From the IMG/VR virus record IMGVR_UViG_3300037067_006927, positions 26,121-90,120 of that record: a stretch of 64,000 bases of DNA; one strand, 5' to 3'. The stretch comes from a virus (lineage: Duplodnaviria; Caudoviricetes). This document shows, one piece after another, positions 1 through 64,000 of this stretch. Positions within the stretch are counted from its first letter, which is position 1; each line of letters begins with the position of its first letter. A model generated the notes under the pieces. That model saw only the letters and a program-made list of their open reading frames with translations. It was not told where the DNA came from and searched no databases. Position numbers and translations under genes: made by a program.

Positions 1-31
1 CGGTGGATGGATCGCGCTGAGGAGGAACTCC

Positions 32-247
32 ATGTCTGACGCCATCTGGCCCACCGTCTACCTCGTGATCGACGGCGCTGGTGTTCCGGTGTGCTCCGTG
101 GCTGACGACGGAGGAACCACCGCGCTGGCGTTCCTGCACGAGTCCGAGGCCGAGGACTGCTGCCGGGGCGAGAACACGCGCGCCGTCGACGCAGGCCGCG
201 AGCCGCTGTGCCGGGTGGCGCTGTTCAGGGAGGTGACCGATGGCTGA
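32..247 (+). CDS. hypothetical phage protein
   Basis: 71-aa ORF with GAGGAGG RBS; overlaps the next gene. Confidence 0.65.
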   Translation: MSDAIWPTVYLVIDGAGVPVCSVADDGGTTALAFLHESEAEDCCRGENTRAVDAGREPLCRVALFREVTDG

Positions 248-530
248 CTGCTACACCTGCGACCGCTACGCCGAGGAGATAGGCACCAACACCGCCGACG
301 AGGCGATCGAGGAGTGCCTAGAGAGTATGGACCCGCCGTTCCCGCGCACGCTGACGGCGATGGCATACGACGCCGACCGTGAGTCTGGAGATCCGGAGGA
401 CGGGCACCCGCTCTACAGATCCAGGGACGACGACGTGACTGTGAACGTCGCCGCGTGGATTCGCGAACACCGTCCGTCGTGGCTGACTTGTCCGCACATG
501 CTGAACGAAGTGCGGAGATTGGAGGAGTGA
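240..530 (+). CDS. hypothetical phage protein
   Basis: 96-aa ORF with N-terminal CxxC; TGATG coupling to the next gene. Confidence 0.65.
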   Translation: MADCYTCDRYAEEIGTNTADEAIEECLESMDPPFPRTLTAMAYDADRESGDPEDGHPLYRSRDDDVTVNVAAWIREHRPSWLTCPHMLNEVRRLEE

Positions 531-1015
531 TGCTGAGCATGGTCTATCAACAGCAGCGTTTCTTCGACGACGTGACCGCGAAGCGACAGGGTCGCCCGAC
601 TCCGGCGGTAGAGTGCGGCGCAACCACCTGCCAGCGGTCCGGCGCCTGCTGCCACCAATCGCCGCCGCAACTCACCCCGGACGACGTTCGACGACTAGCG
701 GCACACTTCAACCTGACACCGCCGGATTTCGTTGCCAGTTACTGCGTCCTCGCCGAGCCAGACTACGCGCCCGAGAACGACGGAGCCATGTTGGCGCGCT
801 ACACGCAGAAGACCGGCGTGATCCTGCTGGATGAAGGCTCGTGGATCGCTGAGCCGTGCATCTTGTTCGACCGCGATGCGTGGGGTTGCTCGGTGCACGA
901 CGTCAAGCCGATGGGGTGCGCCCGGTGGGGATGCTGGACGCGGACCGGTGCGGTCAAGATCCCGAAGTGGACGGCGGAGGAGCGGCGGGAACTGCTGGGA
1001 GGGATGGCGTGGTGA
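530..1015 (+). CDS. YkgJ-family Zn/Fe-chelating cysteine-cluster protein
   Basis: CxxxCxxxxxCC, then PCILF..GCSVHDVKPMGC, matching the YkgJ CxxCxxCC / C.FL..C.IY..RP..C pattern; ATG at 530 overlaps the upstream TGA. Confidence 0.75.
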   Translation: MLSMVYQQQRFFDDVTAKRQGRPTPAVECGATTCQRSGACCHQSPPQLTPDDVRRLAAHFNLTPPDFVASYCVLAEPDYAPENDGAMLARYTQKTGVILLDEGSWIAEPCILFDRDAWGCSVHDVKPMGCARWGCWTRTGAVKIPKWTAEERRELLGGMAW

Positions 1016-1383
1016 TGCCAGACTCGCCGCTCTGGGACTGGGCCGACGTCGCAGCAGTCGGCGTGATCGCTCGCGAGGCGCCGGACTGCGGGATCGCGTG
1101 GGCTTCCGTCACCAACGGACCGAGGCGGAGAATCATCGCGACGGCGCTCAGGAGAGCGTATCTCGACGGCCAGCTCGACCAGATACGAATCACGCGCGAG
1201 GCGGAGGACGAGCCGGGACTCGGGCCGCAGGAGTTCGTGACGCACGAGTCCATGGACCCGGTCGCTGGTCCTCCACTGCTCTCCGGTGGGCCACTGGACG
1301 CCACCATTCACACCAAACGGATCGTGTCCGTCGGCACTGGCGATCCGTGGACCGTAACGATTGACGAGGACGATTGTGCCTGA
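1015..1383 (+). CDS. hypothetical phage protein
   Basis: ATG at 1015 coupled to the upstream TGA; coding-like composition. Confidence 0.55.
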   Translation: MPDSPLWDWADVAAVGVIAREAPDCGIAWASVTNGPRRRIIATALRRAYLDGQLDQIRITREAEDEPGLGPQEFVTHESMDPVAGPPLLSGGPLDATIHTKRIVSVGTGDPWTVTIDEDDCA

Positions 1384-1801
1384 CCGCCCCACCTCCATCC
1401 TTGTCGTCACCGGGTCCCGCGACTGGGACGGGAACCCGGATTCGATCACTGGCGTACTGCGTGACTTCGCGGCGCGGTTCAATGGCTACCGTCCAGAACT
1501 CTGGCACGGCGCCTGCCAAGGAGAGCACAGCGTCGACATGCTAGCGGCCGACCGCGCCAAGCATCTCGGTTGGAAGGTGGTGCCGTTCCCCGCCGACTGG
1601 CGTGGACTCGGGAAGCGAGCTGGGCCGGTACGCAATCGGAAGATGATCGAGAAGGCACTGGACGATCTCGCTGAGTACAGCGCAGCCGAACTTCACGCCT
1701 GGCCGATGCCGAACTCACGCGGGACGTGGGACTGCGTCAACGTCGCGCGGAAGTGCGGGATCGTGGTCGTCGTGCATGAGAGGAATCGAAGCAATGGCTA
1801 A
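1376..1801 (+). CDS. SLOG-family (YspA/DUF2493-like) protein
   Basis: ILVVTGSRDW, LWHGAC..VDMLA, FPADW..LGKRAGPVRNRKM, SRGTWDCV..ARK are typical SLOG/YspA motifs; GTG start after GAGGA. Confidence 0.85.
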   Translation: MPDRPTSILVVTGSRDWDGNPDSITGVLRDFAARFNGYRPELWHGACQGEHSVDMLAADRAKHLGWKVVPFPADWRGLGKRAGPVRNRKMIEKALDDLAEYSAAELHAWPMPNSRGTWDCVNVARKCGIVVVVHERNRSNG

Positions 1802-2000
1802 ACGAGATGGCGTGACTCTGTACTCGGACAGCGCGATCACGGTCACGTACTACCCGAAGAACGGCAACGTGTGCGTCTGCGACAACGAGGCTCCGGCCAT
1901 GTCGGACTCGTGCACGTTCTTCGACGCGCGGCCGTTCCTCGAGATGGTGTGCTCGGTTGCCAAGCGGCTGCCGAAGGAGATGGGCGATGGCAAAGCGTGA
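1794..2000 (+). CDS. hypothetical phage protein
   Basis: short ORF overlapping both neighbours, RBS-like GAGGAA upstream. Confidence 0.5.
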   Translation: MAKRDGVTLYSDSAITVTYYPKNGNVCVCDNEAPAMSDSCTFFDARPFLEMVCSVAKRLPKEMGDGKA

Positions 2001-2286
2001 ACGATTCCCCTCTGTCGGTGACCGGATCAACTGCGATCCTAACCGCGACGATGGTGATGTCCAACACCGGTGGACGAATCCGAACCGCGAGTCCGCTCTG
2101 GTCATGGCGCGCTTCACCGACGACACTGCCGGAGAGTGCTTCGTCTACCGAGTAGCCCGCCCCGGATACTATCCACGGTTCTTCGTGATGACAGCGTTCT
2201 CGTGGGACCACTCACCGCAATGGGCGATCGGACCCCTACCCAGGGGTCCACGAGGGACAGATCAGAAGGAGAGCCACGGTGGGTGA
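1987..2286 (+). CDS. hypothetical phage protein
   Basis: fills the gap in an overlapped operon. Confidence 0.5.
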   Translation: MAKRERFPSVGDRINCDPNRDDGDVQHRWTNPNRESALVMARFTDDTAGECFVYRVARPGYYPRFFVMTAFSWDHSPQWAIGPLPRGPRGTDQKESHGG

Positions 2287-2641
2287 CATCAGAGAGATCG
2301 AACTATATGAAAGCCATCGGGCGCTGTCGTCACTGGCGACTATCGGCGAGTCCCCCACCGACACCGCCCGCCGCATCCGCCTGGAGCTCGCCGCCCTCCG
2401 GTCTGCTCTACGCGAGGCGCACGAGCAGCGGGACCTGGCGGCGGTTGCGGCGTCCAAGGCACGAGACGGGGAGGAGGACGCTCGCCGGGAACTCGCCGCG
2501 CTCGAGTGGCTAACTCTCAACGGCTACCCGTGCGGACGCGGTCCAGACGGCCGCGTGTCTGCGTCGTTCCGCGAGGAGGACGCCGAGCCAGACTGGTGCG
2601 CGAACTGGACTGAGGCGGCGAGGAAGTTGGGGAAGGCGTGA
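2279..2641 (+). CDS. hypothetical coiled-coil phage protein
   Basis: helical heptad-like stretch; GTGA overlap downstream. Confidence 0.6.
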   Translation: MGDIREIELYESHRALSSLATIGESPTDTARRIRLELAALRSALREAHEQRDLAAVAASKARDGEEDARRELAALEWLTLNGYPCGRGPDGRVSASFREEDAEPDWCANWTEAARKLGKA

Positions 2642-2850
2642 CATCTCTCACGCCAGACCAATCCGCCGCACTGCTTGAGGCTGTGCGCATGTCCGAAATG
2701 GTCGCACGCCGTTACGCCGACTACGAATCCGCCGATCACCTGCGGCAGGTTGGCGACCGGATTGAATCCGGAGACGTCCACAAGCCGCGGATGGGTGTCG
2801 CGATCATGGTGATGATGGACGGGGCTCAGTGCATGGGATGGGCGTGGTGA
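2638..2850 (+). CDS. hypothetical phage protein
   Basis: GTGA overlaps at both ends. Confidence 0.55.
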   Translation: MTSLTPDQSAALLEAVRMSEMVARRYADYESADHLRQVGDRIESGDVHKPRMGVAIMVMMDGAQCMGWAW

Positions 2851-3173
2851 CTGCTCCTACCGCCATCCAGCTCTCCGTCCTCGTCGCCGTCGAGGCCTCA
2901 GTCCGTACCCGCGGAGCTCCGCCGACAACGCGCGAACTCGCCGCCTTCTTCGGGTGGCGCTCGAGCCGGGCCGCTGGTGACCACCTGGACTATCTCCGCC
3001 GCAAGGGCCTCCTGGAGTCCGAACCGATGCGGGCGCGGGCTCTGCGGGTCACGGAAGCGGGATTGCGAGCGCTTGGTGAGTGGCGGGAGTTCGTGGGGGA
3101 GTGGAGGTGCGATCGGTGCGGGGCGGCGTACTTTGGGGATGGGTGTCCGGGGTGCAGGAAGGCGGAACGGTGA
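2847..3173 (+). CDS. LexA-type winged-HTH DNA-binding protein with C-terminal Zn ribbon (no peptidase domain)
   Basis: GAPPTTRELAAFFGWRSSRAAGDHLDYLRRKGLL...RALRV matches the LexA N-terminal domain; C-terminal CDRC..CPGC. Confidence 0.8.
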   Translation: MTAPTAIQLSVLVAVEASVRTRGAPPTTRELAAFFGWRSSRAAGDHLDYLRRKGLLESEPMRARALRVTEAGLRALGEWREFVGEWRCDRCGAAYFGDGCPGCRKAER

Positions 3174-3934
3174 CACCGTACTACGACGACCAGCGCAACG
3201 GAATCACGATCTACTGCGGGGATTGCAGGGAGGTCGTTCCGACTATTCGTGCCGACGCGCTGGTGACGGATCCACCATATGGCGTTGGACTTGGAACCGG
3301 CAAAACCATCGAGCCGAGGCGCGCAACCAGTAGTGGACATGGGCTATACCGAGGATCCTACCTGTCATTCGTTGACACCTACGAGAACTTCGTTGCGGAG
3401 GTAGTCCCGCGCCTAAACCTGGCGCTTGACTCGACGAAGCGCGCGGCCGTGTGGACCGGACCCCACATCCACGAGCAACGAAAGCCATCGGTTATCGGCG
3501 GAGTGTACTGCCCGGCTGGACAGGGCAGGCACTCGTGTGGATTCAAGACCTTCCTTCCGGTGCTGTACTACGGGGTGTGCCCGCACGTATCTACCGGGTG
3601 CCGGACTCCTAACACGATCCAGTCATCTCTGCTCCCGGACCCATCGGCGAAGGATCACCCGTGCCCGAAGCCGACACGCTGGATGTCGTGGTTAATATCC
3701 CTTACGTGCATCAGTGAGGACGTCGTCCTCGACCCATTCATGGGCTCCGGGACGACTCTGGTAGCCGCCAAGGAACTCGGACGGCGTGCGATCGGAATCG
3801 AGATCGAGGAGCGGTACTGTGAGATCGCGGCGAAGCGGCTGAGCCAGGAGACGCTATTCGGAGCCAGCGCACCGGCAGAAGCTCCGAAGCAACTCCGCCA
3901 GGTGTCTCTATTCGGAGAGGATACGAAGCCATGA
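3170..3934 (+). CDS. DNA methyltransferase, N6-adenine/N4-cytosine beta class
   Basis: GDCRE..TDPPYG (motif IV) precedes HPCPKP..VLDPFMGSGTT (motif I) and GIEIEERYCEIA. Confidence 0.92.
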   Translation: MTPYYDDQRNGITIYCGDCREVVPTIRADALVTDPPYGVGLGTGKTIEPRRATSSGHGLYRGSYLSFVDTYENFVAEVVPRLNLALDSTKRAAVWTGPHIHEQRKPSVIGGVYCPAGQGRHSCGFKTFLPVLYYGVCPHVSTGCRTPNTIQSSLLPDPSAKDHPCPKPTRWMSWLISLTCISEDVVLDPFMGSGTTLVAAKELGRRAIGIEIEERYCEIAAKRLSQETLFGASAPAEAPKQLRQVSLFGEDTKP

Positions 3935-4107
3935 ATCGATCGCAACCCGCAACCATTCCGATCGAGTTAGGCGAGACGGGTGAGGAGTCGCGAGTGGAGT
4001 CGCAACGAGTTGGCGATCAATGCAACGAATCGCGGTCAGGCACACCAAAGATTGAAGTTGCCCAACTGGCACGCTGTGTGCTAGGGTGCAGGACCACCAC
4101 CAAAAGG

Positions 4108-4145
4108 TGGAGCCCGGCAGCGCGCTAACGCTGGCTCGGGCTCCA
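4108..4145. terminator. GC-rich hairpin, oriented as a minus-strand intrinsic terminator (A-tract at 4102-4105)
   Basis: TGGAGCCCG 4108-4116 pairs with CGGGCTCCA 4137-4145; inner CAGCG/CGCTG; directly upstream of the AGGAGGAG RBS. Confidence 0.45.
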
Positions 4146-4166
4146 GCATCAGGAGGAGTTAGCTCC

Positions 4167-5627
4167 ATGACGCAAGAAGAATCTAGGCACGAATCATCGT
4201 CACCCGCAAGCTTGAACGGATTTGCAGGGCATTCACCCGCGGGAAACGCTCCAAATCCAGCTTGGACGGCGGGACACATCCGGGTCGACCCAGAGTTCGT
4301 GGCGCTCATCCCACCGTTGTCCACGGACGAGCGATCCCAGTTGGAATCCAACGTCCGCGAGCACGGGTGCACAGACTCTCTCGTCGTGTGGCGCGAGGAG
4401 GGTCTGCTGCTCGACGGGCACAACCGACTCGGGATTTGCAGGACTCACGACATACCATTCGCGGTTCGCGAGGTGTCTCTCCCGGACCGCGCAGCTGCTC
4501 GCCGATGGATCATCACCTACCAGCTCGGCCGCCGAAACCTGACCGCCGAAGGCATGTCGGTGCTGCGGGGGATGCTCTACTTGGAGCAGAAGAAGCCGGA
4601 GGGAAGGCCCGAGAAACTGGGCCACAATGGCCCAGTTTCAGATGGCGACACCGCTTCGTCAATTGCTGAGCAAACCGGAGTTAGCCCGCGCACGGTGAAG
4701 CGCGACGCCGCCTTCGCCGCTGCCCTCGCCGACGTCGCCGAAGCCATCGGAGACGACGTCCGAGAGAAGGTTCTCTCGCGCGACGCTCGAATCAGCCGGA
4801 AGGACGTGGTGGCGCTCTCCGCTCTTCCGGACGAGGAGAAGCTGGCGGCCGGACGCTTGCTGGTGAACGGATCATGCCGTCGCCTATCGGACGCTCTGCG
4901 AGATGTTCGCCAGGCGGAAGCTGTCGAGTCGGCTACCGGGTCCCCGTCAATCGGAGCTCACTTCGCCATGGTGAATGGCGATTTGGTGGATGTTGGAGAC
5001 GGACTGGACGCGGAGTCATTCGACGCGATCATCACTGACCCGCCGTATCCAAAGGAATACATCGACTGCTACGCGAAGCTCGCTGCGGCTGCGACCAGAC
5101 TCCTGCGACCCGGTGGATCTCTAGTCGCGATGGCCGGGCAGTCTTACCTTCCTGACGTGATTGCGGCCATGTGCTCGGCCGGGCTCTCGTACCACTGGAT
5201 GCTCGCCTACCTTACTCCCGGTGGCCAGGCCGTGCAGATATGGCCCAGGAAGGTTAACACGTTCTGGAAGCCGCTACTGTGGTTCGTCAAGGGGAAGTAC
5301 GACGGCCCGTGGTGCGGTGACGTATCCAAGAGCGACACGAACGACAACGATAAGCGATTCCACAACTGGGGGCAGTCGGAAAGCGGAATGGTGGACATCG
5401 TCCGCCGATTGTCACGTCCAGGAGATAGGGTACTCGACCCGTTCGCTGGAGCGGCCACAACCGGGATCGCGTGCCTTCGGCTCGGACGAGAGTTCACCGG
5501 GATCGAGTTGGATGAGAAGAAGTGCGCTCTTGCTTGCGACAGGTTGCGAGCAGAGAGCTTTGGGTCGTCTCTTGCCGCTGAGCTATCGGGTCAATCGGCT
5601 CTGTTCTCCCAGGGAGAGCAGTCATGA
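4167..5627 (+). CDS. ParB-like N-terminal domain fused to a beta-class DNA methyltransferase
   Basis: N-terminal LIPPLS..E..QLE..V...G....LVVW...LLDGHNR..IC and QLGRRNL (ParB-like), HTH-like IAEQTGVSPRTVKRD; C-terminal TDPPYP and VLDPFAGAATTG; RBS AGGAGGAG at 4151. Confidence 0.88.
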   Translation: MTQEESRHESSSPASLNGFAGHSPAGNAPNPAWTAGHIRVDPEFVALIPPLSTDERSQLESNVREHGCTDSLVVWREEGLLLDGHNRLGICRTHDIPFAVREVSLPDRAAARRWIITYQLGRRNLTAEGMSVLRGMLYLEQKKPEGRPEKLGHNGPVSDGDTASSIAEQTGVSPRTVKRDAAFAAALADVAEAIGDDVREKVLSRDARISRKDVVALSALPDEEKLAAGRLLVNGSCRRLSDALRDVRQAEAVESATGSPSIGAHFAMVNGDLVDVGDGLDAESFDAIITDPPYPKEYIDCYAKLAAAATRLLRPGGSLVAMAGQSYLPDVIAAMCSAGLSYHWMLAYLTPGGQAVQIWPRKVNTFWKPLLWFVKGKYDGPWCGDVSKSDTNDNDKRFHNWGQSESGMVDIVRRLSRPGDRVLDPFAGAATTGIACLRLGREFTGIELDEKKCALACDRLRAESFGSSLAAELSGQSALFSQGEQS

Positions 5628-6481
5628 GCGAGCGATATCCGGTACTCCCGATGCCCGTTATCTTCCCGGCCTGCTACGAGATCCTAGAGGCTGAGATCAG
5701 GGCGTATCACTACGTCGACCTGACCTCGGCAGCGCTCGAAGTGCTGGGCGTTGACCGTCGTGAGGTGTACTGGGAGAAGCAGATTGAGGACGTCCGCGAG
5801 AAGATGGCGGACAAGCGCGGTGTTCGCCACAAGTGGCAGACGGTACGATACACCGGCGGTCCGGAGTGCCTGGTTGTACTGTCGTCCTGGCTGCCTCCAG
5901 ACCAGCACTGCCCGCTGCTGTTCAAGAATACAGACCCTCCTGTGGTAGTGCGGGCTGACGCGAGGAACGCGATAGAGGCGACGTTCCAAGCTCTCATGCG
6001 AGCTCCGAGCATGGTGAAGAAGACCGTAGCCTCCGACAAAGACGTGGCGCACGGAAGGGCCAGAGGCTTCCAGATTGAAGCCGCTGTAACCGGGTGGTTC
6101 AAGCACAACTGGCCGGAACTGTACAGAGATCCAGACAACTACAACCGGTTCGACCTGTGGTGCAAGCACGACTTCAAGCTCGCCGTCGGCGGAAGGACGC
6201 TGCTGGTGGACGTCACTGGTCCCAACTGCGATGGGCAGTATCACGGACCACCAGCTGGCAAGCAACCGGTCGACCTGCATGTAGCCGGAAACGTCAAGGG
6301 CGACCACTTCGTCATCGACGGCGTGATGACCGGAAAGGAGTACGCGAGCGGAGGCCGCCACGTGATTCCAATATCGTCGATGACGTCGATTCGGCGTCTC
6401 GCGTTCTGGCTGAACTGCAAGAAGTACGGGCACGACCACGCTGAGATCCTGCGCGCTATTGCCACTAAGGAGGCAGCGTGA
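5624..6481 (+). CDS. hypothetical protein, possible PD-(D/E)xK nuclease fold
   Basis: ATGA-coupled to the MTase; G.QIE..V..WF ... HDFKL ... LLVDVTG resembles the E...PD...(D/E)xK spacing. Confidence 0.45.
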   Translation: MSERYPVLPMPVIFPACYEILEAEIRAYHYVDLTSAALEVLGVDRREVYWEKQIEDVREKMADKRGVRHKWQTVRYTGGPECLVVLSSWLPPDQHCPLLFKNTDPPVVVRADARNAIEATFQALMRAPSMVKKTVASDKDVAHGRARGFQIEAAVTGWFKHNWPELYRDPDNYNRFDLWCKHDFKLAVGGRTLLVDVTGPNCDGQYHGPPAGKQPVDLHVAGNVKGDHFVIDGVMTGKEYASGGRHVIPISSMTSIRRLAFWLNCKKYGHDHAEILRAIATKEAA

Positions 6482-7242
6482 GCCGCCGCATCCGTTCCGT
6501 GAAGCCAGAGTGGCTCGAGGATGAAAGGCTTGCCCTTGTGTCATCTGACGCGCGCGTGATGTCGATCGCACTGATGCTCCTCGCCGACGACGAGGGACGC
6601 GGACGAGCGGGTCCCATCATGCTGGCCGGTCAGGTGTTCCCTGGCCTCGCGAATCCTCGCGAGGTTTCGGCGAAGGCTCTCGAGGAGCTCCGAGCCATAG
6701 ATTTCGTGGACCTCTACGAGGCCGACGGGCAGCACTACTTCGAGATCCGCAACTGGTTAAAGCACCAGAAGATCGACCACCCTACACCGAGCAAACTACC
6801 GGCAAATCCGCGTTCTTCTGGAGTTCTCGCGAATCCTCGCGAATCCTCGCGAGAGGTCGAGAATGTTCGCGCCTCGCGCGCGTCCACTCCTATCCCTTCC
6901 TCTCCTGATCCTGTTCCTTCTCAGGAGGGGGACATGGGGGAGGAGCCACATCCGACACGGTTGGACCTAGCCGGCCGACCGTTGCCCCGGAAGCCGCTGT
7001 TCCCGGAGATGGTCCAGCGCGAAGCCTACCAGCCGAGCCAGGTGATGCTGGACTACGGCCGAGGGCTCGGGCTTGCAGACACGGACCTGGACGGAGTGCT
7101 GCGCGACCTGCGGGACAAGCACGGGCTGAGGCCACACACGCTGGATTGGTGGGACGAGCGCTGGCTTCGATTCGCTGATCACGCGAAGACCGGCAACTCA
7201 TCGCGGTCAGTCAAGCCATTCGTTTACGAGGACGAGGCATGA
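6478..7242 (+). CDS. phage replication initiator (replisome-organiser-like N-terminal wHTH)
   Basis: RRIRSVKPEW.EDE...S..AR...AL.LLADDEG...VFP and EIRNW.KHQKIDHPTPSKLP are typical of phage initiators; upstream of primase and helicase. Confidence 0.8.
   Translation: MSRRIRSVKPEWLEDERLALVSSDARVMSIALMLLADDEGRGRAGPIMLAGQVFPGLANPREVSAKALEELRAIDFVDLYEADGQHYFEIRNWLKHQKIDHPTPSKLPANPRSSGVLANPRESSREVENVRASRASTPIPSSPDPVPSQEGDMGEEPHPTRLDLAGRPLPRKPLFPEMVQREAYQPSQVMLDYGRGLGLADTDLDGVLRDLRDKHGLRPHTLDWWDERWLRFADHAKTGNSSRSVKPFVYEDEA
6826..6853 (+). repeat. tandem CTCGCGAATC decamers (iteron-like) inside the initiator gene
   Basis: CTCGCGAATC at 6826 and 6836, then CTCGCGAG at 6846; a further CTCGCGAATCCTCGCGAG at 6646-6663. 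Confidence 0.6.
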
Positions 7243-8258
7243 GTCGCGAGCGAGTAGATCTCGTGCACGCCGCACTGCTGGCCCGCGGATGGGGCGGGAT
7301 CGCACCGTCGCTCGGACTCCGGTACGTCTCGCCGCGCCACCGGCAGCCGTGCCCGATGCATGGCGGCAAGGGCGATTCGCTGACCCTGGACGCGAGCGCC
7401 GACCGGCTCACGTGGATCTGCGCCACCCACTGCGGAGCCGGCGACGTCATCGGGATGATCCAGTCGATCCGCGGGTGCTCGTTCCCGGACGCACTACGTG
7501 AGGCGGCGGACCTGGCCGGCGTGGATCTCGACGATGACGATTCGGACGAGGCGCAGGCCGAACGCGAGCGGGCTCGAGCCGCATACCTGGCCGTTCACGC
7601 CGCATCAAATCCGGAGCCTCCGGATTCACCGGGATATGTGCCGGTCGCCGAGGTCGAGGCCATTTGGGCGGACGCTGCGCCGGTGACCGATGACCGCGAG
7701 GTGTCGGCCTACCTCGAGAGCAGGGCGATGCCGGCGTCTACGGTAGCCTCCCACGGGCTTCTGCGGGCGCTGCGACCGGGACAGCCGCTGCCACGGTGGG
7801 CGCGCTACAGGGGCGACGCTGACCGCGCACGGACCTGGCTCGAGACGGGGCACCGGATCCTGATTCGGACGTGGGACCATCTCGGGCAGCTACGCGGGGT
7901 CCGTGCGTGGCGCGTCGGTGGAGACGAGGAGACGCCGAAGCGACTGCCGCCGGCCGGGTACTCGTCCGCCGGGCTCGTGTGGGCGAACGAGATCGCGCTT
8001 GAGATGCTGCGCACTCCGTATCCGTGCACGGTCGTGGTCAGCGAGGGGGAGCCGGACATGGTCGTCAACGCACTCAGGCGCCGGTGCCCGGTGATTGGGA
8101 TCACGAGTGGATCGTGGACGCAAGCACTGGCGGACCGGATTGCGTTTGGGAGTGAGGTCGTGATCCGGACGGACCGAGATGTGGCCGGAGACAAGTACGC
8201 GGCGGCGATCCGAAAGACGTTGGGTGACCGGGCAACGATGTGGAGGGTAGCGGCATGA
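7239..8258 (+). CDS. DNA primase (Zn finger + TOPRIM)
   Basis: CPMH..WICATHCGAGDVI zinc-binding domain; VVVSEGEPD and IRTDRDVAG TOPRIM motifs. Confidence 0.85.
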   Translation: MSRERVDLVHAALLARGWGGIAPSLGLRYVSPRHRQPCPMHGGKGDSLTLDASADRLTWICATHCGAGDVIGMIQSIRGCSFPDALREAADLAGVDLDDDDSDEAQAERERARAAYLAVHAASNPEPPDSPGYVPVAEVEAIWADAAPVTDDREVSAYLESRAMPASTVASHGLLRALRPGQPLPRWARYRGDADRARTWLETGHRILIRTWDHLGQLRGVRAWRVGGDEETPKRLPPAGYSSAGLVWANEIALEMLRTPYPCTVVVSEGEPDMVVNALRRRCPVIGITSGSWTQALADRIAFGSEVVIRTDRDVAGDKYAAAIRKTLGDRATMWRVAA

Positions 8259-9361
8259 GCAGAGACGACACAGACAAGGCCATTCTGGGGGAGCTACCAG
8301 AGGACCCTCGCGAGGACTGCACCAAGGTGCAGGACTGCCCGCGTATCGTGACCGCGCGAGAGATGCTCGAGGGTTCCGTCCGTCGCGCCGAGCACGGACG
8401 AGATCGCGGATTCTCTCCGACCGGGAACAGCATTCTGGACGACATGACCGGAGGGATCGTTCCGGGCCTGTCGTGGGTATTCGCTGCGCGGACCAACTAC
8501 GGCAAGACCATGTGGACCGTAGCCGTCACGGACGAGAATCTGCGTGCCGGTCGCGGTGTGCTGATCGTTTCGATCGAGGATCCGGAGGAACTGTATGCGG
8601 ACCGGCTGATGCTGCGCCGGTGCTGCGTTCGGGCGCGAAACCGCCGCGGTGTTCCGGTATCGGCTGACAACCTGCGACTCGGCAACCTGACCGATGACGA
8701 GAAGATGGCCATGCGCGAGGTCGCCAACGAGGGAGAGCGCAAGCCGATGTTTCTAAACGCCTCGGACTGGACTGGTGAACGAATCGAGCGCGAACTCGAC
8801 CGAATCCTGCCGGCGTACCCGGAGATCGAACTGGTGATCCTGGACTACATCCAGGAGGTGCAGTCCGACGAGCGCCACAACACGATGCGCGAGAAGGTGA
8901 GCTCGAACGCCAAGCGGCTCCGTAACGTGGCAGCTCGGCACGATCGCGGGCTCATCATCGTGAGTCAGATCACCGACGACGAAGACCCGGACAAGTGGCC
9001 GCGCATGAAGCAAGTGCGAGACGCTAAGGACGTCGTGATCGGAGCCGCCTATGTGCTCATGGGAGGAGTTGCGACAACAGAGGTACGCGACGGATCCGGA
9101 AACATCATCATGGTGGCTGGAGAGCGCGGAGTTCGGGTCGAGAAGGTCAAGCGCGGCCGCAAGGGAATGGTCAAGCTTCCATGGGACGATGACGCCGCGT
9201 GCTTCCTCCCGGTCACGATTGGACAGCCCACCGATCCGAAGCCTCCCTTACGCTCCGGCTCCTGGTCGCCCAACGCCGCACCCCGCGACCCACGCGAGCC
9301 AGCGGAGCGGGACTACGGCGACGGCATCGACGATGGGTTTTGCGGGTTGCCGGCAGTGTGA
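8255..9361 (+). CDS. DnaB-like replicative helicase (SF4 C-terminal domain)
   Basis: PTG..ILDDMTGG, Walker A AARTNYGKT, VSIED, Walker B LVILDYIQ, IIVSQ. Confidence 0.88.
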   Translation: MSRDDTDKAILGELPEDPREDCTKVQDCPRIVTAREMLEGSVRRAEHGRDRGFSPTGNSILDDMTGGIVPGLSWVFAARTNYGKTMWTVAVTDENLRAGRGVLIVSIEDPEELYADRLMLRRCCVRARNRRGVPVSADNLRLGNLTDDEKMAMREVANEGERKPMFLNASDWTGERIERELDRILPAYPEIELVILDYIQEVQSDERHNTMREKVSSNAKRLRNVAARHDRGLIIVSQITDDEDPDKWPRMKQVRDAKDVVIGAAYVLMGGVATTEVRDGSGNIIMVAGERGVRVEKVKRGRKGMVKLPWDDDAACFLPVTIGQPTDPKPPLRSGSWSPNAAPRDPREPAERDYGDGIDDGFCGLPAV

Positions 9362-9372
9362 AGGAGGACGAC

Positions 9373-9828
9373 ATGACGACCGAACCCAAACGGATTCCAC
9401 TCGCCACCAGGCTTCGCGTGCGCCGCATCATGACCGCCTGGTGGATCCGCGAGCACCTGCCGCGGCTCTACACCGCGTGGCGCCTCCTGTGCGGCGCGCG
9501 ACGCCCGAGCAAATCCGGGAAGACCGACGGAGCCTTCGACGCTCCGGGCGTCAGCATTTCGTTCGGCGGTGCCTGCCCGGTACAGGGCGACGGCGAGATT
9601 GATGATTACGGTGTGTACTACCGGTCGCGCGGAGAGACGTGGTCGCTGGACGTGTACGACCGCGATGTAGACGGCGACCTGCCTGGACCCGAGCATGAGG
9701 TCTGGTCGTTCTCACGTCGCGAGTACATCGGATACGACGGCGGGTGGATCAACGCGGACGAGTCGCGGAGGAACATCGGGATCGCGGTGAGGAAGTTCAG
9801 GGAGCGGGCGGAGAGGAGAGCACCATGA
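9373..9828 (+). CDS. hypothetical phage protein
   Basis: AAGGAGG RBS; ATGA overlap with the next gene. Confidence 0.65.
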   Translation: MTTEPKRIPLATRLRVRRIMTAWWIREHLPRLYTAWRLLCGARRPSKSGKTDGAFDAPGVSISFGGACPVQGDGEIDDYGVYYRSRGETWSLDVYDRDVDGDLPGPEHEVWSFSRREYIGYDGGWINADESRRNIGIAVRKFRERAERRAP

Positions 9829-10181
9829 GCTACGACATCGCCATCCTCGACCCGTTCACCCGCGAGCCGCTGATCCTCGACGCTCCGCACCACATGCGCG
9901 GAGGAACGTACTGCGCCGATGGCGAGACGCAGGCGTACCTGAACATCACCTACAACTACGGCGACCACTTCCGCTCGGCGCTTGGCGATCGTGGCATCCG
10001 GTCGATCTACGGCATGACGGGCGCTGAGTCGCTGCCGGTACTGCGAGACGCTGCGGAAAAGCTCGGCGACGACGTGGACGACGACTACTGGAAGCCGACG
10101 GAGGGCAACGCCAAGCGGGCGCTGCTGCAACTGGCCGCGTTGGCGGAGATGCGACCTGATGGGATTTGGAACGTAGATTGA
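9825..10181 (+). CDS. conserved phage protein of unknown function
   Basis: MSYDI..LNITYNY..GIRSIYGMTGAES pattern recurrent in phages; GGAGAG RBS. Confidence 0.7.
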   Translation: MSYDIAILDPFTREPLILDAPHHMRGGTYCADGETQAYLNITYNYGDHFRSALGDRGIRSIYGMTGAESLPVLRDAAEKLGDDVDDDYWKPTEGNAKRALLQLAALAEMRPDGIWNVD

Positions 10182-10193
10182 GAGGAGGACGAG

Positions 10194-10826
10194 ATGCAGA
10201 TCGTAGAACCAAGTTTCGAGTTTCTGAGCCCGTTGGACACGAGTGGAGAACTGGACGTCGCGCGGATGCTCGCGCTGGTCGAGCGCGCCGGGCGCACCTG
10301 CTACAAGAGCGAGGACCGAATCGGACCAGGGACCGCCGAGAAGTTCGTGCGCATGGTGACGGAGCGTGGGCACGAGTCGGTGCTGGAGCACGCGTCGATC
10401 ACGGTGCTCTTCGTTGTCGACCGCGGCGTAAGCCACGAACTCGTGCGGCACCGGCTCTGCGCGTTCAGCCAGGAGAGCACGCGGTACTGCAACTATGGGA
10501 AGACCGACGTGTCGTTCGTGCGCCCGTTCTTTTTCGATCCTGTCGAGCGCGCCCGAGAACTTGAGTTGTGGGCGGCTGCGATGGGCCACGCCGAGGCCGC
10601 GTATCTGATGCTGCTCGACGCTGGGGCCAAGCCGGAGGAAGCGCGTTCGGTACTTCCGAACTCTCTCAAGACCGAGATCGTCGTGTCTGCGAACCTCCGC
10701 GAGTGGCGGCACATCCTGAAGCTCAGGACGTCACCGAAGGCACACCCTCAGATGCGTCAAGTGATGGCGGGACTTGGAGCCAGGCTTGGCCAATCGGTTC
10801 CGTGCGTGTTCGGTGAGTTCGCGTGA
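10194..10826 (+). CDS. thyX: FAD-dependent thymidylate synthase ThyX
   Basis: GHESVLEH, SHELVRHRLCAFSQESTRY (RHRx7S signature), EEARSVLPN, NLREWRH..LR..AHPQMR. Confidence 0.95.
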   Translation: MQIVEPSFEFLSPLDTSGELDVARMLALVERAGRTCYKSEDRIGPGTAEKFVRMVTERGHESVLEHASITVLFVVDRGVSHELVRHRLCAFSQESTRYCNYGKTDVSFVRPFFFDPVERARELELWAAAMGHAEAAYLMLLDAGAKPEEARSVLPNSLKTEIVVSANLREWRHILKLRTSPKAHPQMRQVMAGLGARLGQSVPCVFGEFA

Positions 10827-11194
10827 TGACGGTGCACGAGATACTCCGCGAGCGGATCCTGCGCAGGTGCGGGATCGTTCCCGAGCCGCCACCGATCGCG
10901 GAGATCGGTCGGGCGCAGTGGGACGATGGGTTCGCAGTTATGATGCTGAACCGCCTCGTGATGTCGTTCTTTCGGCGTGGTCCGCACCGAGGGGCGGTGA
11001 TCCCGCCGTATGCGAACATCTCGTGCGCCATTCGCCGGCTGACGGAGTACCTGACAGACGGTAACCGGGAGCACCTGGTCGACGCCGCTAACCTATGCAT
11101 GGTCGAGTGGATTCGTGGAGCTCTTGGGATGGGCGAGCACCCTAACCCGAAGTGGGCACCAGTGGATGACGGTGTGCACACGCAGGAGTTGTAA
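10823..11194 (+). CDS. putative MazG-like nucleotide pyrophosphohydrolase
   Basis: all-helical; RL.EY..GNREHLVDAANLCMVEW resembles the E..DxAN helix of MazG/dNTP-PPase folds. Confidence 0.45.
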   Translation: MMTVHEILRERILRRCGIVPEPPPIAEIGRAQWDDGFAVMMLNRLVMSFFRRGPHRGAVIPPYANISCAIRRLTEYLTDGNREHLVDAANLCMVEWIRGALGMGEHPNPKWAPVDDGVHTQEL

Positions 11195-11209
11195 CCAAGG
11201 AGGACGAAC

Positions 11210-11647
11210 ATGGCTGATGGTTTGAACAAGGTGATGCTGCTGGGTCGGATCGGCGCTGACCCTGAGCTCAAGATGACGTCGGGTGGCCAGGCCGTGTTGA
11301 AGATACGGCTTGCCACTTCGGAGACGTACCTGGACCGCAACCGCGTGCGGCAAGAGAAGACGGAGTGGCACAACGTCATCGTGTGGGGCAAGCGAGCCGA
11401 GGCGCTGGGCAAATTCCTCACCAAGGGTTCGCGACTCTTCGTCGAGGGGGGCCTCCGGACCACGAGCTACGAGGATCGCGACGGTGGCAAGCGGTACCGA
11501 ACCGAAGTCGTAGCGAACAACATCATCCTGGCCGGTGGTGGAGGGCGTGGGCGGGCGGAAGATGCGGGGCCCGGCGAGGAGCGCGATGTGGCTCCGGTGA
11601 GCGACGCTCCGCCCGATGACTACGATCCCGATCAGATCCCATTTTGA
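11210..11647 (+). CDS. ssb: single-stranded DNA-binding protein
   Basis: LNKVMLLGRIGADPEL, TEWHNVIVWG, KGSRLFVEG.LRT..Y, acidic C-terminal tail ending DQIPF. Confidence 0.96.
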   Translation: MADGLNKVMLLGRIGADPELKMTSGGQAVLKIRLATSETYLDRNRVRQEKTEWHNVIVWGKRAEALGKFLTKGSRLFVEGGLRTTSYEDRDGGKRYRTEVVANNIILAGGGGRGRAEDAGPGEERDVAPVSDAPPDDYDPDQIPF

Positions 11648-11659
11648 TGTGGAGGACCA

Positions 11660-12268
11660 ATGACGACCATGATTCCCGCCTACATAGCCGGAAAGTTCCG
11701 CGGACCCACCTCGTGGGACATCGCCAAGAACGTCTACCGAGCCGAGGAGGTCCACCGCGCGGCCTGCCGTCTCGGGCTCGCCAGTATCTCTCCGCACTGC
11801 AACACGTCGCACTTCCAAGGCGAGTGCACCGACGAGTTCTGGATCGCGATGACGCTCGAGCTCCTGCGCATGGTGGCGCGCAGCGGTGGCATCCTGATCC
11901 TGGTGCCCGGGTGGGAGGAGTCGAGCGGCACCCGCGGCGAGGTCCGGGAAGCGCTGAGTCTCGGGATGCCGGTGTTCGAGTGCGAGCCGAGTCAGCGGGA
12001 CGATCCGAAGCGGTTGAGGGAGGCGCTGCATATCGCGTCAGTGCTGTGGAGCGAGGCTGGGATCGTGATCAGATTGGGCTATGTGCCGTGGCCAGATGGG
12101 AGGCCAAAGTATCTCGGCGACTACCTGGACGCCCACGCCAACCCGCCCACCACCGCCCAGGAGCCCGCCGCGCCGCATCGGGCCACCACCGGGCCGTCCG
12201 TGGCCCAAGAGAGCGCCAGTGGGCAGCCAGGGGGCGGGAACGGGACGGAGCCGGAGGCGGCACCATGA
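11660..12268 (+). CDS. nucleoside-2-deoxyribosyltransferase-like protein (DUF4406/DUF1937 type)
   Basis: YIAGKFRG, SPH, LVPGWEESSGTRGEV..A..LGMPVF. Confidence 0.75.
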   Translation: MTTMIPAYIAGKFRGPTSWDIAKNVYRAEEVHRAACRLGLASISPHCNTSHFQGECTDEFWIAMTLELLRMVARSGGILILVPGWEESSGTRGEVREALSLGMPVFECEPSQRDDPKRLREALHIASVLWSEAGIVIRLGYVPWPDGRPKYLGDYLDAHANPPTTAQEPAAPHRATTGPSVAQESASGQPGGGNGTEPEAAP

Positions 12269-12519
12269 CGACCGAAGCCACCCGCTACCGCGAATGCCTG
12301 GCCGCACTGGAGCGCGCGACCGGGAACCACGTGACGCGGCTCGAGTGGGACCTATCGGACCCTAAGCGGCCGCAGGTGATCGCCACGGCATCGACGAAGG
12401 AGGACGAGCGAGCGCTGGCCGAACTCGGGGTCACGGTGCTGCGCCTGGTCTACTCGTCGCCCGGGAGCAAGACAATCGGGGAGCCGCATGAGGAGCCGAT
12501 TGAGGAGGGGGAGCCGTGA
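12265..12519 (+). CDS. hypothetical phage protein
   Basis: ATG at 12265 overlaps the upstream TGA. Confidence 0.55.
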   Translation: MTTEATRYRECLAALERATGNHVTRLEWDLSDPKRPQVIATASTKEDERALAELGVTVLRLVYSSPGSKTIGEPHEEPIEEGEP

Positions 12520-12665
12520 CCACCTGGCGCCCCGTCTCAACCGACCCGCCCGCCGTCGGGTCCCGCGTGCTCGTGCGTGACGGAGAGGAAGTGCGGACCG
12601 TCACGTGGTCAGGGCAGTCGGCGAAACGGTTCGAGTGGTGGCTGCCGAGGGAGGTGTTGCCGTGA
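12516..12665 (+). CDS. small phage protein (DUF551-like)
   Basis: manually read 49-aa ORF MTTWRPVSTDPPAVGSRVLV...WWLPREVLP; GTGA overlaps at both ends. Confidence 0.55.
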   Translation: MTTWRPVSTDPPAVGSRVLVRDGEEVRTVTWSGQSAKRFEWWLPREVLP

Positions 12666-12991
12666 ATCGAAACCACGGTTACGGCGATCCCGTCCTGGCT
12701 TCCTGCTCGCGACTGCCCGGAGACGTGAGCCAATATGGTGCGACCGGCAGGAGACTGGAACAGGATCGGGAGTTACTGCTATCGGACGTCGCGCGGTTCC
12801 CGAACTCCACCAGGGAGCGCGCTCGTGAGCTGCTGGAAAGCATCACGTGCGACCTGAACGACGGGCGCATCGAGTGCGATGTGGAATTGTCGCCACTGGT
12901 GGCACATGAACTACTTGGCCGAGCGGGGGTCATAGAGTTCGCCACTCGCGAGGAGCTCGATCGACTGTTTGGAAAAGGAAGCAATACGTGA
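12662..12991 (+). CDS. hypothetical phage protein
   Basis: GGGAGG RBS; overlapped with neighbours. Confidence 0.55.
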   Translation: MNRNHGYGDPVLASCSRLPGDVSQYGATGRRLEQDRELLLSDVARFPNSTRERARELLESITCDLNDGRIECDVELSPLVAHELLGRAGVIEFATREELDRLFGKGSNT

Positions 12992-13251
12992 GACGACCCA
13001 ACCCAAACCAGCTCGCCCTCTTCACCGAGCGCCGAGACGCGCGAGGGAAACTGCGGTTCGCCATCGCGCTGAAACGGCACTTCTCGCGACGGGTGCCAAC
13101 GCTGCGCCGTGGTGAGCGCGTCACCCGCGCGGAGATGCGGATGATGCACGAGGTCTGCGCGGCCGCGTGGAACAGCACCGAGACACCGCTGGCGCCCAGT
13201 TGCGCCGAGATGGATGCAATGAGCACGTTCTGCGCATTGGAAGCTGAATGA
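12988..13251 (+). CDS. hypothetical phage protein
   Basis: overlapped operon arrangement. Confidence 0.5.
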   Translation: MRRPNPNQLALFTERRDARGKLRFAIALKRHFSRRVPTLRRGERVTRAEMRMMHEVCAAAWNSTETPLAPSCAEMDAMSTFCALEAE

Positions 13252-13448
13252 GTGACACCATCACCGACATGCTCGACCTTCACGCCCGTCGCCTACTCGA
13301 AGAGTGGGAACGGAAGCGCTGGCGCACCCGTGGCGTGCAGTGGATCGATGGCAAGCTGCTCGCCTACGACACGGAGCTGCTGACCTCGTTCGAGGCGGAT
13401 GGGTACGTGGAGATGGCGGATAGGATCGGACTGGGAGTGCAGGCGTAG
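13248..13448 (+). CDS. hypothetical phage protein
   Basis: ATGA overlap. Confidence 0.55.
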   Translation: MSDTITDMLDLHARRLLEEWERKRWRTRGVQWIDGKLLAYDTELLTSFEADGYVEMADRIGLGVQA

Positions 13449-13456
13449 GAGGAGCG

Positions 13457-14689
13457 ATGGAAACGATCCGTGACGGCTCGGTGAACGTGACGCTGGGATC
13501 CCGGCATCCGATTCGCGAATGGACGGTGGGCGTCGAGGTGGAGGACAGCGCGCGCGAGCAACTGCGGCGCGTCGCTGACCTGCCGTTCGTGTTCAAGCAC
13601 GTTGCCGTGATGCCCGACGCGCACACCGGCATCGGGTCAACGGTCGGAACGGTGATCCCGACGGTCGGGGCAGTGGTGCCCGCTTGCGTTGGTAGCGACG
13701 TTGGTTGCGGTATGACGGCCACGAAGACCACGCTGTCGATCGCCGACTTCCCGGCGGACCGCGCCGAGGTTCGCGCTTGTCTGGAGCGAGCCATCCCGCA
13801 CGGTCGCACCGACAACGGCGGACCCAACGACCGCGGCGCATGGGGCACCGTGCCGGACGCGGTGGCTGACCACTGGTCATCGCTGTCGGACGGATACGAG
13901 GACATCTGCGAGAGCAACCCGAAGCTCAGGACGCGCCAGCCGCCGCAGAAGCAGCTCGGAACGCTGGGCACCGGCAATCACTTCATCGAGGTGTGCGCCG
14001 ACACGGACGGAGCAATCTGGGTGATGCTGCACTCGGGATCGCGCGGAGTCGGCGGGAGGATCGGGTCGCACTTCACCGGGTTGGCCAAAGAGGAATGCGC
14101 CCGCTGGTTCGTTGACCTTCCGGATCCGAACCTGGCTTACTTCCCCGAGGGCACGCCGTCCTTCGACGAGTACCTGCAAGCGGTGCGATGGGCGCAGCAG
14201 TACGCGCTGACGAATCGACGGCTGATGATGGACGCTGCGCTGGGAACGCTGGAGCGGATCGTCGGGCGAGGGATCCGCAGTGGTGAGACGATCGACTGCC
14301 ACCACAACTACATCGCGCGCGAGCATCACTTCGGCCGCGACGTACTGGTGACACGCAAGGGTGCGATCCGAGCACGGGCGGGAGACGTCGGCATAATTCC
14401 GGGGTCAATGGGATCGCGGTCGTTCATCGTGCGCGGACTCGGAAACGCGGATTCATTCTGCTCGGCCTCGCACGGAGCCGGTCGTCGCATGTCGCGGACG
14501 CAGGCCGCGAAGACGTTCACGGTCGAGGACCACGCGGCGGCTGTGGCTGGCGTCGAGTGCCGGATGGACTCCAGCATTCTGGACGAGACACCGGGAGCGT
14601 ACAAGGAGATCGGTGCCGTGATGGCGGCGCAGAAGGACATTGTCGAAGTGGTGGCGGAGCTGAAGCAGATCATTTGTGTGAAGGGGTAG
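13457..14689 (+). CDS. rtcB: RtcB-family RNA 3'-phosphate/5'-OH ligase
   Basis: VMPDAHTGIG, VGSDVGCGM, LGTLGTGNHFIE, MLHSGSRGVG, HHNY, GIIPGSMG, SASHGAGR, DETPGAYK. Confidence 0.96.
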   Translation: METIRDGSVNVTLGSRHPIREWTVGVEVEDSAREQLRRVADLPFVFKHVAVMPDAHTGIGSTVGTVIPTVGAVVPACVGSDVGCGMTATKTTLSIADFPADRAEVRACLERAIPHGRTDNGGPNDRGAWGTVPDAVADHWSSLSDGYEDICESNPKLRTRQPPQKQLGTLGTGNHFIEVCADTDGAIWVMLHSGSRGVGGRIGSHFTGLAKEECARWFVDLPDPNLAYFPEGTPSFDEYLQAVRWAQQYALTNRRLMMDAALGTLERIVGRGIRSGETIDCHHNYIAREHHFGRDVLVTRKGAIRARAGDVGIIPGSMGSRSFIVRGLGNADSFCSASHGAGRRMSRTQAAKTFTVEDHAAAVAGVECRMDSSILDETPGAYKEIGAVMAAQKDIVEVVAELKQIICVKG

Positions 14690-14691
14690 AG

Positions 14692-14847
14692 ATGGGACAG
14701 CGACCGCCACTACAGCACCGGCCTCCGCGCCCATGGCTGAACCCTCCGCCTCCGCCGCCAGCTACGACGAAGTGCCCATTCTGCGGACACGTCGGCGAAG
14801 GCAAGCGGTGCGCGAACTGCGGGGCACCGAGAGGAGAACGACCATGA
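14692..14847 (+). CDS. small Zn-ribbon protein
   Basis: CPFCG...CANCGAP; ATG 2 nt after the rtcB stop. Confidence 0.5.
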   Translation: MGQRPPLQHRPPRPWLNPPPPPPATTKCPFCGHVGEGKRCANCGAPRGERP

Positions 14848-15029
14848 GCAACGAAACCGACGCATTCGACAGGGCGTGGAACTGCATTCGTAGAGAGGTC
14901 AAAGACCAGTCGATTGAACTCGCCAAGGCGAAGCGAGACGTTGCCCGCTGGAGAACGAGAGCCATCCTGAACGCGGTGCTTCTGCTGATGTTGGGAGTGT
15001 ACGCCGCTTGCCAAATCGGTACCCCATGA
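14844..15029 (+). CDS. small membrane protein
   Basis: GAGGAG RBS; C-terminal hydrophobic helix AILNAVLLLMLGVYAA. Confidence 0.6.
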   Translation: MSNETDAFDRAWNCIRREVKDQSIELAKAKRDVARWRTRAILNAVLLLMLGVYAACQIGTP

Positions 15030-15280
15030 CCTTCCGCCCTCCCCGCATCCGCTACCGCAAGCCAGCCGCTCGCCACTCTGCGCCCGAGCCGACGCGGTCT
15101 GAGTATCACGTGGCGGGAGGGACGATCGTCTACACGTCGCAGCAGTTCCCGTCGTGGATCGCGATCCGGTTCGATGGGCAGCGGATGGGGGCGAGGAGGA
15201 GCTACGCGGAGGCGGCGGAGTTGCTGGCGGAGTTCGCGGCGTCGGACCCGAGCGTGGTTGCGAGGAGGGCGGCGGAGTGA
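15026..15280 (+). CDS. hypothetical phage protein
   Basis: ATGA overlap. Confidence 0.5.
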   Translation: MTFRPPRIRYRKPAARHSAPEPTRSEYHVAGGTIVYTSQQFPSWIAIRFDGQRMGARRSYAEAAELLAEFAASDPSVVARRAAE

Positions 15281-15325
15281 GTGGCGTTAGGCGGTAACTG
15301 ATGGCTAGGTTGGATACACTACCCG

Positions 15326-15739
15326 ATGACGAAACGCGACGACCCTGACGAACTCGGCGCCCTGCGCCTGTACTTGTCACACGGTGGGCTCGAGGGACTG
15401 GCGCGATCTAGTCTTGGGCCCATGCTCGACATGCTGTGGCGTGCCGGTCAGTCGCGGCGTTGCGACGTCTGCGGCGGCGTCGGGGTAGTGGCGACAGCCA
15501 ATGCGTCGATGCACACCGCAGAACTGGCGCGGGTGAACGCCGAACGCGGATGGGGGATCGCGATACTGCGTGAGGTGAAGATTCCGAAGGGAGAGCGGAA
15601 GCACCTGAATGAGTACCGAGCTCTCCGAGACGGCGGTGATTTCGTCGAGGAGAGCGGTACCGCCGAGCGAACGCGCATGAGATCCACCGAGAGGCAGCGG
15701 AGGAGAATCAGGGAGCAGCAACATCACTCGAACGGATGA
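15326..15739 (+). CDS. hypothetical protein with CxxCxGxG Zn-finger half-site
   Basis: RCDVCGGVG. Confidence 0.55.
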   Translation: MTKRDDPDELGALRLYLSHGGLEGLARSSLGPMLDMLWRAGQSRRCDVCGGVGVVATANASMHTAELARVNAERGWGIAILREVKIPKGERKHLNEYRALRDGGDFVEESGTAERTRMRSTERQRRRIREQQHHSNG

Positions 15740-16440
15740 TCCGCGCCGAGCGTGCATCCGTCGCCGCCGGCTGCAAAAGCACGGTGGGCGAGGTGTTCTG
15801 CCAGGTGTGCCAGGGCATCGGGTGGCGACCGCGCGAGAAGGTCGACGCTGCGCCGCTGGGATGGACTGAGGATCCGGAGCATCCAGACGATGGCGGACTC
15901 GACGCGCAGCCGACGGGTAACTCGGTCAACCGAGCCGGCGGAGTCGATCCGGGAGATGCGGCAACGGAGCGAATGGGCCGCATTGCTGGCAGGCTGGCGG
16001 TGGTCCGCGCCGTTGACCCACTGCTCGCCGATGCGCTGTGCCGGTACCACGCCCCGCAGTCGGGAGGCGCGCTGGCACTCTGGGAACTGACGGAGCCAGG
16101 ACGGCGTCTGCTGGCCCAGCACGGGCACGACGACCTACCGCCGGCCGCCATCTGGGCAGACCTCGCTGACCGGCAGCAGAAGGCGCCCACCGTCAATCTG
16201 ACCCGGCAGATCGAGGAGACGCGGAGGGATGCCCTGGACCTGGCGGCGGCCGCGCTCCGGGTCTGGCGTGACTCAGCGACTCCGAGGAAGGCACCGCCGG
16301 GCATCGTGGGGCCGACCAGGGGGAGGTTCCGCGCTCCACGCGACCAAGAGCTCGACCGCATCATAGCCGGCGTCAGGTGGGCGCTAGAGCACCCGGACGA
16401 GGTGGCGGAGTACATGGCCGCCCAGGAGTCGGCAGAGTGA
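15736..16440 (+). CDS. CxxCxGxG Zn-finger protein, possible late-transcription regulator
   Basis: FCQVCQGIGW; position just before the packaging genes. Confidence 0.5.
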   Translation: MIRAERASVAAGCKSTVGEVFCQVCQGIGWRPREKVDAAPLGWTEDPEHPDDGGLDAQPTGNSVNRAGGVDPGDAATERMGRIAGRLAVVRAVDPLLADALCRYHAPQSGGALALWELTEPGRRLLAQHGHDDLPPAAIWADLADRQQKAPTVNLTRQIEETRRDALDLAAAALRVWRDSATPRKAPPGIVGPTRGRFRAPRDQELDRIIAGVRWALEHPDEVAEYMAAQESAE

Positions 16441-16892
16441 ACGAACTCCTCACCGTCACCGAGCACTCGGTCCGGCTGGGGATGGATCGATACGGGAAGC
16501 GACTCCGAAAGATGTTGCTGGCGGTGGTCCGCCGATACCCGAGGGACGAGATCGGAGTCCGGTACGGTCGCGAGTGGCGACTGACCGAGACGGAGCTCCG
16601 GCGTTACCTGCCGCAACTCTTCGGGGACGTCGGCCTCGACGCGATCGAGCGCCGGGTCCGGGAGCACCTGCGAGACGTGGACAAGCGCATCGACGAGAGG
16701 TCCGTTGCCGTCTGCCTGCCGCTGGTCGCCGCCGAGCGAGAGGCCAGGGAGCATGGGGATCGACGGGTAGCCAGACTCGTCGCCGATGTGGCGGAGAAGG
16801 TCGCTGGTTTGGCCGTTGAGGTGTGCGAGATCCGGGCAAAATCCGAAGTACGGGTGCGGCCCATGTCGATTTTGTCCGATGGGCAGAAATGA
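16437..16892 (+). CDS. putative HTH DNA-binding protein with coiled-coil tail
   Basis: ELLTVTE..VRLG...GREWRLTETEL resembles MerR/excisionase-like wHTH. Confidence 0.5.
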   Translation: MNELLTVTEHSVRLGMDRYGKRLRKMLLAVVRRYPRDEIGVRYGREWRLTETELRRYLPQLFGDVGLDAIERRVREHLRDVDKRIDERSVAVCLPLVAAEREAREHGDRRVARLVADVAEKVAGLAVEVCEIRAKSEVRVRPMSILSDGQK

Positions 16893-17073
16893 TGCTCCGT
16901 AGCGGGTGTCAGCTACCCTGTTTCATTGCCGTCCCGTGCCCTCTAGTGCCATGGGTCTGGCCCATACCCATAGGGGTGCCTCCCATTGCGTCCGCGCGCG
17001 TAGCTCCGGAAGGGCGCTCCAGACGCCGAGGCGCCAACCGGAGCGTATCCGGCACACCGCTCCCGGTCACCCG

Positions 17074-17373
17074 CTACGCCACCAACCGCGATCCAGCTCC
17101 AGTCCCCGCCACCCCGGCCAACAGCCGCTCGATGGCGAGTACGGACTCGATGTCGCCGGCCAGTTCGGCGTCCTGCAACGCGGCCTCCAATAGGCAGGAC
17201 GGGGCAGGGTCGAGATCGTCGTCTCCGGTCAGAGCCGGGGACGAGAGGGCGGACTCAGCAGATACCGCGGCGCACGTCGCACACGACGCAGCCCACCGGA
17301 CGCGGTCAGCGTCGGAGGGGCGGCCAAGAGCATCGAGCTCGCGGGCCAGGCGGGAGGCGGTAAGGCGGTCCAT
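17074..17373 (-). CDS. hypothetical protein antisense to the late operon
   Basis: 99-aa ORF with high GC3 filling an otherwise empty gap; weak RBS. Confidence 0.45.
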   Translation of the reverse strand: MDRLTASRLARELDALGRPSDADRVRWAASCATCAAVSAESALSSPALTGDDDLDPAPSCLLEAALQDAELAGDIESVLAIERLLAGVAGTGAGSRLVA

Positions 17374-17430
17374 CGCAGTTCACGCTGGCAATCATGCGGC
17401 CGGACGGACGGGGAGTCAAGGAAGCGCACG

Positions 17431-17955
17431 ATGGCCAGGGGCAAGAAGCGGACACGCAAGGAGCACGGACCACAGTTCCGCGCTGCTGCCGTTGCCGAGG
17501 CACTGGCCGGAAACTCGCTGGATGTAGCTCGGTCACGAGGGGTCAGCGACAGGACACTGCGGCGCTGGATCGTCGAGTCGAAGACCAGCCCGGAGATGGC
17601 CGAAGACGTCCAGAGAAAGTCCGCGGCCATTGAGGCTGACTGGGCAGAGGACGCCAAGCGGGTAGCGCGCAAGATTCTGGGTGCTCTGGAGACGCTGATT
17701 GAGCAGGCGGTCGCAGAGTGCAAGGGCGGCGCCATTCCGGACAAGCGGATCTACGAGGTGGCCGGGGCGCTGAAGATCGTGGGCGAGCTTGGGATCACCA
17801 AGCAGGTGATGCCGGCTGCTGCCCCGGTAGTGCAGCCGAAGGTCGAGAGTCATGGGGAGCAGTCTGGAACTGATCGGCAAGGTCCGTCGGCTCCAGAAGC
17901 TGGCGGCGGATCCGTCGTCCCTATCCGCGGCGTCCGGCGTGCAGCCGCCGAGTGA
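17431..17955 (+). CDS. terminase small subunit (N-terminal HTH)
   Basis: FRAAAVAEALAGNSLDVARSRGVSDRTLRRW HTH plus helical body; immediately upstream of and overlapping TerL. Confidence 0.7.
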   Translation: MARGKKRTRKEHGPQFRAAAVAEALAGNSLDVARSRGVSDRTLRRWIVESKTSPEMAEDVQRKSAAIEADWAEDAKRVARKILGALETLIEQAVAECKGGAIPDKRIYEVAGALKIVGELGITKQVMPAAAPVVQPKVESHGEQSGTDRQGPSAPEAGGGSVVPIRGVRRAAAE

Positions 17956-19759
17956 CATCGACTGGATCAGATACCGCAAGTCTTTCGTCGAGTGGGCCGA
18001 GGGGCCCGTGGGCGTGGAGCTCACGGTTGCCCAGCGGACGATCGCGCTGGTTGCGTTCGATGGGTTCGACCCGGTAGAGCTGGACGACGAGCACCTGGCG
18101 ATGGCCCGCCGGCTATTTGGGCCGGTAGACCAGATCCCGGATTCCGCGCGGCGGGTACTCGCTGCGGTGTGCGGCGCCCGCGGTGGCAAGAGCGCGATCC
18201 TGTCGGCGCTCTACTCCCTGTGGCGAATGCTCACGGCGGACCTATCGTCGGTGGCACCCGGGGAGGTGGCATTCGCGGTAGTCGTGGCCCCGGACAAGGA
18301 CACGGCGAAGCAAGTCAGGAACTTCGTTGCCGGTCGGTGCGAGCATCCCGGCATCAAGTCGCTGATTGTTGGCGACCCCTCCGAGTCGATTCAACTGCGG
18401 CGCCCCGACGGGCATCTGGTGGAGTTCGCGGTTCGCGCCGCATCTCGAGGTGGCTCGGCAACCCGAGGCCGAACCTATGTCTCAGCGGTGCTCGATGAGG
18501 CCGCGTTCTTTCGTGACGCAGCGAGCGGAGTCGTCAACGACCAGGAGGTCTTCGATTCCGTCAATGCGCGCGTGCTGCCTGGCGGGCTCGTAATCGTCGC
18601 TTCGACGCCGTATGTCGAGGCGGGATTGCTGTTCAAGTTCTGGTCAGAGAACTTCGGAAATCCGAGTACGGCGCTGGTCGCCCATGCCCCGACGCTGCTG
18701 ATGCGCGAGGGCGGCCCCGAGTACGAGACGATCGAGGCGCAGGTCCGCGTTGCAACGGCGGTCGATGGCGAGAACGCCAGGCGCGAGTACGGCGCGGAGT
18801 TCATCTCGGTCGGTGGCGGCTTCTACTTCTCGAGCGAGCTGATCTCGAGATCCGTCAAGGACATCGCTCCAATTGTCGCTCGCCCAAACTTGGCAGCGAT
18901 TCGCGTCGGGTGCGGTGGCGACCTGGGGCTAGTCCGCGACTCTGCGGCGCTCGTCATTGTGCACGAGGTGGACGGAAAGATCACGGTTGCGGAGATCGTG
19001 GAGCGGCGCCCGGCAAAGGGCTCGCCACTGAGGCTCTCGCAAGTAGTGGCAGACTTCGCCGAGGCAATGGGCCGGCACCGAGTCAAGACGGCGCGCGTTG
19101 ACCATCACGCAATCGAGCCGGCGCGGGAACATGCGGCAGAGCACTCGATCAATCTCGAGCCCGCGCCCGGTGGAAACACTGGCAACGAAGAGACGTTCAC
19201 CGTCGCGCGCGAGGCGCTTCATTCCGGTGTCGTATCGATTCCGCGCGAGTACCAACTCGTCGCCGACCAACTCCGGGAGATCATAGCCGAGCCGCTGCCC
19301 GGTGGCGGCGTTTCATTCGTGAGCCCTCGCAAGGGTGGGCGCCACGGAGACGTGGCAAGAGCGCTGATCCTGGCACTCTGGGATCTGGAACAGGGGCAGA
19401 TCGACATCACCCCATCGATCGACGTCAACCGCCGACTCTCCGCCAACAAGGCGATGCAGTCGCGGTGGGGCGCCGGTGCCATGACGCCGCGGTTCATGGG
19501 CGGCGGGCTGGGCATGTTCAGCTCGATGCCGCAGAGCAGTCTGCCACGTCACGTTGCGCCTGTCAGTACGCCACCCGCGCCGACTACGATACAAGAGCCA
19601 CCGCTCTCTGTTGGTGCCGGCGCCTATCGCGTGGTCGGCCCCGGTTCGATCTCCCGCACGGTCAATCGGCAGCGGGTCCTGGTGCCCGCTGGTGCCGTTC
19701 TCAATCTCACGGCCGACGAGGCGCGCAGCTACGGTGCCGCCGTCACGCCGATCCAATAA
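17852..19759 (+). CDS. terL: terminase large subunit with an extra C-terminal domain
   Basis: Walker A GARGGKS, VVAP, Walker B AVLDEAAF, ASTP coupling motif, RNase H-like GGDLG..RDSA and HGDVARA. Confidence 0.92.
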   Translation: MGSSLELIGKVRRLQKLAADPSSLSAASGVQPPSDIDWIRYRKSFVEWAEGPVGVELTVAQRTIALVAFDGFDPVELDDEHLAMARRLFGPVDQIPDSARRVLAAVCGARGGKSAILSALYSLWRMLTADLSSVAPGEVAFAVVVAPDKDTAKQVRNFVAGRCEHPGIKSLIVGDPSESIQLRRPDGHLVEFAVRAASRGGSATRGRTYVSAVLDEAAFFRDAASGVVNDQEVFDSVNARVLPGGLVIVASTPYVEAGLLFKFWSENFGNPSTALVAHAPTLLMREGGPEYETIEAQVRVATAVDGENARREYGAEFISVGGGFYFSSELISRSVKDIAPIVARPNLAAIRVGCGGDLGLVRDSAALVIVHEVDGKITVAEIVERRPAKGSPLRLSQVVADFAEAMGRHRVKTARVDHHAIEPAREHAAEHSINLEPAPGGNTGNEETFTVAREALHSGVVSIPREYQLVADQLREIIAEPLPGGGVSFVSPRKGGRHGDVARALILALWDLEQGQIDITPSIDVNRRLSANKAMQSRWGAGAMTPRFMGGGLGMFSSMPQSSLPRHVAPVSTPPAPTTIQEPPLSVGAGAYRVVGPGSISRTVNRQRVLVPAGAVLNLTADEARSYGAAVTPIQ

Positions 19760-19837
19760 CTCACCAGGTCCGGCTGACTCCGTGACATGCAACACCTGTC
19801 CCGCGCCCGGCGCGGCTAACAAGAGAAGGTAACGACC

Positions 19838-20506
19838 ATGAGCACTGGTGCCATCAGACACGGTGACAGAACCGCCCGCGAAGTCTCGCTCCGTGACGGA
19901 GGCGAATGCGCCACTACGGCAGCCGTCCAGGCCATCGGCCCGGCAGAGCGCGCGCACGGAATGAAGGTCATGAAGATGGATACGCAGATGCTATGGGTCT
20001 ACGACTCAGCGTCTGCGGCGGGAGCCGGCCCCAGCGTGATCGTGCCCACGGACGCTCCGGCAACGGGGCGCTGGCTGATCCACGCGACCGGCACCGGGCT
20101 TGCGGTGGGCAGCGTTCAGGCGACCCACCTGGACGGAGAGGTTGCTCTCGTCGGCGGAGTTGGTCTGTCCAGCGTCCCTCTCGTCATCTATGCGCCGGTT
20201 ACGGCAGGCATCACTGGCGCCGCGGATGACGTCATCATCACCACGAGCGTTCCACTGGCGTGCCGGATCGTGGACGTCAAGGCGATCGTCACCACGGTCG
20301 GCGCGGGCGACACCTGGATTCTTCGCGATGCGGCAGCGGGTGGCGGAAACTTGCTGTCCAATGCGATCTCGGTCGCTGTCGCTGGCGTCATTCCCTGGGG
20401 CGTCACGACGCTTCCCGCGGATCTCGTGGCTGCGTCGGACATCTATCTCCGGCGCACCGACGACACGACCGACGGCTTCATCGTGATCACCCTGCTCCCG
20501 GCCTGA
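19838..20506 (+). CDS. virion accessory (fibre/decoration-like) protein
   Basis: WVYDSASAAGAG.SVIVPTD..ATGRW motif typical of spike/fibre N-termini; beta-rich Ala/Thr/Val C-terminal half. Confidence 0.55.
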   Translation: MSTGAIRHGDRTAREVSLRDGGECATTAAVQAIGPAERAHGMKVMKMDTQMLWVYDSASAAGAGPSVIVPTDAPATGRWLIHATGTGLAVGSVQATHLDGEVALVGGVGLSSVPLVIYAPVTAGITGAADDVIITTSVPLACRIVDVKAIVTTVGAGDTWILRDAAAGGGNLLSNAISVAVAGVIPWGVTTLPADLVAASDIYLRRTDDTTDGFIVITLLPA

Positions 20507-20521
20507 GCCTAACCAGCGGCA

Positions 20522-20555
20522 CGGGCGCTCCGTTTTCTCCTTTCCGGAGCGCCCG
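20522..20555 (+). terminator. 11-bp GC hairpin (terminator or processing site)
   Basis: CGGGCGCTCCG 20522-20532 pairs with CGGAGCGCCCG 20545-20555; no clear U-tract. Confidence 0.45.
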
Positions 20556-20585
20556 CCGCACCTACTCACCACCCGAGGCTGACCG

Positions 20586-21200
20586 ATGCAAGGGCACTCT
20601 ACTGCGCTGGCGTCTCAGCGCTCGACCACCTTCCTGACGGCGGCGTCGCTCGCTGACGCGGACGCCTTCAAGACGCTGATCGCGACCGACCCAGCAGCGG
20701 CGCACACCTACTCGGCCGCAGATCTGAACGGCGCTCTGGCGAACCCGGGGCCCGTCACCGATCTCAAAATGCTGGTACCGCGCTTTCCGACGGTGACCAC
20801 GACTGCTGACGCGGCGACGTACAACACGACGGACCCGATCGTGTTCACGGGAACGCGCGGCGGACTGGCGGCGACGGTGTCGATCACGCTCACCCAGGCA
20901 GGCGGAGGCGAGACGCTGATCGGTGCCACTCCGCTCGACACGCTGACGTCGATTCACGTTCCGATCCAGCTCCAGAACATCGGTGAGTTCACCTTCGGCT
21001 TCAGCGGCGTCGCTGCTCGCAAGCGTAACGGAATGACGCAGCGGATGCCCTTCGAGGCGTTCGCCGATGGGATCGTGAAAGTCGGGTACGAGGACGGCAC
21101 TACCAACAGCCTGACGCTCGTGGCGCACGACGTTTCGCCAGCGAGCCCCTACCGCATCTATGCGGATACCACTGCCGTCGGCGTCATCGTCTACGACTGA
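20586..21200 (+). CDS. virion accessory protein sharing a domain with the tail-sheath insertion
   Basis: residues 24-138 align by eye with sheath residues 203-319. Confidence 0.65.
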   Translation: MQGHSTALASQRSTTFLTAASLADADAFKTLIATDPAAAHTYSAADLNGALANPGPVTDLKMLVPRFPTVTTTADAATYNTTDPIVFTGTRGGLAATVSITLTQAGGGETLIGATPLDTLTSIHVPIQLQNIGEFTFGFSGVAARKRNGMTQRMPFEAFADGIVKVGYEDGTTNSLTLVAHDVSPASPYRIYADTTAVGVIVYD

Positions 21201-21227
21201 TCGCGGTCCAGGAAGACTGGCCACAAC

Positions 21228-22649
21228 ATGGCGGAGGAAACGAAGGGGGCGTCTGCCGCCAAGCCCGTGAGCAAGATTGCGAGCATTGCCGGACAGGCGT
21301 ACCGCGCAATCTCCGCATACGCGCGCGTGCTGAGCAAGACGCTGCTCCCCGAGATCCCGCTCTGGTCGCAGTTCAGTCGCATCGGCGGTGGCATCGGCCC
21401 ATCGGAGGTGTCGTCGATCCTGCGGGAGGCGGACACCGGTAGGCCAGCGCGGCTCGTCGATCTCGTTCACGAATGCCGCCAGAAGGACGGCCACCTACAG
21501 GCCACACTCGGCGTTCGCGAACTCGCGGTAGCCGGGCTCAAGTGGGGCATCGAGCCTCCGCCGGAAGCTGACGAAACCGAGAAGCGCTGCGCCGCACAGT
21601 GCGAAGCGGCTGTCCGCGCGAGCTCTGGATTCCACGTCCTGCTCGCTCACTTGACCGGAGAGGGATGCCTATTCCCGACGGGCGCCTGGGCGGAGATCGT
21701 GTGGGGAGTATCGACCGAGCGCGACTCGCTCGGGCTCGAGGTTCCGCTCTACACGAAGCCAATCAGTTGCCGACGATTCGGCTTCAAGCGCAGCGACGGG
21801 AAACTAGTATTCGTCGAGTACGGCAAGGACCCGGAGACGAGCGGCGTTGACCTGCTCGAGGAGTACGGACCCGGCAACTTCATCGTTCGACGCCCGCGCG
21901 TGAATGGCGACGTACCGGCGCGCGAGGGCCTGGCGTGTGTCATCACGTGGGATGCGGTCTTCCGCAACTGGGGTGTACGTGACTGGCTCGCCTGCGGTGA
22001 GATGAGTTGGCGTCCGTGGAGGATCGCCAGCTACGCGAAGGAGATCGAGAGCGAGAGCCGGACGGCGGCTGAAGAGGCGCTCGCGAATCTCACGGCGACG
22101 GGTTCAGCACTGCTGCCAAACACCGTCGAGATGAAAGTTGAGTGGCCCAAGGCGACCGGTTCCGGGACGCAGGGAGTCCACCGCGAACTGTGCGAGTTCT
22201 TCGGGCAGGAGATCAGCAAGGCAGTCCTCGGCCAGACGCTGACGACCGAGGCCGGCAGTCGGGGCGCTCGCTCACTCGGTCAGGTGCACGATGCGATCCG
22301 CCGTGACGTTCGCGAGGACGACGCTGTCGATGTGGCTGCGGCTCTCGACCAATACATGATCACTCCGTTCTATCAGTTCAACTGGGGCGAGGGAGTCCGC
22401 CGCGGGCACTTCGTCTTCTACACCGAGGACGGCGTCGACATGACGACGCTGGCCGACGTGATCCAGAAGATCGCTCCGTTCGTCGATATCCCCCAGGCGT
22501 GGGTCCGCAACGAACTCGGGGCGCCGGAACCGAAAGATGGAGAACCGATCTGCCAAGAGCGGGCAACCGCAGGCACCGATCCGTCCGGAGGTGGAGACAC
22601 CGACACCGACGAATCGGAAGACGACGACGAGCAAGACGACGCGGCGTGA
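21228..22649 (+). CDS. portal protein, DUF935 (Mu gp29-like) family
   Basis: KDGHLQATLGVRELAV..LKW.IEP, RDWL, EISKAVLGQTLTTE, RSLGQVHDAIR.D. Confidence 0.9.
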   Translation: MAEETKGASAAKPVSKIASIAGQAYRAISAYARVLSKTLLPEIPLWSQFSRIGGGIGPSEVSSILREADTGRPARLVDLVHECRQKDGHLQATLGVRELAVAGLKWGIEPPPEADETEKRCAAQCEAAVRASSGFHVLLAHLTGEGCLFPTGAWAEIVWGVSTERDSLGLEVPLYTKPISCRRFGFKRSDGKLVFVEYGKDPETSGVDLLEEYGPGNFIVRRPRVNGDVPAREGLACVITWDAVFRNWGVRDWLACGEMSWRPWRIASYAKEIESESRTAAEEALANLTATGSALLPNTVEMKVEWPKATGSGTQGVHRELCEFFGQEISKAVLGQTLTTEAGSRGARSLGQVHDAIRRDVREDDAVDVAAALDQYMITPFYQFNWGEGVRRGHFVFYTEDGVDMTTLADVIQKIAPFVDIPQAWVRNELGAPEPKDGEPICQERATAGTDPSGGGDTDTDESEDDDEQDDAA

Positions 22650-22718
22650 GTGGGAGCGCGACAAGCGCTTCTCACGCCCCGGATACACGGACCGCCTCGC
22701 GCGGGCAGGGGTGACGAG

Positions 22719-23063
22719 ATGAAGGAAAACGTTTCGGTGGACGAAGTGATCGAGCTGTTGAACGAGTCCTTCCGTCTGGATCCGGAGTGGGCGCACAACT
22801 TCGTCGAGACGCGCACGAAGTGCAACGACGCGGTGGCCGATCACCAGACGATCCAGTCCGGCACTCGTGATGGCATCAAGCACGTGGGGCCGCTGGGGTT
22901 CTTGAACGGACTGTTTGGCGTGGACGATCGTGGGTATGGTCCGATTGCCGCCAGTTACGACGACAAATCGTCGGTCGCGAGCGTGCGCCCGGTGACGGCG
23001 AGGTTGACCGGATTCTGCCGCACACCAGGCGCACAGCCTGTCGGCAGCGACGCTGACGAATAA
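22719..23063 (+). CDS. hypothetical protein
   Basis: MKENVSVDEVIELLNE... GPLGFLNGLFG; between portal and protease. Confidence 0.6.
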   Translation: MKENVSVDEVIELLNESFRLDPEWAHNFVETRTKCNDAVADHQTIQSGTRDGIKHVGPLGFLNGLFGVDDRGYGPIAASYDDKSSVASVRPVTARLTGFCRTPGAQPVGSDADE

Positions 23064-23091
23064 ACCGCCTAGCGCGGGGACTGGTGAACTC

Positions 23092-24213
23092 ATGACCGAA
23101 AGCGACATGACGCGCGATCTCGCGTGGTCGGACATCTCTGTCCTTTCTGTGGACGAGGAGAAGCGGACCGTCGAGTACACGCTGTCTGACGACTCCGTCG
23201 ATTCCTACGGGGAGATCGTGGAGCAGAAGTGGCGGCTCGACCGGTTCAAGCGAAACCCGGTCGTCCTCTTCTCGCACAATCGCCCCACGGGTGGCGGCAT
23301 GTTCGGCGGCGGATCTCTATCGCAGGAGGAGACGCTGCCGATTGGTCGCATCGTCGGCAAGATCCGAGTCGAGGGCAACAAGGCCGAGGGCAAGAGGCTC
23401 GTCGGTACCGTCGAGTTCGCGCCGGCTGAGCTCAACCCGTTCGCCGACAAGGTGTTTCGGATGGTGGCCTCCGGCTACATGAAGGGCGGCTCCGTCGGCT
23501 TCTACCCGCACGACGTGCGCAAGGAGAAGCGCGGCGAAACCGAGCATCACGTCCTTTCGGACAACGAGCTTTTCGAGTTCTCGATCACGCCGTTGCCGGC
23601 GAACGCAAACGCGGTGGCGAACTCGCTGGAGAGCCGTGAAGCGCGGCGCGCCTATCTCGAGCGTCGTTGCGGCGAACACACCCAACCGGCCCCGGACGGC
23701 CAGGAGATCACCATGAATGAAGAGCAGTTCAGGGCCAAGCTCGCCGAGCTCGAGGCCGTCAACGTCAAGGCCGCGGCTGATACCGCCGCTGCAACCGAAC
23801 TGGCGCAGGCCGCGGAAACGAAGGCTGCCGAGCTCACCGCTGGGCTCGAGACTGCCCGCGCCGAACTCGCCACGAAGACCGCCGAGATCGTGACTCTCAC
23901 CGAGAGCAACGCGACCCTGACGACCGAGCGAGACGCGCTGCGCACCGAGCGAGACTCCATCGAGTCGGACCTCGTCGAACTCGAGGTGTCCGGGCTCGTG
24001 GGAGTGAAGTTCCACGCCGCCGAACTCGACGACATGCGCGAGGACCGCAAGCGTCTCGGCAAGGCCGCATTCTCTGCCCGCATGGCGAAGCGCGCCGACC
24101 TCAAGACGGCGAGTCCGAAGCTTCCCGCCGACATCACTCCTCCCGCCATGCACTCGGAGCCCGGAATCCTGGGCGACGAAACGCAGAAGCACATCGACTC
24201 CAAGACGGCCTGA
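23092..24213 (+). CDS. HK97-type prohead maturation protease fused to a coiled-coil scaffold
   Basis: DSYGEIV, NPVVLFSHN, PIG, GGSVGF, ELFEFSITPLPAN; C-terminal Ala/Glu/Thr heptads. Confidence 0.9.
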   Translation: MTESDMTRDLAWSDISVLSVDEEKRTVEYTLSDDSVDSYGEIVEQKWRLDRFKRNPVVLFSHNRPTGGGMFGGGSLSQEETLPIGRIVGKIRVEGNKAEGKRLVGTVEFAPAELNPFADKVFRMVASGYMKGGSVGFYPHDVRKEKRGETEHHVLSDNELFEFSITPLPANANAVANSLESREARRAYLERRCGEHTQPAPDGQEITMNEEQFRAKLAELEAVNVKAAADTAAATELAQAAETKAAELTAGLETARAELATKTAEIVTLTESNATLTTERDALRTERDSIESDLVELEVSGLVGVKFHAAELDDMREDRKRLGKAAFSARMAKRADLKTASPKLPADITPPAMHSEPGILGDETQKHIDSKTA

Positions 24214-24249
24214 AGGCCCCAACCAATCTCTCACTAGGAGAAAAACGCA

Positions 24250-24681
24250 ATGGCACTTCCCAATGGGGCCGGCATCCCGAGCTCTTTCCTCCGCACGTAC
24301 CGCGTTCTCGCGGCCAACACCGTCCGCCAGGGCATGTCCGTCGTGTTCTCCGGCACCGACGTCGTCGAGGCCGCGACCGACGATCAGTCGATCATCGGCA
24401 TCGCCTATGGTGCGCCCGCCGGAACGTGGCCCGTCGCCGCGCTCGGCCAGGTCGAGGTGGTGCTGCTCGGCTCGCCCTGCGCGTGCCTCGTCCGCTCGAC
24501 TGCCGCTGGCCTCACCGCCGGTGGATACTGCTGCCCGGGTGCGGCTGGTGCGGTCGACGTCGTGATCGGCGGCGCCGTCCTCTGCAACGTGATCGGCCAA
24601 GTGCTCCAGACCGCCACCGCGGCTGGCGAGCTCGTCGAGGTCAACCTCGGTTCTGGCGGACCGACCGTCACCGCTGCGTAA
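24250..24681 (+). CDS. capsid cement/decoration protein (DUF2190-like)
   Basis: small Gly/Ala/Val beta protein between protease and MCP; IGQVLQTATAAGELVEV. Confidence 0.75.
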   Translation: MALPNGAGIPSSFLRTYRVLAANTVRQGMSVVFSGTDVVEAATDDQSIIGIAYGAPAGTWPVAALGQVEVVLLGSPCACLVRSTAAGLTAGGYCCPGAAGAVDVVIGGAVLCNVIGQVLQTATAAGELVEVNLGSGGPTVTAA

Positions 24682-24723
24682 CCCGCGGCCAACCAACTAC
24701 CCCTCACGAAGGAACCAGACAAG

Positions 24724-25872
24724 ATGTCTACCAACATCCACGAACACGTCGCCCGTAGCGATAAGGGCATCGCCTCCGAGAAGCAGCTCAACGAGCTGAT
24801 CCGGACGCTGACCAATCCACCGAACGAGGCGGTCGCCAAGGACGTCGAGGCGATGAACGAGCGGATCCGCTTCCGGATTCGGCGCGCCACTGGTGGGCTT
24901 CAGGTCACGCCCGAGACGGCGATGGAACTGATCGCTCGTGAGTTGACCGTCGGCGACGTGCAGACGACGCCGGTGCTCCAGAACTTCTCGCAGATGTACG
25001 CGAATGACGAGTACATTGGCACGCGCATCATGCCGGTGGTTCCCGTTCCGCTCGGCACCGGATCCGCGTCGTACTGGACCCACGACCAGGCGAACGCCTT
25101 CACGGCTCCCGATGACTCGATCGCCACCGGTGGCACCGTCAACGAGGTGACCGAGGGGCTGACTCCAACCAGCGTAACGCTGCTCCCGCGCGCGTTGCAG
25201 GAGCGCCTCGACGTGAGGGTCAAGGCGGCCATGGACGCGCCGGTGGCACAGATGGTCACCCCGCTGCTCACCGTGCTGGACGGGCTCTTGCTGAACCAAG
25301 AGGTCCGGATCGCGGCCATCGCTGGCGTGGCTGGCAGCTACGGCGCCAACACCGCTCCGATCGCGGCACTGGATCGGTGGAGCACCGCGGCTGGTGGCGA
25401 TCCCGGTGGCGACATCGATACCGCCAAGGCGGCTCTGTTCGGTGGCAGTTCTCCGTCGCTGACGGTCGGCTTCTGCTCGCTCGCCGTCTACAACGTGTTG
25501 CGCCGGAATCCGGTCATCCTCGACCACTTCAAGTACACGGGTCGCGACGTGCTCGGGCGCCGGCAACTGGCCGACTACCTCGAGCTCGACGAACTGCTCG
25601 TGGGCGCTGCGCGGCGTAACACCGCGCTCCCCGGCGTGGCAGCCGTCTACGCCAGAATCTGGCCGGACGTCTTCGGCGTCGTGCGAGTTCCTCGGATGCC
25701 AGCCGTCAAGGTCGCGACGTTCGGGATCACGCTCGAAGAGCCGAAGAGCGAGATGGAATGGTTCGAGGCTGCCGAAGGCGGATGGGGCGCGTTCCACAGC
25801 AAGGTCGCGTTCGCTGATGCCAGCGTGGTGGTCAGCAACGCCTGCGGATTCCTCTACACCACCCCGATCTGA
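24724..25872 (+). CDS. major capsid protein (HK97 fold, lambda gpE-like)
   Basis: 382 aa after cement; Y.NDEYIG.RIMPVVPV, LLNQEVRIA, LADYLELDELLVG. Confidence 0.85.
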   Translation: MSTNIHEHVARSDKGIASEKQLNELIRTLTNPPNEAVAKDVEAMNERIRFRIRRATGGLQVTPETAMELIARELTVGDVQTTPVLQNFSQMYANDEYIGTRIMPVVPVPLGTGSASYWTHDQANAFTAPDDSIATGGTVNEVTEGLTPTSVTLLPRALQERLDVRVKAAMDAPVAQMVTPLLTVLDGLLLNQEVRIAAIAGVAGSYGANTAPIAALDRWSTAAGGDPGGDIDTAKAALFGGSSPSLTVGFCSLAVYNVLRRNPVILDHFKYTGRDVLGRRQLADYLELDELLVGAARRNTALPGVAAVYARIWPDVFGVVRVPRMPAVKVATFGITLEEPKSEMEWFEAAEGGWGAFHSKVAFADASVVVSNACGFLYTTPI

Positions 25873-25881
25873 GGCTGAACC

Positions 25882-26340
25882 ATGGCGGAGCAGAGCAGTA
25901 AGGGGGACCTCCGAGGGTCCTCCGCCACGAGCACCAAACAACCGGACGCCGGCCAACAGTCGGCGCCCGCAACCAAGACAGGACCAGAGATCTACTACGT
26001 CAGGGGACCTGGCTCGATCTCGCGCAGCATCTCGGCCAACGGGCGCGCACCGATGCGCGTTCTCATCCCAGCTGGCGAACTGGTCGAGCTCACGGAGGAA
26101 GAGGCGGCGGGATACGGAGACGCAGTCGTACTCGGCACTCCTCCTCCTCCACCGACTGCTATTTCAGCGCGCAAGGCTGGACGGTATCGAGTCGCCGGTC
26201 CCGGCAAGGTCAAGCACGGTGGCGGTGTCGGCGCGGACGGGAAGTACGTGCCCGGCGTGTTCCATGTCGCCGGGACGGTCCTGAACCTGACCGAGGAAGA
26301 CGCGCGCTCACTAGGCGCGTCGGTAGTCGAAGCCGTCTGA
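25882..26340 (+). CDS. head-associated protein with two copies of a Y.V.GPG...AG..V.LT.EEA..G domain
   Basis: internal repeat at 25990-26133 and 26182-26337; follows the MCP. Confidence 0.7.
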   Translation: MAEQSSKGDLRGSSATSTKQPDAGQQSAPATKTGPEIYYVRGPGSISRSISANGRAPMRVLIPAGELVELTEEEAAGYGDAVVLGTPPPPPTAISARKAGRYRVAGPGKVKHGGGVGADGKYVPGVFHVAGTVLNLTEEDARSLGASVVEAV

Positions 26341-26358
26341 CGCATTCACGGGTGAGCC

Positions 26359-26829
26359 ATGGCGTGGGAGTTCATCACTCAGGTGCAACTCTCGCGCCGG
26401 ATCTCACCAGACCGTCTGCGGCGCATCTATGACGACAGCCTGGTTGGTACTGCCGACGTCGACGCGGTGACGCAACTTCGGCGAGATGCGTCGAGCAAGG
26501 TGGCCAGCTATCTCGTCGGGATCACCGATCTGAACGCGGTGCAGGCGGCCGCAACTGCTGACGCCGCGCATGAGGTGGTACGACTCACGCTCGACGTTGC
26601 GGTGGCGATGGCCACGCAGCGATTCCCCGAGGTCGTCCAGACGCTCGATTGGGAAGCGCTGATGAAGCAGGCCGACAAGGACCTGAAGATGCTGCGTGAG
26701 TCGTTCACGCAACTCGACACGGAGCTCACGCCGAACCCGCCAGCGAACGTCGGTGGGACCGTCTATCCGGATCCTGATTCAACGACTCGTCCGCACACGT
26801 TCCACCAGGACGGCTTCGGGGACTTCTGA
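26359..26829 (+). CDS. head-tail adaptor (Mu gp36/DUF1320-like)
   Basis: FITQ.QL..RI...L..IYDD, DASSKVASYL, RLTLDVAV, ADKDLKML. Confidence 0.8.
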   Translation: MAWEFITQVQLSRRISPDRLRRIYDDSLVGTADVDAVTQLRRDASSKVASYLVGITDLNAVQAAATADAAHEVVRLTLDVAVAMATQRFPEVVQTLDWEALMKQADKDLKMLRESFTQLDTELTPNPPANVGGTVYPDPDSTTRPHTFHQDGFGDF

Positions 26830-26839
26830 ACGGTTCACC

Positions 26840-27328
26840 ATGCTCGTGCCGCACGTCACGGTCGACCTGACCGGGTTCCGCGAACTCGCCGGGCAGACCC
26901 AGGCGCTGCTCGTGAACCTGTGCCAGGTGGCGGCAGACGCGGGTTCTGAGGCAGGCGCGGCAGAGGCCAAGGGCAAGCCCCAGAGCTGGTTCAAGGACCG
27001 CACAGGGGCCACGCGGCGCAGCATCGTAGCGACGCCATCGACCTGGATCGGGCGCACCGCATGGGGCGACTACCGGGCGACGACTCCGTGGGCCCTCTTC
27101 CTGGAAGAGGGCACGAAGCCGCACCCCATCGATGCGCGTCGGGTGCCGAATCTTATATTCTGGTGGGCGCTCAAGAGCGTTCTATTCATCGGCCCGCACG
27201 TCAACCATCCGGGCAGCTACGCGCGGCGCTTCATGGGCGACCGGATGACCACCTGGTGGAAGGCCGAGCAAGCGGCGCTCAAGGCGGCGGAGCAGGGCGT
27301 CGCGCGGATCGTCAACGTCTGGCACTGA
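26840..27328 (+). CDS. neck/tail-completion protein (HK97 gp10-like)
   Basis: DRTGATRRSI, WALFLEEGTKPH, VNHPG...RRFM. Confidence 0.75.
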   Translation: MLVPHVTVDLTGFRELAGQTQALLVNLCQVAADAGSEAGAAEAKGKPQSWFKDRTGATRRSIVATPSTWIGRTAWGDYRATTPWALFLEEGTKPHPIDARRVPNLIFWWALKSVLFIGPHVNHPGSYARRFMGDRMTTWWKAEQAALKAAEQGVARIVNVWH

Positions 27329-27340
27329 GCACTCCGTTCA

Positions 27341-28090
27341 ATGACCGATTCATACGGCGCAACGTCGCTGCCACTGACGGCCATCTCGGATCCTGAACTC
27401 GAGTCTCTCGCAGACCCGGCACGTGCTCATGTCCTCGCCTTCTGCAAGGCAGTGATCGAGTACGAGTGCGAGGAGGCATGGCTGGCGCTCTGCCCGAACG
27501 AGCCGATCGTCCGCCGCACCCGCAACCACAATCCGCAGCAAGAGGATTTCTCCGACAACGACCTGCCTGCGCTGTTCGCCTGGCGTGGCGATCTCAAGCC
27601 GCAGTATTTCCAGGACGAGCATTGGGGAGACGAATCGAACATCGAGCTACTCTGGGTGTTCCCGCCGACTCCGATCCTGAACGAGTCGAGCCGGCGAAGC
27701 ATTGCGGTCGGGCTCTCGCGGGCGCTCCACAAGGCGTTCGGGCCGCTCAACGGCAGGCACCCGTCCTGGGTCGTCTCCGGAGATACGGACCCGTTCGCGG
27801 CCACCTACGGGTCGAGCCTGATCACCCACGGGAGTTTCGTATCGATCGACATGGACGGCTCGGTGCGCTCGGCCGACATGATGGTTGAGATCGCGGGCCG
27901 CAAGGTCGAGTACAGCGGGATCTATATCTCGCTCAAGTGCCGCGAGGACTTCGTCCCGGGTGACGTCCCGACTGGCTCGCTTTCGATAGGTGTGATCCAG
28001 CGTTCTGTCGATGGGCTCGATGGGTTCACGCAGTACGTAGACGAGTCGCCGGCAATCTTCCCGGCGGCATTTGATGAGGCGTTCGCCTGA
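27341..28090 (+). CDS. putative tail terminator
   Basis: position between neck gene and sheath; DLPALFAW; ends FPAAFDEAFA. Confidence 0.45.
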   Translation: MTDSYGATSLPLTAISDPELESLADPARAHVLAFCKAVIEYECEEAWLALCPNEPIVRRTRNHNPQQEDFSDNDLPALFAWRGDLKPQYFQDEHWGDESNIELLWVFPPTPILNESSRRSIAVGLSRALHKAFGPLNGRHPSWVVSGDTDPFAATYGSSLITHGSFVSIDMDGSVRSADMMVEIAGRKVEYSGIYISLKCREDFVPGDVPTGSLSIGVIQRSVDGLDGFTQYVDESPAIFPAAFDEAFA

Positions 28091-28362
28091 TGGCTGACCA
28101 GATCCGCACGCAGTCCGCCGCGCTGGCGTTCATGCCGCTCACTGCTGGGCGGCACGCCATCACGATCCAGATGATGCGCGACATCGTCTATTCGCTGTTC
28201 TCGAAAGCGTACTTCTCGACGGCGGTGACGCTGCCGTCGCTCGCCGATTCAGCGGTGCCGACACCCGCCGCGCTGAGCGTGGCTCTCTACTACTCGACCA
28301 CACAATCGGGACTTTGCTTCAAGGACTCGGCCGGCGTGGTGCACGAGATCACGTCGACCTGA
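28090..28362 (+). CDS. small virion protein (collar/fibre-like)
   Basis: TGATG coupling; ITIQMMRDIVYSL and LYY...LCFKDSAGVV motifs seen in fibre-type proteins. Confidence 0.5.
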   Translation: MADQIRTQSAALAFMPLTAGRHAITIQMMRDIVYSLFSKAYFSTAVTLPSLADSAVPTPAALSVALYYSTTQSGLCFKDSAGVVHEITST

Positions 28363-28375
28363 AAGGGGACAACCA

Positions 28376-28909
28376 ATGTCGAAGAGAGATCGCGCCGAGA
28401 GCGCGGATGCGGAGTACCGCGTCGAGTTCACGGAGCCGGAGTTCAGTACCGAGGAGGCACCGAAGCCGGAGCCCGTTGCCGAGCCGGCGCCAAGTGCGCC
28501 AGTCGCCAAGCGCGTTGCGCGTCCCGGGTTCATGCTCGTCGCGACGAATCCGTTCAGCGCTCTGGACCATCTCGGGCGTCCGTGCGGCGCCTGTCCAGTC
28601 GATCCATTCGATCCGCGCTACTACGACAAACGCAAGCCGAAGGTGACCTTCCGCGGCAACGTCGGAGCCGCGCGCGTTGCCGGAGAGGTGACGCGGCCTG
28701 CCGCTCGACTCGCCGAACTGCGCCAGCAGACGGAGCGGACGGACATCGAGTGGGCCTTCGTCCGAGAGCCATTCGAGATCCCGGAGACGAGTTTCTACAA
28801 GCGCCAGATTGCTGAGGGGACTCTTCTGGACGCGAACAACGACTACGAACGCGCGCGTGCAAACGCCCGTGCTCGGAGCAAGTGCGCGGTCGAGCCGCGA
28901 TGGACCTGA
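28376..28909 (+). CDS. hypothetical virion protein
   Basis: AAAGGGG RBS; directly upstream of the sheath. Confidence 0.55.
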   Translation: MSKRDRAESADAEYRVEFTEPEFSTEEAPKPEPVAEPAPSAPVAKRVARPGFMLVATNPFSALDHLGRPCGACPVDPFDPRYYDKRKPKVTFRGNVGAARVAGEVTRPAARLAELRQQTERTDIEWAFVREPFEIPETSFYKRQIAEGTLLDANNDYERARANARARSKCAVEPRWT

Positions 28910-28929
28910 CCCACCTGTAAGGAGCAACG

Positions 28930-30807
28930 ATGGCACTGTTATCTCTTCCCGGAATCGGCGCGACTGACAAGGTGCCCATGGCGCCGAGTCAGAACTTGTA
29001 CGGACAGGGAGCCTCGTCTGGCTCGCGTCCCTGGTTCGTCTGCTGCACCGGCAACAAGGTCGCTGCCGGCAGCATGACCGCCGATATCGACGTCCTCCCC
29101 GTCTACTCCGAGTCCGAGGTTGCCACGCTGGTCGGCGCCCGCTCGGAGATCGCACAGCAGGCACGCGAGGCGCTCGCGTCCGGCGCCGCGGTCATCCTCG
29201 CTCCCGTGCTCGAGGCGGCAGGCGGTGTCGCCGCAACGCTCGTCCTGCACTATGAGACGGTCGGCTCCGGCACCGGAAGCGTCACGCTCTACGTCGGCGA
29301 CGAGACGGTGTCATTCGTCTGCGATGTGACGTCGAAGCAGACCACCATGAACGCCGCCGCGACTGCGGTGAATGCGAAGTCGACGCTCTTCTGCGTCGCC
29401 ACGGTGGGCGGTGCTCCGGACTACGACGTGACGCTTACCTGCGCCAACGCTGGCCTTCGCGGAAACGACTGGCTCGCCAAGGCGGACACGACCGCTGCGC
29501 CCGCCGGCTCTGCGTGGACGTTCGGGTTCGCCGAGGACGTCGACTCGGTCATGCTGTCCTTCGCCACGACGGCCGGAGCCACGCACTATGGCGATCACGG
29601 CGGCGCAACCGGTCCACTCACCGGCGCTCTGGTGGTCGGCGGAGACGCGCTGTGCCCCCCTGCTCGTCGCGTGACGGTGACCGTTGCTGCTTCGGTTGGC
29701 AGCTACGTCAATCTCTCCGAGATCACGGTGACCGGCACGACTCTCGCCGGAGCTCCGCTGGTTGAGGTTCTTGTCATCACCGGCACCGCCGGTGGCATTC
29801 TGCTCACCACGGTCGGTTCGTTCGCCACGGTGAACCGAATCGACATCGAGGCGCAGGCCGACGCGAACGGCCACTTCCAGATCGGCACCGAGTATTCGGA
29901 CGGAGTCGAGACGACTGCCGGATACGTGCACTTCACCGGCGGAACCGGTTCCGACGACTGCTCGAACGTCATCAATCTGCTCGAGGCTACGGAGTACCGG
30001 CGCATCGCTGCGGCGCAGAACGACGCCGTCAACGCTGCCCGGTGGGAGGCGCACGCTGACTCCGAATCGGCGCCGCTGCTCGACCACCTGGAGCAGATCA
30101 TCTTCGGCCACAACGGCACCAGCGCCGCGGCAATCTCGCTCGCTCAGACGACGCTCAACGCCTTCCTCTGTGCCATGTACCCGCGCCGGAACTCTCGCAA
30201 GCACCCGTGCCAGATCGCGGCCAAGGTGGCGGCCAATCGCGCCGTGTACGAGGCGCAGAATCCGCACGAGCGATTCGACGGCAAGTGGAACGACCAGGGC
30301 AGCAAGCTCTGGACTACCGTTTCCGCGGCCGCATCTGACGAGTGGACGCACGCCGAGATGGTCGCTCTCCTGGACGCCGGCTGCTCGCCGTTGCACGACT
30401 TCGGCGGGACCACCTGCATCGTCCGGAGCGTCACCAGCCACTCGCTCAACGGTACCGACCCCGACTGGCGTTGCCTGGATACGGCGTGGGTCACGGTGTC
30501 GCAGCGCGTCCGCGATGACGTCGAGGCACTGGCCACGACCGAGGCCGAGAACAACACAGGAGTCGGACCAGACCTGCCAGATGGGATGCCGCAGATCAGC
30601 GGACGCAGCACGCCGAAGATCTGGAACGGCACCGTCAACGCATACCTCGAAGAGAAGGAACGCGCTGGCTGGCTGAAGGACGTCGCGTTGAACCCTCCGA
30701 TCACGGAGTACAACGACGACGCCGACAGGCTCGAGACGATCGTGCCGTGCGTGGTGTGTCCGCACCAGCACCAGATCTTCACGTCGGTTCGGCAGATCGC
30801 CGGCTGA
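28930..30807 (+). CDS. contractile tail sheath protein (Mu gpL-like) with inserted domain
   Basis: GARSEIAQ, GSVTLYVG, VTLTCANAGLRGND, GGTGSDD, LLDAGCSPL, IVRSVT. Confidence 0.9.
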   Translation: MALLSLPGIGATDKVPMAPSQNLYGQGASSGSRPWFVCCTGNKVAAGSMTADIDVLPVYSESEVATLVGARSEIAQQAREALASGAAVILAPVLEAAGGVAATLVLHYETVGSGTGSVTLYVGDETVSFVCDVTSKQTTMNAAATAVNAKSTLFCVATVGGAPDYDVTLTCANAGLRGNDWLAKADTTAAPAGSAWTFGFAEDVDSVMLSFATTAGATHYGDHGGATGPLTGALVVGGDALCPPARRVTVTVAASVGSYVNLSEITVTGTTLAGAPLVEVLVITGTAGGILLTTVGSFATVNRIDIEAQADANGHFQIGTEYSDGVETTAGYVHFTGGTGSDDCSNVINLLEATEYRRIAAAQNDAVNAARWEAHADSESAPLLDHLEQIIFGHNGTSAAAISLAQTTLNAFLCAMYPRRNSRKHPCQIAAKVAANRAVYEAQNPHERFDGKWNDQGSKLWTTVSAAASDEWTHAEMVALLDAGCSPLHDFGGTTCIVRSVTSHSLNGTDPDWRCLDTAWVTVSQRVRDDVEALATTEAENNTGVGPDLPDGMPQISGRSTPKIWNGTVNAYLEEKERAGWLKDVALNPPITEYNDDADRLETIVPCVVCPHQHQIFTSVRQIAG

Positions 30808-30815
30808 CCAACCTT

Positions 30816-30873
30816 TCGGCGCCCGCGCTTCGCCGCGGCTGTCCCCCTCCGCTTCGCTGAGGCGCGGGCGCCG
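30816..30873 (+). other. 13-bp perfect inverted repeat between sheath and tube genes
   Basis: TCGGCGCCCGCGC 30816-30828 pairs with GCGCGGGCGCCGA 30861-30873. Confidence 0.6.
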
Positions 30874-30916
30874 ATCCTCTACCGCGGGCCGCGTGCCCGG
30901 AAGGGATTGATCCATC

Positions 30917-31285
30917 ATGGCGAGCAAGTTTCGCGCGGCCTCCACGTTCTGGAACGGGAAGCGCATGTCCTACGCCACGAACGGCGAGTGGACTCCAAGC
31001 ACGAGCGGTGGCGAGGACGTCATCACCGAGGACGGTTTCCAGGACGTCACCGACGGCGCCGAGATCAACGAGGTGTCGATCGACTACGCGATCCCGTACC
31101 TCGGGACTGGCATCGTGCTGAAGGTGCACGACCGCGGAACGCTCACGGTCGCTGCGCCGAATACGCAGGTGATCACGATGCCCAACTGCGTCGTGATGGA
31201 AGCACCTGTCACGTGGGATCACGTCAAGGGAACGATGACTGGCAAGTACCGCTTCCGATGCGGTAAGGCGACCCGCACGGGCTAG
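30917..31285 (+). CDS. tail tube protein
   Basis: 122-aa beta-rich protein directly after the sheath. Confidence 0.8.
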   Translation: MASKFRAASTFWNGKRMSYATNGEWTPSTSGGEDVITEDGFQDVTDGAEINEVSIDYAIPYLGTGIVLKVHDRGTLTVAAPNTQVITMPNCVVMEAPVTWDHVKGTMTGKYRFRCGKATRTG

Positions 31286-31303
31286 TGAGTGTCGGGGGAC
31301 AAC

Positions 31304-31993
31304 ATGAGCAAAGCTTCTCAGCTGGTACGTGGATACCTGCAAACTAAGATCGTTCCACTCCCGCTCGCGGGGGTGCGCGGTCAATCTCTCCTCGACGGGC
31401 CCCATCCCGACGGCGAGCCAGGGGGCACCACTCCTGGCCCCGTCGCGGTGGGGCTCAAGCCGCTTCCGCCCTGGGACGAGGCGGAGATTCGGGCGCGGGC
31501 TCTCGAGTACGCAAAGAGTCACGGCATCGAGAATCCCGCCGAGGATGGCGAGGTGGTCGAGTTCGGCAAGGCCATCTATAGGTGCCTGATTGGCGTCGTC
31601 GATGCGGAGTCGGACCCGCATTCACCGTTGCCATTCTTCGACGGTGGGATCGAGCAAATCGAGCGCATGACCGAGCTCGGGCGCGATGGTGTACTGACGC
31701 TCTCGCGGATGCATGAGACGTATCAGGACGAGGTCGGCGGGCAGATCGAAGACTGGGGTGAGGATGGTCTAAAGGCGGCAGCCGAGGAGCTGGCGGGCCC
31801 GCGCGGAGGTTTTTTCTGGTTTGCCTTGCGGCCCGGTATGCAACTGAGTTACGCGCTTTTTTCGGCACGCCTGCTGCTCAGCTTACTGGAGGACAAGTCT
31901 ACTTCTGGCTCTGGCTCCGTGGCGGCGGATCCTTCGACTGGCTCAAGCCCAAAGAGGAGTGAGCCAGCGCAGCGCACGCGAGGACGCAAGTGA
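31304..31993 (+). CDS. tail assembly chaperone
   Basis: after tube, before tape measure; contains a slippery heptamer. Confidence 0.7.
   Translation: MSKASQLVRGYLQTKIVPLPLAGVRGQSLLDGPHPDGEPGGTTPGPVAVGLKPLPPWDEAEIRARALEYAKSHGIENPAEDGEVVEFGKAIYRCLIGVVDAESDPHSPLPFFDGGIEQIERMTELGRDGVLTLSRMHETYQDEVGGQIEDWGEDGLKAAAEELAGPRGGFFWFALRPGMQLSYALFSARLLLSLLEDKSTSGSGSVAADPSTGSSPKRSEPAQRTRGRK
31810..31816 (+). promoter_or_regulatory. programmed -1 ribosomal frameshift heptamer T TTT TTC
   Basis: in-frame GGT TTT TTC; the -1 frame stays open to TGA at 31960-31962 (FFLVCLAARYATELRAFFGTPAAQLTGGQVYFWLWLRGGSFDWLKPKEE). Confidence 0.7.
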
Positions 31994-32508
31994 ATGCGTC
32001 GAAGGCAGTCGTCGCCAAGCGCCCTGCTTTGCGCTCGGTGCGCCTCGTACCAGAGGACTGGGCGACGTCATGGGAAGCGCGCCCGCGCGAGCCGGTAGCG
32101 ATCGGACTGCGCACGATCTCCGACTACGAGGAGTCGGTAGCGAGACGCGAGGCAGCGGCGCAGGCGGAGGCAACGACCGCCGGAGAGATTCGTCCCGACG
32201 AGTACAACGATGCGCTGATGGCCGGCGTAGTCGCTGCCGCCGTCTGCAACCCGAACGACCAGACGCGCGACCCCGCTCATATCCCAACACCGGCCGCGAC
32301 GTTGCGCCAGGCACTGACCTCGCGCGCAATCCGTCGGCTGTTCTGCGAGTGGGAAGTGATGTGCGCCGATGCCTCTCCGTCGGCGCCGCACGCTACGGAC
32401 GACGACGTCGAGGAATTGCTCGAACTTCTCACCGACGAGAATCTGGACCTGAACGATCGCGCACGCCGATTCATGGCAGCGCTGCTTGATGAACTTCGCG
32501 GAGACTGA
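31990..32508 (+). CDS. second tail-chaperone-like paralogue
   Basis: PVAIGLRTISDYEESVARREA aligns with PVAVGLKPLPPWDEAEIRARA of the upstream gene. Confidence 0.6.
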   Translation: MNASKAVVAKRPALRSVRLVPEDWATSWEARPREPVAIGLRTISDYEESVARREAAAQAEATTAGEIRPDEYNDALMAGVVAAAVCNPNDQTRDPAHIPTPAATLRQALTSRAIRRLFCEWEVMCADASPSAPHATDDDVEELLELLTDENLDLNDRARRFMAALLDELRGD

Positions 32509-32511
32509 CCA

Positions 32512-32733
32512 GTGGCACCGCGTGGGTGGATGAAGCGATGCGTGCGCTGCGGGTCGCGGGTGAGAAGCGATCACGGAACGTGCGCCTGCGGGGCCTACGA
32601 GTGGGAGATGAGCGTGTCGGTCGTTTCGTCAACGTCGTATCGAACGGCCAAGTCCGTTGGTTACACATTCTCTTTCCGTCCGGTACCAGACGATAGCGGC
32701 ATATTCAGCCTGCGCGAACTGCTTGGAACGTAG
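32512..32733 (+). CDS. small Zn-ribbon protein
   Basis: CVRCG...CACG; fills the gap before the tape measure. Confidence 0.4.
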   Translation: MAPRGWMKRCVRCGSRVRSDHGTCACGAYEWEMSVSVVSSTSYRTAKSVGYTFSFRPVPDDSGIFSLRELLGT

Positions 32734-32736
32734 CCC

Positions 32737-35058
32737 ATGGCCCCGCCGGTTATCGTAAGAGTCGGGTGTGCCCTCGACTCCTCCGTAGAGAAGTCCTTCC
32801 GCGACTTCGAGCGGCGGGCGGCGCAGGCGTCGGCGCGGGCTGAGCAGGCCATGGGGCGCGGCGGGCGGCGCCGGGTGCTCGACGATGGCGCTGTGGTGGC
32901 CGCCAAGGCCACCGAGCGGAAGGTGACCCAGGCGGTCGAGGGCGAATCGAAAGCGCGTCTCAAGGCGTTCCAGGCGGAAGCACGGGAGCGGCTGCGCGAG
33001 ACGCGGCAATCCAACCGGCAACTACTCTCCGAGATCAGCAAGTTCGACCGCGAGACGGCCAAGGCACAGCGCGCATCGCAACGCGAATCCGAGAAGCTGG
33101 CGCGCACCCACTACCGCGAGCTTGACCGCTTCGCCACCCGTACCAGCCACCGAACGACCCGCTTCTTGATGCCTAACGCGCCGCTGGCGTCCATGGCTCG
33201 GCGTGGCGTGTCGGACGTGCTCCGCGGCATTGGGATCGACCCGTCGATCCAGGGCGCCGTTTCCCGATCGACGGAGCTACAGAAGAGCGCGGTCGCTCTG
33301 TCCACAGCTGGCTACATCCCGGGAGAGAAGGGACCAGCCGGATCCCGCGTCGACGCCGGAGTGCTGCAAGCCGAAGCGCGCACCACGGCGGAGAAATTCT
33401 CACTCGACTCGCAGTCGGTGATCGAGGCGCAAGACCAGTTCGTGAAGCTCACTGGCGACCTGGCTACGTCGCGGCAGATGATGGGCGAGTTGTCCGGGCT
33501 GAGCATCGCATCGGGCGCGAGCCTCCAGGACATGGCGACGGCTGCCGGCGAACTCTCGAACGCGCTTGGCGACATGGGATCGCCAGAAGAGAAGATGAAG
33601 TCGATCAGCGGCGCACTCCGCACGCTGTCGGCACAAGGCAAGATCGGGTCCGTCGAGATCAAGGATTACGCGCGCTACATGGCGCATCTAGGCGGCACCG
33701 TCGGCCAGTTCGGCGGCGACCGTGGAACGCGCATCGCGCAGTTCGGTGCGCTGACGCAGTTGGTCCGCAAGTACGGCGGCGGCACGTCTGCTGCCGTTGC
33801 CACCCGTGCGATCAGTGGCTTCGCGAATACGCTATCAACTCCGGCTCGGCGCGCTCAGTTCGCCAAGAACGACGTAGCAATCGAGGACGCAAGCGGGATG
33901 TTCCGCGACCCGTTCGCCATCCTGCGTGACGCCATCAAGAAGACGGGCGGGAAGACCGAGCCGCTCAAGGAGATGTTCGCCAACGTCATTGGCGCGAAGT
34001 CGGTCACGGGTCTGTCGAACATCTACAAGCAGGCCGGCGGCGGCGACAAAGGAATGGCCGCCATCGACTCCGAGCTCAAGCGCATGATGGACGCGAACTC
34101 GATGACCGACAAGGCCGTCGCAGAAGCTGTCACCAAGTACGAGGACACGACCGCTGCTAAGGCAAAGCGGTTCCAGGCGCAGATCGACAAGATCGTCGAG
34201 TCGGCAGCGACGAAGCTGATCCCGTCCCTCGAGAAGATGGCTCCGGCTGCTCTACGGGTCGCCGATGGGCTGTCGCGCCTGGCGCAGTTTGCTGCGGCGA
34301 ATCCGGGTACCGCGATCTCGCTGGCAATCGCTGCCGTGATCGCACGTGCGGGTATTGAGAGCGCCTTCCGCACGGGGATCGAACGGGCCATCATGGGCGC
34401 GTCTCGTCTCGGTGGAGGGCCCGGAGGCGGCGGAGGAATCGTCACCACCGGAGGCGGTGGCGCCGGAAAGCCAGGCGGCTTCGTTGGACCGGGTGGAGCC
34501 ATCGGCGCACTTGGCGCCGCCGTAACCATCACCGCAACAGCGGTTACGCTATACGCGACCGGAACGATCGTCATCGACGAGCTACTCGGGAAGCTCGGAA
34601 AAGAGAAGTCCAAAGAGGTGATGACGGACGTGCAGGAGTTCAACACCACCGAGACGTTGCGGCGCAGGGCACGCGAGCAAGGTGGCCGTCTCTCCGAAGA
34701 GGACATGAAGACTCTGGGGGAGATCGAGAAGAAGAAGGCTGGTCGATTGGCTTCTGCGGAGTCAGACGCCAACCTGCGCGAATCGCAGGGACTCGGCGCG
34801 AACGGACCATCCTGGTGGATGACGGGGCTCGGTGGGCCCATGGGCGCCCCTCCAATGGGTGGGATGCCGGGCACCGGAGCCGGAACCGTGGTCGGAAAGA
34901 ATCGCGACCAGGAACAGATAGAGACGCTACGCACGGAACTCGGCGCCCTCCAGTCACTGCTGCGCGGGACCCTTACCGTGAACGTGGCAAACGCTGACGA
35001 GATTCGCCCGGCGAAGGGTGCCGTTACAGACCCGAGCGGACGCGACGGAGAAGTGTGA
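32737..35058 (+). CDS. tail tape measure protein
   Basis: 773 aa, Ala/Gly-rich helical; follows chaperones, precedes the Mu-like circularisation gene. Confidence 0.88.
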   Translation: MAPPVIVRVGCALDSSVEKSFRDFERRAAQASARAEQAMGRGGRRRVLDDGAVVAAKATERKVTQAVEGESKARLKAFQAEARERLRETRQSNRQLLSEISKFDRETAKAQRASQRESEKLARTHYRELDRFATRTSHRTTRFLMPNAPLASMARRGVSDVLRGIGIDPSIQGAVSRSTELQKSAVALSTAGYIPGEKGPAGSRVDAGVLQAEARTTAEKFSLDSQSVIEAQDQFVKLTGDLATSRQMMGELSGLSIASGASLQDMATAAGELSNALGDMGSPEEKMKSISGALRTLSAQGKIGSVEIKDYARYMAHLGGTVGQFGGDRGTRIAQFGALTQLVRKYGGGTSAAVATRAISGFANTLSTPARRAQFAKNDVAIEDASGMFRDPFAILRDAIKKTGGKTEPLKEMFANVIGAKSVTGLSNIYKQAGGGDKGMAAIDSELKRMMDANSMTDKAVAEAVTKYEDTTAAKAKRFQAQIDKIVESAATKLIPSLEKMAPAALRVADGLSRLAQFAAANPGTAISLAIAAVIARAGIESAFRTGIERAIMGASRLGGGPGGGGGIVTTGGGGAGKPGGFVGPGGAIGALGAAVTITATAVTLYATGTIVIDELLGKLGKEKSKEVMTDVQEFNTTETLRRRAREQGGRLSEEDMKTLGEIEKKKAGRLASAESDANLRESQGLGANGPSWWMTGLGGPMGAPPMGGMPGTGAGTVVGKNRDQEQIETLRTELGALQSLLRGTLTVNVANADEIRPAKGAVTDPSGRDGEV

Positions 35059-35061
35059 TCC

Positions 35062-35952
35062 GTGGCAACCTACCTCTCGGGATTGAAACGTCTGTCGTTT
35101 GACGGCATCACGATCCCATACGCGAAGATCCGCGTCACGGGTGGGCAGCGCGAGCACGTGCACGAGTTCCCGAAGGTGCCGGGTGGGCTCCCTGAACTCT
35201 TCGGGCGCAAGCTGTATGAGATCAATATCACCGGTCGCATCGACGAAGGAATCATGCGCGCCGGTGGGTACTACATGGGGCGCAACCTGTTCTCGGATCT
35301 GAACCTGCTGGCGTCGTATTGGGAGATCGGAATCCGAGGAAGCCTGTACCTGCCGAACATCGGTGAGATCAAAGCCTACGCAACTTCGTGGACGCGCGAA
35401 CTGGAAACCAAGGTCACTTCGGGCGAATCGTTCGAGGTCAGCTTTCGCGAGGACTCGGACTCCGCAACGATGCTCGCACAGACGCTGCTCAGCCAACCGA
35501 CAGCAGCGACGGCAACCGCGCTCGGTGCATTCACTGGCGGGCTGCCGACTCCGCACGATTCGATCTTCGATACCATCCGCAACGCGGTGAACGGGATCCT
35601 GGCCTTCAAGGATCAGGGCGAGATGTGGGCTGGGTTCATGTCGATGAAGCTCCAGGGTCTGTTCGCGCTGTTCGAGCAAGCCTACGTGGAGAGCGCCGCG
35701 ATCTGGAATGACCCGCTCAACTTCCAGTTGCTTGAGGACTTCAAGGCGCTCTGGTCCGCGTGCCAGCAGATGCAAGACAGCGGTGGCCAACTGCTCGTCT
35801 ACGTGACACCGAAGGATACGGACGTCTCGGGTGCGTCGATTCTGATCTACGGAGACACCGCGCACGCGACCGACCTGCTGAACTTGAACGCACTGCCGGA
35901 TCCGTACTCTATCCCGGCGGGAACCTCCCTTAACTACTTCGCGGCGGCGTGA
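35062..35952 (+). CDS. Mu gpN-like DNA circularisation/tube initiator protein with C-terminal LysM-like domain
   Basis: LSFDGITIP..VTGGQREHVHEFP..ELFGRK; C-terminal IYGD..ATDLLNLNALPDPYSIPAGTSL. Confidence 0.82.
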   Translation: MATYLSGLKRLSFDGITIPYAKIRVTGGQREHVHEFPKVPGGLPELFGRKLYEINITGRIDEGIMRAGGYYMGRNLFSDLNLLASYWEIGIRGSLYLPNIGEIKAYATSWTRELETKVTSGESFEVSFREDSDSATMLAQTLLSQPTAATATALGAFTGGLPTPHDSIFDTIRNAVNGILAFKDQGEMWAGFMSMKLQGLFALFEQAYVESAAIWNDPLNFQLLEDFKALWSACQQMQDSGGQLLVYVTPKDTDVSGASILIYGDTAHATDLLNLNALPDPYSIPAGTSLNYFAAA

Positions 35953-35955
35953 GCC

Positions 35956-37377
35956 ATGACGGTCGACCGAGGGTGGATTGATGACGAGATCGTCATCAGC
36001 CTGACGAACGAGAACGTCACCCGTCGGTGCATCGACTACAGCGTCAAGTGCTCGGTGTTCAATCAGCCCAGCGCGTTCACCGTGCACCTCGGAGAACAGG
36101 AGTCGGCGCTCGAGATGCTGGCGAAGCACAAGCCGGGGCACCCGTTCGAGATCCGAATCCAGCGTGTGGTTCCCGGCTCTGGTGGCACATACGATCTGGA
36201 CGTCCCTCTACAGACCGGGCGCCTCGACGCGGTGGAGCTCGCCGACACGGACGCCACCACGGTTGAGATGCGTGGCCGCGACAACATGGCGGCGCTCTCC
36301 AAATCGTTCTTCATGCAGGAGGAAGCGTTCACGGAGGCGACCTTCTATGACATCACGGCGAAGCAACTGAAGGCAGTCGGGTTCGATCCAGATCTGTGGC
36401 TCACCACCGGAGAGGACGGGCGCAAGAAGGCGATCACGAACGCTGGCGGCGGTATGAAGCGCAGCGCGGCGCAGGTAGCGGAGCCAACCGTATCGACGGA
36501 CGCCGAGTTACAGAAGCTGTTCTCATGGACGCCGGCGCAGGAGATTGCGGAACGCGCTCCGGAGGAGGCGGCAGCGCTCCGTGCGATGGGAATAGAGCTG
36601 CAATCGAAACGATTCGGAACTTGGGTTCCATCGACGATGAGCTCGGCTCCGAGCGCGTCAAGCAGCAGCGTCGATGGGCAGACCGTCATGGTGGAGGACG
36701 TCACCGGAGGTCAGCCCAAGACGGAACTAAAGACGCTCAAGGCGATGGTAGGGCAGCAGCGGTACGAGTGGCTCAAGGCGCAGTACAAGCGCGTCGGGCT
36801 GTTCCTGTGGTGCGCTCCAGATGGGAAGTTCATCCTCTCCGCACCCAACACATCGCAAGAGCCGGCGTTCCGGTTGCAGCGACTGATCGCGGGGACGCCA
36901 GCCGAGACGAACATTCTCAGCGGTGGCTTTCGCAACGACACCGTCAGCCGCTACTCACACACGCTGGTCTACGGGCGCGCGGGTGGCGGAAAGGACGGGC
37001 GCAAGCAGATCGTCGGCCAGTACGTTGACCAGGAGATGGTCGACCTCGGGTGGATCTGCCAGATCAGTTCCGAGGACCGCGACATCAAGACGCAGAAGGC
37101 GGCCGACTACCTCGCGCGTCGATATGCGTCCGAGGCGCGGCGCTCGTCACGATCGCTGAACTACACGCTACCGGGTCACTCGGCGCCGTCGCTGATCCAC
37201 CCTGGCCAGCGGTTCCCGTTCTACGTCGGATGCGTGGTGCACGTGAAAGACGAGAAGTGCGGGCTCGACGGTAACTACTACCTAGGAGAGGTGGAGTTCA
37301 GTCGCAACCCGCAGAGCACGAGCAGGCTGACGCTCTATCACATGGACGATCTCGTATTCGCGGAAGAGGCTGCCTGA
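35956..37377 (+). CDS. baseplate hub protein (Mu gp44/gpP-like)
   Basis: YSVKCSVFNQPSAFTV, MRGRDNMAAL, LFLWCAPDGKFILS, YSHTLVYG. Confidence 0.8.
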   Translation: MTVDRGWIDDEIVISLTNENVTRRCIDYSVKCSVFNQPSAFTVHLGEQESALEMLAKHKPGHPFEIRIQRVVPGSGGTYDLDVPLQTGRLDAVELADTDATTVEMRGRDNMAALSKSFFMQEEAFTEATFYDITAKQLKAVGFDPDLWLTTGEDGRKKAITNAGGGMKRSAAQVAEPTVSTDAELQKLFSWTPAQEIAERAPEEAAALRAMGIELQSKRFGTWVPSTMSSAPSASSSSVDGQTVMVEDVTGGQPKTELKTLKAMVGQQRYEWLKAQYKRVGLFLWCAPDGKFILSAPNTSQEPAFRLQRLIAGTPAETNILSGGFRNDTVSRYSHTLVYGRAGGGKDGRKQIVGQYVDQEMVDLGWICQISSEDRDIKTQKAADYLARRYASEARRSSRSLNYTLPGHSAPSLIHPGQRFPFYVGCVVHVKDEKCGLDGNYYLGEVEFSRNPQSTSRLTLYHMDDLVFAEEAA

Positions 37378-38180
37378 TGTTCTGCACGGTCACCCTCACC
37401 GAGTACGACGAGAACGGGCACCTGCTCGTCCAACACGACGCCTATGGCAACGGCGGTGCTCCCGGCTCGATGAACGCCCATCAGTACGGATTCCTCTCGC
37501 GCCCGCATGACCCAGGAGCCGATGGCATCGGGTGCACGGTCGATGTCCGCAGCGATGGGTCCGAGCGGTTCGCCTGGGTTGGCGACGACACGCGGGCTAC
37601 GTCGTGGCTCCCACGATGCACCAAGGGCGGGTCGGCGCAGTACGGTGGCAAGCTGGGGTCGGCACTGACGTGGAGGGAGATCGACGGGGACACGGGGTCG
37701 ATCATCGACTACGTCCCGGTCGCGTGGGACGGGGCCGGAACCTGCACGGAGGCGCACAAGCTCGAGCTCGGGGTGGACGGCGGCGGCGATCCGATCTGCC
37801 AGATCATCCACTCGGACGGGTCCTGCCTGATGCTGTTCGACGGAGCGGCGACGCTGGCGGACGCTACCGGCGGCGGGTTCGTGTCGTGCAAGGGAGGCAA
37901 GGTGACCATCAGTGGCGCAACGAAGTGCGCCGGTGGGCTCGACGTTGGCGGCACTGGTGGCGTTGAGGTTCCGCTGCACCCCGGACTTGCTGCGGCGGTT
38001 TCCACGATGACCACAACGGTGAGCGCTGCGCTTGGGGCACTGAGCACCGCGGCTGGTAGCTCCATAGACCCAGCGTTGAAGGCGGCAATTCCCACGGCCT
38101 GCTCGGCGGTCATCGGTGCCATGACGGCGTTCTCGTCCGCGGTGACAGCTGCCAAGTCCACGATGTTGAAAACCTTATAG
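37377..38180 (+). CDS. baseplate central spike (Mu gp45/gpV-like)
   Basis: HQYGFLSRP OB-fold motif, GGSAQY, beta-helix-like Gly-rich segment. Confidence 0.75.
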   Translation: MFCTVTLTEYDENGHLLVQHDAYGNGGAPGSMNAHQYGFLSRPHDPGADGIGCTVDVRSDGSERFAWVGDDTRATSWLPRCTKGGSAQYGGKLGSALTWREIDGDTGSIIDYVPVAWDGAGTCTEAHKLELGVDGGGDPICQIIHSDGSCLMLFDGAATLADATGGGFVSCKGGKVTISGATKCAGGLDVGGTGGVEVPLHPGLAAAVSTMTTTVSAALGALSTAAGSSIDPALKAAIPTACSAVIGAMTAFSSAVTAAKSTMLKTL

Positions 38181-38186
38181 GCCACC

Positions 38187-38513
38187 ATGTCAGCGTGCGC
38201 CTTCATTCTGGTGCTGCTGGCACTGGCGCTACCACCGTCAGTCCCGCTCCCTGCGCTTCCTGACCCGCCAGCAATCCCGTTACCGCGAGTCACGCTACCG
38301 GGAGTCAAGGCGCCGACGTTCGGGATCACATTCCCACCGTCGTTCCCGCTGCCGGCGCTACCTACCCCTCCCCAGGTGCCTATCCCCCGCGTTCTCCTCC
38401 CCGGGGTCAAGGCACCGCTCTTCGGAATCGCGTTCCCTCCAGCATTGCCGCTGCCGGAGATACCCGATCTCCCGTCTGTTCCGACGCTCTCCTGCCCTCT
38501 CGACCGTGCGTGA
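38187..38513 (+). CDS. proline-rich repeat protein after the spike
   Basis: two ~34-aa repeats PPS.PLPALP.PP..P.PRV.LPGVKAP.FGI.F; N-terminal C and C-terminal CPLD. Confidence 0.6.
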   Translation: MSACAFILVLLALALPPSVPLPALPDPPAIPLPRVTLPGVKAPTFGITFPPSFPLPALPTPPQVPIPRVLLPGVKAPLFGIAFPPALPLPEIPDLPSVPTLSCPLDRA

Positions 38514-38516
38514 CCC

Positions 38517-38894
38517 ATGGCCACCTATCCTGCTGCCGTCCGGTGGAATCTCGCCACCCAGGACTATGATCTCAACGCGACCACGGGCGCTCATGTCGAG
38601 GCGCATCCGGTGGACGCGGCGGTCGTTTGCCGAATCGGATTCCGGCAGGGTTCGATCTCCGGCGACGCAACGAGTGGGCACACGTTGCACCTGCTTCCGA
38701 CCGTGCAGAATGACGAGCAGCGGAGTCGTGACATCTGGGAGCGGCAGACCAAATCGCTTGGGTCACTGATCACGGATGGGTCCGTCGAGATCGTGAGCAT
38801 TGAGGAAGAGTTCACGGTGGAGGGGCGGCTGTCGGTGCAGACGACGTATCGCAATTTGGCAACCGGGGAGACGGGCACGGTGACTAGTGGCTGA
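38517..38894 (+). CDS. baseplate wedge/sheath initiator (Mu gp46/gp25-like)
   Basis: size, position, LITDGSVEIVSIE...LSVQTTYRN. Confidence 0.7.
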   Translation: MATYPAAVRWNLATQDYDLNATTGAHVEAHPVDAAVVCRIGFRQGSISGDATSGHTLHLLPTVQNDEQRSRDIWERQTKSLGSLITDGSVEIVSIEEEFTVEGRLSVQTTYRNLATGETGTVTSG

Positions 38895-40365
38895 CCTCAC
38901 TACCAAGTCGCGAGAGCAGATCATCGCGGACTACCAGCGCGATTACCTGCTCCGGTGCCCGACCGCGCTGACGGGCCCAGGAACGCAGCCGTATCAGTCC
39001 GCGGTCCTGATCGCCGATCAGTTGCAGCCGCTGTATGCCAACTGCGTCAAGGCGGCGCGCGCGTCCGACTACGAGCTACAGTCGATCGAGGAACTCCGCA
39101 TCGAGGCCGAGCGTCTCGGCGTGGTGATCGCGGGCGCGGTGGGCTCGACCGGGTACGTCACGATCACGGCGGCTACGGCTGGAACCACGATCTTCTCGGG
39201 AGACGAGCTCACCGAGCCAAACACGAAGGCGCGATTCTACTGCCTAACGACCGCGCTCTACGCTGACGGCGCCGAGGTTCCGATTGCTTCTCGCGGGACT
39301 GGCCCCGCACAGAACCTCGACGGAGCGACGGTGCTCCAGTGGTCGGCGCCCCGTGCCGGTTGCGCGACCACCTGCGTCGTCTTCACCGATTCGAACGGCG
39401 ACGGACTGAAGGGTGGTTCTGACGAAGACGACCGCGAGCAGATCATCGAGAAGATCCGCGACCAGCTCGCGAATCCTCCCGGTGCAGGCAACGCGGCCGA
39501 GGTGCGCAATTGGGCCAAGGAAACACCTGCGGTGCAGATCGAGGAGGTCTTCGCATTCCCGTGCGCATACGGGCCCGGGACCTGCGGGTGGTGCTTCACG
39601 GTGCCGGCGGACAGCACCGGATCGCGCATCCCGACCGCACTTCAATCGGCGTTGGTCGGCGCGCAAATCGACGCATCCGCTCCGCACACTGACCTGTACT
39701 TCTACACGTCGATGACCGCGCTCGCGACCGCGATCGTGGCGCAGGTGACGTGGGATCCGGAGGCCGTTGGCTGGGCAGATGAGTCGCCATGGCCAGGGTA
39801 TTTCGCCACGTCCGGCGCAGGATCCGGATCCGTGCAGATCAGCGGAGCAACGGGACCGCTCACGTTCACGCTCGCCACTTCGGATGGTGACTACTCGACG
39901 TGCGGCGACCCGGTCACTGGCCAGGCACTGGCGTTCTGGGACAACACGAACAAGGTGTTTTGGAAGAAGGTGATCCTGACCGTAGCTGGCGGCGGACCAT
40001 GGGTGATCGTCTGCGACGGCACACTCGGCGCGTCGGACTCTACGTATACGCCCACCGTCGGACAGCGCGCCATGCCGTGGTCGGACTCGCTTGAGACGCT
40101 GATCGCTCCACTGGTCGCGCACTTCGACGGCATCGGACCAGGCGAAGCGAAGGCGACCACCTACCTAGATGGCTCTCGTGGCCGTCGCGATCCGAGTACT
40201 CCGAAGTATTGGCCGGCACAAATCACCAAGTCGCTAGAGGCCGCCATGGAGGCCGTGTCTACGGTCGAGTCGCTGGACCTGACGGAAGGCGGAACGGCTT
40301 TCGCTGCTGCGCACTTGCCGCCGTACCTGCTGACGCTCTCTCAGTTCTCCGTCTTCCCTGCATGA
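38887..40365 (+). CDS. baseplate J-like wedge protein (Mu gp47)
   Basis: GSTGYVTIT..AGTTI..G, GTGPAQN, GGSDEDDREQ, PPGAGN..VRNWA, GPGT. Confidence 0.88.
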   Translation: MADLTTKSREQIIADYQRDYLLRCPTALTGPGTQPYQSAVLIADQLQPLYANCVKAARASDYELQSIEELRIEAERLGVVIAGAVGSTGYVTITAATAGTTIFSGDELTEPNTKARFYCLTTALYADGAEVPIASRGTGPAQNLDGATVLQWSAPRAGCATTCVVFTDSNGDGLKGGSDEDDREQIIEKIRDQLANPPGAGNAAEVRNWAKETPAVQIEEVFAFPCAYGPGTCGWCFTVPADSTGSRIPTALQSALVGAQIDASAPHTDLYFYTSMTALATAIVAQVTWDPEAVGWADESPWPGYFATSGAGSGSVQISGATGPLTFTLATSDGDYSTCGDPVTGQALAFWDNTNKVFWKKVILTVAGGGPWVIVCDGTLGASDSTYTPTVGQRAMPWSDSLETLIAPLVAHFDGIGPGEAKATTYLDGSRGRRDPSTPKYWPAQITKSLEAAMEAVSTVESLDLTEGGTAFAAAHLPPYLLTLSQFSVFPA

Positions 40366-40374
40366 GGTAACGCC

Positions 40375-40857
40375 ATGGCAGCCGCAACAACCTATTCGTT
40401 TGACGACGCAGCGCCTACCAGGCCGAGCGTCGAGGATCTCGGCGGGGACGACAAGCTCGACGACGTCGGCGCACCACCCGGCGCGGGTGAGCCAGAGGCT
40501 GGCGCGTGGAACAACCTCATCCGACTCGCCGCCGGTTTCGCTCGCGTGTCTCCGACGGCTCGGATCTCTATCGGGTTCACGGCTGGCGCCCCGCACATCG
40601 CATCGCTAACCGCGATGCGCACGAACATTGCGGCCGCGGACATCACCGTTACCGACAACGCGCAGGGAGACACCACGCTCTCGTGGGCGGCGACCGTGCT
40701 TCCGCCGCAGACACAGCAGCCGAACGCGACGCCGAACTCTGCGGCGGCCAACCTGATTACCGCATACGTCGCCACGGCGCTATCCGTGCGCGTCGTCACG
40801 AAGGCTCACGACAACAGCGCGGTCGACGCCGAGTTCACCGTCGAAGTGTTCAGCTGA
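40375..40857 (+). CDS. hypothetical baseplate/fibre protein
   Basis: GAGG RBS; beta-rich; inside the baseplate operon. Confidence 0.55.
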   Translation: MAAATTYSFDDAAPTRPSVEDLGGDDKLDDVGAPPGAGEPEAGAWNNLIRLAAGFARVSPTARISIGFTAGAPHIASLTAMRTNIAAADITVTDNAQGDTTLSWAATVLPPQTQQPNATPNSAAANLITAYVATALSVRVVTKAHDNSAVDAEFTVEVFS

Positions 40858-40864
40858 AAGCGCC

Positions 40865-41812
40865 ATGAAGTTCTCCGCCTTCGCTCCCTTTGGGCACTTC
40901 CGTTTCAGCGGGAAGCCGCCGGTCGGTCAGACCATTTATGGCGCGATGCGCGAGTCGATGGGCGGAGACGAGAACCTCGGAGACGACTCGTTCACCGGCC
41001 CAATCTGCGGAGAGATGTTCGCCACGGCAATGGCACTCGCTGTCGTTCAGCGCACGGTGGACCGCGTCAATCTCGAACGGGTGCCGCACACGAGTAACGA
41101 ACTGATAGCGCGGCACGAGCGCGACTTCCGGATCGTAGTGCCGGCGGGCGCTACCATGGAGGACAGGCGCGCAGCACTGGAAACGGCGGAGCTACTGGCG
41201 CGCGGATGCGACTCGGTCACCGTGCAGGACGCGCTATCGGATCTCCTCGGCTCCGCACTGATCGCGGTGCGCGTTGCTGGCCCGACCGAGTATGTCGTGA
41301 GCCCGGCGAACTGGGACACGACGGGCCCCGGAAACTGGAAGAAGGCCGGCAAGGAATCGAAGTGGCGCCAGCTCACCGCGTCCGTTGACCCGGGCAGCTA
41401 CGCGATCACGTCCACGGATCTCAACGGCGGCGGAGCGTTCATCGGCGGCGACGTTGCCGTAATCGATCCTGGGCTCTCTGGCATCCAGGAGAAGGTAACG
41501 ATCGTTGGAAGCGGCGGCAGTACCGTTACAGCAACCTTCGTCCGGCACCACGACGTCGGAGCCAACATCACCACGGAGCCGTGGCCATGGGCACAGACGA
41601 CAAGCCGCCATGTCCTGGTGGTGGTGACGGCTGCGATCTCGCACTCTACGGCGTGGCGGAAGAAGATCGCCGCATTGCTCGGCAAGATGCTCCGTGCTGT
41701 TGATACGTGGGACGTCGTCGAGGAGTCGGCGCCCGGTTTGCTCGGCCCGTTCACCGTCGGCGTCGGCATGATCGGCATCACTCCGATCGTGCAGATGACC
41801 ACCGTTCCGTGA
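40865..41812 (+). CDS. baseplate wedge protein (Mu gp48/YmfQ-like) with extra beta domain
   Basis: ELIARHERDFRI..GATMEDRRAAL. Confidence 0.7.
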   Translation: MKFSAFAPFGHFRFSGKPPVGQTIYGAMRESMGGDENLGDDSFTGPICGEMFATAMALAVVQRTVDRVNLERVPHTSNELIARHERDFRIVVPAGATMEDRRAALETAELLARGCDSVTVQDALSDLLGSALIAVRVAGPTEYVVSPANWDTTGPGNWKKAGKESKWRQLTASVDPGSYAITSTDLNGGGAFIGGDVAVIDPGLSGIQEKVTIVGSGGSTVTATFVRHHDVGANITTEPWPWAQTTSRHVLVVVTAAISHSTAWRKKIAALLGKMLRAVDTWDVVEESAPGLLGPFTVGVGMIGITPIVQMTTVP

Positions 41813-41819
41813 GGATGAT

Positions 41820-42722
41820 ATGGCGCACTTTGCACTGATTCGCGCGGACGTCGGCGCATGGGCGGTCGCTACCGTGGTAGACCCGGCGGAGTTCTGGGCG
41901 CTGGACGAGGGCCGATTCAAGAGCATCAACGGTGACGATGGCGGGACGTGGAATCCGGCGGCGTTCGTGTCGATCGGGGGCGCTGGCGTTCAGCTCACCG
42001 GAGTCAACCACTCGATAACCGGTGCAATCACCGTGGGGAATGGCGCGCAACTGATACTCGCTGGCGGATCAACAATCCAGGTTCAAAGCGGCGCAGAGGT
42101 CCAGCACATTCTTGGCGGAGCTAGCAGGTGGTATGGCGGGAGCGCTGCGATATTTGAGTCCACGGCACTGCTAAATATAAATCTCGGCGCAGTACTTAGC
42201 GTCGACGGCATATGCAACGCAGAAAACGGAGGTGCGTTCGTAGGAAAGAACGGGTCTGCGTTTACGCTCGACGCAGGATGTACCGTCTCCATCGAGGCCG
42301 ACGTGGCCCTCGGCAGTATCCTCACGGCCGACGCCGGTTCGTCAGTAGTGCTAAACGGCGCGAATACCATCGCTGGCGCCACGGTTACGGCTCCGTTGGT
42401 ATGCACCACTGACGGTGAGTTCCGGGAACGAGCGCTTCAGACGATAACTGACGGAGACGCAAGCTACGGGGTTGCTGACGCCACCATAATATCCATGGCT
42501 GATGGGCACCTGACTGTAGGCAGGACATGGACCATAGTTACCGCCGGAGCCGGTAACGGATCGTCCATGACGCTGATGAATCAGGACAACACCCACACGA
42601 TCTATGTCGTCGCCGGTGGTGTCACGTACCCACTGCTAAACTCCAGCGGGTACAACAAATCAATCGTACTAAAGATGGTAAACGCCACGTGGCAAGCGGC
42701 GGCAGCATACGCCGTTCCATAG
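41820..42722 (+). CDS. tail fibre/receptor-binding-like protein
   Basis: Gly/Ala/Ile beta-helix-like; visibly more AT-rich codons than its neighbours. Confidence 0.6.
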   Translation: MAHFALIRADVGAWAVATVVDPAEFWALDEGRFKSINGDDGGTWNPAAFVSIGGAGVQLTGVNHSITGAITVGNGAQLILAGGSTIQVQSGAEVQHILGGASRWYGGSAAIFESTALLNINLGAVLSVDGICNAENGGAFVGKNGSAFTLDAGCTVSIEADVALGSILTADAGSSVVLNGANTIAGATVTAPLVCTTDGEFRERALQTITDGDASYGVADATIISMADGHLTVGRTWTIVTAGAGNGSSMTLMNQDNTHTIYVVAGGVTYPLLNSSGYNKSIVLKMVNATWQAAAAYAVP

Positions 42723-42729
42723 CCTTAGA

Positions 42730-43599
42730 TCACCCGGTAACTGAGCACGACGTTTGTGCGCGATTGTACGCCGGGCTACCGACGAAGACACAGTGGTGCG
42801 TGTCGGGATTGATCCCGATGTCCGCTGACCCTCCGCTGGGGCGGGCGTCCGGGTCGCATAGTTCCCAGCACATGCAGTCGATCATCACGCCGAGCGTGAT
42901 GATGTGATCGGAGTGGCAAGTGCCGTCAGCCTCACAGCAGTATTCTGCGGTACAGCAATCCGAATCGTCGCAGTCGGTGGCGCCGTCCTCGTCGTCGTCA
43001 GTGTGATCCCAGCAAGCCGTTTCGGTGGTGGGACCGGTGCCGCCGGTTCCAACGGATCCGCCGGTATCGCTGCCACCTGTACTCGTGGTGCCACCAGTTC
43101 CGACGTCAATCCCTCCGGTTGCGGATCCGCCAGTGAGCGTCCCCCCGGTCGGTGTCGTCCCTCCGGTAGCCAGTCCTCCCGTTCCCATCCCGCCAGTTGG
43201 GTTTCCGCCGGTGGCAGGATCGGAACACTCGCACTCACCCCACCCGCTGCCGTCGGCCAAGCACGACTGGACGCCAACGTCACCGATGCCGACGCACGGG
43301 CACGCAACCTGCCGCCCAGCCTCGCACACCGGCTCCGTCGATCCTCCGGTTGCCGTTCCTCCCGTCTGAGCGCCACCCGTAGCCGTCCCGCCCGTGGCAG
43401 GCACCGTGCCTCCCGTCGTATTCCCGCCCGTCTCCTGGTCCCCACCAGTGGCCTCGGTGAGCGCCTCGCCACCGGTAGCCTCGACGACCGCGCCAGCGGA
43501 CCCGCCCGTCTCGTACAGCGTCTCGGCATCGACTCCGATCTCGGAGCCTCCACCGCAGGCCATGAGCACCAGCCCAACAGCAATCACTAGAGCGCGCAT
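42730..43599 (-). CDS. lipoprotein moron with TGG linkers and Cys-rich domains
   Basis: lipobox LMA-C15 (ATG at 43599); more than 15 TGG motifs; CEAGRQVACPC..QSC..GWGECEC; DDDEDGATDCDDSDCC. Confidence 0.8.
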   Translation of the reverse strand: MRALVIAVGLVLMACGGGSEIGVDAETLYETGGSAGAVVEATGGEALTEATGGDQETGGNTTGGTVPATGGTATGGAQTGGTATGGSTEPVCEAGRQVACPCVGIGDVGVQSCLADGSGWGECECSDPATGGNPTGGMGTGGLATGGTTPTGGTLTGGSATGGIDVGTGGTTSTGGSDTGGSVGTGGTGPTTETACWDHTDDDEDGATDCDDSDCCTAEYCCEADGTCHSDHIITLGVMIDCMCWELCDPDARPSGGSADIGINPDTHHCVFVGSPAYNRAQTSCSVTG

Positions 43600-43623
43600 C
43601 GTCTCTCGTCTCCCTGACCGCTG

Positions 43624-43652
43624 ATCGTGCGTCCGCCTAGCCGATCGCGCAA
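43624..43652 (-). promoter_or_regulatory. putative sigma70-like promoter of the lipoprotein moron
   Basis: TTGCGC-N17-CACGAT on the minus strand, ~25 nt upstream of the ATG. Confidence 0.35.
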
Positions 43653-43692
43653 GTGTACGTCCGTTCACCACCCCGAAGGGTGAGGAAATCCC

Positions 43693-44703
43693 ATGTCGTC
43701 AATCCTCGTACAAGCCTCGGTCACCGGCGGAGCCTACTCGGGCGGGAAGCGCACCGTTGTCGTCGGCGATACCGTCCAGTTCCGTCTCGACCCTCAGTAC
43801 GTGGACGGCGTCTCGATCGTCCTCTGGGAAATCTACGAGGCACCGACCGGATACACGACGCCAGCCGGTTGGACCGCGGACGCGACTGGACTTGCGTGGT
43901 CCTACGTCGCAACAGCCGGCACCGGGCTCATGCCGCCGTTGGTCGACCTGGCTGGTGACCCATGGGGCAAGTACCTCATTCGCGCCACGGCCAACAACGG
44001 AGTCATGGGCGGCGCCGTCACGACCGACGCGGTTGACGAGTCGTGTTGCCTGGTGATGGTTTCGTCCGCCGGGATCGAGAATGTTGCGGCGCTCGAAACC
44101 GACCAGAGCGACCCGCGCGGAGCACTGGCGATCGTCAAGCAAGCAATCGAGGATCTCGAGCCGTTCATTCCGCCGGCTGGCGCGCTGGCGGGTGACATCG
44201 CAATCGCAGACGGAGCCGGTGGGTGGACCTCCGGTGACCCCGCCATCATCCTCCGCACCGGATACGACTTCCACGTCGCGAACATCTCCGTCCCGAATGA
44301 CGGCGTCGGCACCGGCTACACGACGATCCTGACGACGACCCGCGCCGCGCTCTTCTCCGCAACCCAGCGCGCCCGCCCGATCGCGATCGTCCTCGCCGTG
44401 CGCAAGTACGCGGCGGCAGCGAGCGACCCGATCGACTTCGTTTTCGCGACCGTGACGATGACGAGGCGCGACGCCGGTACGGACACGCTGGTTACCGATG
44501 CCGGGACGGTGGACTCGAGTACGCCAGCGAGCATCACTGGCACACTGACCCTCCCCGCTGCCGCGCAGGTGCTGGGCTACCGGTTCCGCTGTGGCTCGGG
44601 AGGCACGTTGCAGAACGTCTACCTCGAGATCCGGAGGGACATCGCCCAGGATCGCTATGTCGAGGCGTGGCTCTACCTCGACAACGAGTACACGATCGCC
44701 TGA
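43693..44703 (+). CDS. virion structural protein (Ig/PKD-like N-terminus, fibre-like)
   Basis: VVVGDTVQF..VLWEI; GKYLIRAT; GDIAIADG.GGW knuckle motif. Confidence 0.6.
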   Translation: MSSILVQASVTGGAYSGGKRTVVVGDTVQFRLDPQYVDGVSIVLWEIYEAPTGYTTPAGWTADATGLAWSYVATAGTGLMPPLVDLAGDPWGKYLIRATANNGVMGGAVTTDAVDESCCLVMVSSAGIENVAALETDQSDPRGALAIVKQAIEDLEPFIPPAGALAGDIAIADGAGGWTSGDPAIILRTGYDFHVANISVPNDGVGTGYTTILTTTRAALFSATQRARPIAIVLAVRKYAAAASDPIDFVFATVTMTRRDAGTDTLVTDAGTVDSSTPASITGTLTLPAAAQVLGYRFRCGSGGTLQNVYLEIRRDIAQDRYVEAWLYLDNEYTIA

Positions 44704-44712
44704 CGGAGCACC

Positions 44713-46809
44713 ATGGGACTCGCTCCGAAGATGATCCGGTGCTCGCCGTGGAATCCGGCGACGCGCATTGCGCCGGCCTCCATCCGCGCCTGGTACGACG
44801 ACACCGCCCCGCACGGATTCGGCAACTGGAACGACCGTCGCGGCGCGGGCCCAGACCTCGGACTGGGCGCTGGCGCACTCACGAGCGGCATCTGCAAGGG
44901 CCGTGTAACCGCGGTGCTCGACGGCGGTGACTGGCTCACTGCCACGTTCGCCAACGTGCAGCCGCTGACCCTGCTGATCGCGGTCAAATGCGGGGTGTGG
45001 ACGGGCGCCACGGTGAATCTGGCGGACGGCACGGGCGGCGATCCGAACCTCGTTCGTCGAGTGGCTGCGAATCAGATCCAGATCAACGCGGGCGCCGATC
45101 TCACCGCGACGTTCGGGAGCTCGCTGTCGAATCGCTGGGTGGTGATCGCGGTTGTGTTCGCGGGCGCGAGCTCTCGGATTTACGAGGACGGCGTCCTGCG
45201 CGCGAGCGGAAACGCTGGTTTCGACGACTCGACGGGGTTCACGCTCGGCGCAAGCCAGGCGGGGGCCCTGCCTCTCATCGGCGAGCTCGGAGAGTGTCTG
45301 GTGCTGAACGTAGCACAGAACGCCACCGTGATCGGCGAGGCGTCGCGGTACATGGCGCGCAAGTGGGATGGCGAGGCAGTCCCCTTCGCGGCCGAGCTCG
45401 CGGCGTACTACCACGTTGACGCGGCGGCGACCGGGTGCACGGTCGTCACGGCGACGGTCACGCGCGACCTGACTGCGTGGACGGCGGACCACGTCACGCT
45501 GACCGACGAGGGGCTCTACCTCTACACGCTCACCGACTCGGCGGATTTGGCGCCGAGGACGCACTCGATCACGAGCCCGGCACCGGCCAACGGCATCCGC
45601 GGCGCCGTCACGGTAGAGCTCGAGGTCACCGGTTGGAATGGTTTGGTGGACTCGCTGCGGTTCGACTACAGCGAGGCAACGTATTGGAGCCTGGACCTGC
45701 TCACGGGCGCGCTGACCGCGACGGGCACGGTGCTGTGGTCGCGCGTCGAGCCACGCATCGGCGGCGGCTGGACGGTGCGGCTCACCTACGTTTGCGGCGG
45801 CACGCCCGCTCCGCGCATCGTGCTCCAGCACGGCGGCGCGGACTACCATGGCGCCGGCACGGGCAGCGCGACGGTGCGCCTCCCGCTGACCAACGGGATC
45901 CGGCAGGTCTACGCATCGGTGATCCCGAATCGTCTCAGCGCGCTCTACCCGATGACGCCGCCCTCCGCGGGTTACTCGCCCAAGTTGTACGACCCGCGCA
46001 CCGACACCTGGCACGGCGAGACGGGGTATCCCGGCGGGTGGTACGGCGGCGAGTTCGAATTCGCGCAGAGCGTCGCTCTCGGCGCGATGTTCACCGGCTC
46101 CGACGTCCCGATCACGACGTGGGGCGACCATCGACCTACGGGCGAGGCGGCTACCATGGACACTGTGTGGGCGCTCGAGGGAACGACGCCGTGGCATCAT
46201 CTGCGGCTAGAAGTACCACCGAACCGCTACGCTTACGCACGGCGACGCGACGATGCGGCGGCTGAGGGTACGAGCGCGACGCGGCTCGTGGCCACAGCGA
46301 CCAACGTGCGTCGCCTCTTCGGCGACTACTTCACCGGAAACTCGCGCCAAATCTACTGGGCCGGAGCTTTGAGCGCCGCGGCCGCGCAGGACGTCGGAGC
46401 GTGCACGTGGTCGAATCTGTCGTGGGGCGGGCAGGGTGGTGACTGGCAGGTGCAAGGCTCGCAGAATTCCCTCTTCGTGGCCCGCGCCTACTACGCCCCC
46501 GGGAGCGCAGAGGACCTCGCCGTCATGGCGTGGCTCAACGAGCGCCACGGCGTGACGCTTGTGACGCTACCCGCGACGCCGCCCCACGCGGGAGTGCTGT
46601 GCACGCTCTCGGTGTCGGTCCCCGCTGGCGTCGCGTGGACGCTCACGCTCGGCGAGCAGGCGGCCGCCACTGGCGTTGGCACGGGTGGCACCGCCGCCGT
46701 CAGTTTCTACCCGCTCCTCGCGTCGCTCGCGAACAACACCGCCATCCTCTCGCTGACGACCGCCCTCGGGCGCGACTCGGCGCGCATTGCGGTCGACCGC
46801 TACGTGTGA
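44713..46809 (+). CDS. tail fibre/adhesin with LamG/concanavalin-like domains
   Basis: AWYDD..V..W.DR, VVIAVVFAGASSRIYEDGV, TLGA..IGELGECLV, a second module ending VMAWLNERHG. Confidence 0.75.
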   Translation: MGLAPKMIRCSPWNPATRIAPASIRAWYDDTAPHGFGNWNDRRGAGPDLGLGAGALTSGICKGRVTAVLDGGDWLTATFANVQPLTLLIAVKCGVWTGATVNLADGTGGDPNLVRRVAANQIQINAGADLTATFGSSLSNRWVVIAVVFAGASSRIYEDGVLRASGNAGFDDSTGFTLGASQAGALPLIGELGECLVLNVAQNATVIGEASRYMARKWDGEAVPFAAELAAYYHVDAAATGCTVVTATVTRDLTAWTADHVTLTDEGLYLYTLTDSADLAPRTHSITSPAPANGIRGAVTVELEVTGWNGLVDSLRFDYSEATYWSLDLLTGALTATGTVLWSRVEPRIGGGWTVRLTYVCGGTPAPRIVLQHGGADYHGAGTGSATVRLPLTNGIRQVYASVIPNRLSALYPMTPPSAGYSPKLYDPRTDTWHGETGYPGGWYGGEFEFAQSVALGAMFTGSDVPITTWGDHRPTGEAATMDTVWALEGTTPWHHLRLEVPPNRYAYARRRDDAAAEGTSATRLVATATNVRRLFGDYFTGNSRQIYWAGALSAAAAQDVGACTWSNLSWGGQGGDWQVQGSQNSLFVARAYYAPGSAEDLAVMAWLNERHGVTLVTLPATPPHAGVLCTLSVSVPAGVAWTLTLGEQAAATGVGTGGTAAVSFYPLLASLANNTAILSLTTALGRDSARIAVDRYV

Positions 46810-46816
46810 GGTAACC

Positions 46817-47563
46817 ATGGTGGGAATTGGACTGGGGTTGAGGATTGGGAGCGGGGGCGGGAAGAGGTCGCTCTTCAAGGCGCTCGCGGCGCAGTACGGC
46901 GCATTCGCGGCCTACGATGCCGGCTACGGTCGCACGGTGTCCGGCGCGTCGGTGACGGCATGGGCGAACCTGCTCCCCGGTGCGTACCCGTGGGCGCAGC
47001 CCGGGGCGACGACGCTTTGCCCCACGTATGGCGTGGACGCGAAGGGCCCGTACCTGTCGTTTGACGGCGGCGACTACATGATCTGCAACGCGCTTGCCGC
47101 GCTGTTCACAGGGAATAACACGCCGTTCTGGATGTTAGCCGCGATCGACGGTGCAACCCGCGACGCGACCGTCGCGTGCCTACTCTCGATGGCGGACTCT
47201 ACACTGGCGTCCTTCAGTTTCGTCGGCACGTTTCCGAACGCGAGCGCTACCACCGGGAACGCGCAGCGCACCGGAGCGACGAGCGCGGCCATCACGACGT
47301 CCGTAACCGAAGGCGTCGTGACCGACTGGTACAACGGAACGAACCGGCGGCTCATCTGGGGCGCGACCGCGAGCAGTGCACAGGCGCAGTCCGCAAACCT
47401 GACGCTCGCGCTCGGAACGCTCGGTGCATTGCGGTACGGCGCGGTGCCGGCGACGACCTACTATCTCAAGGCCAAGCTTCGTGGACTCATCCTCGGAACC
47501 ACGATCACCGAGGCGAATCTGGCCACGATGGCAGCGGCGATCAAAGCCAAGTACGGGTACTGA
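46817..47563 (+). CDS. LamG-like adhesin/fibre tip protein
   Basis: AAYDAG..VTAWANL, YLSFDGGDYM, LGTLGA, IKAKYGY. Confidence 0.7.
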   Translation: MVGIGLGLRIGSGGGKRSLFKALAAQYGAFAAYDAGYGRTVSGASVTAWANLLPGAYPWAQPGATTLCPTYGVDAKGPYLSFDGGDYMICNALAALFTGNNTPFWMLAAIDGATRDATVACLLSMADSTLASFSFVGTFPNASATTGNAQRTGATSAAITTSVTEGVVTDWYNGTNRRLIWGATASSAQAQSANLTLALGTLGALRYGAVPATTYYLKAKLRGLILGTTITEANLATMAAAIKAKYGY

Positions 47564-47961
47564 TGGCCGACCACATCCACGAGAGTCTCGACGCCCTGGA
47601 AGAGATCGCGCTTGCCGATCTCACGGTGGCCAACTCCGGCGACGAGCCTTTCCCGCGCCGCGGCGTCCCCTACGGTCCCGGCCCGCACGTGGTCGTTCCG
47701 GATGTCTACATCCCGGGTGCGATCGGCTGGGTTGCCCGCCGTGTGACACCGGTTCCGGGGCGCGACGAGGACGTGATCCACTCGGACGCCACCATTCAGG
47801 GCGCCACGCGGGCGGAGCTCCAGCGGCTACTCGCGGACCCGACGATTCCCGGGCCGCGCAAGGCCGTGATCGCGCGCGCGCTGGCTGCGCTGGCGACTGC
47901 GCACCCGAAGGCGCTCTCCGTCTCAGAGGAGAAGACGGACACGAAGTCCTCGCCCCGCTGA
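47563..47961 (+). CDS. hypothetical protein (possible fibre chaperone)
   Basis: TGATG coupling to the adhesin gene. Confidence 0.55.
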   Translation: MADHIHESLDALEEIALADLTVANSGDEPFPRRGVPYGPGPHVVVPDVYIPGAIGWVARRVTPVPGRDEDVIHSDATIQGATRAELQRLLADPTIPGPRKAVIARALAALATAHPKALSVSEEKTDTKSSPR

Positions 47962-48036
47962 CCCCGTAGGCCGTTGCGCGCCCCACCCCCGAGTGCGCAC
48001 CCTTAACTGAGCGCCACGAGGCGCGGAGGAGAGAAC

Positions 48037-48435
48037 ATGGAACAGATCATCATGGGCAATCCCGCTCTGGTCATCGCGATCGTCGCGCAAGCGCTGGCGA
48101 TCATCGGTGTCGTCGTGCGGCTCTACAAGGTGACGACGCCGCTGCATAACTACATCCCGGCGAAGTGGCGCTGGCTGCCCGAGGCGATCGTCGGTACGTG
48201 CGGCACGCTGACCGCGCTCTTGCCGATGGCCCAAGACTGGGTCGCGTTCGGTGAGGGAATCGTCGCCGCTGTCGTGACGTTCGTGGGGTTCGCGGTCGCT
48301 GGGTACCACGCTCCGGAAGAGAAGAGGGGCGACATGCAACTCAGGTACGATATCAACGTCGACCCAGACAGCGTGGAGAATGCAGTCAAGAAGCTCGATC
48401 GACTGATCGCGGAATTGAAGGGAGCCAGCAAATGA
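48037..48435 (+). CDS. putative holin / membrane protein
   Basis: three hydrophobic segments, charged C-terminus, GGAGGAG RBS, start of the lysis region. Confidence 0.55.
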   Translation: MEQIIMGNPALVIAIVAQALAIIGVVVRLYKVTTPLHNYIPAKWRWLPEAIVGTCGTLTALLPMAQDWVAFGEGIVAAVVTFVGFAVAGYHAPEEKRGDMQLRYDINVDPDSVENAVKKLDRLIAELKGASK

Positions 48436-48584
48436 AGACTCGTGATTTCTCCAGAGAAGTTGCGACGGCGGAAGCGCTGTTGCGTGGGGAAGATGCCGGA
48501 CTCACCTACTCCGACGAGAGAGAGCCAGCGTGGTTGTTCGCGCTACGTGCGCTCATTGGGAGAATGGACAAGGTGACCAAATGA
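48432..48584 (+). CDS. small hypothetical protein
   Basis: manually read 50-aa ORF MKTRDFSREVATAEALL...; ATGA overlaps at both ends. Confidence 0.55.
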   Translation: MKTRDFSREVATAEALLRGEDAGLTYSDEREPAWLFALRALIGRMDKVTK

Positions 48585-48952
48585 CGCTCATCCGACTCGT
48601 CCTCGCTCTGCTGATCTCGCTCGTGGCCTCCGGCTGCGCTGGCTCGCTCGAGGCCGCTCGAGCCCGTGGCGTACTCACCAATCCGACGGCATCGGATGGC
48701 TCGGTGGACGCTGTTGCGGCCGCTGCGTCGGAGGACCATTGCCGGCGGCTGTCGCGGACCGAATCCGTGCTCCGGTACACGAGCGCTGGCCTTGCCGTAC
48801 TCGGTGGCGGCTCCGGGCTGGCGACCATTCCTGCCGATGACGGCGTCCAGACCGGGCTCGCGGTGACGGCGGGAATCGCCGCGGTTGGCGCCGTGACGAC
48901 GGGGGCTATTCGGGCCGAGGTGGCGAGCGATTTCACGGAGCTCTGCCAGTGA
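48581..48952 (+). CDS. lipoprotein with two hydrophobic C-terminal helices
   Basis: signal peptide LVLALLISLVASG-C; hydrophobic SAGLAVLGGGSGLA and GLAVTAGIAAVGAV. Confidence 0.65.
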   Translation: MTLIRLVLALLISLVASGCAGSLEAARARGVLTNPTASDGSVDAVAAAASEDHCRRLSRTESVLRYTSAGLAVLGGGSGLATIPADDGVQTGLAVTAGIAAVGAVTTGAIRAEVASDFTELCQ

Positions 48953-49197
48953 AAGCCGTCGACCTCCTCGGCGTGATCGTGGCCACGCTGGTCCTCCTGT
49001 CGGCGTGCGCGCTCCTCTCTGGTATCGCCGGCTGCGCGCGCGAATGCCCGGCGCCGCGCATCCAGCTGATCGAGTTCAGCCAGTGGGACTACGCCTGCGA
49101 TCCGCCAGGCGTTACCAATCCGGTAACGCATGAGTGCGTCTACCCTCCGGACGCGGACGCGGGACCGATGCCGGCGGCGAGCGGGAGTGCGCCATGA
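48949..49197 (+). CDS. small lipoprotein
   Basis: hydrophobic N-terminus with LSA-C / IAG-C lipobox; Cys-rich. Confidence 0.55.
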   Translation: MKAVDLLGVIVATLVLLSACALLSGIAGCARECPAPRIQLIEFSQWDYACDPPGVTNPVTHECVYPPDADAGPMPAASGSAP

Positions 49198-49334
49198 GCC
49201 GCGGCCCGAACGCTCCCGGCACATTGCGCATCGCCGCCGAGTGGCTGTACGGCTACACGGTGGCGCTCGTCGTCGTCGGGTGTTTCGCGATCCAGGATCT
49301 CTGCCGCGCAATGGGACGGGAGTTGCTGCGATGA
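49194..49334 (+). CDS. small membrane protein
   Basis: one hydrophobic segment; ATGA overlaps. Confidence 0.45.
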   Translation: MSRGPNAPGTLRIAAEWLYGYTVALVVVGCFAIQDLCRAMGRELLR

Positions 49335-49675
49335 ACCAGTGGCGCCGGTCCTGGGCTGAATTCTTCCGGGTGCTCACCTTCTACGCGATCGCGATGACGC
49401 TGGTTGCGGCTGCCCTGTCGGTCTGCGGTTGTGGCCCCGCTCCGCTACCGCCAATCGTCCCCGCTGACATCCCCGACGGCGCGTGCCAGGCGGCGCAGGA
49501 CACGCTCGACAGGCTCGGGTGCGAGGAGCGGGCCACGCCGGGCGGGACCCTGTTCGTCGAGGCGTGCGAGGACGCGCGAGGGGACGGCCGCTCGTGGCTA
49601 CCACAGTGCATCGCCAACGTGACGCGGTGCGATCAGGTTGAGGACGCGGCGGCGGGGAAGGTCGGTTGCCCGTGA
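49331..49675 (+). CDS. Cys-rich lipoprotein
   Basis: LVAAALSVCG-C lipobox; C..A...L..LGC...C...C....C pattern. Confidence 0.65.
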   Translation: MNQWRRSWAEFFRVLTFYAIAMTLVAAALSVCGCGPAPLPPIVPADIPDGACQAAQDTLDRLGCEERATPGGTLFVEACEDARGDGRSWLPQCIANVTRCDQVEDAAAGKVGCP

Positions 49676-50481
49676 CCCGTTTCGCTCACCTCCGCGGCGG
49701 CATTGCTCACCCTACAGCTGGCGAGCACGCTCGAGAACGAGCGTCGTTCACGCGCTGGCCATGGGCGGCGGCAATACGCGGTGACGCAGTCGCGCCAATC
49801 CTCCAGACGCCTTCGCGGTGGCAGCGTCAGCAACGGTGGATTGGATCCTGTGGTGGGCAAACCGCGTCCCACATGATCGAGACGGTGTTCCCCGACATTC
49901 CTCGCGCTTCGGCGGCGGACATCTGGCGCGGGGCCTGGCGGAGAGAAGGCGGAGACATCCACGACCTGGATCACGGCACCCGCTGGCCAGCCATCGCCGA
50001 GGAGCTCGAGCGGCGCGGGTGGGATGACTACACTTCCGGCGAGGACACGCGAGAGAGCGAGCTCGGGAAGACGACCATTCCCGCGGGCGACAACCTCCGC
50101 GACGAGATGCGCGCAGCCGACCGCCGTGGCCTCGTTCGCATCCACTACCTGGACGGGCTCGACGATCTCGACGACGCGCTCGCCGCCGGTGCCGGGTGCG
50201 CCTTCTCGACGGGTACGCGCGACGCCTTCGACGATCTCGCGTTCAACGAGGTCGCCACAACGGAGCATCTGGGCGGTAACACCGGTGGGCACGCAATGGC
50301 TCTAATCGGTCGCATCATGGCCGACGGTCGGCGGCGCTACATCGTGGCCAACTGGTGGGACACGCCGAAGACCACATGGGGCGGATGCACCGTCGAGGGG
50401 CTCGCGTTGCCCGGCCACTGTCTTGTCGATGAGTCGGTGATCAGGAACGCCTGGCATCTGGTCGCGATGACTCGCCGGTGA
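49672..50481 (+). CDS. papain-like (C1) cysteine peptidase
   Basis: Q..IGSCGG (oxyanion Gln, catalytic Cys), GGHAMALIG (His), YIVANWW..WG (Asn). Confidence 0.75.
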   Translation: MTRFAHLRGGIAHPTAGEHARERASFTRWPWAAAIRGDAVAPILQTPSRWQRQQRWIGSCGGQTASHMIETVFPDIPRASAADIWRGAWRREGGDIHDLDHGTRWPAIAEELERRGWDDYTSGEDTRESELGKTTIPAGDNLRDEMRAADRRGLVRIHYLDGLDDLDDALAAGAGCAFSTGTRDAFDDLAFNEVATTEHLGGNTGGHAMALIGRIMADGRRRYIVANWWDTPKTTWGGCTVEGLALPGHCLVDESVIRNAWHLVAMTRR

Positions 50482-50519
50482 AGTGGCGCGGAGTGTGAGC
50501 CAGTGGTTACGGAGAGAGC

Positions 50520-50591
50520 ATGAACGACGAGGCGATCGTGTGGCTGGGCGTCGTCCTGCTCGGGCTGTGGACGTGCGGGAGGGCGTGGTGA
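50520..50591 (+). CDS. 23-aa membrane peptide
   Basis: MNDEAIVWLGVVLLGLWTCGRAW with GGAGAGAG RBS; GTGA-coupled to the MTase. Confidence 0.4.
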   Translation: MNDEAIVWLGVVLLGLWTCGRAW

Positions 50592-51307
50592 GGCCCATCT
50601 TCCGCTTCTTTGGCAGCAAATGGTCGCTGGCGCCGCACTACCCGCCGCCGCGGTACCCGGTCATCTTCGAGCCATTCGCCGGCAGCGCTGGATACTCGAC
50701 GCGATACTACCAGCGGCAGGTCGTACTGGTTGAAAGCGACCCGAAGACCGCGGAGCTGTGGCGCTGGCTCATTGCCGCCAAGCCGGATGACGTGATGGAA
50801 CTGCCACTGCTCGAGCCAGGAGAATCGATCCCGGAATCGGTCACCGGCGGGGCGCGGTGGCTGATGGGGTTCTGGTGCGCGCGGTCATCCAGCAGCCCGC
50901 AATCGAAGCTGATTCCTTCTGCTGCCGAGCCCTGCCCTACGTCGTTTTGGTGCGCCACCATCCGAGAGCGCGTATCCAGATCCGTCCAGTTGATAAAGCA
51001 CTGGACCATCATCGAAGGCGACTACACCGACGCGCCCGACGTCGAGGCAACGTGGTTCATTGATCCGCCGTACACGGGAGCCGGACGCTTCTACACGCAT
51101 GGGAGCGGGTCGATTGATTTCGCGCAACTCGCCGATTGGACTCGCTCCCGTCGTGGTCAGGTAATCGCCTGCGAGAACGTCGGCGCCGATTGGCTTCCGT
51201 TCAGGCCATTCCGACGGGGGCACGCGGCAACTCGCGGAGGAGCAGGACGAACCACTGCCGAAGCCATCTGGACGAGTGACCCGCCGCGCCAGGGGGTATT
51301 ACTATGA
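50588..51307 (+). CDS. DNA adenine methyltransferase, alpha (Dam/D12-like) class
   Basis: FFGSKWSLA, EPFAGSAG (motif I), FIDPPY (motif IV). Confidence 0.88.
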   Translation: MRPIFRFFGSKWSLAPHYPPPRYPVIFEPFAGSAGYSTRYYQRQVVLVESDPKTAELWRWLIAAKPDDVMELPLLEPGESIPESVTGGARWLMGFWCARSSSSPQSKLIPSAAEPCPTSFWCATIRERVSRSVQLIKHWTIIEGDYTDAPDVEATWFIDPPYTGAGRFYTHGSGSIDFAQLADWTRSRRGQVIACENVGADWLPFRPFRRGHAATRGGAGRTTAEAIWTSDPPRQGVLL

Positions 51308-51822
51308 GCTGGTCGACGATCCTCGCCGTGATGCTCGCCCAGCCGACGTGGCACGGCGACCTGGCCGAGACTCCCGAGCAACGCGCCGACCTGCTGCGAC
51401 CGGTGGCGATGGCCATCGAGCTGGCGACCGAGGACACGACCGAGCAGGCGGCGCTCGTGGCGCTCGGCTGGCATGAGTCTCGGTGGGCGAGATACGTCGT
51501 GTCCGGTCACTGCTCCGATGGGCCCTCCGGTGTTCGGTGCGACAACGGGCAGGCTCGGCACCCGTGGCAGTTGCACCGCTCCGCTTGCCCGTCTGCCTGG
51601 GCTCTCGCCGAGGACGACCCTCGTGCCCTGGAGCGGTCGGCAGCCTGCGCCGTCCGCCTCCTGCGTGGAGCACGGGGCCGTTGCCGAGGGATGCATCCGG
51701 CGGGTGACTGGGCGGGCGCATTTTCTGGGTTCGCGCGCGGAGGTCAGTGCACCTGGGCACCGGCGGCAGGTCGAGCCAGGAGCATGTCGGCGGCGCTGAT
51801 GGCGTTGGAGGCTGACCGATGA
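51304..51822 (+). CDS. lysozyme-like / lytic transglycosylase domain protein
   Basis: ALVALGWHESRW (catalytic Glu in the ES motif), CDNG.A..PWQLH. Confidence 0.65.
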   Translation: MSWSTILAVMLAQPTWHGDLAETPEQRADLLRPVAMAIELATEDTTEQAALVALGWHESRWARYVVSGHCSDGPSGVRCDNGQARHPWQLHRSACPSAWALAEDDPRALERSAACAVRLLRGARGRCRGMHPAGDWAGAFSGFARGGQCTWAPAAGRARSMSAALMALEADR

Positions 51823-51947
51823 AGCGTCCAAAGATGAAGTGGATGTACTGCGGCGGATGCTTCCCGGGTCGTTTCGGAAACCGCGGATACCGTCGCGCGT
51901 TGCGTAGATTCCTGGCGCGCGGGATGCGGCTGGAGTCCTCCCCATGA
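51819..51947 (+). CDS. small basic protein
   Basis: manually read 42-aa ORF MKRPKMKWMYCGGC...; ATGA overlaps at both ends. Confidence 0.4.
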   Translation: MKRPKMKWMYCGGCFPGRFGNRGYRRALRRFLARGMRLESSP

Positions 51948-52153
51948 TGTCCCTGCCACGCTCGGTCAAGCGCGGCCGTCGAGTCGTGACGCGCGTGTTC
52001 TCCCGCTCGCGTTCAGGCGGCACCCACAAGGCGAACTGCCGCCAGGCCATGCGCCAGGCCGCCGCTCGCAACCTGCTCCGCGAACTGCGGTGCGGAGACG
52101 ACGACGACCACCGGCACGAGCGCGAGGTGTTCGAGGATTGGGGGCTATGGTGA
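51944..52153 (+). CDS. small basic phage protein
   Basis: Arg-rich, ends EVFEDWGLW; overlapped. Confidence 0.5.
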   Translation: MMSLPRSVKRGRRVVTRVFSRSRSGGTHKANCRQAMRQAAARNLLRELRCGDDDDHRHEREVFEDWGLW

Positions 52154-52422
52154 TCACCTACCACATCGACCTCACCGAAGACCCGGACGTCGGAGGATAC
52201 ACCGCTGAGATACGCGAGCTTCCGGGGTGCATCTCGGAGGGGGAGACGATCGCGGAAGCGCTCGTGCACATCGGCGAAGTGATGGCGGAGTGGGTTGTGA
52301 TCGCAGAGGTGAGAGGGTTCGCGTGCCCGCCTGGCATGACGCGCAATCTCGAGATCGAGTCGGCTGGGCGCGTGGAAGTGGCGTTGAAGGATTTCTGGGC
52401 GGACCCAAAGGCTGACCCATGA
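52147..52422 (+). CDS. hicB: HicB-family antitoxin-like protein
   Basis: EDPDVGGYTAEIRELPGCISEGETIAEAL..I.E is the HicB partial RNase H-fold signature. Confidence 0.85.
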   Translation: MVITYHIDLTEDPDVGGYTAEIRELPGCISEGETIAEALVHIGEVMAEWVVIAEVRGFACPPGMTRNLEIESAGRVEVALKDFWADPKADP

Positions 52423-53066
52423 CCGTCTACGTCCCCCGCCGCGAGTTCGTAGAACTGGCCTACTTCGCAGCCGAGCACGGCTCCCGTGGCACGCGCGTCA
52501 ACGCGCTGGTCACCGAGGGTCGCGACGTCGGCCACTACTCGTCCTGCGGGGACCTCGGCCAGTGCTGCCTCTTTGCTGCCGGCTACCGTGGCCCCGGGCT
52601 CAACCGCAAAGAGGCCGGCGACTGGCGCGTCGGCGCGAACATCTCCGCGCTCTGGAACCTGTGGGCGAAGGACGAGCGCGGGCACTTCACGACCAACCTC
52701 GGGAGCCTGATGCCCGGAGACATCATCCTCCTCGACGGAGACACCGCGTCCGCCCACCTGGCCGTCGCTCTCACGATGTCCGACGACGGCACGGAGCTCC
52801 TCACCGCTGACTATGGGCAGCCGGGTGGCGCGATCCACACGTGCCCGATCAGGAGAACGCCGGGCGAGCCGGTGAAGTTCCGCGGCCGTCGCTGGACGCA
52901 ACACCTACCACTCTCGTCGCTCACGTTCGCGGAGCGCGCTCTCACCGTCGGCGAGTGGGCAGAGGAGCGCGGAGCCCACGACGTGATGCGGCTCTGGTTC
53001 GAGGCTGGGAAGATGGCGGACGAGATTCTGAGCGACCGCGACCTGGCGCGAGTGAACGCGGAGTAA
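52419..53066 (+). CDS. NlpC/P60-CHAP-like cysteine hydrolase
   Basis: YSSCGDL (Cys), LMPGDIILL, AHLAV (His), TADYGQPG. Confidence 0.6.
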   Translation: MTVYVPRREFVELAYFAAEHGSRGTRVNALVTEGRDVGHYSSCGDLGQCCLFAAGYRGPGLNRKEAGDWRVGANISALWNLWAKDERGHFTTNLGSLMPGDIILLDGDTASAHLAVALTMSDDGTELLTADYGQPGGAIHTCPIRRTPGEPVKFRGRRWTQHLPLSSLTFAERALTVGEWAEERGAHDVMRLWFEAGKMADEILSDRDLARVNAE

Positions 53067-53069
53067 GCC

Positions 53070-53834
53070 ATGGGCAACACCACGCTCGGCCTCGACGTCA
53101 GTTCCCACCAGGACCCGTCGTCGGTGGACTGGGTGGCTGCGGCGCGTCTCGGTTACCGGTATGCCGTGATCCGCCTGACCAACGGCGTCGAGCTCGACGA
53201 GCGCGCCCGTGAGCACGCGAAGCGCATCCGTGGCGCCGGACTCGTGCTGGGCGCTTACGCTTTCTGGATTCCTTGGCGCGCACCCGAGCGGCTCGTGTCC
53301 GCGTTCACCGCTGCTGCCGAACTCTGCCAATACGGCCATCCTGGAGATCTGATCCCGTGGCTCGATGTCGAGTCGTGGCAGGGCGCCAGCGGCTACCACC
53401 GAGCCGCGCCCGATTGGAGTGAGCCCGCCGAGCAGACGATCGAATTGCTGTCGCAGTCATTCGGCGGCTGCGCGCTCTACTGCAACGTGAGCGACTGGGC
53501 CGCCATGGGCTCGCCCACCTGGATCGGGCGCTACCCAATCGCCGCCGCTCACTACACCGACAAGCCTGACCCGCTCGTTGCCGGACATCTCCGCTGGACG
53601 TTTTGGCAACACCGCGTGGCGCCCATCCTCGGGGTGAGCGAGCGCCCAATCGACCAGAGCCTTTGCCAGCTACCGCTGCCGACGATCCAGCAGACCGATT
53701 CCGACGAGCCGCGAGATCCAGACCCGCAGCGCGTTGACGTCGGATGGATCCCTGTCGAGTTCGACCGAGACGAGCATTCTCGCCTTCGCAACCGCGCCGT
53801 TGCCCGCGACACCGATCGCGGTCGCTACGGATAA
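53070..53834 (+). CDS. GH25 muramidase endolysin
   Basis: GLDVSSHQ, VDW, IRLTNG, LGAYAF, LDVE, LYC, WTFWQH, IDQ. Confidence 0.9.
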   Translation: MGNTTLGLDVSSHQDPSSVDWVAAARLGYRYAVIRLTNGVELDERAREHAKRIRGAGLVLGAYAFWIPWRAPERLVSAFTAAAELCQYGHPGDLIPWLDVESWQGASGYHRAAPDWSEPAEQTIELLSQSFGGCALYCNVSDWAAMGSPTWIGRYPIAAAHYTDKPDPLVAGHLRWTFWQHRVAPILGVSERPIDQSLCQLPLPTIQQTDSDEPRDPDPQRVDVGWIPVEFDRDEHSRLRNRAVARDTDRGRYG

Positions 53835-54015
53835 CATCGCTCTGCACTGCCGGCGCACGGTCGCGGTTTGTATCCGTGACCACTCGGATCGACACCGAGG
53901 CGGAGCTCCGCGATCGCGTCCGCCGCGCTGAGTAGGCGCCACCACCAATCACCGAGCCAACCCGATCGTCACCTGACGACTCGGGATAGCTGCATTTGCA
54001 ACAGGAGTTTCCCCA

Positions 54016-54414
54016 ATGGCCATCACTCTCACAGCCGCCGCCCGCTCCGCCGCCGCAAACGCCGTCGTTGACCTCGTCGACGTTGCGACTCCCGGCAACA
54101 TCAATCTCATGTCCGCAGCCGACGCCTCGCTGTGCGTGATCGACTTCGCCGCAACCGCATTTGGTGCTGCCGCGGACGGCGTCGCTGCTGCCGATTGCGA
54201 TCCGGTGCTCACTGGCGTCGGGCTCGCGGCGGCTGGTGCCGGCACCGCTTGCACCAAGTTCCAGGCGCGCAATGGATCTGATGCTGTCGTTTGGTCGGGC
54301 ACCGTGACGATCACCGGCGGTGGCGGCGACGTCACCGTCGACAACCCGAACATCGCCGAGAACCAGAACGTCACCGTCACCGCGTTCTCGTACACGCAAC
54401 CCGCGACGGTGTAG
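54016..54414 (+). CDS. small virion structural protein
   Basis: ACAGGAG RBS; ARSAAANAVVD...WSGTVT..GGGGD..NI..Q.VTVT.F.YT motif seen in phage appendage modules. Confidence 0.7.
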   Translation: MAITLTAAARSAAANAVVDLVDVATPGNINLMSAADASLCVIDFAATAFGAAADGVAAADCDPVLTGVGLAAAGAGTACTKFQARNGSDAVVWSGTVTITGGGGDVTVDNPNIAENQNVTVTAFSYTQPATV

Positions 54415-54451
54415 CGAGTACCAGCCACCTACCGCTCCTCGCTGACACGCC

Positions 54452-57256
54452 ATGGCCGCCACCCATCTAGCCGCAACCGGCACGATCTCGCTGCCCGTCC
54501 CCGCCTGTGGTGCGGGCAGCGTCACCGTGTACGGGTGGGTCTACATCCCGGCGGCGGGCGTCGCGAACGGTAATCTACTCTTCCAATCTACCGGATCATC
54601 GATCTGGCTCCAGTTCACGTCGTGGGCTGGGACCGGCGGATCGTGGGTCCTGTACTACGACTGGAACAGTTTCACCCCGTGGGGCTGGGGCAACGAGGCC
54701 GACGGGTGGATCTTCGTTGCACTCGTCTACAGTGCCGATCAACTCGACGTCTACTGGCGCCGCGACGGCCACTACGATCTAGGGCACATATCGGCGGCCA
54801 TCACCTACGATGACGCGATGACGGCGTTCGTCCTCGGCAGCGGGGACGGGGCCGCTGTCGCTGGCGACCACCAGTATTGGGGCTGCTACGTCGGCGCGCT
54901 GACCGAAGCGCAGATCCTGGCGCAGTCGTACTCCACGACGCAGATTGTCGCCGGTCGTTCGTTCTGGTCGCTGACGGACAACAGCGGAACGGACTCTGTT
55001 GGGTCGTACAACGCGACGCTCTCCGGCTCGAGCGTCGCCGACAAGACCGCGACGACGTCGTACACGGCGCCCGATACCACCCACGCAACCGAGGTTGTCC
55101 GTCGCGAGGGCGACTGCGCCGACTACGCTGGCAGCGTCACCGGCGACCCATTCACGGTGTCGTTCTGGGTCCAGCTTCCAGCGGCCGACACGAACGCCTA
55201 CCCGGTGTTCTTCAACGGTCCCACAGCGGAGGATGCATTCGGTTTCGTCTGCCAGCACACGGAGGACACGACCAGCTTCAACACGAATTGCATGTGCCAG
55301 ATCACTGGCCAGGCCGCCAACGACTACGGGATGGCGAGCTCGACCGGCACGCTCGCACAGTGCCTGGGCTGGGTGTTCGTTGCCTTCGTGATCACGGAGT
55401 CCGGCGGACACACATTCATTCAGACATTCACGGCTTTTGGGGTCGACGGGACGCTCACCGAACGGACGGAGTCGTATCCCGAGGTACCCTGGGTCTGGCC
55501 ATCGCCGAGTGGCTGGGCGTTGCGCGTCGGGAACCCGACGTACCTCCACTATTTGAAGCACCTGCGCGTGCACGCGAGCGCGCTCAACTCGACGCAACTC
55601 GCCGCGCTGATGGTGAGCGACGCGGATGATACGACGGCCTGGGCCCACTACCCGCTGAGCGATGGGAGTGGGGCCGACGTCTCCGGCAATGCGCGCCATC
55701 TGAACGTCGCGCGAGAGTGGTGGCCGGGTACCGATGGGCCCGCGCTGGAGAGCGAGCCAGAGGGGATCACCGGGACCGGGGCCTGTGTCGCGCCTGCGGC
55801 GACGTGCACCGGAACGGCAGTTGTCTCCGTTGCGGCGGCTGGCAGCGTTACGGCTCCGGCGGCCACCGTGTCCGCAACCGGTGAGGCGGGCGTCTCTGGG
55901 TTGGGCGCAGTCACCGCACCGGGAGCCACTCAATCGACGACGGCTGAAACGGTCGTCGCAGCAATCGGTGCCGTCACGGCGCCAGCGGCGAACCAGTCGG
56001 CAACCGGCAGCGTGACCGTTGCCACAATCGGTGCCTGCATTGCTCCGGCAGTCACAGCGATCGGCACCGGAACCGTCAGCATCACCGGAACCGCGGACTG
56101 CGTTGCGCCGGCCGCCATCGTAACCGGATCTGGATCCGTGTCCATCGTGGTCGCCGGGTCATGCGTCGCCCCGGCGGCTACGTGCTCCGGGACCGCGACC
56201 GTTGAATCGACGGACAGGGTTGCGGTAGGCGATTGCGTGGCGCCCGCTGCTACCGCGGCCGGCGTTGGCGCCGTGATGGTGACGGGGACCGGTGACTGTA
56301 CCGCTCCGGCGGCCACGACGACGGGCCAGGGGGCATTGGCCATCGTCGCCCAGTCGTCGTGCACCGCGCCAGCCGCGACCAGCGCCGGTACCATCACCAC
56401 GACCGTATCTGCCGTGGCGAGTGTCGTCGCTCCGGCCGCCGCCGCGTCTGGACTCGCCGCCGCACTGGTGACCGCCACGGCGGACATGGTTGCTCCTGCC
56501 GCGACCGTTGCTGGATCGGGTACCGTCGGGATAGTCGCCACCGGTGCCTGCTCTGCTCCCGCCGCTACATGCTCGGGTACCGCCGTCTTCGAGTCTGACA
56601 TCCGCGTCGTAGTCGGTGCGTGCGTTGCGGCTCCGGCGACCTGCTCTGGTACGGCGGTGGTCGCGGTGACCGCATCTGCTGCCGTCGTCGCTCCGCCCGC
56701 CACTACCACGGGCACGGGCACGGTATCGATCACCGGGTCCGGAGCGTGCGCGGCCAGTCCAGCGACGGCCACCGGCTCGGCATCGGTTGCTGTCTCTGGC
56801 TCTGGCTCCGTGACTGCTCCGGCCGCCACGGTTTCGGCGCTCGGTACGGTCAGGATCACGGCGAGCGCTGACGTCGTCGCTCCTGGTGCTACCTGCTCCG
56901 GAGAGGGCACGGTCGAGCAGGATGACTCACTCCACGCCGTCGGTGCGTGCGTAGCTCCCGCGGCAACGTCCACCGGGACTGGCACCGTCTCCGTCTCGTG
57001 CTCGGGTAGCGCGACGGCTCCGGGTGCCACTGTCATCGGGTCCGGGTCGGTTGCGGTCACCGCCACGAGCTCGTGCGTAGCACCGGCAGCAACGACTAGC
57101 GGAACGCTCGTATTCGGCGAGTACCGAATCCCGGGCTCGGTAGCGCTGAGCGCCACCACAGCAAAGGCCGCGATCTCCGCCACGGTTGCGGATGCGGCAA
57201 CGCTGTCCGTGCGCGCTGATACGGTTTCCATCTCCGCTCTAGTCGAGGCAGCATGA
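54452..57256 (+). CDS. fibre/adhesin with two LamG-like domains and a 21-aa repeat stalk
   Basis: WIFVALVY, FTVSFWVQ, WVFVAFV, LKHLRVHASAL; ~21 G(A/S)C(V/T)APAAT repeats. Confidence 0.75.
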   Translation: MAATHLAATGTISLPVPACGAGSVTVYGWVYIPAAGVANGNLLFQSTGSSIWLQFTSWAGTGGSWVLYYDWNSFTPWGWGNEADGWIFVALVYSADQLDVYWRRDGHYDLGHISAAITYDDAMTAFVLGSGDGAAVAGDHQYWGCYVGALTEAQILAQSYSTTQIVAGRSFWSLTDNSGTDSVGSYNATLSGSSVADKTATTSYTAPDTTHATEVVRREGDCADYAGSVTGDPFTVSFWVQLPAADTNAYPVFFNGPTAEDAFGFVCQHTEDTTSFNTNCMCQITGQAANDYGMASSTGTLAQCLGWVFVAFVITESGGHTFIQTFTAFGVDGTLTERTESYPEVPWVWPSPSGWALRVGNPTYLHYLKHLRVHASALNSTQLAALMVSDADDTTAWAHYPLSDGSGADVSGNARHLNVAREWWPGTDGPALESEPEGITGTGACVAPAATCTGTAVVSVAAAGSVTAPAATVSATGEAGVSGLGAVTAPGATQSTTAETVVAAIGAVTAPAANQSATGSVTVATIGACIAPAVTAIGTGTVSITGTADCVAPAAIVTGSGSVSIVVAGSCVAPAATCSGTATVESTDRVAVGDCVAPAATAAGVGAVMVTGTGDCTAPAATTTGQGALAIVAQSSCTAPAATSAGTITTTVSAVASVVAPAAAASGLAAALVTATADMVAPAATVAGSGTVGIVATGACSAPAATCSGTAVFESDIRVVVGACVAAPATCSGTAVVAVTASAAVVAPPATTTGTGTVSITGSGACAASPATATGSASVAVSGSGSVTAPAATVSALGTVRITASADVVAPGATCSGEGTVEQDDSLHAVGACVAPAATSTGTGTVSVSCSGSATAPGATVIGSGSVAVTATSSCVAPAATTSGTLVFGEYRIPGSVALSATTAKAAISATVADAATLSVRADTVSISALVEAA
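55778..57115 (+). repeat. coding tandem repeat, ~63-nt (21-aa) period, 21 units
   Basis: unit GACVAPAATCTGTAVVSVAAA; units 7, 13 and 18 are lengthened by charged inserts. Confidence 0.85.
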
Positions 57257-57555
57257 ACGTCGATCAAGGCCAGGTAGTCACGTTTCGAGCCACGTTCCGT
57301 TCGAGTGCCGGAGCGGCAGCAGATCCGACAACCGTGACGTGGAGAATGAAAGCGCCAGCCGGCACCGAGACTGCCTACGTGTACGGCACCGCGCCCGAGG
57401 CCACTCGCGAGAGCGTCGGGGTCTTCGTGCTGCGGATCCAGCTCTCGACTCCTGGCTCGTGGTTCTGTCGCGTCGAGGGCACCGGATCCGTTGCGGCCTG
57501 CGACGAGCTCCCAGCCATCGGCGTGCGGACATCACCATTCGCGACAGCCGTGTGA
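57253..57555 (+). CDS. small Ig-like virion protein
   Basis: TFRATF..G..ADPT.V...AP.G...G.F......PGSW..R.EGTG beta-sandwich pattern; ATGA coupling. Confidence 0.7.
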   Translation: MNVDQGQVVTFRATFRSSAGAAADPTTVTWRMKAPAGTETAYVYGTAPEATRESVGVFVLRIQLSTPGSWFCRVEGTGSVAACDELPAIGVRTSPFATAV

Positions 57556-57630
57556 TGTAGCCGATCACCCCGCCCTGACGTTGCGCGTCATGCCACCGAG
57601 TGTGCACGTTCGTGGCAGAGGAGAGACGCA

Positions 57631-57930
57631 TTGACAAACAAGCTTGCTGATCTTCTGCCGGCGCTGGCGCTCGAGGGTCTACTGCCCGCCGTCGTCGAGG
57701 TGGAGCGGCTGCTGGCCAGTCAGGTGCAACGCGGGAGGATCCGCCAGTGGGCGGAGCTCAACGAGGACTCGCTACTAGACCACCTGCGGGGGCACGTCGA
57801 CGAGGTGGCGTGGTTCGGCCTCGATGCGCGAGACGACGGCACCGGCAAGTTCACGGCTGCGCACGCCACGGCTCGGAGCCTGATGATCCTGGCCTGCGCA
57901 CTGGCAGACGCGGAAGGCGGTGGAGAGTGA
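57631..57930 (+). CDS. dATP/dGTP diphosphohydrolase-like (DUF5664-type) protein
   Basis: QW...LLDHLRGHV...DDGTG...AAHATARSLMIL matches the RH...D.ESG..HLAHA pattern. Confidence 0.6.
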   Translation: MTNKLADLLPALALEGLLPAVVEVERLLASQVQRGRIRQWAELNEDSLLDHLRGHVDEVAWFGLDARDDGTGKFTAAHATARSLMILACALADAEGGGE

Positions 57931-59408
57931 ACTACTACTCCGATGGGGCGATCCTTGCGTGCGTCCCCGACGACGGCTGCTCGAGCAACGCTATTTGCCG
58001 AGCGCTCACTGGATACAGGCACCACGCCAGCATCCAGAATCGGGTCCGCCTGCTGATTGAGCACGGTACGCTAGTGCGGGACTCCGCTGGCCTGATCCGT
58101 GTCGCGTCATCTAGCAAAGGACAGAGCGGTGAGAGGGACAATGCGTCATCACTTCCGCAAGAGTGTATGCACGATGGACCGCCACGGGAGCGCACGAATG
58201 TAACGCCAGGCGTTACTTTGGAGGAGCGGACGGCGGACTCGTCCGACGACCTGTCCGCCGTGCGCAAGTGGGCCACTCCTGAGCAGGCGTCCGCGATCGA
58301 TGCGCTGCTGGCTCACGGGTCCGTTCTCGCAGCAGCCGGAGCGCTCGACATGCGACCCGGGCGACTGCGCGATCTGTTGTCCGAGGCGAAGAGACGGGCG
58401 GCGCGAGCGGGATGGTCGCCGGCGCACGCGATGGTTCACACTGTTCCGGCCGGGTTCCACGTCTCCGGCGTGTCCACTCTCTACGGGCAGGACGGGACAC
58501 CGCGCGGGCAGTGGGTCAAGAGCAAGTCGGACGACGAGCACCTGATTGCCAGACTGCTCGACGCCTGCCAGGAGATCGTCGAGCCATTGCGCGGGAAGGG
58601 CGGGATCACCGCTGCCCCAAGGCACGAGGACTCCGACACGCTCTGCGTCTACCCGATGGGCGATCCGCACTTCGGGATGTTCGCGTGGGCAGCCGAGACG
58701 GGACAGGACTTCGATCTCAAGATCGCGGAACATACGCTGTCCGCTGCCGTTGATGCGCTGGTCGGGCTGGCTCCGAAGAGTGAGCAGGCACTGGTGATCA
58801 ACCTCGGTGATTTCTTCCACACTGACAACGCTACCAACCGGACCATGCGATCGGGCAACGCGCTCGACGTCGATTCGCGGTGGGCCAAGGTGCTCGGTGT
58901 CGGCGTGAAGACCATGCGGGCGTGCATCGATCGGACGCTCGAAAAGCACGCCAAGGTCCGCGTCATCAACGAGATTGGAAATCACGACGATAATACGTCG
59001 ATTGTGCTGTCCACGGTGTTGGCGGCCTTCTACGAGAAAGAGCCGCGCGTAGAGATAGACTGCTCGCCGGCTGCGTTTCACTGGCACCGATTCGGCAAGT
59101 GCCTGATCGGAGTGACGCACGGGGACGAAGCGAAGATGAATCAGCTACCCGGGATCATGGCGGCTGATCGTGCCGCGGACTGGGGAGTCACCGAGCATCG
59201 GCATTGGTACACCGGACACGTGCACCACGACGGGCTGACGGAGTTCCCGGGCTGCACCGTCGAGACGTTCCGCACGCTGGCACCGGGTGACGCATGGGCG
59301 CACCGAGCCGGGTTCCGAAGTGGCCGCGACATGAAGCTCGACGTCTGGCACCGTGAGCACGGGATGATCAATCGTCACATCGTTGGGATTGGGAGATTGG
59401 GTTCGTGA
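57927..59408 (+). CDS. calcineurin-like metallophosphoesterase with N-terminal HTH domains
   Basis: GDPHFG, LGDFFH, GNHD, THGD, TGHVHH motifs; N-terminal wHTH and HTH-like segments. Confidence 0.88.
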   Translation: MNYYSDGAILACVPDDGCSSNAICRALTGYRHHASIQNRVRLLIEHGTLVRDSAGLIRVASSSKGQSGERDNASSLPQECMHDGPPRERTNVTPGVTLEERTADSSDDLSAVRKWATPEQASAIDALLAHGSVLAAAGALDMRPGRLRDLLSEAKRRAARAGWSPAHAMVHTVPAGFHVSGVSTLYGQDGTPRGQWVKSKSDDEHLIARLLDACQEIVEPLRGKGGITAAPRHEDSDTLCVYPMGDPHFGMFAWAAETGQDFDLKIAEHTLSAAVDALVGLAPKSEQALVINLGDFFHTDNATNRTMRSGNALDVDSRWAKVLGVGVKTMRACIDRTLEKHAKVRVINEIGNHDDNTSIVLSTVLAAFYEKEPRVEIDCSPAAFHWHRFGKCLIGVTHGDEAKMNQLPGIMAADRAADWGVTEHRHWYTGHVHHDGLTEFPGCTVETFRTLAPGDAWAHRAGFRSGRDMKLDVWHREHGMINRHIVGIGRLGS

Positions 59409-59419
59409 CGGGGTAAGCC

Positions 59420-59689
59420 ATGCGTGGTCGTCTCCCCGCCGTTGGCTCGATCGTCCTGGTGACGTGGGACGACGCCAGCGAGACACCGCGTGCGGCAGAT
59501 GACGATTCCCAGCCGCCGTGCATCATGCGCACGATCGGATGGTTGAAGCGAAAGACTCGCCGCGAACTCGAGGTAGCCGCTGAGCTCGGCCCATCCGAGA
59601 TGGTCGAGCGGTGGCGCGGAGTGACGCGAATCCCGCGAGGCATGGTGCTCGACGTCACGCGAATCTGCTCGGGGAAGGTCGCCGGATGA
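59420..59689 (+). CDS. small conserved phage protein
   Basis: IVLVTWDDA...RTIGWL...IPRGMV pattern. Confidence 0.6.
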   Translation: MRGRLPAVGSIVLVTWDDASETPRAADDDSQPPCIMRTIGWLKRKTRRELEVAAELGPSEMVERWRGVTRIPRGMVLDVTRICSGKVAG

Positions 59690-59931
59690 ACGCCATCGGC
59701 TACGTCGGAGCCGTACTGCTGGCGCTCTCCGCGATTCCGCAGGTAGTCACCACAGTCCGCCAAGGCCACGCGCGCGGACTGTCGTGGGGACTGCTGGCGC
59801 TGTGGCTTGCGGGTGAGGCGTCGATGCTAGCTTGGGCGATCGTCGAGGACCCGAGCCCGATTCTCCTGGCGAACTTCGGCGGCAACCTGGCGCTCGTCTC
59901 GGTGCTCGCCGCCTACCGACTCCGCGCATAA
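59686..59931 (+). CDS. PQ-loop / SemiSWEET-family small membrane transporter
   Basis: three TM helices; LSAIPQVVTTVRQG..GLSW..L, LLANF. Confidence 0.85.
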   Translation: MNAIGYVGAVLLALSAIPQVVTTVRQGHARGLSWGLLALWLAGEASMLAWAIVEDPSPILLANFGGNLALVSVLAAYRLRA

Positions 59932-59970
59932 CCGCCGGGTATGCTCCGCTCGCATGACTAAATCCACCCG

Positions 59971-60047
59971 GTTGAACCGCGGTTCAACTGCGCGCGGTTA
60001 TTAACCGCCCGTTAGTTATCAACACGTTACTAGTAACCTGTTGATAA
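59971..60047. promoter_or_regulatory. AT-rich cluster of three adjacent palindromes
   Basis: GTTGAACCGCGGTTCAAC 59971-59988 (perfect); GCGGTTA-T-TAACCGC 59994-60008; TTATCAACACGTTACTAGTAACCTGTTGATAA 60016-60047 (one C/C mismatch). Confidence 0.8.
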
Positions 60048-60108
60048 TCAAGAAACGTTACCAGCGGTTCCCTTTCGCTCCTGAACGAAACTACCGATAG
60101 ACCACACC

Positions 60109-60477
60109 ATGGCCGACCAAGTCTCCGAGCACCCAACCGATCGTAGTCCGCCGCCGTCCGAGGAACCCACCGACCGAGGCGGGTCAACGCACGGGATCCC
60201 GCTCACCGAGCTGGACTCGGACGCGCACCTGGCCCACCACGCGGTGCTCGCCGCCAAAGCCGCCCGGGTGATCGAGGCGCTGCCTCAACTGCGCGACGAC
60301 TTGATCCGCATGATCGACGACCGATTCCGGGTGCTGCTGGCGGACCTCGGAGTGGCGGACTCGTCGATGGTGGTCCACGAGGTCCACGTCCACGGAGCGG
60401 CGCTGGCGGCGCTTCGAACGGACGTGGACGGGTTGCCGTGCAGGGCTGGCGGCGGGTGCGATGTGGCGGCGGAGTGA
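60109..60477 (+). CDS. hypothetical helical/coiled-coil protein
   Basis: 122-aa ORF with high GC3. Confidence 0.5.
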   Translation: MADQVSEHPTDRSPPPSEEPTDRGGSTHGIPLTELDSDAHLAHHAVLAAKAARVIEALPQLRDDLIRMIDDRFRVLLADLGVADSSMVVHEVHVHGAALAALRTDVDGLPCRAGGGCDVAAE

Positions 60478-60481
60478 GCGG

Positions 60482-60658
60482 CTACCCCACCCTCGCCGCC
60501 GCCCTAAGCGCGTCCTGAAGCCGGCCGAACCTGACCAGGCTGTACACGGTAGCCGGTACCGTCGGGGCCTCCACCGGGGCGCAGGCGAGGCGGATGCCGC
60601 TGGCCGACGGCGGCGGGCAGGACTGGGTGGGTGGGGAGGTGGGGAGGGTGCTGGGCAT
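60482..60658 (-). CDS. small hypothetical early protein
   Basis: ATG at 60658, 4 nt after the upstream stop. Confidence 0.35.
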   Translation of the reverse strand: MPSTLPTSPPTQSCPPPSASGIRLACAPVEAPTVPATVYSLVRFGRLQDALRAAARVG

Positions 60659-60662
60659 GGGA

Positions 60663-60827
60663 CTACTGCCCCTCCCCATACAGGTCCCAGCCGGCCTCGA
60701 GACTCATCGCGCTCTCCTCGCTCTCGTCATCGGTCGCCGTCACCTCCGGGATCCATCGGAGTCCACAGGGCCCGTCGACCCAGGCGCCGCGGTCATTCGT
60801 CGGTGCGGTGGTGGCTGCGAGCTTCAT
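60663..60827 (-). CDS. small acidic early protein
   Basis: manually read 54-aa ORF MKLAATTAPTNDRGAWVDGPCGLRW...; AGGAGG RBS. Confidence 0.6.
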   Translation of the reverse strand: MKLAATTAPTNDRGAWVDGPCGLRWIPEVTATDDESEESAMSLEAGWDLYGEGQ

Positions 60828-60897
60828 CTCAGGTCCTCCTGACGCCTCAACCCCCTGCCTTTCGGTGAGGGGGTGGGGCTGGGTGGGTGGGGTGGGT

Positions 60898-61071
60898 TCA
60901 GGCCGCCTTACTGGCCCAGTAATTCCTCTGCGCTGCCAGGCAATTCATGGTGGCCATGTCTTCCGGCCTCTTTGCGTCGCTACCGTAGTAGCTGGCCATC
61001 TTCTCCTCAAGGAGGATATCCAGCACCGCAACCATCGTCCCGGGGTCCAGCTTCGTCGTCGCGTTGTTCAT
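60898..61071 (-). CDS. small early protein (leaderless candidate)
   Basis: MNNATTKLDPG...; ATG lies inside the 32-bp repeat. Confidence 0.6.
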   Translation of the reverse strand: MNNATTKLDPGTMVAVLDILLEEKMASYYGSDAKRPEDMATMNCLAAQRNYWASKAA

Positions 61072-61106
61072 GATCCATAAGGTACTCTCTTTCGGAGTAC
61101 CGTCAA
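61068..61106 (-). promoter_or_regulatory. promoter/operator copy 1
   Basis: TTGACG-N16-TACCTT-N7-ATG; spacer holds TACTC-N7-GAGTA; 61068-61099 is identical to 62099-62130. Confidence 0.7.
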
Positions 61107-61114
61107 CCTCTTTC

Positions 61115-61462
61115 TCACCTTTTCTTTCCGGGCTCGGTCGATTTCCTGGACCCCGCCAAATCCTCGCTGATTTCGACATCAGCCGCCCGTGACAGGACCG
61201 ACCGGACCCAGTCCGATAGGGTCAGGCCGGAGCGCTCGACCGCCGCGTCGATACGGGCGCGCTGGCCGGCATCCAGAGGGATACCGCGGCGGACGGCGCC
61301 ACCGGGTGGCACCTGCCCGATCCGGACGTGACTCCGGCGGGCAGCCCGCAGCAGAGCCGCCCGCGACCATGCCCGGTCCGTCTCTCCGACCGTGGCGGAC
61401 GCCTGGGCGATCCGGCCGGCGAGCTCCTCCGCCATGAGGAGGTCGATGCGGGTGGGGGTCAC
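61115..61462 (-). CDS. tandem ribbon-helix-helix (CopG/Arc-like) regulator
   Basis: two units, RIDLLMAEELAGRIAQASATVGET..AW.R..L.RAA and RRGIPLDAGQRARIDAAVERSGLTLSDWVRSVLSRAA. Confidence 0.7.
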   Translation of the reverse strand: MTPTRIDLLMAEELAGRIAQASATVGETDRAWSRAALLRAARRSHVRIGQVPPGGAVRRGIPLDAGQRARIDAAVERSGLTLSDWVRSVLSRAADVEISEDLAGSRKSTEPGKKR

Positions 61463-61818
61463 AGCGCCACCCGAGCCGCAGCGGCGCGGAGGTCCGTCGC
61501 GTGGCGAGCTCCGGACTCGACTCGGTGAAAGCACCGGCCGTCAAACTCGGCGGACCGAGCGGCCTTCTCGAGGCGGGACACCAGCGCGGCCGGTCGCCAC
61601 CAGCCGACGAGCGCCAGGTCGGAGTACCCGCGCGTGCACTGCTCGTGCAACTCGATCGAGTCGTGGTCGTAGTAGTCGGTGGAGAAGTGGACGCACTCGC
61701 CGGCAACGGCCATGGCTCGGAGTTCTGGCTCGTAGCACTCATGGTGGCGCCAGAGGGGGCGGCCGCACTCCGATGCCTCGTCCAGTGCCTTGGTGATGAT
61801 CTTGCGTGATTCGGTCAT
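61459..61818 (-). CDS. hypothetical early protein
   Basis: AGGAG RBS; GTGA coupling to the RHH gene. Confidence 0.65.
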   Translation of the reverse strand: MTESRKIITKALDEASECGRPLWRHHECYEPELRAMAVAGECVHFSTDYYDHDSIELHEQCTRGYSDLALVGWWRPAALVSRLEKAARSAEFDGRCFHRVESGARHATDLRAAAARVAL

Positions 61819-61886
61819 TGCAGGTTCTCCTACCGCCGAAGGCCCGGCCCCAGAGGGGTGCGGGCCGGGAGCGGCGGGACGGTGAG

Positions 61887-62102
61887 TCAGTCGGCCAGCA
61901 TCGCTCGGTGCATGTAGTGCTCGAAGGACGCCAGGAACGTCGGCTCCGCGTCAAGGCGGCGCATGCTGGCGAGCTCGTCGTGAGCGTCGTCGCCACGGGC
62001 CACGGTGCACTCATAGTGGATTCGGCCGGCTTCCCAGCGGCGGCTGTACTCGGGATTGATGCGGTCGGCGGCGGGGCGGCGGGTTGCGTTGCGGTTCGTC
62101 AT
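61887..62102 (-). CDS. small early protein (leaderless candidate)
   Basis: MTNRNATRRPAADRINPEY...; ATG lies inside repeat copy 2. Confidence 0.6.
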   Translation of the reverse strand: MTNRNATRRPAADRINPEYSRRWEAGRIHYECTVARGDDAHDELASMRRLDAEPTFLASFEHYMHRAMLAD

Positions 62103-62137
62103 GATCCATAAGGTACTCTCTTTCGGAGTAGGTGCAA
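62099..62137 (-). promoter_or_regulatory. promoter/operator copy 2
   Basis: TTGCAC-N16-TACCTT-N7-ATG with the same 32-bp core. Confidence 0.7.
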
Positions 62138-62240
62138 GCACTATCTTCAACAAATCGACCTGACCCACTGGCCAAGCGACAATCCCGCAGGTTTCCCCAT
62201 GCCAGCCGACCGCCCGTCCCGCGAGTTCCGCCTTGAGCAC

Positions 62241-62654
62241 ATGGCCGACGGCGAGCGGGTGATGTTCCCCGTGACCGACCCGCCGGAGGCCATCCAGCCA
62301 CCTGCCGGCCCCGTGAGAGCGTCCGTGCCTCCGGGCCGTGTGCAGTCCTGGGCGCTCGTGATCGTGGCTGTGCTGGGCGCAGGCGGGGCGCCGTCGCTCG
62401 TCCAGGCGATCCGCGGGGACGATGGCCAGGCCGCTGCTGTCGGAGCGCTGACCCGGGAGGTTACCGAGCTCCGCGGCGCCGTCGCCCGACTCGAGGGCCA
62501 GGTGCGCGAGACGTCCGAGCGGCTGACGGGGCTGCGTGCGACGGTCGAGGCGAGGGAGCAGGCAAGGAGGGAGCAACTGGCGCAGGCGAGGTCCCACCTC
62601 ACCGGTCCGCCGCGGCCCGATGTGCCGGGGGCGATTCGGGTTCTGGACGAGTAG
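62241..62654 (+). CDS. single-TM coiled-coil protein
   Basis: WALVIVAVLGAGGAPSLV TM segment followed by heptads. Confidence 0.6.
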   Translation: MADGERVMFPVTDPPEAIQPPAGPVRASVPPGRVQSWALVIVAVLGAGGAPSLVQAIRGDDGQAAAVGALTREVTELRGAVARLEGQVRETSERLTGLRATVEAREQARREQLAQARSHLTGPPRPDVPGAIRVLDE

Positions 62655-62686
62655 CGTGGACGGCGAGTAGCGGTTAGGATATCAGC

Positions 62687-62853
62687 GCCTCACCAACCGG
62701 GAATGCTCAGTGGGTGAGGCTCTTGCCGGCTACAGCTCGCGCTAGCGGGCCCATGTTGCCGGCTCCGCCAAGCTCACCGGGAAACCGGAGGCGGCACGAA
62801 AGTGACAGAGCCTGGGCCCGATCGTCGCGAGGCGGTCGGGCCTGTTCATTTCT
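62687..62853 (+). ncRNA. candidate structured ncRNA ending in an intrinsic terminator
   Basis: stems GCCTCACC/GGTGAGGC, CCGCC/GGCGG, CCGG-GAAA-CCGG, CAC-GAAA-GTG; then hairpin 62815-62842 plus T-rich tail. Confidence 0.4.
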
Positions 62854-63031
62854 TCGCCGCCACGTGGTCGTAAAAACTGATCTTCCCGCCACGCGCCCGC
62901 CCGTTCGCCCGCCGGCAATGCCAGCGCCACACCTCGAGCACGCACCGGTAACAGGCGCGGCCGCTCGGGTGGTAGACGGCACCGGTGGCAGGATGCCAGG
63001 CGCCGTGGCAGATGGTGCAGGTGGGAGTCAC
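62846..63031 (-). CDS. small Zn-finger early protein
   Basis: CTIC...CYRC. Confidence 0.6.
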   Translation of the reverse strand: MTPTCTICHGAWHPATGAVYHPSGRACYRCVLEVWRWHCRRANGRARGGKISFYDHVAAKK

Positions 63032-63051
63032 GTGGTACCGTAATCACTCCT

Positions 63052-63136
63052 GGAGATGTGGCCGAGCGGTCGAAGGCAGCCGGTTTGAACCCGGCAGACC
63101 CACCCGGGTCCGGGGGTACGAATCCCTCCCTCTCCA
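63052..63136 (+). tRNA. tRNA-Ser(UGA), atypical
   Basis: GGAGATG acceptor, D-arm TGGCCGAGCGGTCGAAGGC, anticodon arm GCCGG-TTTGAAC-CCGGC (TGA at 63086-63088), long variable arm, T-arm GGGGG-TACGAAT-CCCTC. Confidence 0.85.
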
Positions 63137-63200
63137 CAGCGGCCGCGCCACGCGCCCGGACCGCAACGAGCCCCGTCGGTGAGAGCCGGCGGGGTTCGGC

Positions 63201-63395
63201 CTATTTGGACGCCTGCCGCTCCGCGTCCTCCGCCTCCCGCAGCGCGCCTTCGAGCCGCGTCATCGCCTGGTGGACATCCATCCACGCCCGGCTCGCAGCA
63301 TCGCTGGCCACGAGCAGCGACCGGAGTTGGCGATCCATCTGGGTGTGGATCGGGCGGAGTATCTCGATGGCTACGCGGGCGGCAAGGTAGGGCAT
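63201..63395 (-). CDS. small helical early protein
   Basis: 64-aa ORF preceded by the conserved intergenic motif. Confidence 0.6.
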   Translation of the reverse strand: MPYLAARVAIEILRPIHTQMDRQLRSLLVASDAASRAWMDVHQAMTRLEGALREAEDAERQASK

Positions 63396-63461
63396 GGTCG
63401 TCTCACGCGCCCAAGCCCCGGCCCCTTTCGGGGTGCGGGGCGGGCGCCGCGGGGCGGTGGG

Positions 63462-63791
63462 CTACTCGGTGTCCTCGTCCAGGTCCTCGTCGCCGCGACC
63501 GGCCGCGACCGCATCGTCCAGGCTAGCGATCCCCTCGTGGTGGACCGCGTCGCCGTTGGTGATGCTGGTGGCGCAGTGGCTCTCCTCCCACCAGATCACC
63601 CACCCGGTGTACCCGCAGCAGCGGTCAGCGGTCGAGTCATCGGTCCACGCCGTGAGCGCCTCGGGGTGCTCGGCCACGTAGTCCAGGTCGGCTGCGTCGG
63701 TGACGCCCAGTCGGTCGAGTAGGCACTCGGCGTCGTAGGTGGTGATGCTGTGATGGGTGGCGATGGCGGTGGCTGCTGTGGTCTGGGTCAT
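63462..63791 (-). CDS. acidic early protein
   Basis: GGAGGA RBS; MTQTTAATAIATHH...DEDLDEDTE. Confidence 0.7.
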   Translation of the reverse strand: MTQTTAATAIATHHSITTYDAECLLDRLGVTDAADLDYVAEHPEALTAWTDDSTADRCCGYTGWVIWWEESHCATSITNGDAVHHEGIASLDDAVAAGRGDEDLDEDTE

Positions 63792-63868
63792 GGTGCTGTG
63801 TCCTCCACGCCCCCAAGCCCCGGGGTCTTGCGACCTGCGGGGCGAGACAGGGGCCGGAGCCGGAGCCT

Positions 63869-64000
63869 TCACCGGCCGCGCCGGACGGCCCTCTCGACGG
63901 CCGCGTCGTAGGCCACCCGCATCCTGGCCACCCGGCGGGCGTGCTCCTCGCGAGTCTCGCCCGGCTCGGCGTAGCAGACCCAGAGGACGCCGCAGGTTCC
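63869..64000 (-). CDS. partial hypothetical protein (start lies outside the window)
   Basis: open frame ...GTCGVLWVCYAEPGETREEHARRVAR...RRGR-TGA. Confidence 0.5.
   Translation of the reverse strand, partial: GTCGVLWVCYAEPGETREEHARRVARMRVAYDAAVERAVRRGR

Follow-up and report, generated by a model that had tools for sequence, protein, structure and literature searches.

How a terminase finds and then holds the single portal vertex of the prohead is partly understood, and to our knowledge accessory factors that bridge the two are known in few systems only, for example gpFI of phage lambda and the pRNA of phi29. The phage locus described here raises this question anew, as its large terminase (TerL) carries an added folded domain which is common to a small protein encoded directly after the major capsid protein (MCP). 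It has to be asked whether this fusion is real, which family the domain belongs to, and what such a domain could contribute to a packaging motor.

The window, meaning the whole stretch of 64,000 nucleotides that was analysed, comprises bases 26121-90120 of a 90,120-bp IMG/VR virus record (GC ~65%) which is complete by CheckV rating. The head module of the phage is Mu-type, with the gene order probable small terminase (TerS), TerL ORF, two unnamed genes, portal, protease/scaffold, scaffold-like gene, MCP, a 152-aa ORF and adaptor. Its features are as follows:

17431-17955, + strand: putative small terminase (TerS), 174 aa, with an HTH (Pfam HTH_Tnp_1, E 5.7e-5)
17852-19519, + strand: TerL core, residues 1-556, consisting of ATPase, RNase H-like nuclease and the usual C-terminal tail (from homologues and fold)
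19520-19618, + strand: Pro/Ser/Thr-rich linker, residues 557-589, which holds the in-frame ATG 19526 and is absent from all relatives
19619-19756, + strand: DUF7210-type domain, residues 590-635, forming the TerL C-terminus (BLASTP and HMM comparison with the repeats)
19757-19759, + strand: TAA stop of the fused ORF
21228-22649, + strand: Mu-type portal (Pfam Portal_Mu, E 2.6e-61)
between portal and MCP: prohead protease/scaffold, then a small scaffold-like gene
24724-25872, + strand: major capsid protein (phrog_1005 major head protein, E 3e-43)
25882-26340, + strand: small post-capsid protein, 152 aa, with two DUF7210 repeats (family alignment)
26359-26829, + strand: head-tail adaptor, Mu gp36-like (phrog_195 head-tail adaptor)

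From gene position alone, the product of 17431-17955 is probably TerS; it lies directly upstream of TerL, a layout common to the contig of P0002, one of the nearest TerL relatives.

The fused ORF (17852-19759) encodes 635 aa and has no match of its own in Pfam, PHROG or PDB sequence searches. Its identity is therefore taken from its homologues and its fold. More than 300 homologues were found, mostly 490-530 aa long, and several of them, at 39-57% identity, match the terminase families PF03237 or PF17289 (Terminase_6N / 6C). Residues G108, G112, E216, D357 and D500, among them the Walker B glutamate and the nuclease aspartates, are invariant in an alignment of 69 sequences, in which the Walker A motif (G108-x3-G112-K113-S114) and D215-E216 occupy invariant or near-invariant columns. 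The AF2 model reaches a pLDDT >90 over residues 40-515 and was matched by Foldseek to the TerL of HK97 (6z6d, E 2.5e-17) as well as to T4 gp17, D6E and Sf6 gp2, with the nuclease domain aligning to the G20c TerL nuclease at a target TM of 0.77 and an rmsd of 2.7. Judged by homology and modelled fold, the ORF is a genuine large terminase with the two-domain arrangement of ATPase and nuclease.

The appendage begins where related terminases end. The nearest relatives, P0002 and P0003 (64-67% identity), are both 506 aa long and finish in a short Gly/aromatic tail that aligns to F556 of the phage protein, and an ending of the form G-[FYW](-G) is present in 40 of 119 TerL relatives, about a third of the clade. 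By this alignment M555-F556, with M555 encoded by the ATG at 19514, is the ancestral end of TerL, and the usual end motif has been kept just upstream of the appendage. The appendage proper starts at 19520 and adds 79 further in-frame residues past residue 556, made up of a linker of about 33 residues, alignable to the Pro-rich stretch between the repeats of the 152-aa family, and a domain of 46 residues. GC content at the three codon positions is 0.73/0.56/0.80 in the domain and 0.70/0.48/0.79 in the TerL core, both counted in the TerL frame, while GC3 of the linker is only 0.59; the resemblance between domain and core indicates that the TerL frame is the coding frame. In the AF2 model of TerL the linker is of low confidence, and because the underlying MSA has no cover over linker and tail, the AF2 model of the tail is uninformative.

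A first-pass annotation of the locus had read the end of TerL as a Pro-rich linker followed by the domain that occurs in both repeats of 25882-26340, and the comparisons bear this out. The last 81 residues of TerL align by BLASTP to repeat 1 of the 152-aa ORF with E 1e-11 (46% identity) and to repeat 2 with E 3e-7 (42% identity). For each repeat an HMM was made from 35 relatives with the phage's own copies left out; against that of repeat 1 the TerL tail scores 47.3 bits and against that of repeat 2 it scores 49.8 bits, and the phage's own repeats score 55-57 bits against the same models. The tail is thus equidistant from the two (47 vs 50 bits) and falls to neither repeat. The conserved positions of the family (Y, V, GPG, G, L-T, A, G, V) are kept in the tail, and the stretch GPGSISR, previously described as identical, is indeed so in comparison with repeat 1. 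The domain had been placed at 19622-19756, of which the end stands (Q635, 19756) but the start does not, Y592 being encoded one codon later at 19625.

The family of the 152-aa protein is linked to Pfam DUF7210 (PF23843), which matches 29 of its 36 members at E<=0.01 and 34 at E<=10, the best with 3e-10. The 152-aa protein of the phage scores 14.9 bits against PF23843 (E 0.019), below the gathering cut-off of 27 bits, and the TerL tail has no match at E<=1. In the MSA-free ESM Atlas model of TerL, residues 589-635 match DUF7210 clusters with a TM of 0.74 and also a FluMu_N-named cluster with a TM of 0.71, the latter likeness being structural only. On the combined strength of sequence scores and predicted structure, the tail domain of TerL shares ancestry with each of the two repeats in the 152-aa protein and is of the DUF7210 type. 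A literature search found no mention of DUF7210.

At the DNA level there is no similarity between the tail and its paralogues, the local alignment score of 26 lying near that of codon shuffles (20.2 +/- 2.6). A duplication visible in the DNA is ruled out by this score, and it follows that the domain copy on TerL is old. The result also bears on the concern that the fused ORF might be an artefact of assembly or sequencing, whether through an overlooked stop, a frameshift or chimeric joining, since there is no repeat in the DNA that could mislead an assembler. All data do come from metagenome assemblies, and the Logan and JGI assemblies might stem from related samples. However, this TerL belongs to a three-member cluster at 90% identity, namely the 90-kb record, a 9.4-kb Logan contig (SRR18595300) on which the neighbouring genes are the same as in the 90-kb record, and a 5-kb JGI contig, so that the same 635-aa ORF was recovered by a different assembler and in a second JGI contig. 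All three share the tail, and their sole difference is E480K, a residue outside it. The presence of the fused ORF in three assemblies makes a single assembly error unlikely, and coding-type GC3 is found throughout the domain. The lost stop or assembly error that the first-pass annotation had named as the outcome which would overturn the fusion is contradicted by these contigs, and we consider an artefact extremely unlikely.

A further alternative is internal initiation at one of the two in-frame ATGs at the junction, 19514 (M555) and 19526 (M559), which would yield the domain as a free product of 77-81 aa, either alongside the fusion or in its place, in the manner of a nested gene such as I/Z of Mu or C/Nu3 of lambda. 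Both ATGs, which had been pointed out before as possible starts, are present. Mu-type head modules have in-frame nested genes (protease I and scaffold Z), and a single-repeat DUF7210 protein of 76 aa does exist (P0214). Yet an SD-like GAGG, GAAGG or AGGAG lies 6-13 nt upstream of most neighbouring genes, and neither 19514 nor 19526 is preceded by such a motif, which speaks against the internal starts. Moreover, the first of the two ATGs belongs to the ancestral end of TerL, and the long ORF is what gene callers report in all three assemblies. Separate production of the domain is therefore improbable to a high degree, and the early suggestion of it finds no backing in the sequence around the start codons.

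If the fusion is real, its distribution becomes the next point. An HMM scan found the domain in 3 of 122 TerL-family sequences, all of them from the phage's own cluster, and not in the 119 other TerL relatives; the earlier impression that the appendage is exceptional among large terminases has thus held. A word-index search with residues 555-635 against proteins of 349-1112 aa returned only TerL itself. In a profile search over 1.84 billion representatives, the best 150 of at least 252 matches contained no TerL core and hence no second case of the fusion that the first-pass annotation had proposed to look for. The true DUF7210 proteins among these 150 are small (76-224 aa), in contrast to the 635-aa enzyme, for which no counterpart carrying the domain was found among them. 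Long proteins with 5-26 matched stretches were rejected as DUF7210 proteins, as they have K319L-like PKD repeats with a VSGPG...LRLTA pattern whose summed matches are spurious.

The same picture emerged from 37 prophage loci with a related TerL, nearly all of them in MAGs of Polyangiaceae/Myxococcota. Here the TerL match extends only to about residue 549, and a gene with two DUF7210 repeats is present at a single locus (L016), which means that the domain is no general partner of this TerL clade. The MCP type of the phage occurs in two of the 37. At the DNA level the fusion is genuine, and among the sequences searched it is restricted to one phage lineage.

Because the fusion is confined to one lineage, it may be a tolerated accident. 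Under such an explanation, neutral or recent recombination would have put a DUF7210 segment after TerL, the stop would have been lost, and the linker would keep the domain harmless. This agrees with the occurrence in only one 90%-identity cluster, with the nearest relatives lacking the domain at 64-67% TerL identity, with the retention of the usual end motif just before the appendage, and with the high mosaicism of the structural modules around this TerL clade that the sharing of the MCP type by just two loci illustrates. By contrast, the domain has kept its conserved positions and the codon GC of an expressed gene although no DNA similarity to the paralogues is left, and decay would be expected of a useless appendage unless it had been transferred recently from an unsampled donor. 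An accident of this kind appears unlikely to us.

To approach the function of the domain, the free protein that contains it twice must be considered. The 152-aa protein has a disordered N-terminus, repeat 1 (25990-26136), a Pro-rich linker and repeat 2 (26179-26337), and all members of its small-protein family have this layout. In its AF2 model (mean pLDDT 80.6) each repeat is predicted to consist of four short strands followed by a helix and one more short strand. The two-repeat gene lies between the MCP gene and a Mu gp36-like adaptor gene in the window and at five other loci (L004, L005, L006, L008 and L016), and the adaptor-equivalent genes of L004, L006 and L008 match Pfam Phage_Mu_Gp36. 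A tblastn search of 50,697 phage genomes with the 152-aa protein gave no match. A PDB profile search with the family found no solved structure containing the domain by sequence, and the Clp_N motif matches that it returned were dismissed as chance. The two-repeat model had no Foldseek match at E<=0.001 in PDB or BFVD. A wide VIA-align search gave the GINS B-domain as its best match (Z 5.0), together with the bL9 N-domain and SH3-like/TagH, all of them below the noise guide of the tool. The label of "post-packaging head protein" that 25882-26340 had received at first is an assumption.

The position of the gene invites comparison with phage Mu, which has a Mu-type portal and head module in common with the window phage and whose gp35, like HI1506 of the H. 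influenzae prophage FluMu, occupies the same slot between MCP and gp36. At the sequence level the two are not joined: Mu gp35 itself matches Pfam FluMu_N (PF17891, E 1.8e-10), none of the 36 members of the two-repeat family does, and the family shows no significant similarity to Mu gp35 in hhalign (E 0.18). Mu also differs in that the annotation of its record shows a TerL lacking any such appendage.

This comparison is relevant to a reading close to that of the first-pass annotation, which had the domain dock on portal or capsid. Here the domain would bind the portal vertex, TerL and the free protein would compete for it, and the small protein would oust the motor once packaging ends, as a hand-over or termination switch or else as the first piece of a neck or plug. 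The extreme C-terminus of TerL is considered to touch portal, procapsid or both (PMC5389665), so that a portal-binding domain would stand where TerL normally touches the portal. Mu gp35, whose place in the gene order corresponds to that of the free protein, is named a head-to-tail connector complex protein in GenBank, and there is a weak PHROG match to a "neck protein" family (E 0.007). In addition, two repeats on one chain would be expected to outcompete a single tethered copy by avidity. On the other side, cryo-EM of the Mu virion shows a neck built from portal gp29, adaptor gp36 and terminator gp37, in which gp35 could not be resolved (PMC11915804). The window phage encodes an adaptor of its own next door, and Foldseek and VIA-align found no fold match between the DUF7210 model and known portal-binding adaptors or stoppers. 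As the Mu neck is complete without gp35 and the phage has its own adaptor, we rate competition and hand-over below a tethering role in cis, and regard them as unlikely.

The second comparison is with gpFI of lambda, where the gene order E-FI-FII places FI directly after the capsid gene and ahead of that for head-tail joining, just as the two-repeat DUF7210 gene of the window directly follows that of the MCP. Both proteins start with a disordered part and end in a small domain of strands and a helix, although the 152-aa family differs from gpFI in having two such domains in tandem. We know of no fusion of gpFI to a terminase.

The function of gpFI is that of a DNA-packaging chaperone (PMC4856287). 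In its proposed mode of action it rests on the lattice formed by gpE and assists the complex of terminase and DNA in engaging proheads, and suppressors that make up for its absence fall in terminase and capsid (PMC4856287, PMC13595911). The evidence for a deeper relationship with DUF7210 is slight. Clusters labelled Packaging_FI rank first and second in ESM feature matches for the small protein (0.82) and the tail (0.80), though one shuffled protein in three also attains a value near 0.8. VIA-align superposes the model on the gpFI C-domain (2LSM) with Z 3.4 and an rmsd of 4.4 A over 56 residues, which is within the noise range of the tool, and it gives the same Z of 3.4 for B. subtilis YqbF. 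With hhalign the family aligns to a five-sequence FI alignment with P 0.012 over 23 columns, covering the last strand and the helix, and to lambda FI alone with E 0.41. Pfam PF14000 (Packaging_FI) has no match in the 36 family members at E<=10. Since every one of these signals is weak and below significance and PF14000 is without a match, the resemblance to gpFI is kept as a possible functional analogy and no family assignment is made.

Known terminases offer a precedent for the location of the appendage. The C-terminal tails of lambda gpA, T3 gp19, T4 gp17 and P74-26 TerL are taken to bind the portal or prohead, and the appendage of the phage is placed at the same end, on a flexible linker. 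The difference is that those tails are short peptides, whereas this TerL keeps its ancestral tail and adds a folded domain shared with a protein of the head module. By analogy with both sets of systems, this rare natural fusion hints at a role of DUF7210 in bringing the packaging machinery onto the empty head. DUF7210 would be a compact module by which proteins dock there, with the capsid lattice or the portal vertex as its target. Attached to TerL, it would serve as a flexible tether that holds the motor, or the complex of terminase and DNA, at the prohead until the terminase's own C-terminal tail meets the portal, thereby doing in cis what a gpFI-type chaperone does in trans. The free two-repeat protein would, by the logic of domain fusion, take part in the same step of engagement between prohead and terminase and not be a passive structural part. 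Docking by a tether in cis, with the free protein serving the same step, is the explanation that we prefer, and we hold it tentatively, as one that may well be right but falls a little short of being probable.

A TerL with an added folded domain common to a post-capsid protein offers a direct lead to the function of the widespread DUF7210 domain and, by fold, perhaps also of Mu gp35. If docking on the prohead is indeed its role, the idea of a gpFI-type chaperone would extend well beyond the lambdoid phages. A bolder and in our view doubtful generalisation is that DUF7210, DUF7302, FluMu_N/Mu gp35 and perhaps the C-domain of lambda gpFI might form one superfamily of prohead-docking packaging chaperones, which TerL-DUF7210 would tie to the terminase. 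The fusion would then be a natural "Rosetta stone" in the form of a motor with its own capsid tether. Among the loci that have the two-repeat gene in the same slot as the window, L008 encodes an MCP to which that of the window is 51% identical, and the MCPs of L008 and L006 give weak matches to Pfam Phage_cap_E.

This phage probably infects a myxobacterium, since nearly all related genes for the large terminase (TerL), found at 37 prophage loci (L014-L050), reside in MAGs of the Polyangiaceae/Myxococcota. The MCP type of the window phage is present in only two of these 37 loci (L016 and L047); terminase module and head module are thus strongly mosaic relative to each other. In one of the two, L047, the slot behind the MCP is occupied by a different protein of 142 aa (positions 17444-17872 of that locus). 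The last ~40 residues of this protein have a similar strand/Gly/strand/helix pattern and gave no match to the DUF7210 HMMs; a diverse superfamily may occupy the post-MCP slot.

In the window itself, this slot holds the gene with two DUF7210 repeats at 25882-26340, for which the gene calls differ. The IMG call (P0121) begins at M58, thereby splitting the first repeat midway and leaving 95 aa, while the Logan call (P0127) is complete with 152 aa. Relatives and the homology to the TerL tail support the 152-aa long form. Profile searches with the DUF7210 family contain a trap in the form of giant proteins with K319L-like PKD repeats (VSGPGxVTF ... GxYVLRLTAxD): P0130, P0133, P0134 and about 90 more are among the matches listed, with summed scores against the family profile as low as E 1e-41. 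This resemblance is likely a convergent pattern.

The Mu-type module of the window yielded no recognisable minor head protein of the MuF/gp30 kind. It includes the following ORF:

22650-23063, 137-aa ORF between portal and protease, matching phrog_21281 (E 1.6e-10; function unknown)

A proposed common domain of the free 204-aa gene at 20586-21200 and the insertion in the tail sheath gene (28930-30807) is a marginal case by sequence, as BLASTP gives an E-value of only 0.017 (30% identity over 79 residues).

The ATG-started TerL ORF at 17852 overlaps the upstream TerS-like ORF by 104 nt (17852-17955). The real start may lie further downstream, as the JGI call (P0126) begins at residue 30 (17939) and homology with relatives sets in near residue 45. 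At the other end of the protein, 40 of the 119 TerL relatives (P0002-P0120) terminate in G-[FYW](-G), often with S-R-W just before it. Such endings appear to form a conserved linear motif at the C-terminus, perhaps the portal-contact peptide. In the fused TerL of the window, the motif is degenerate and now internal (19440-19519).
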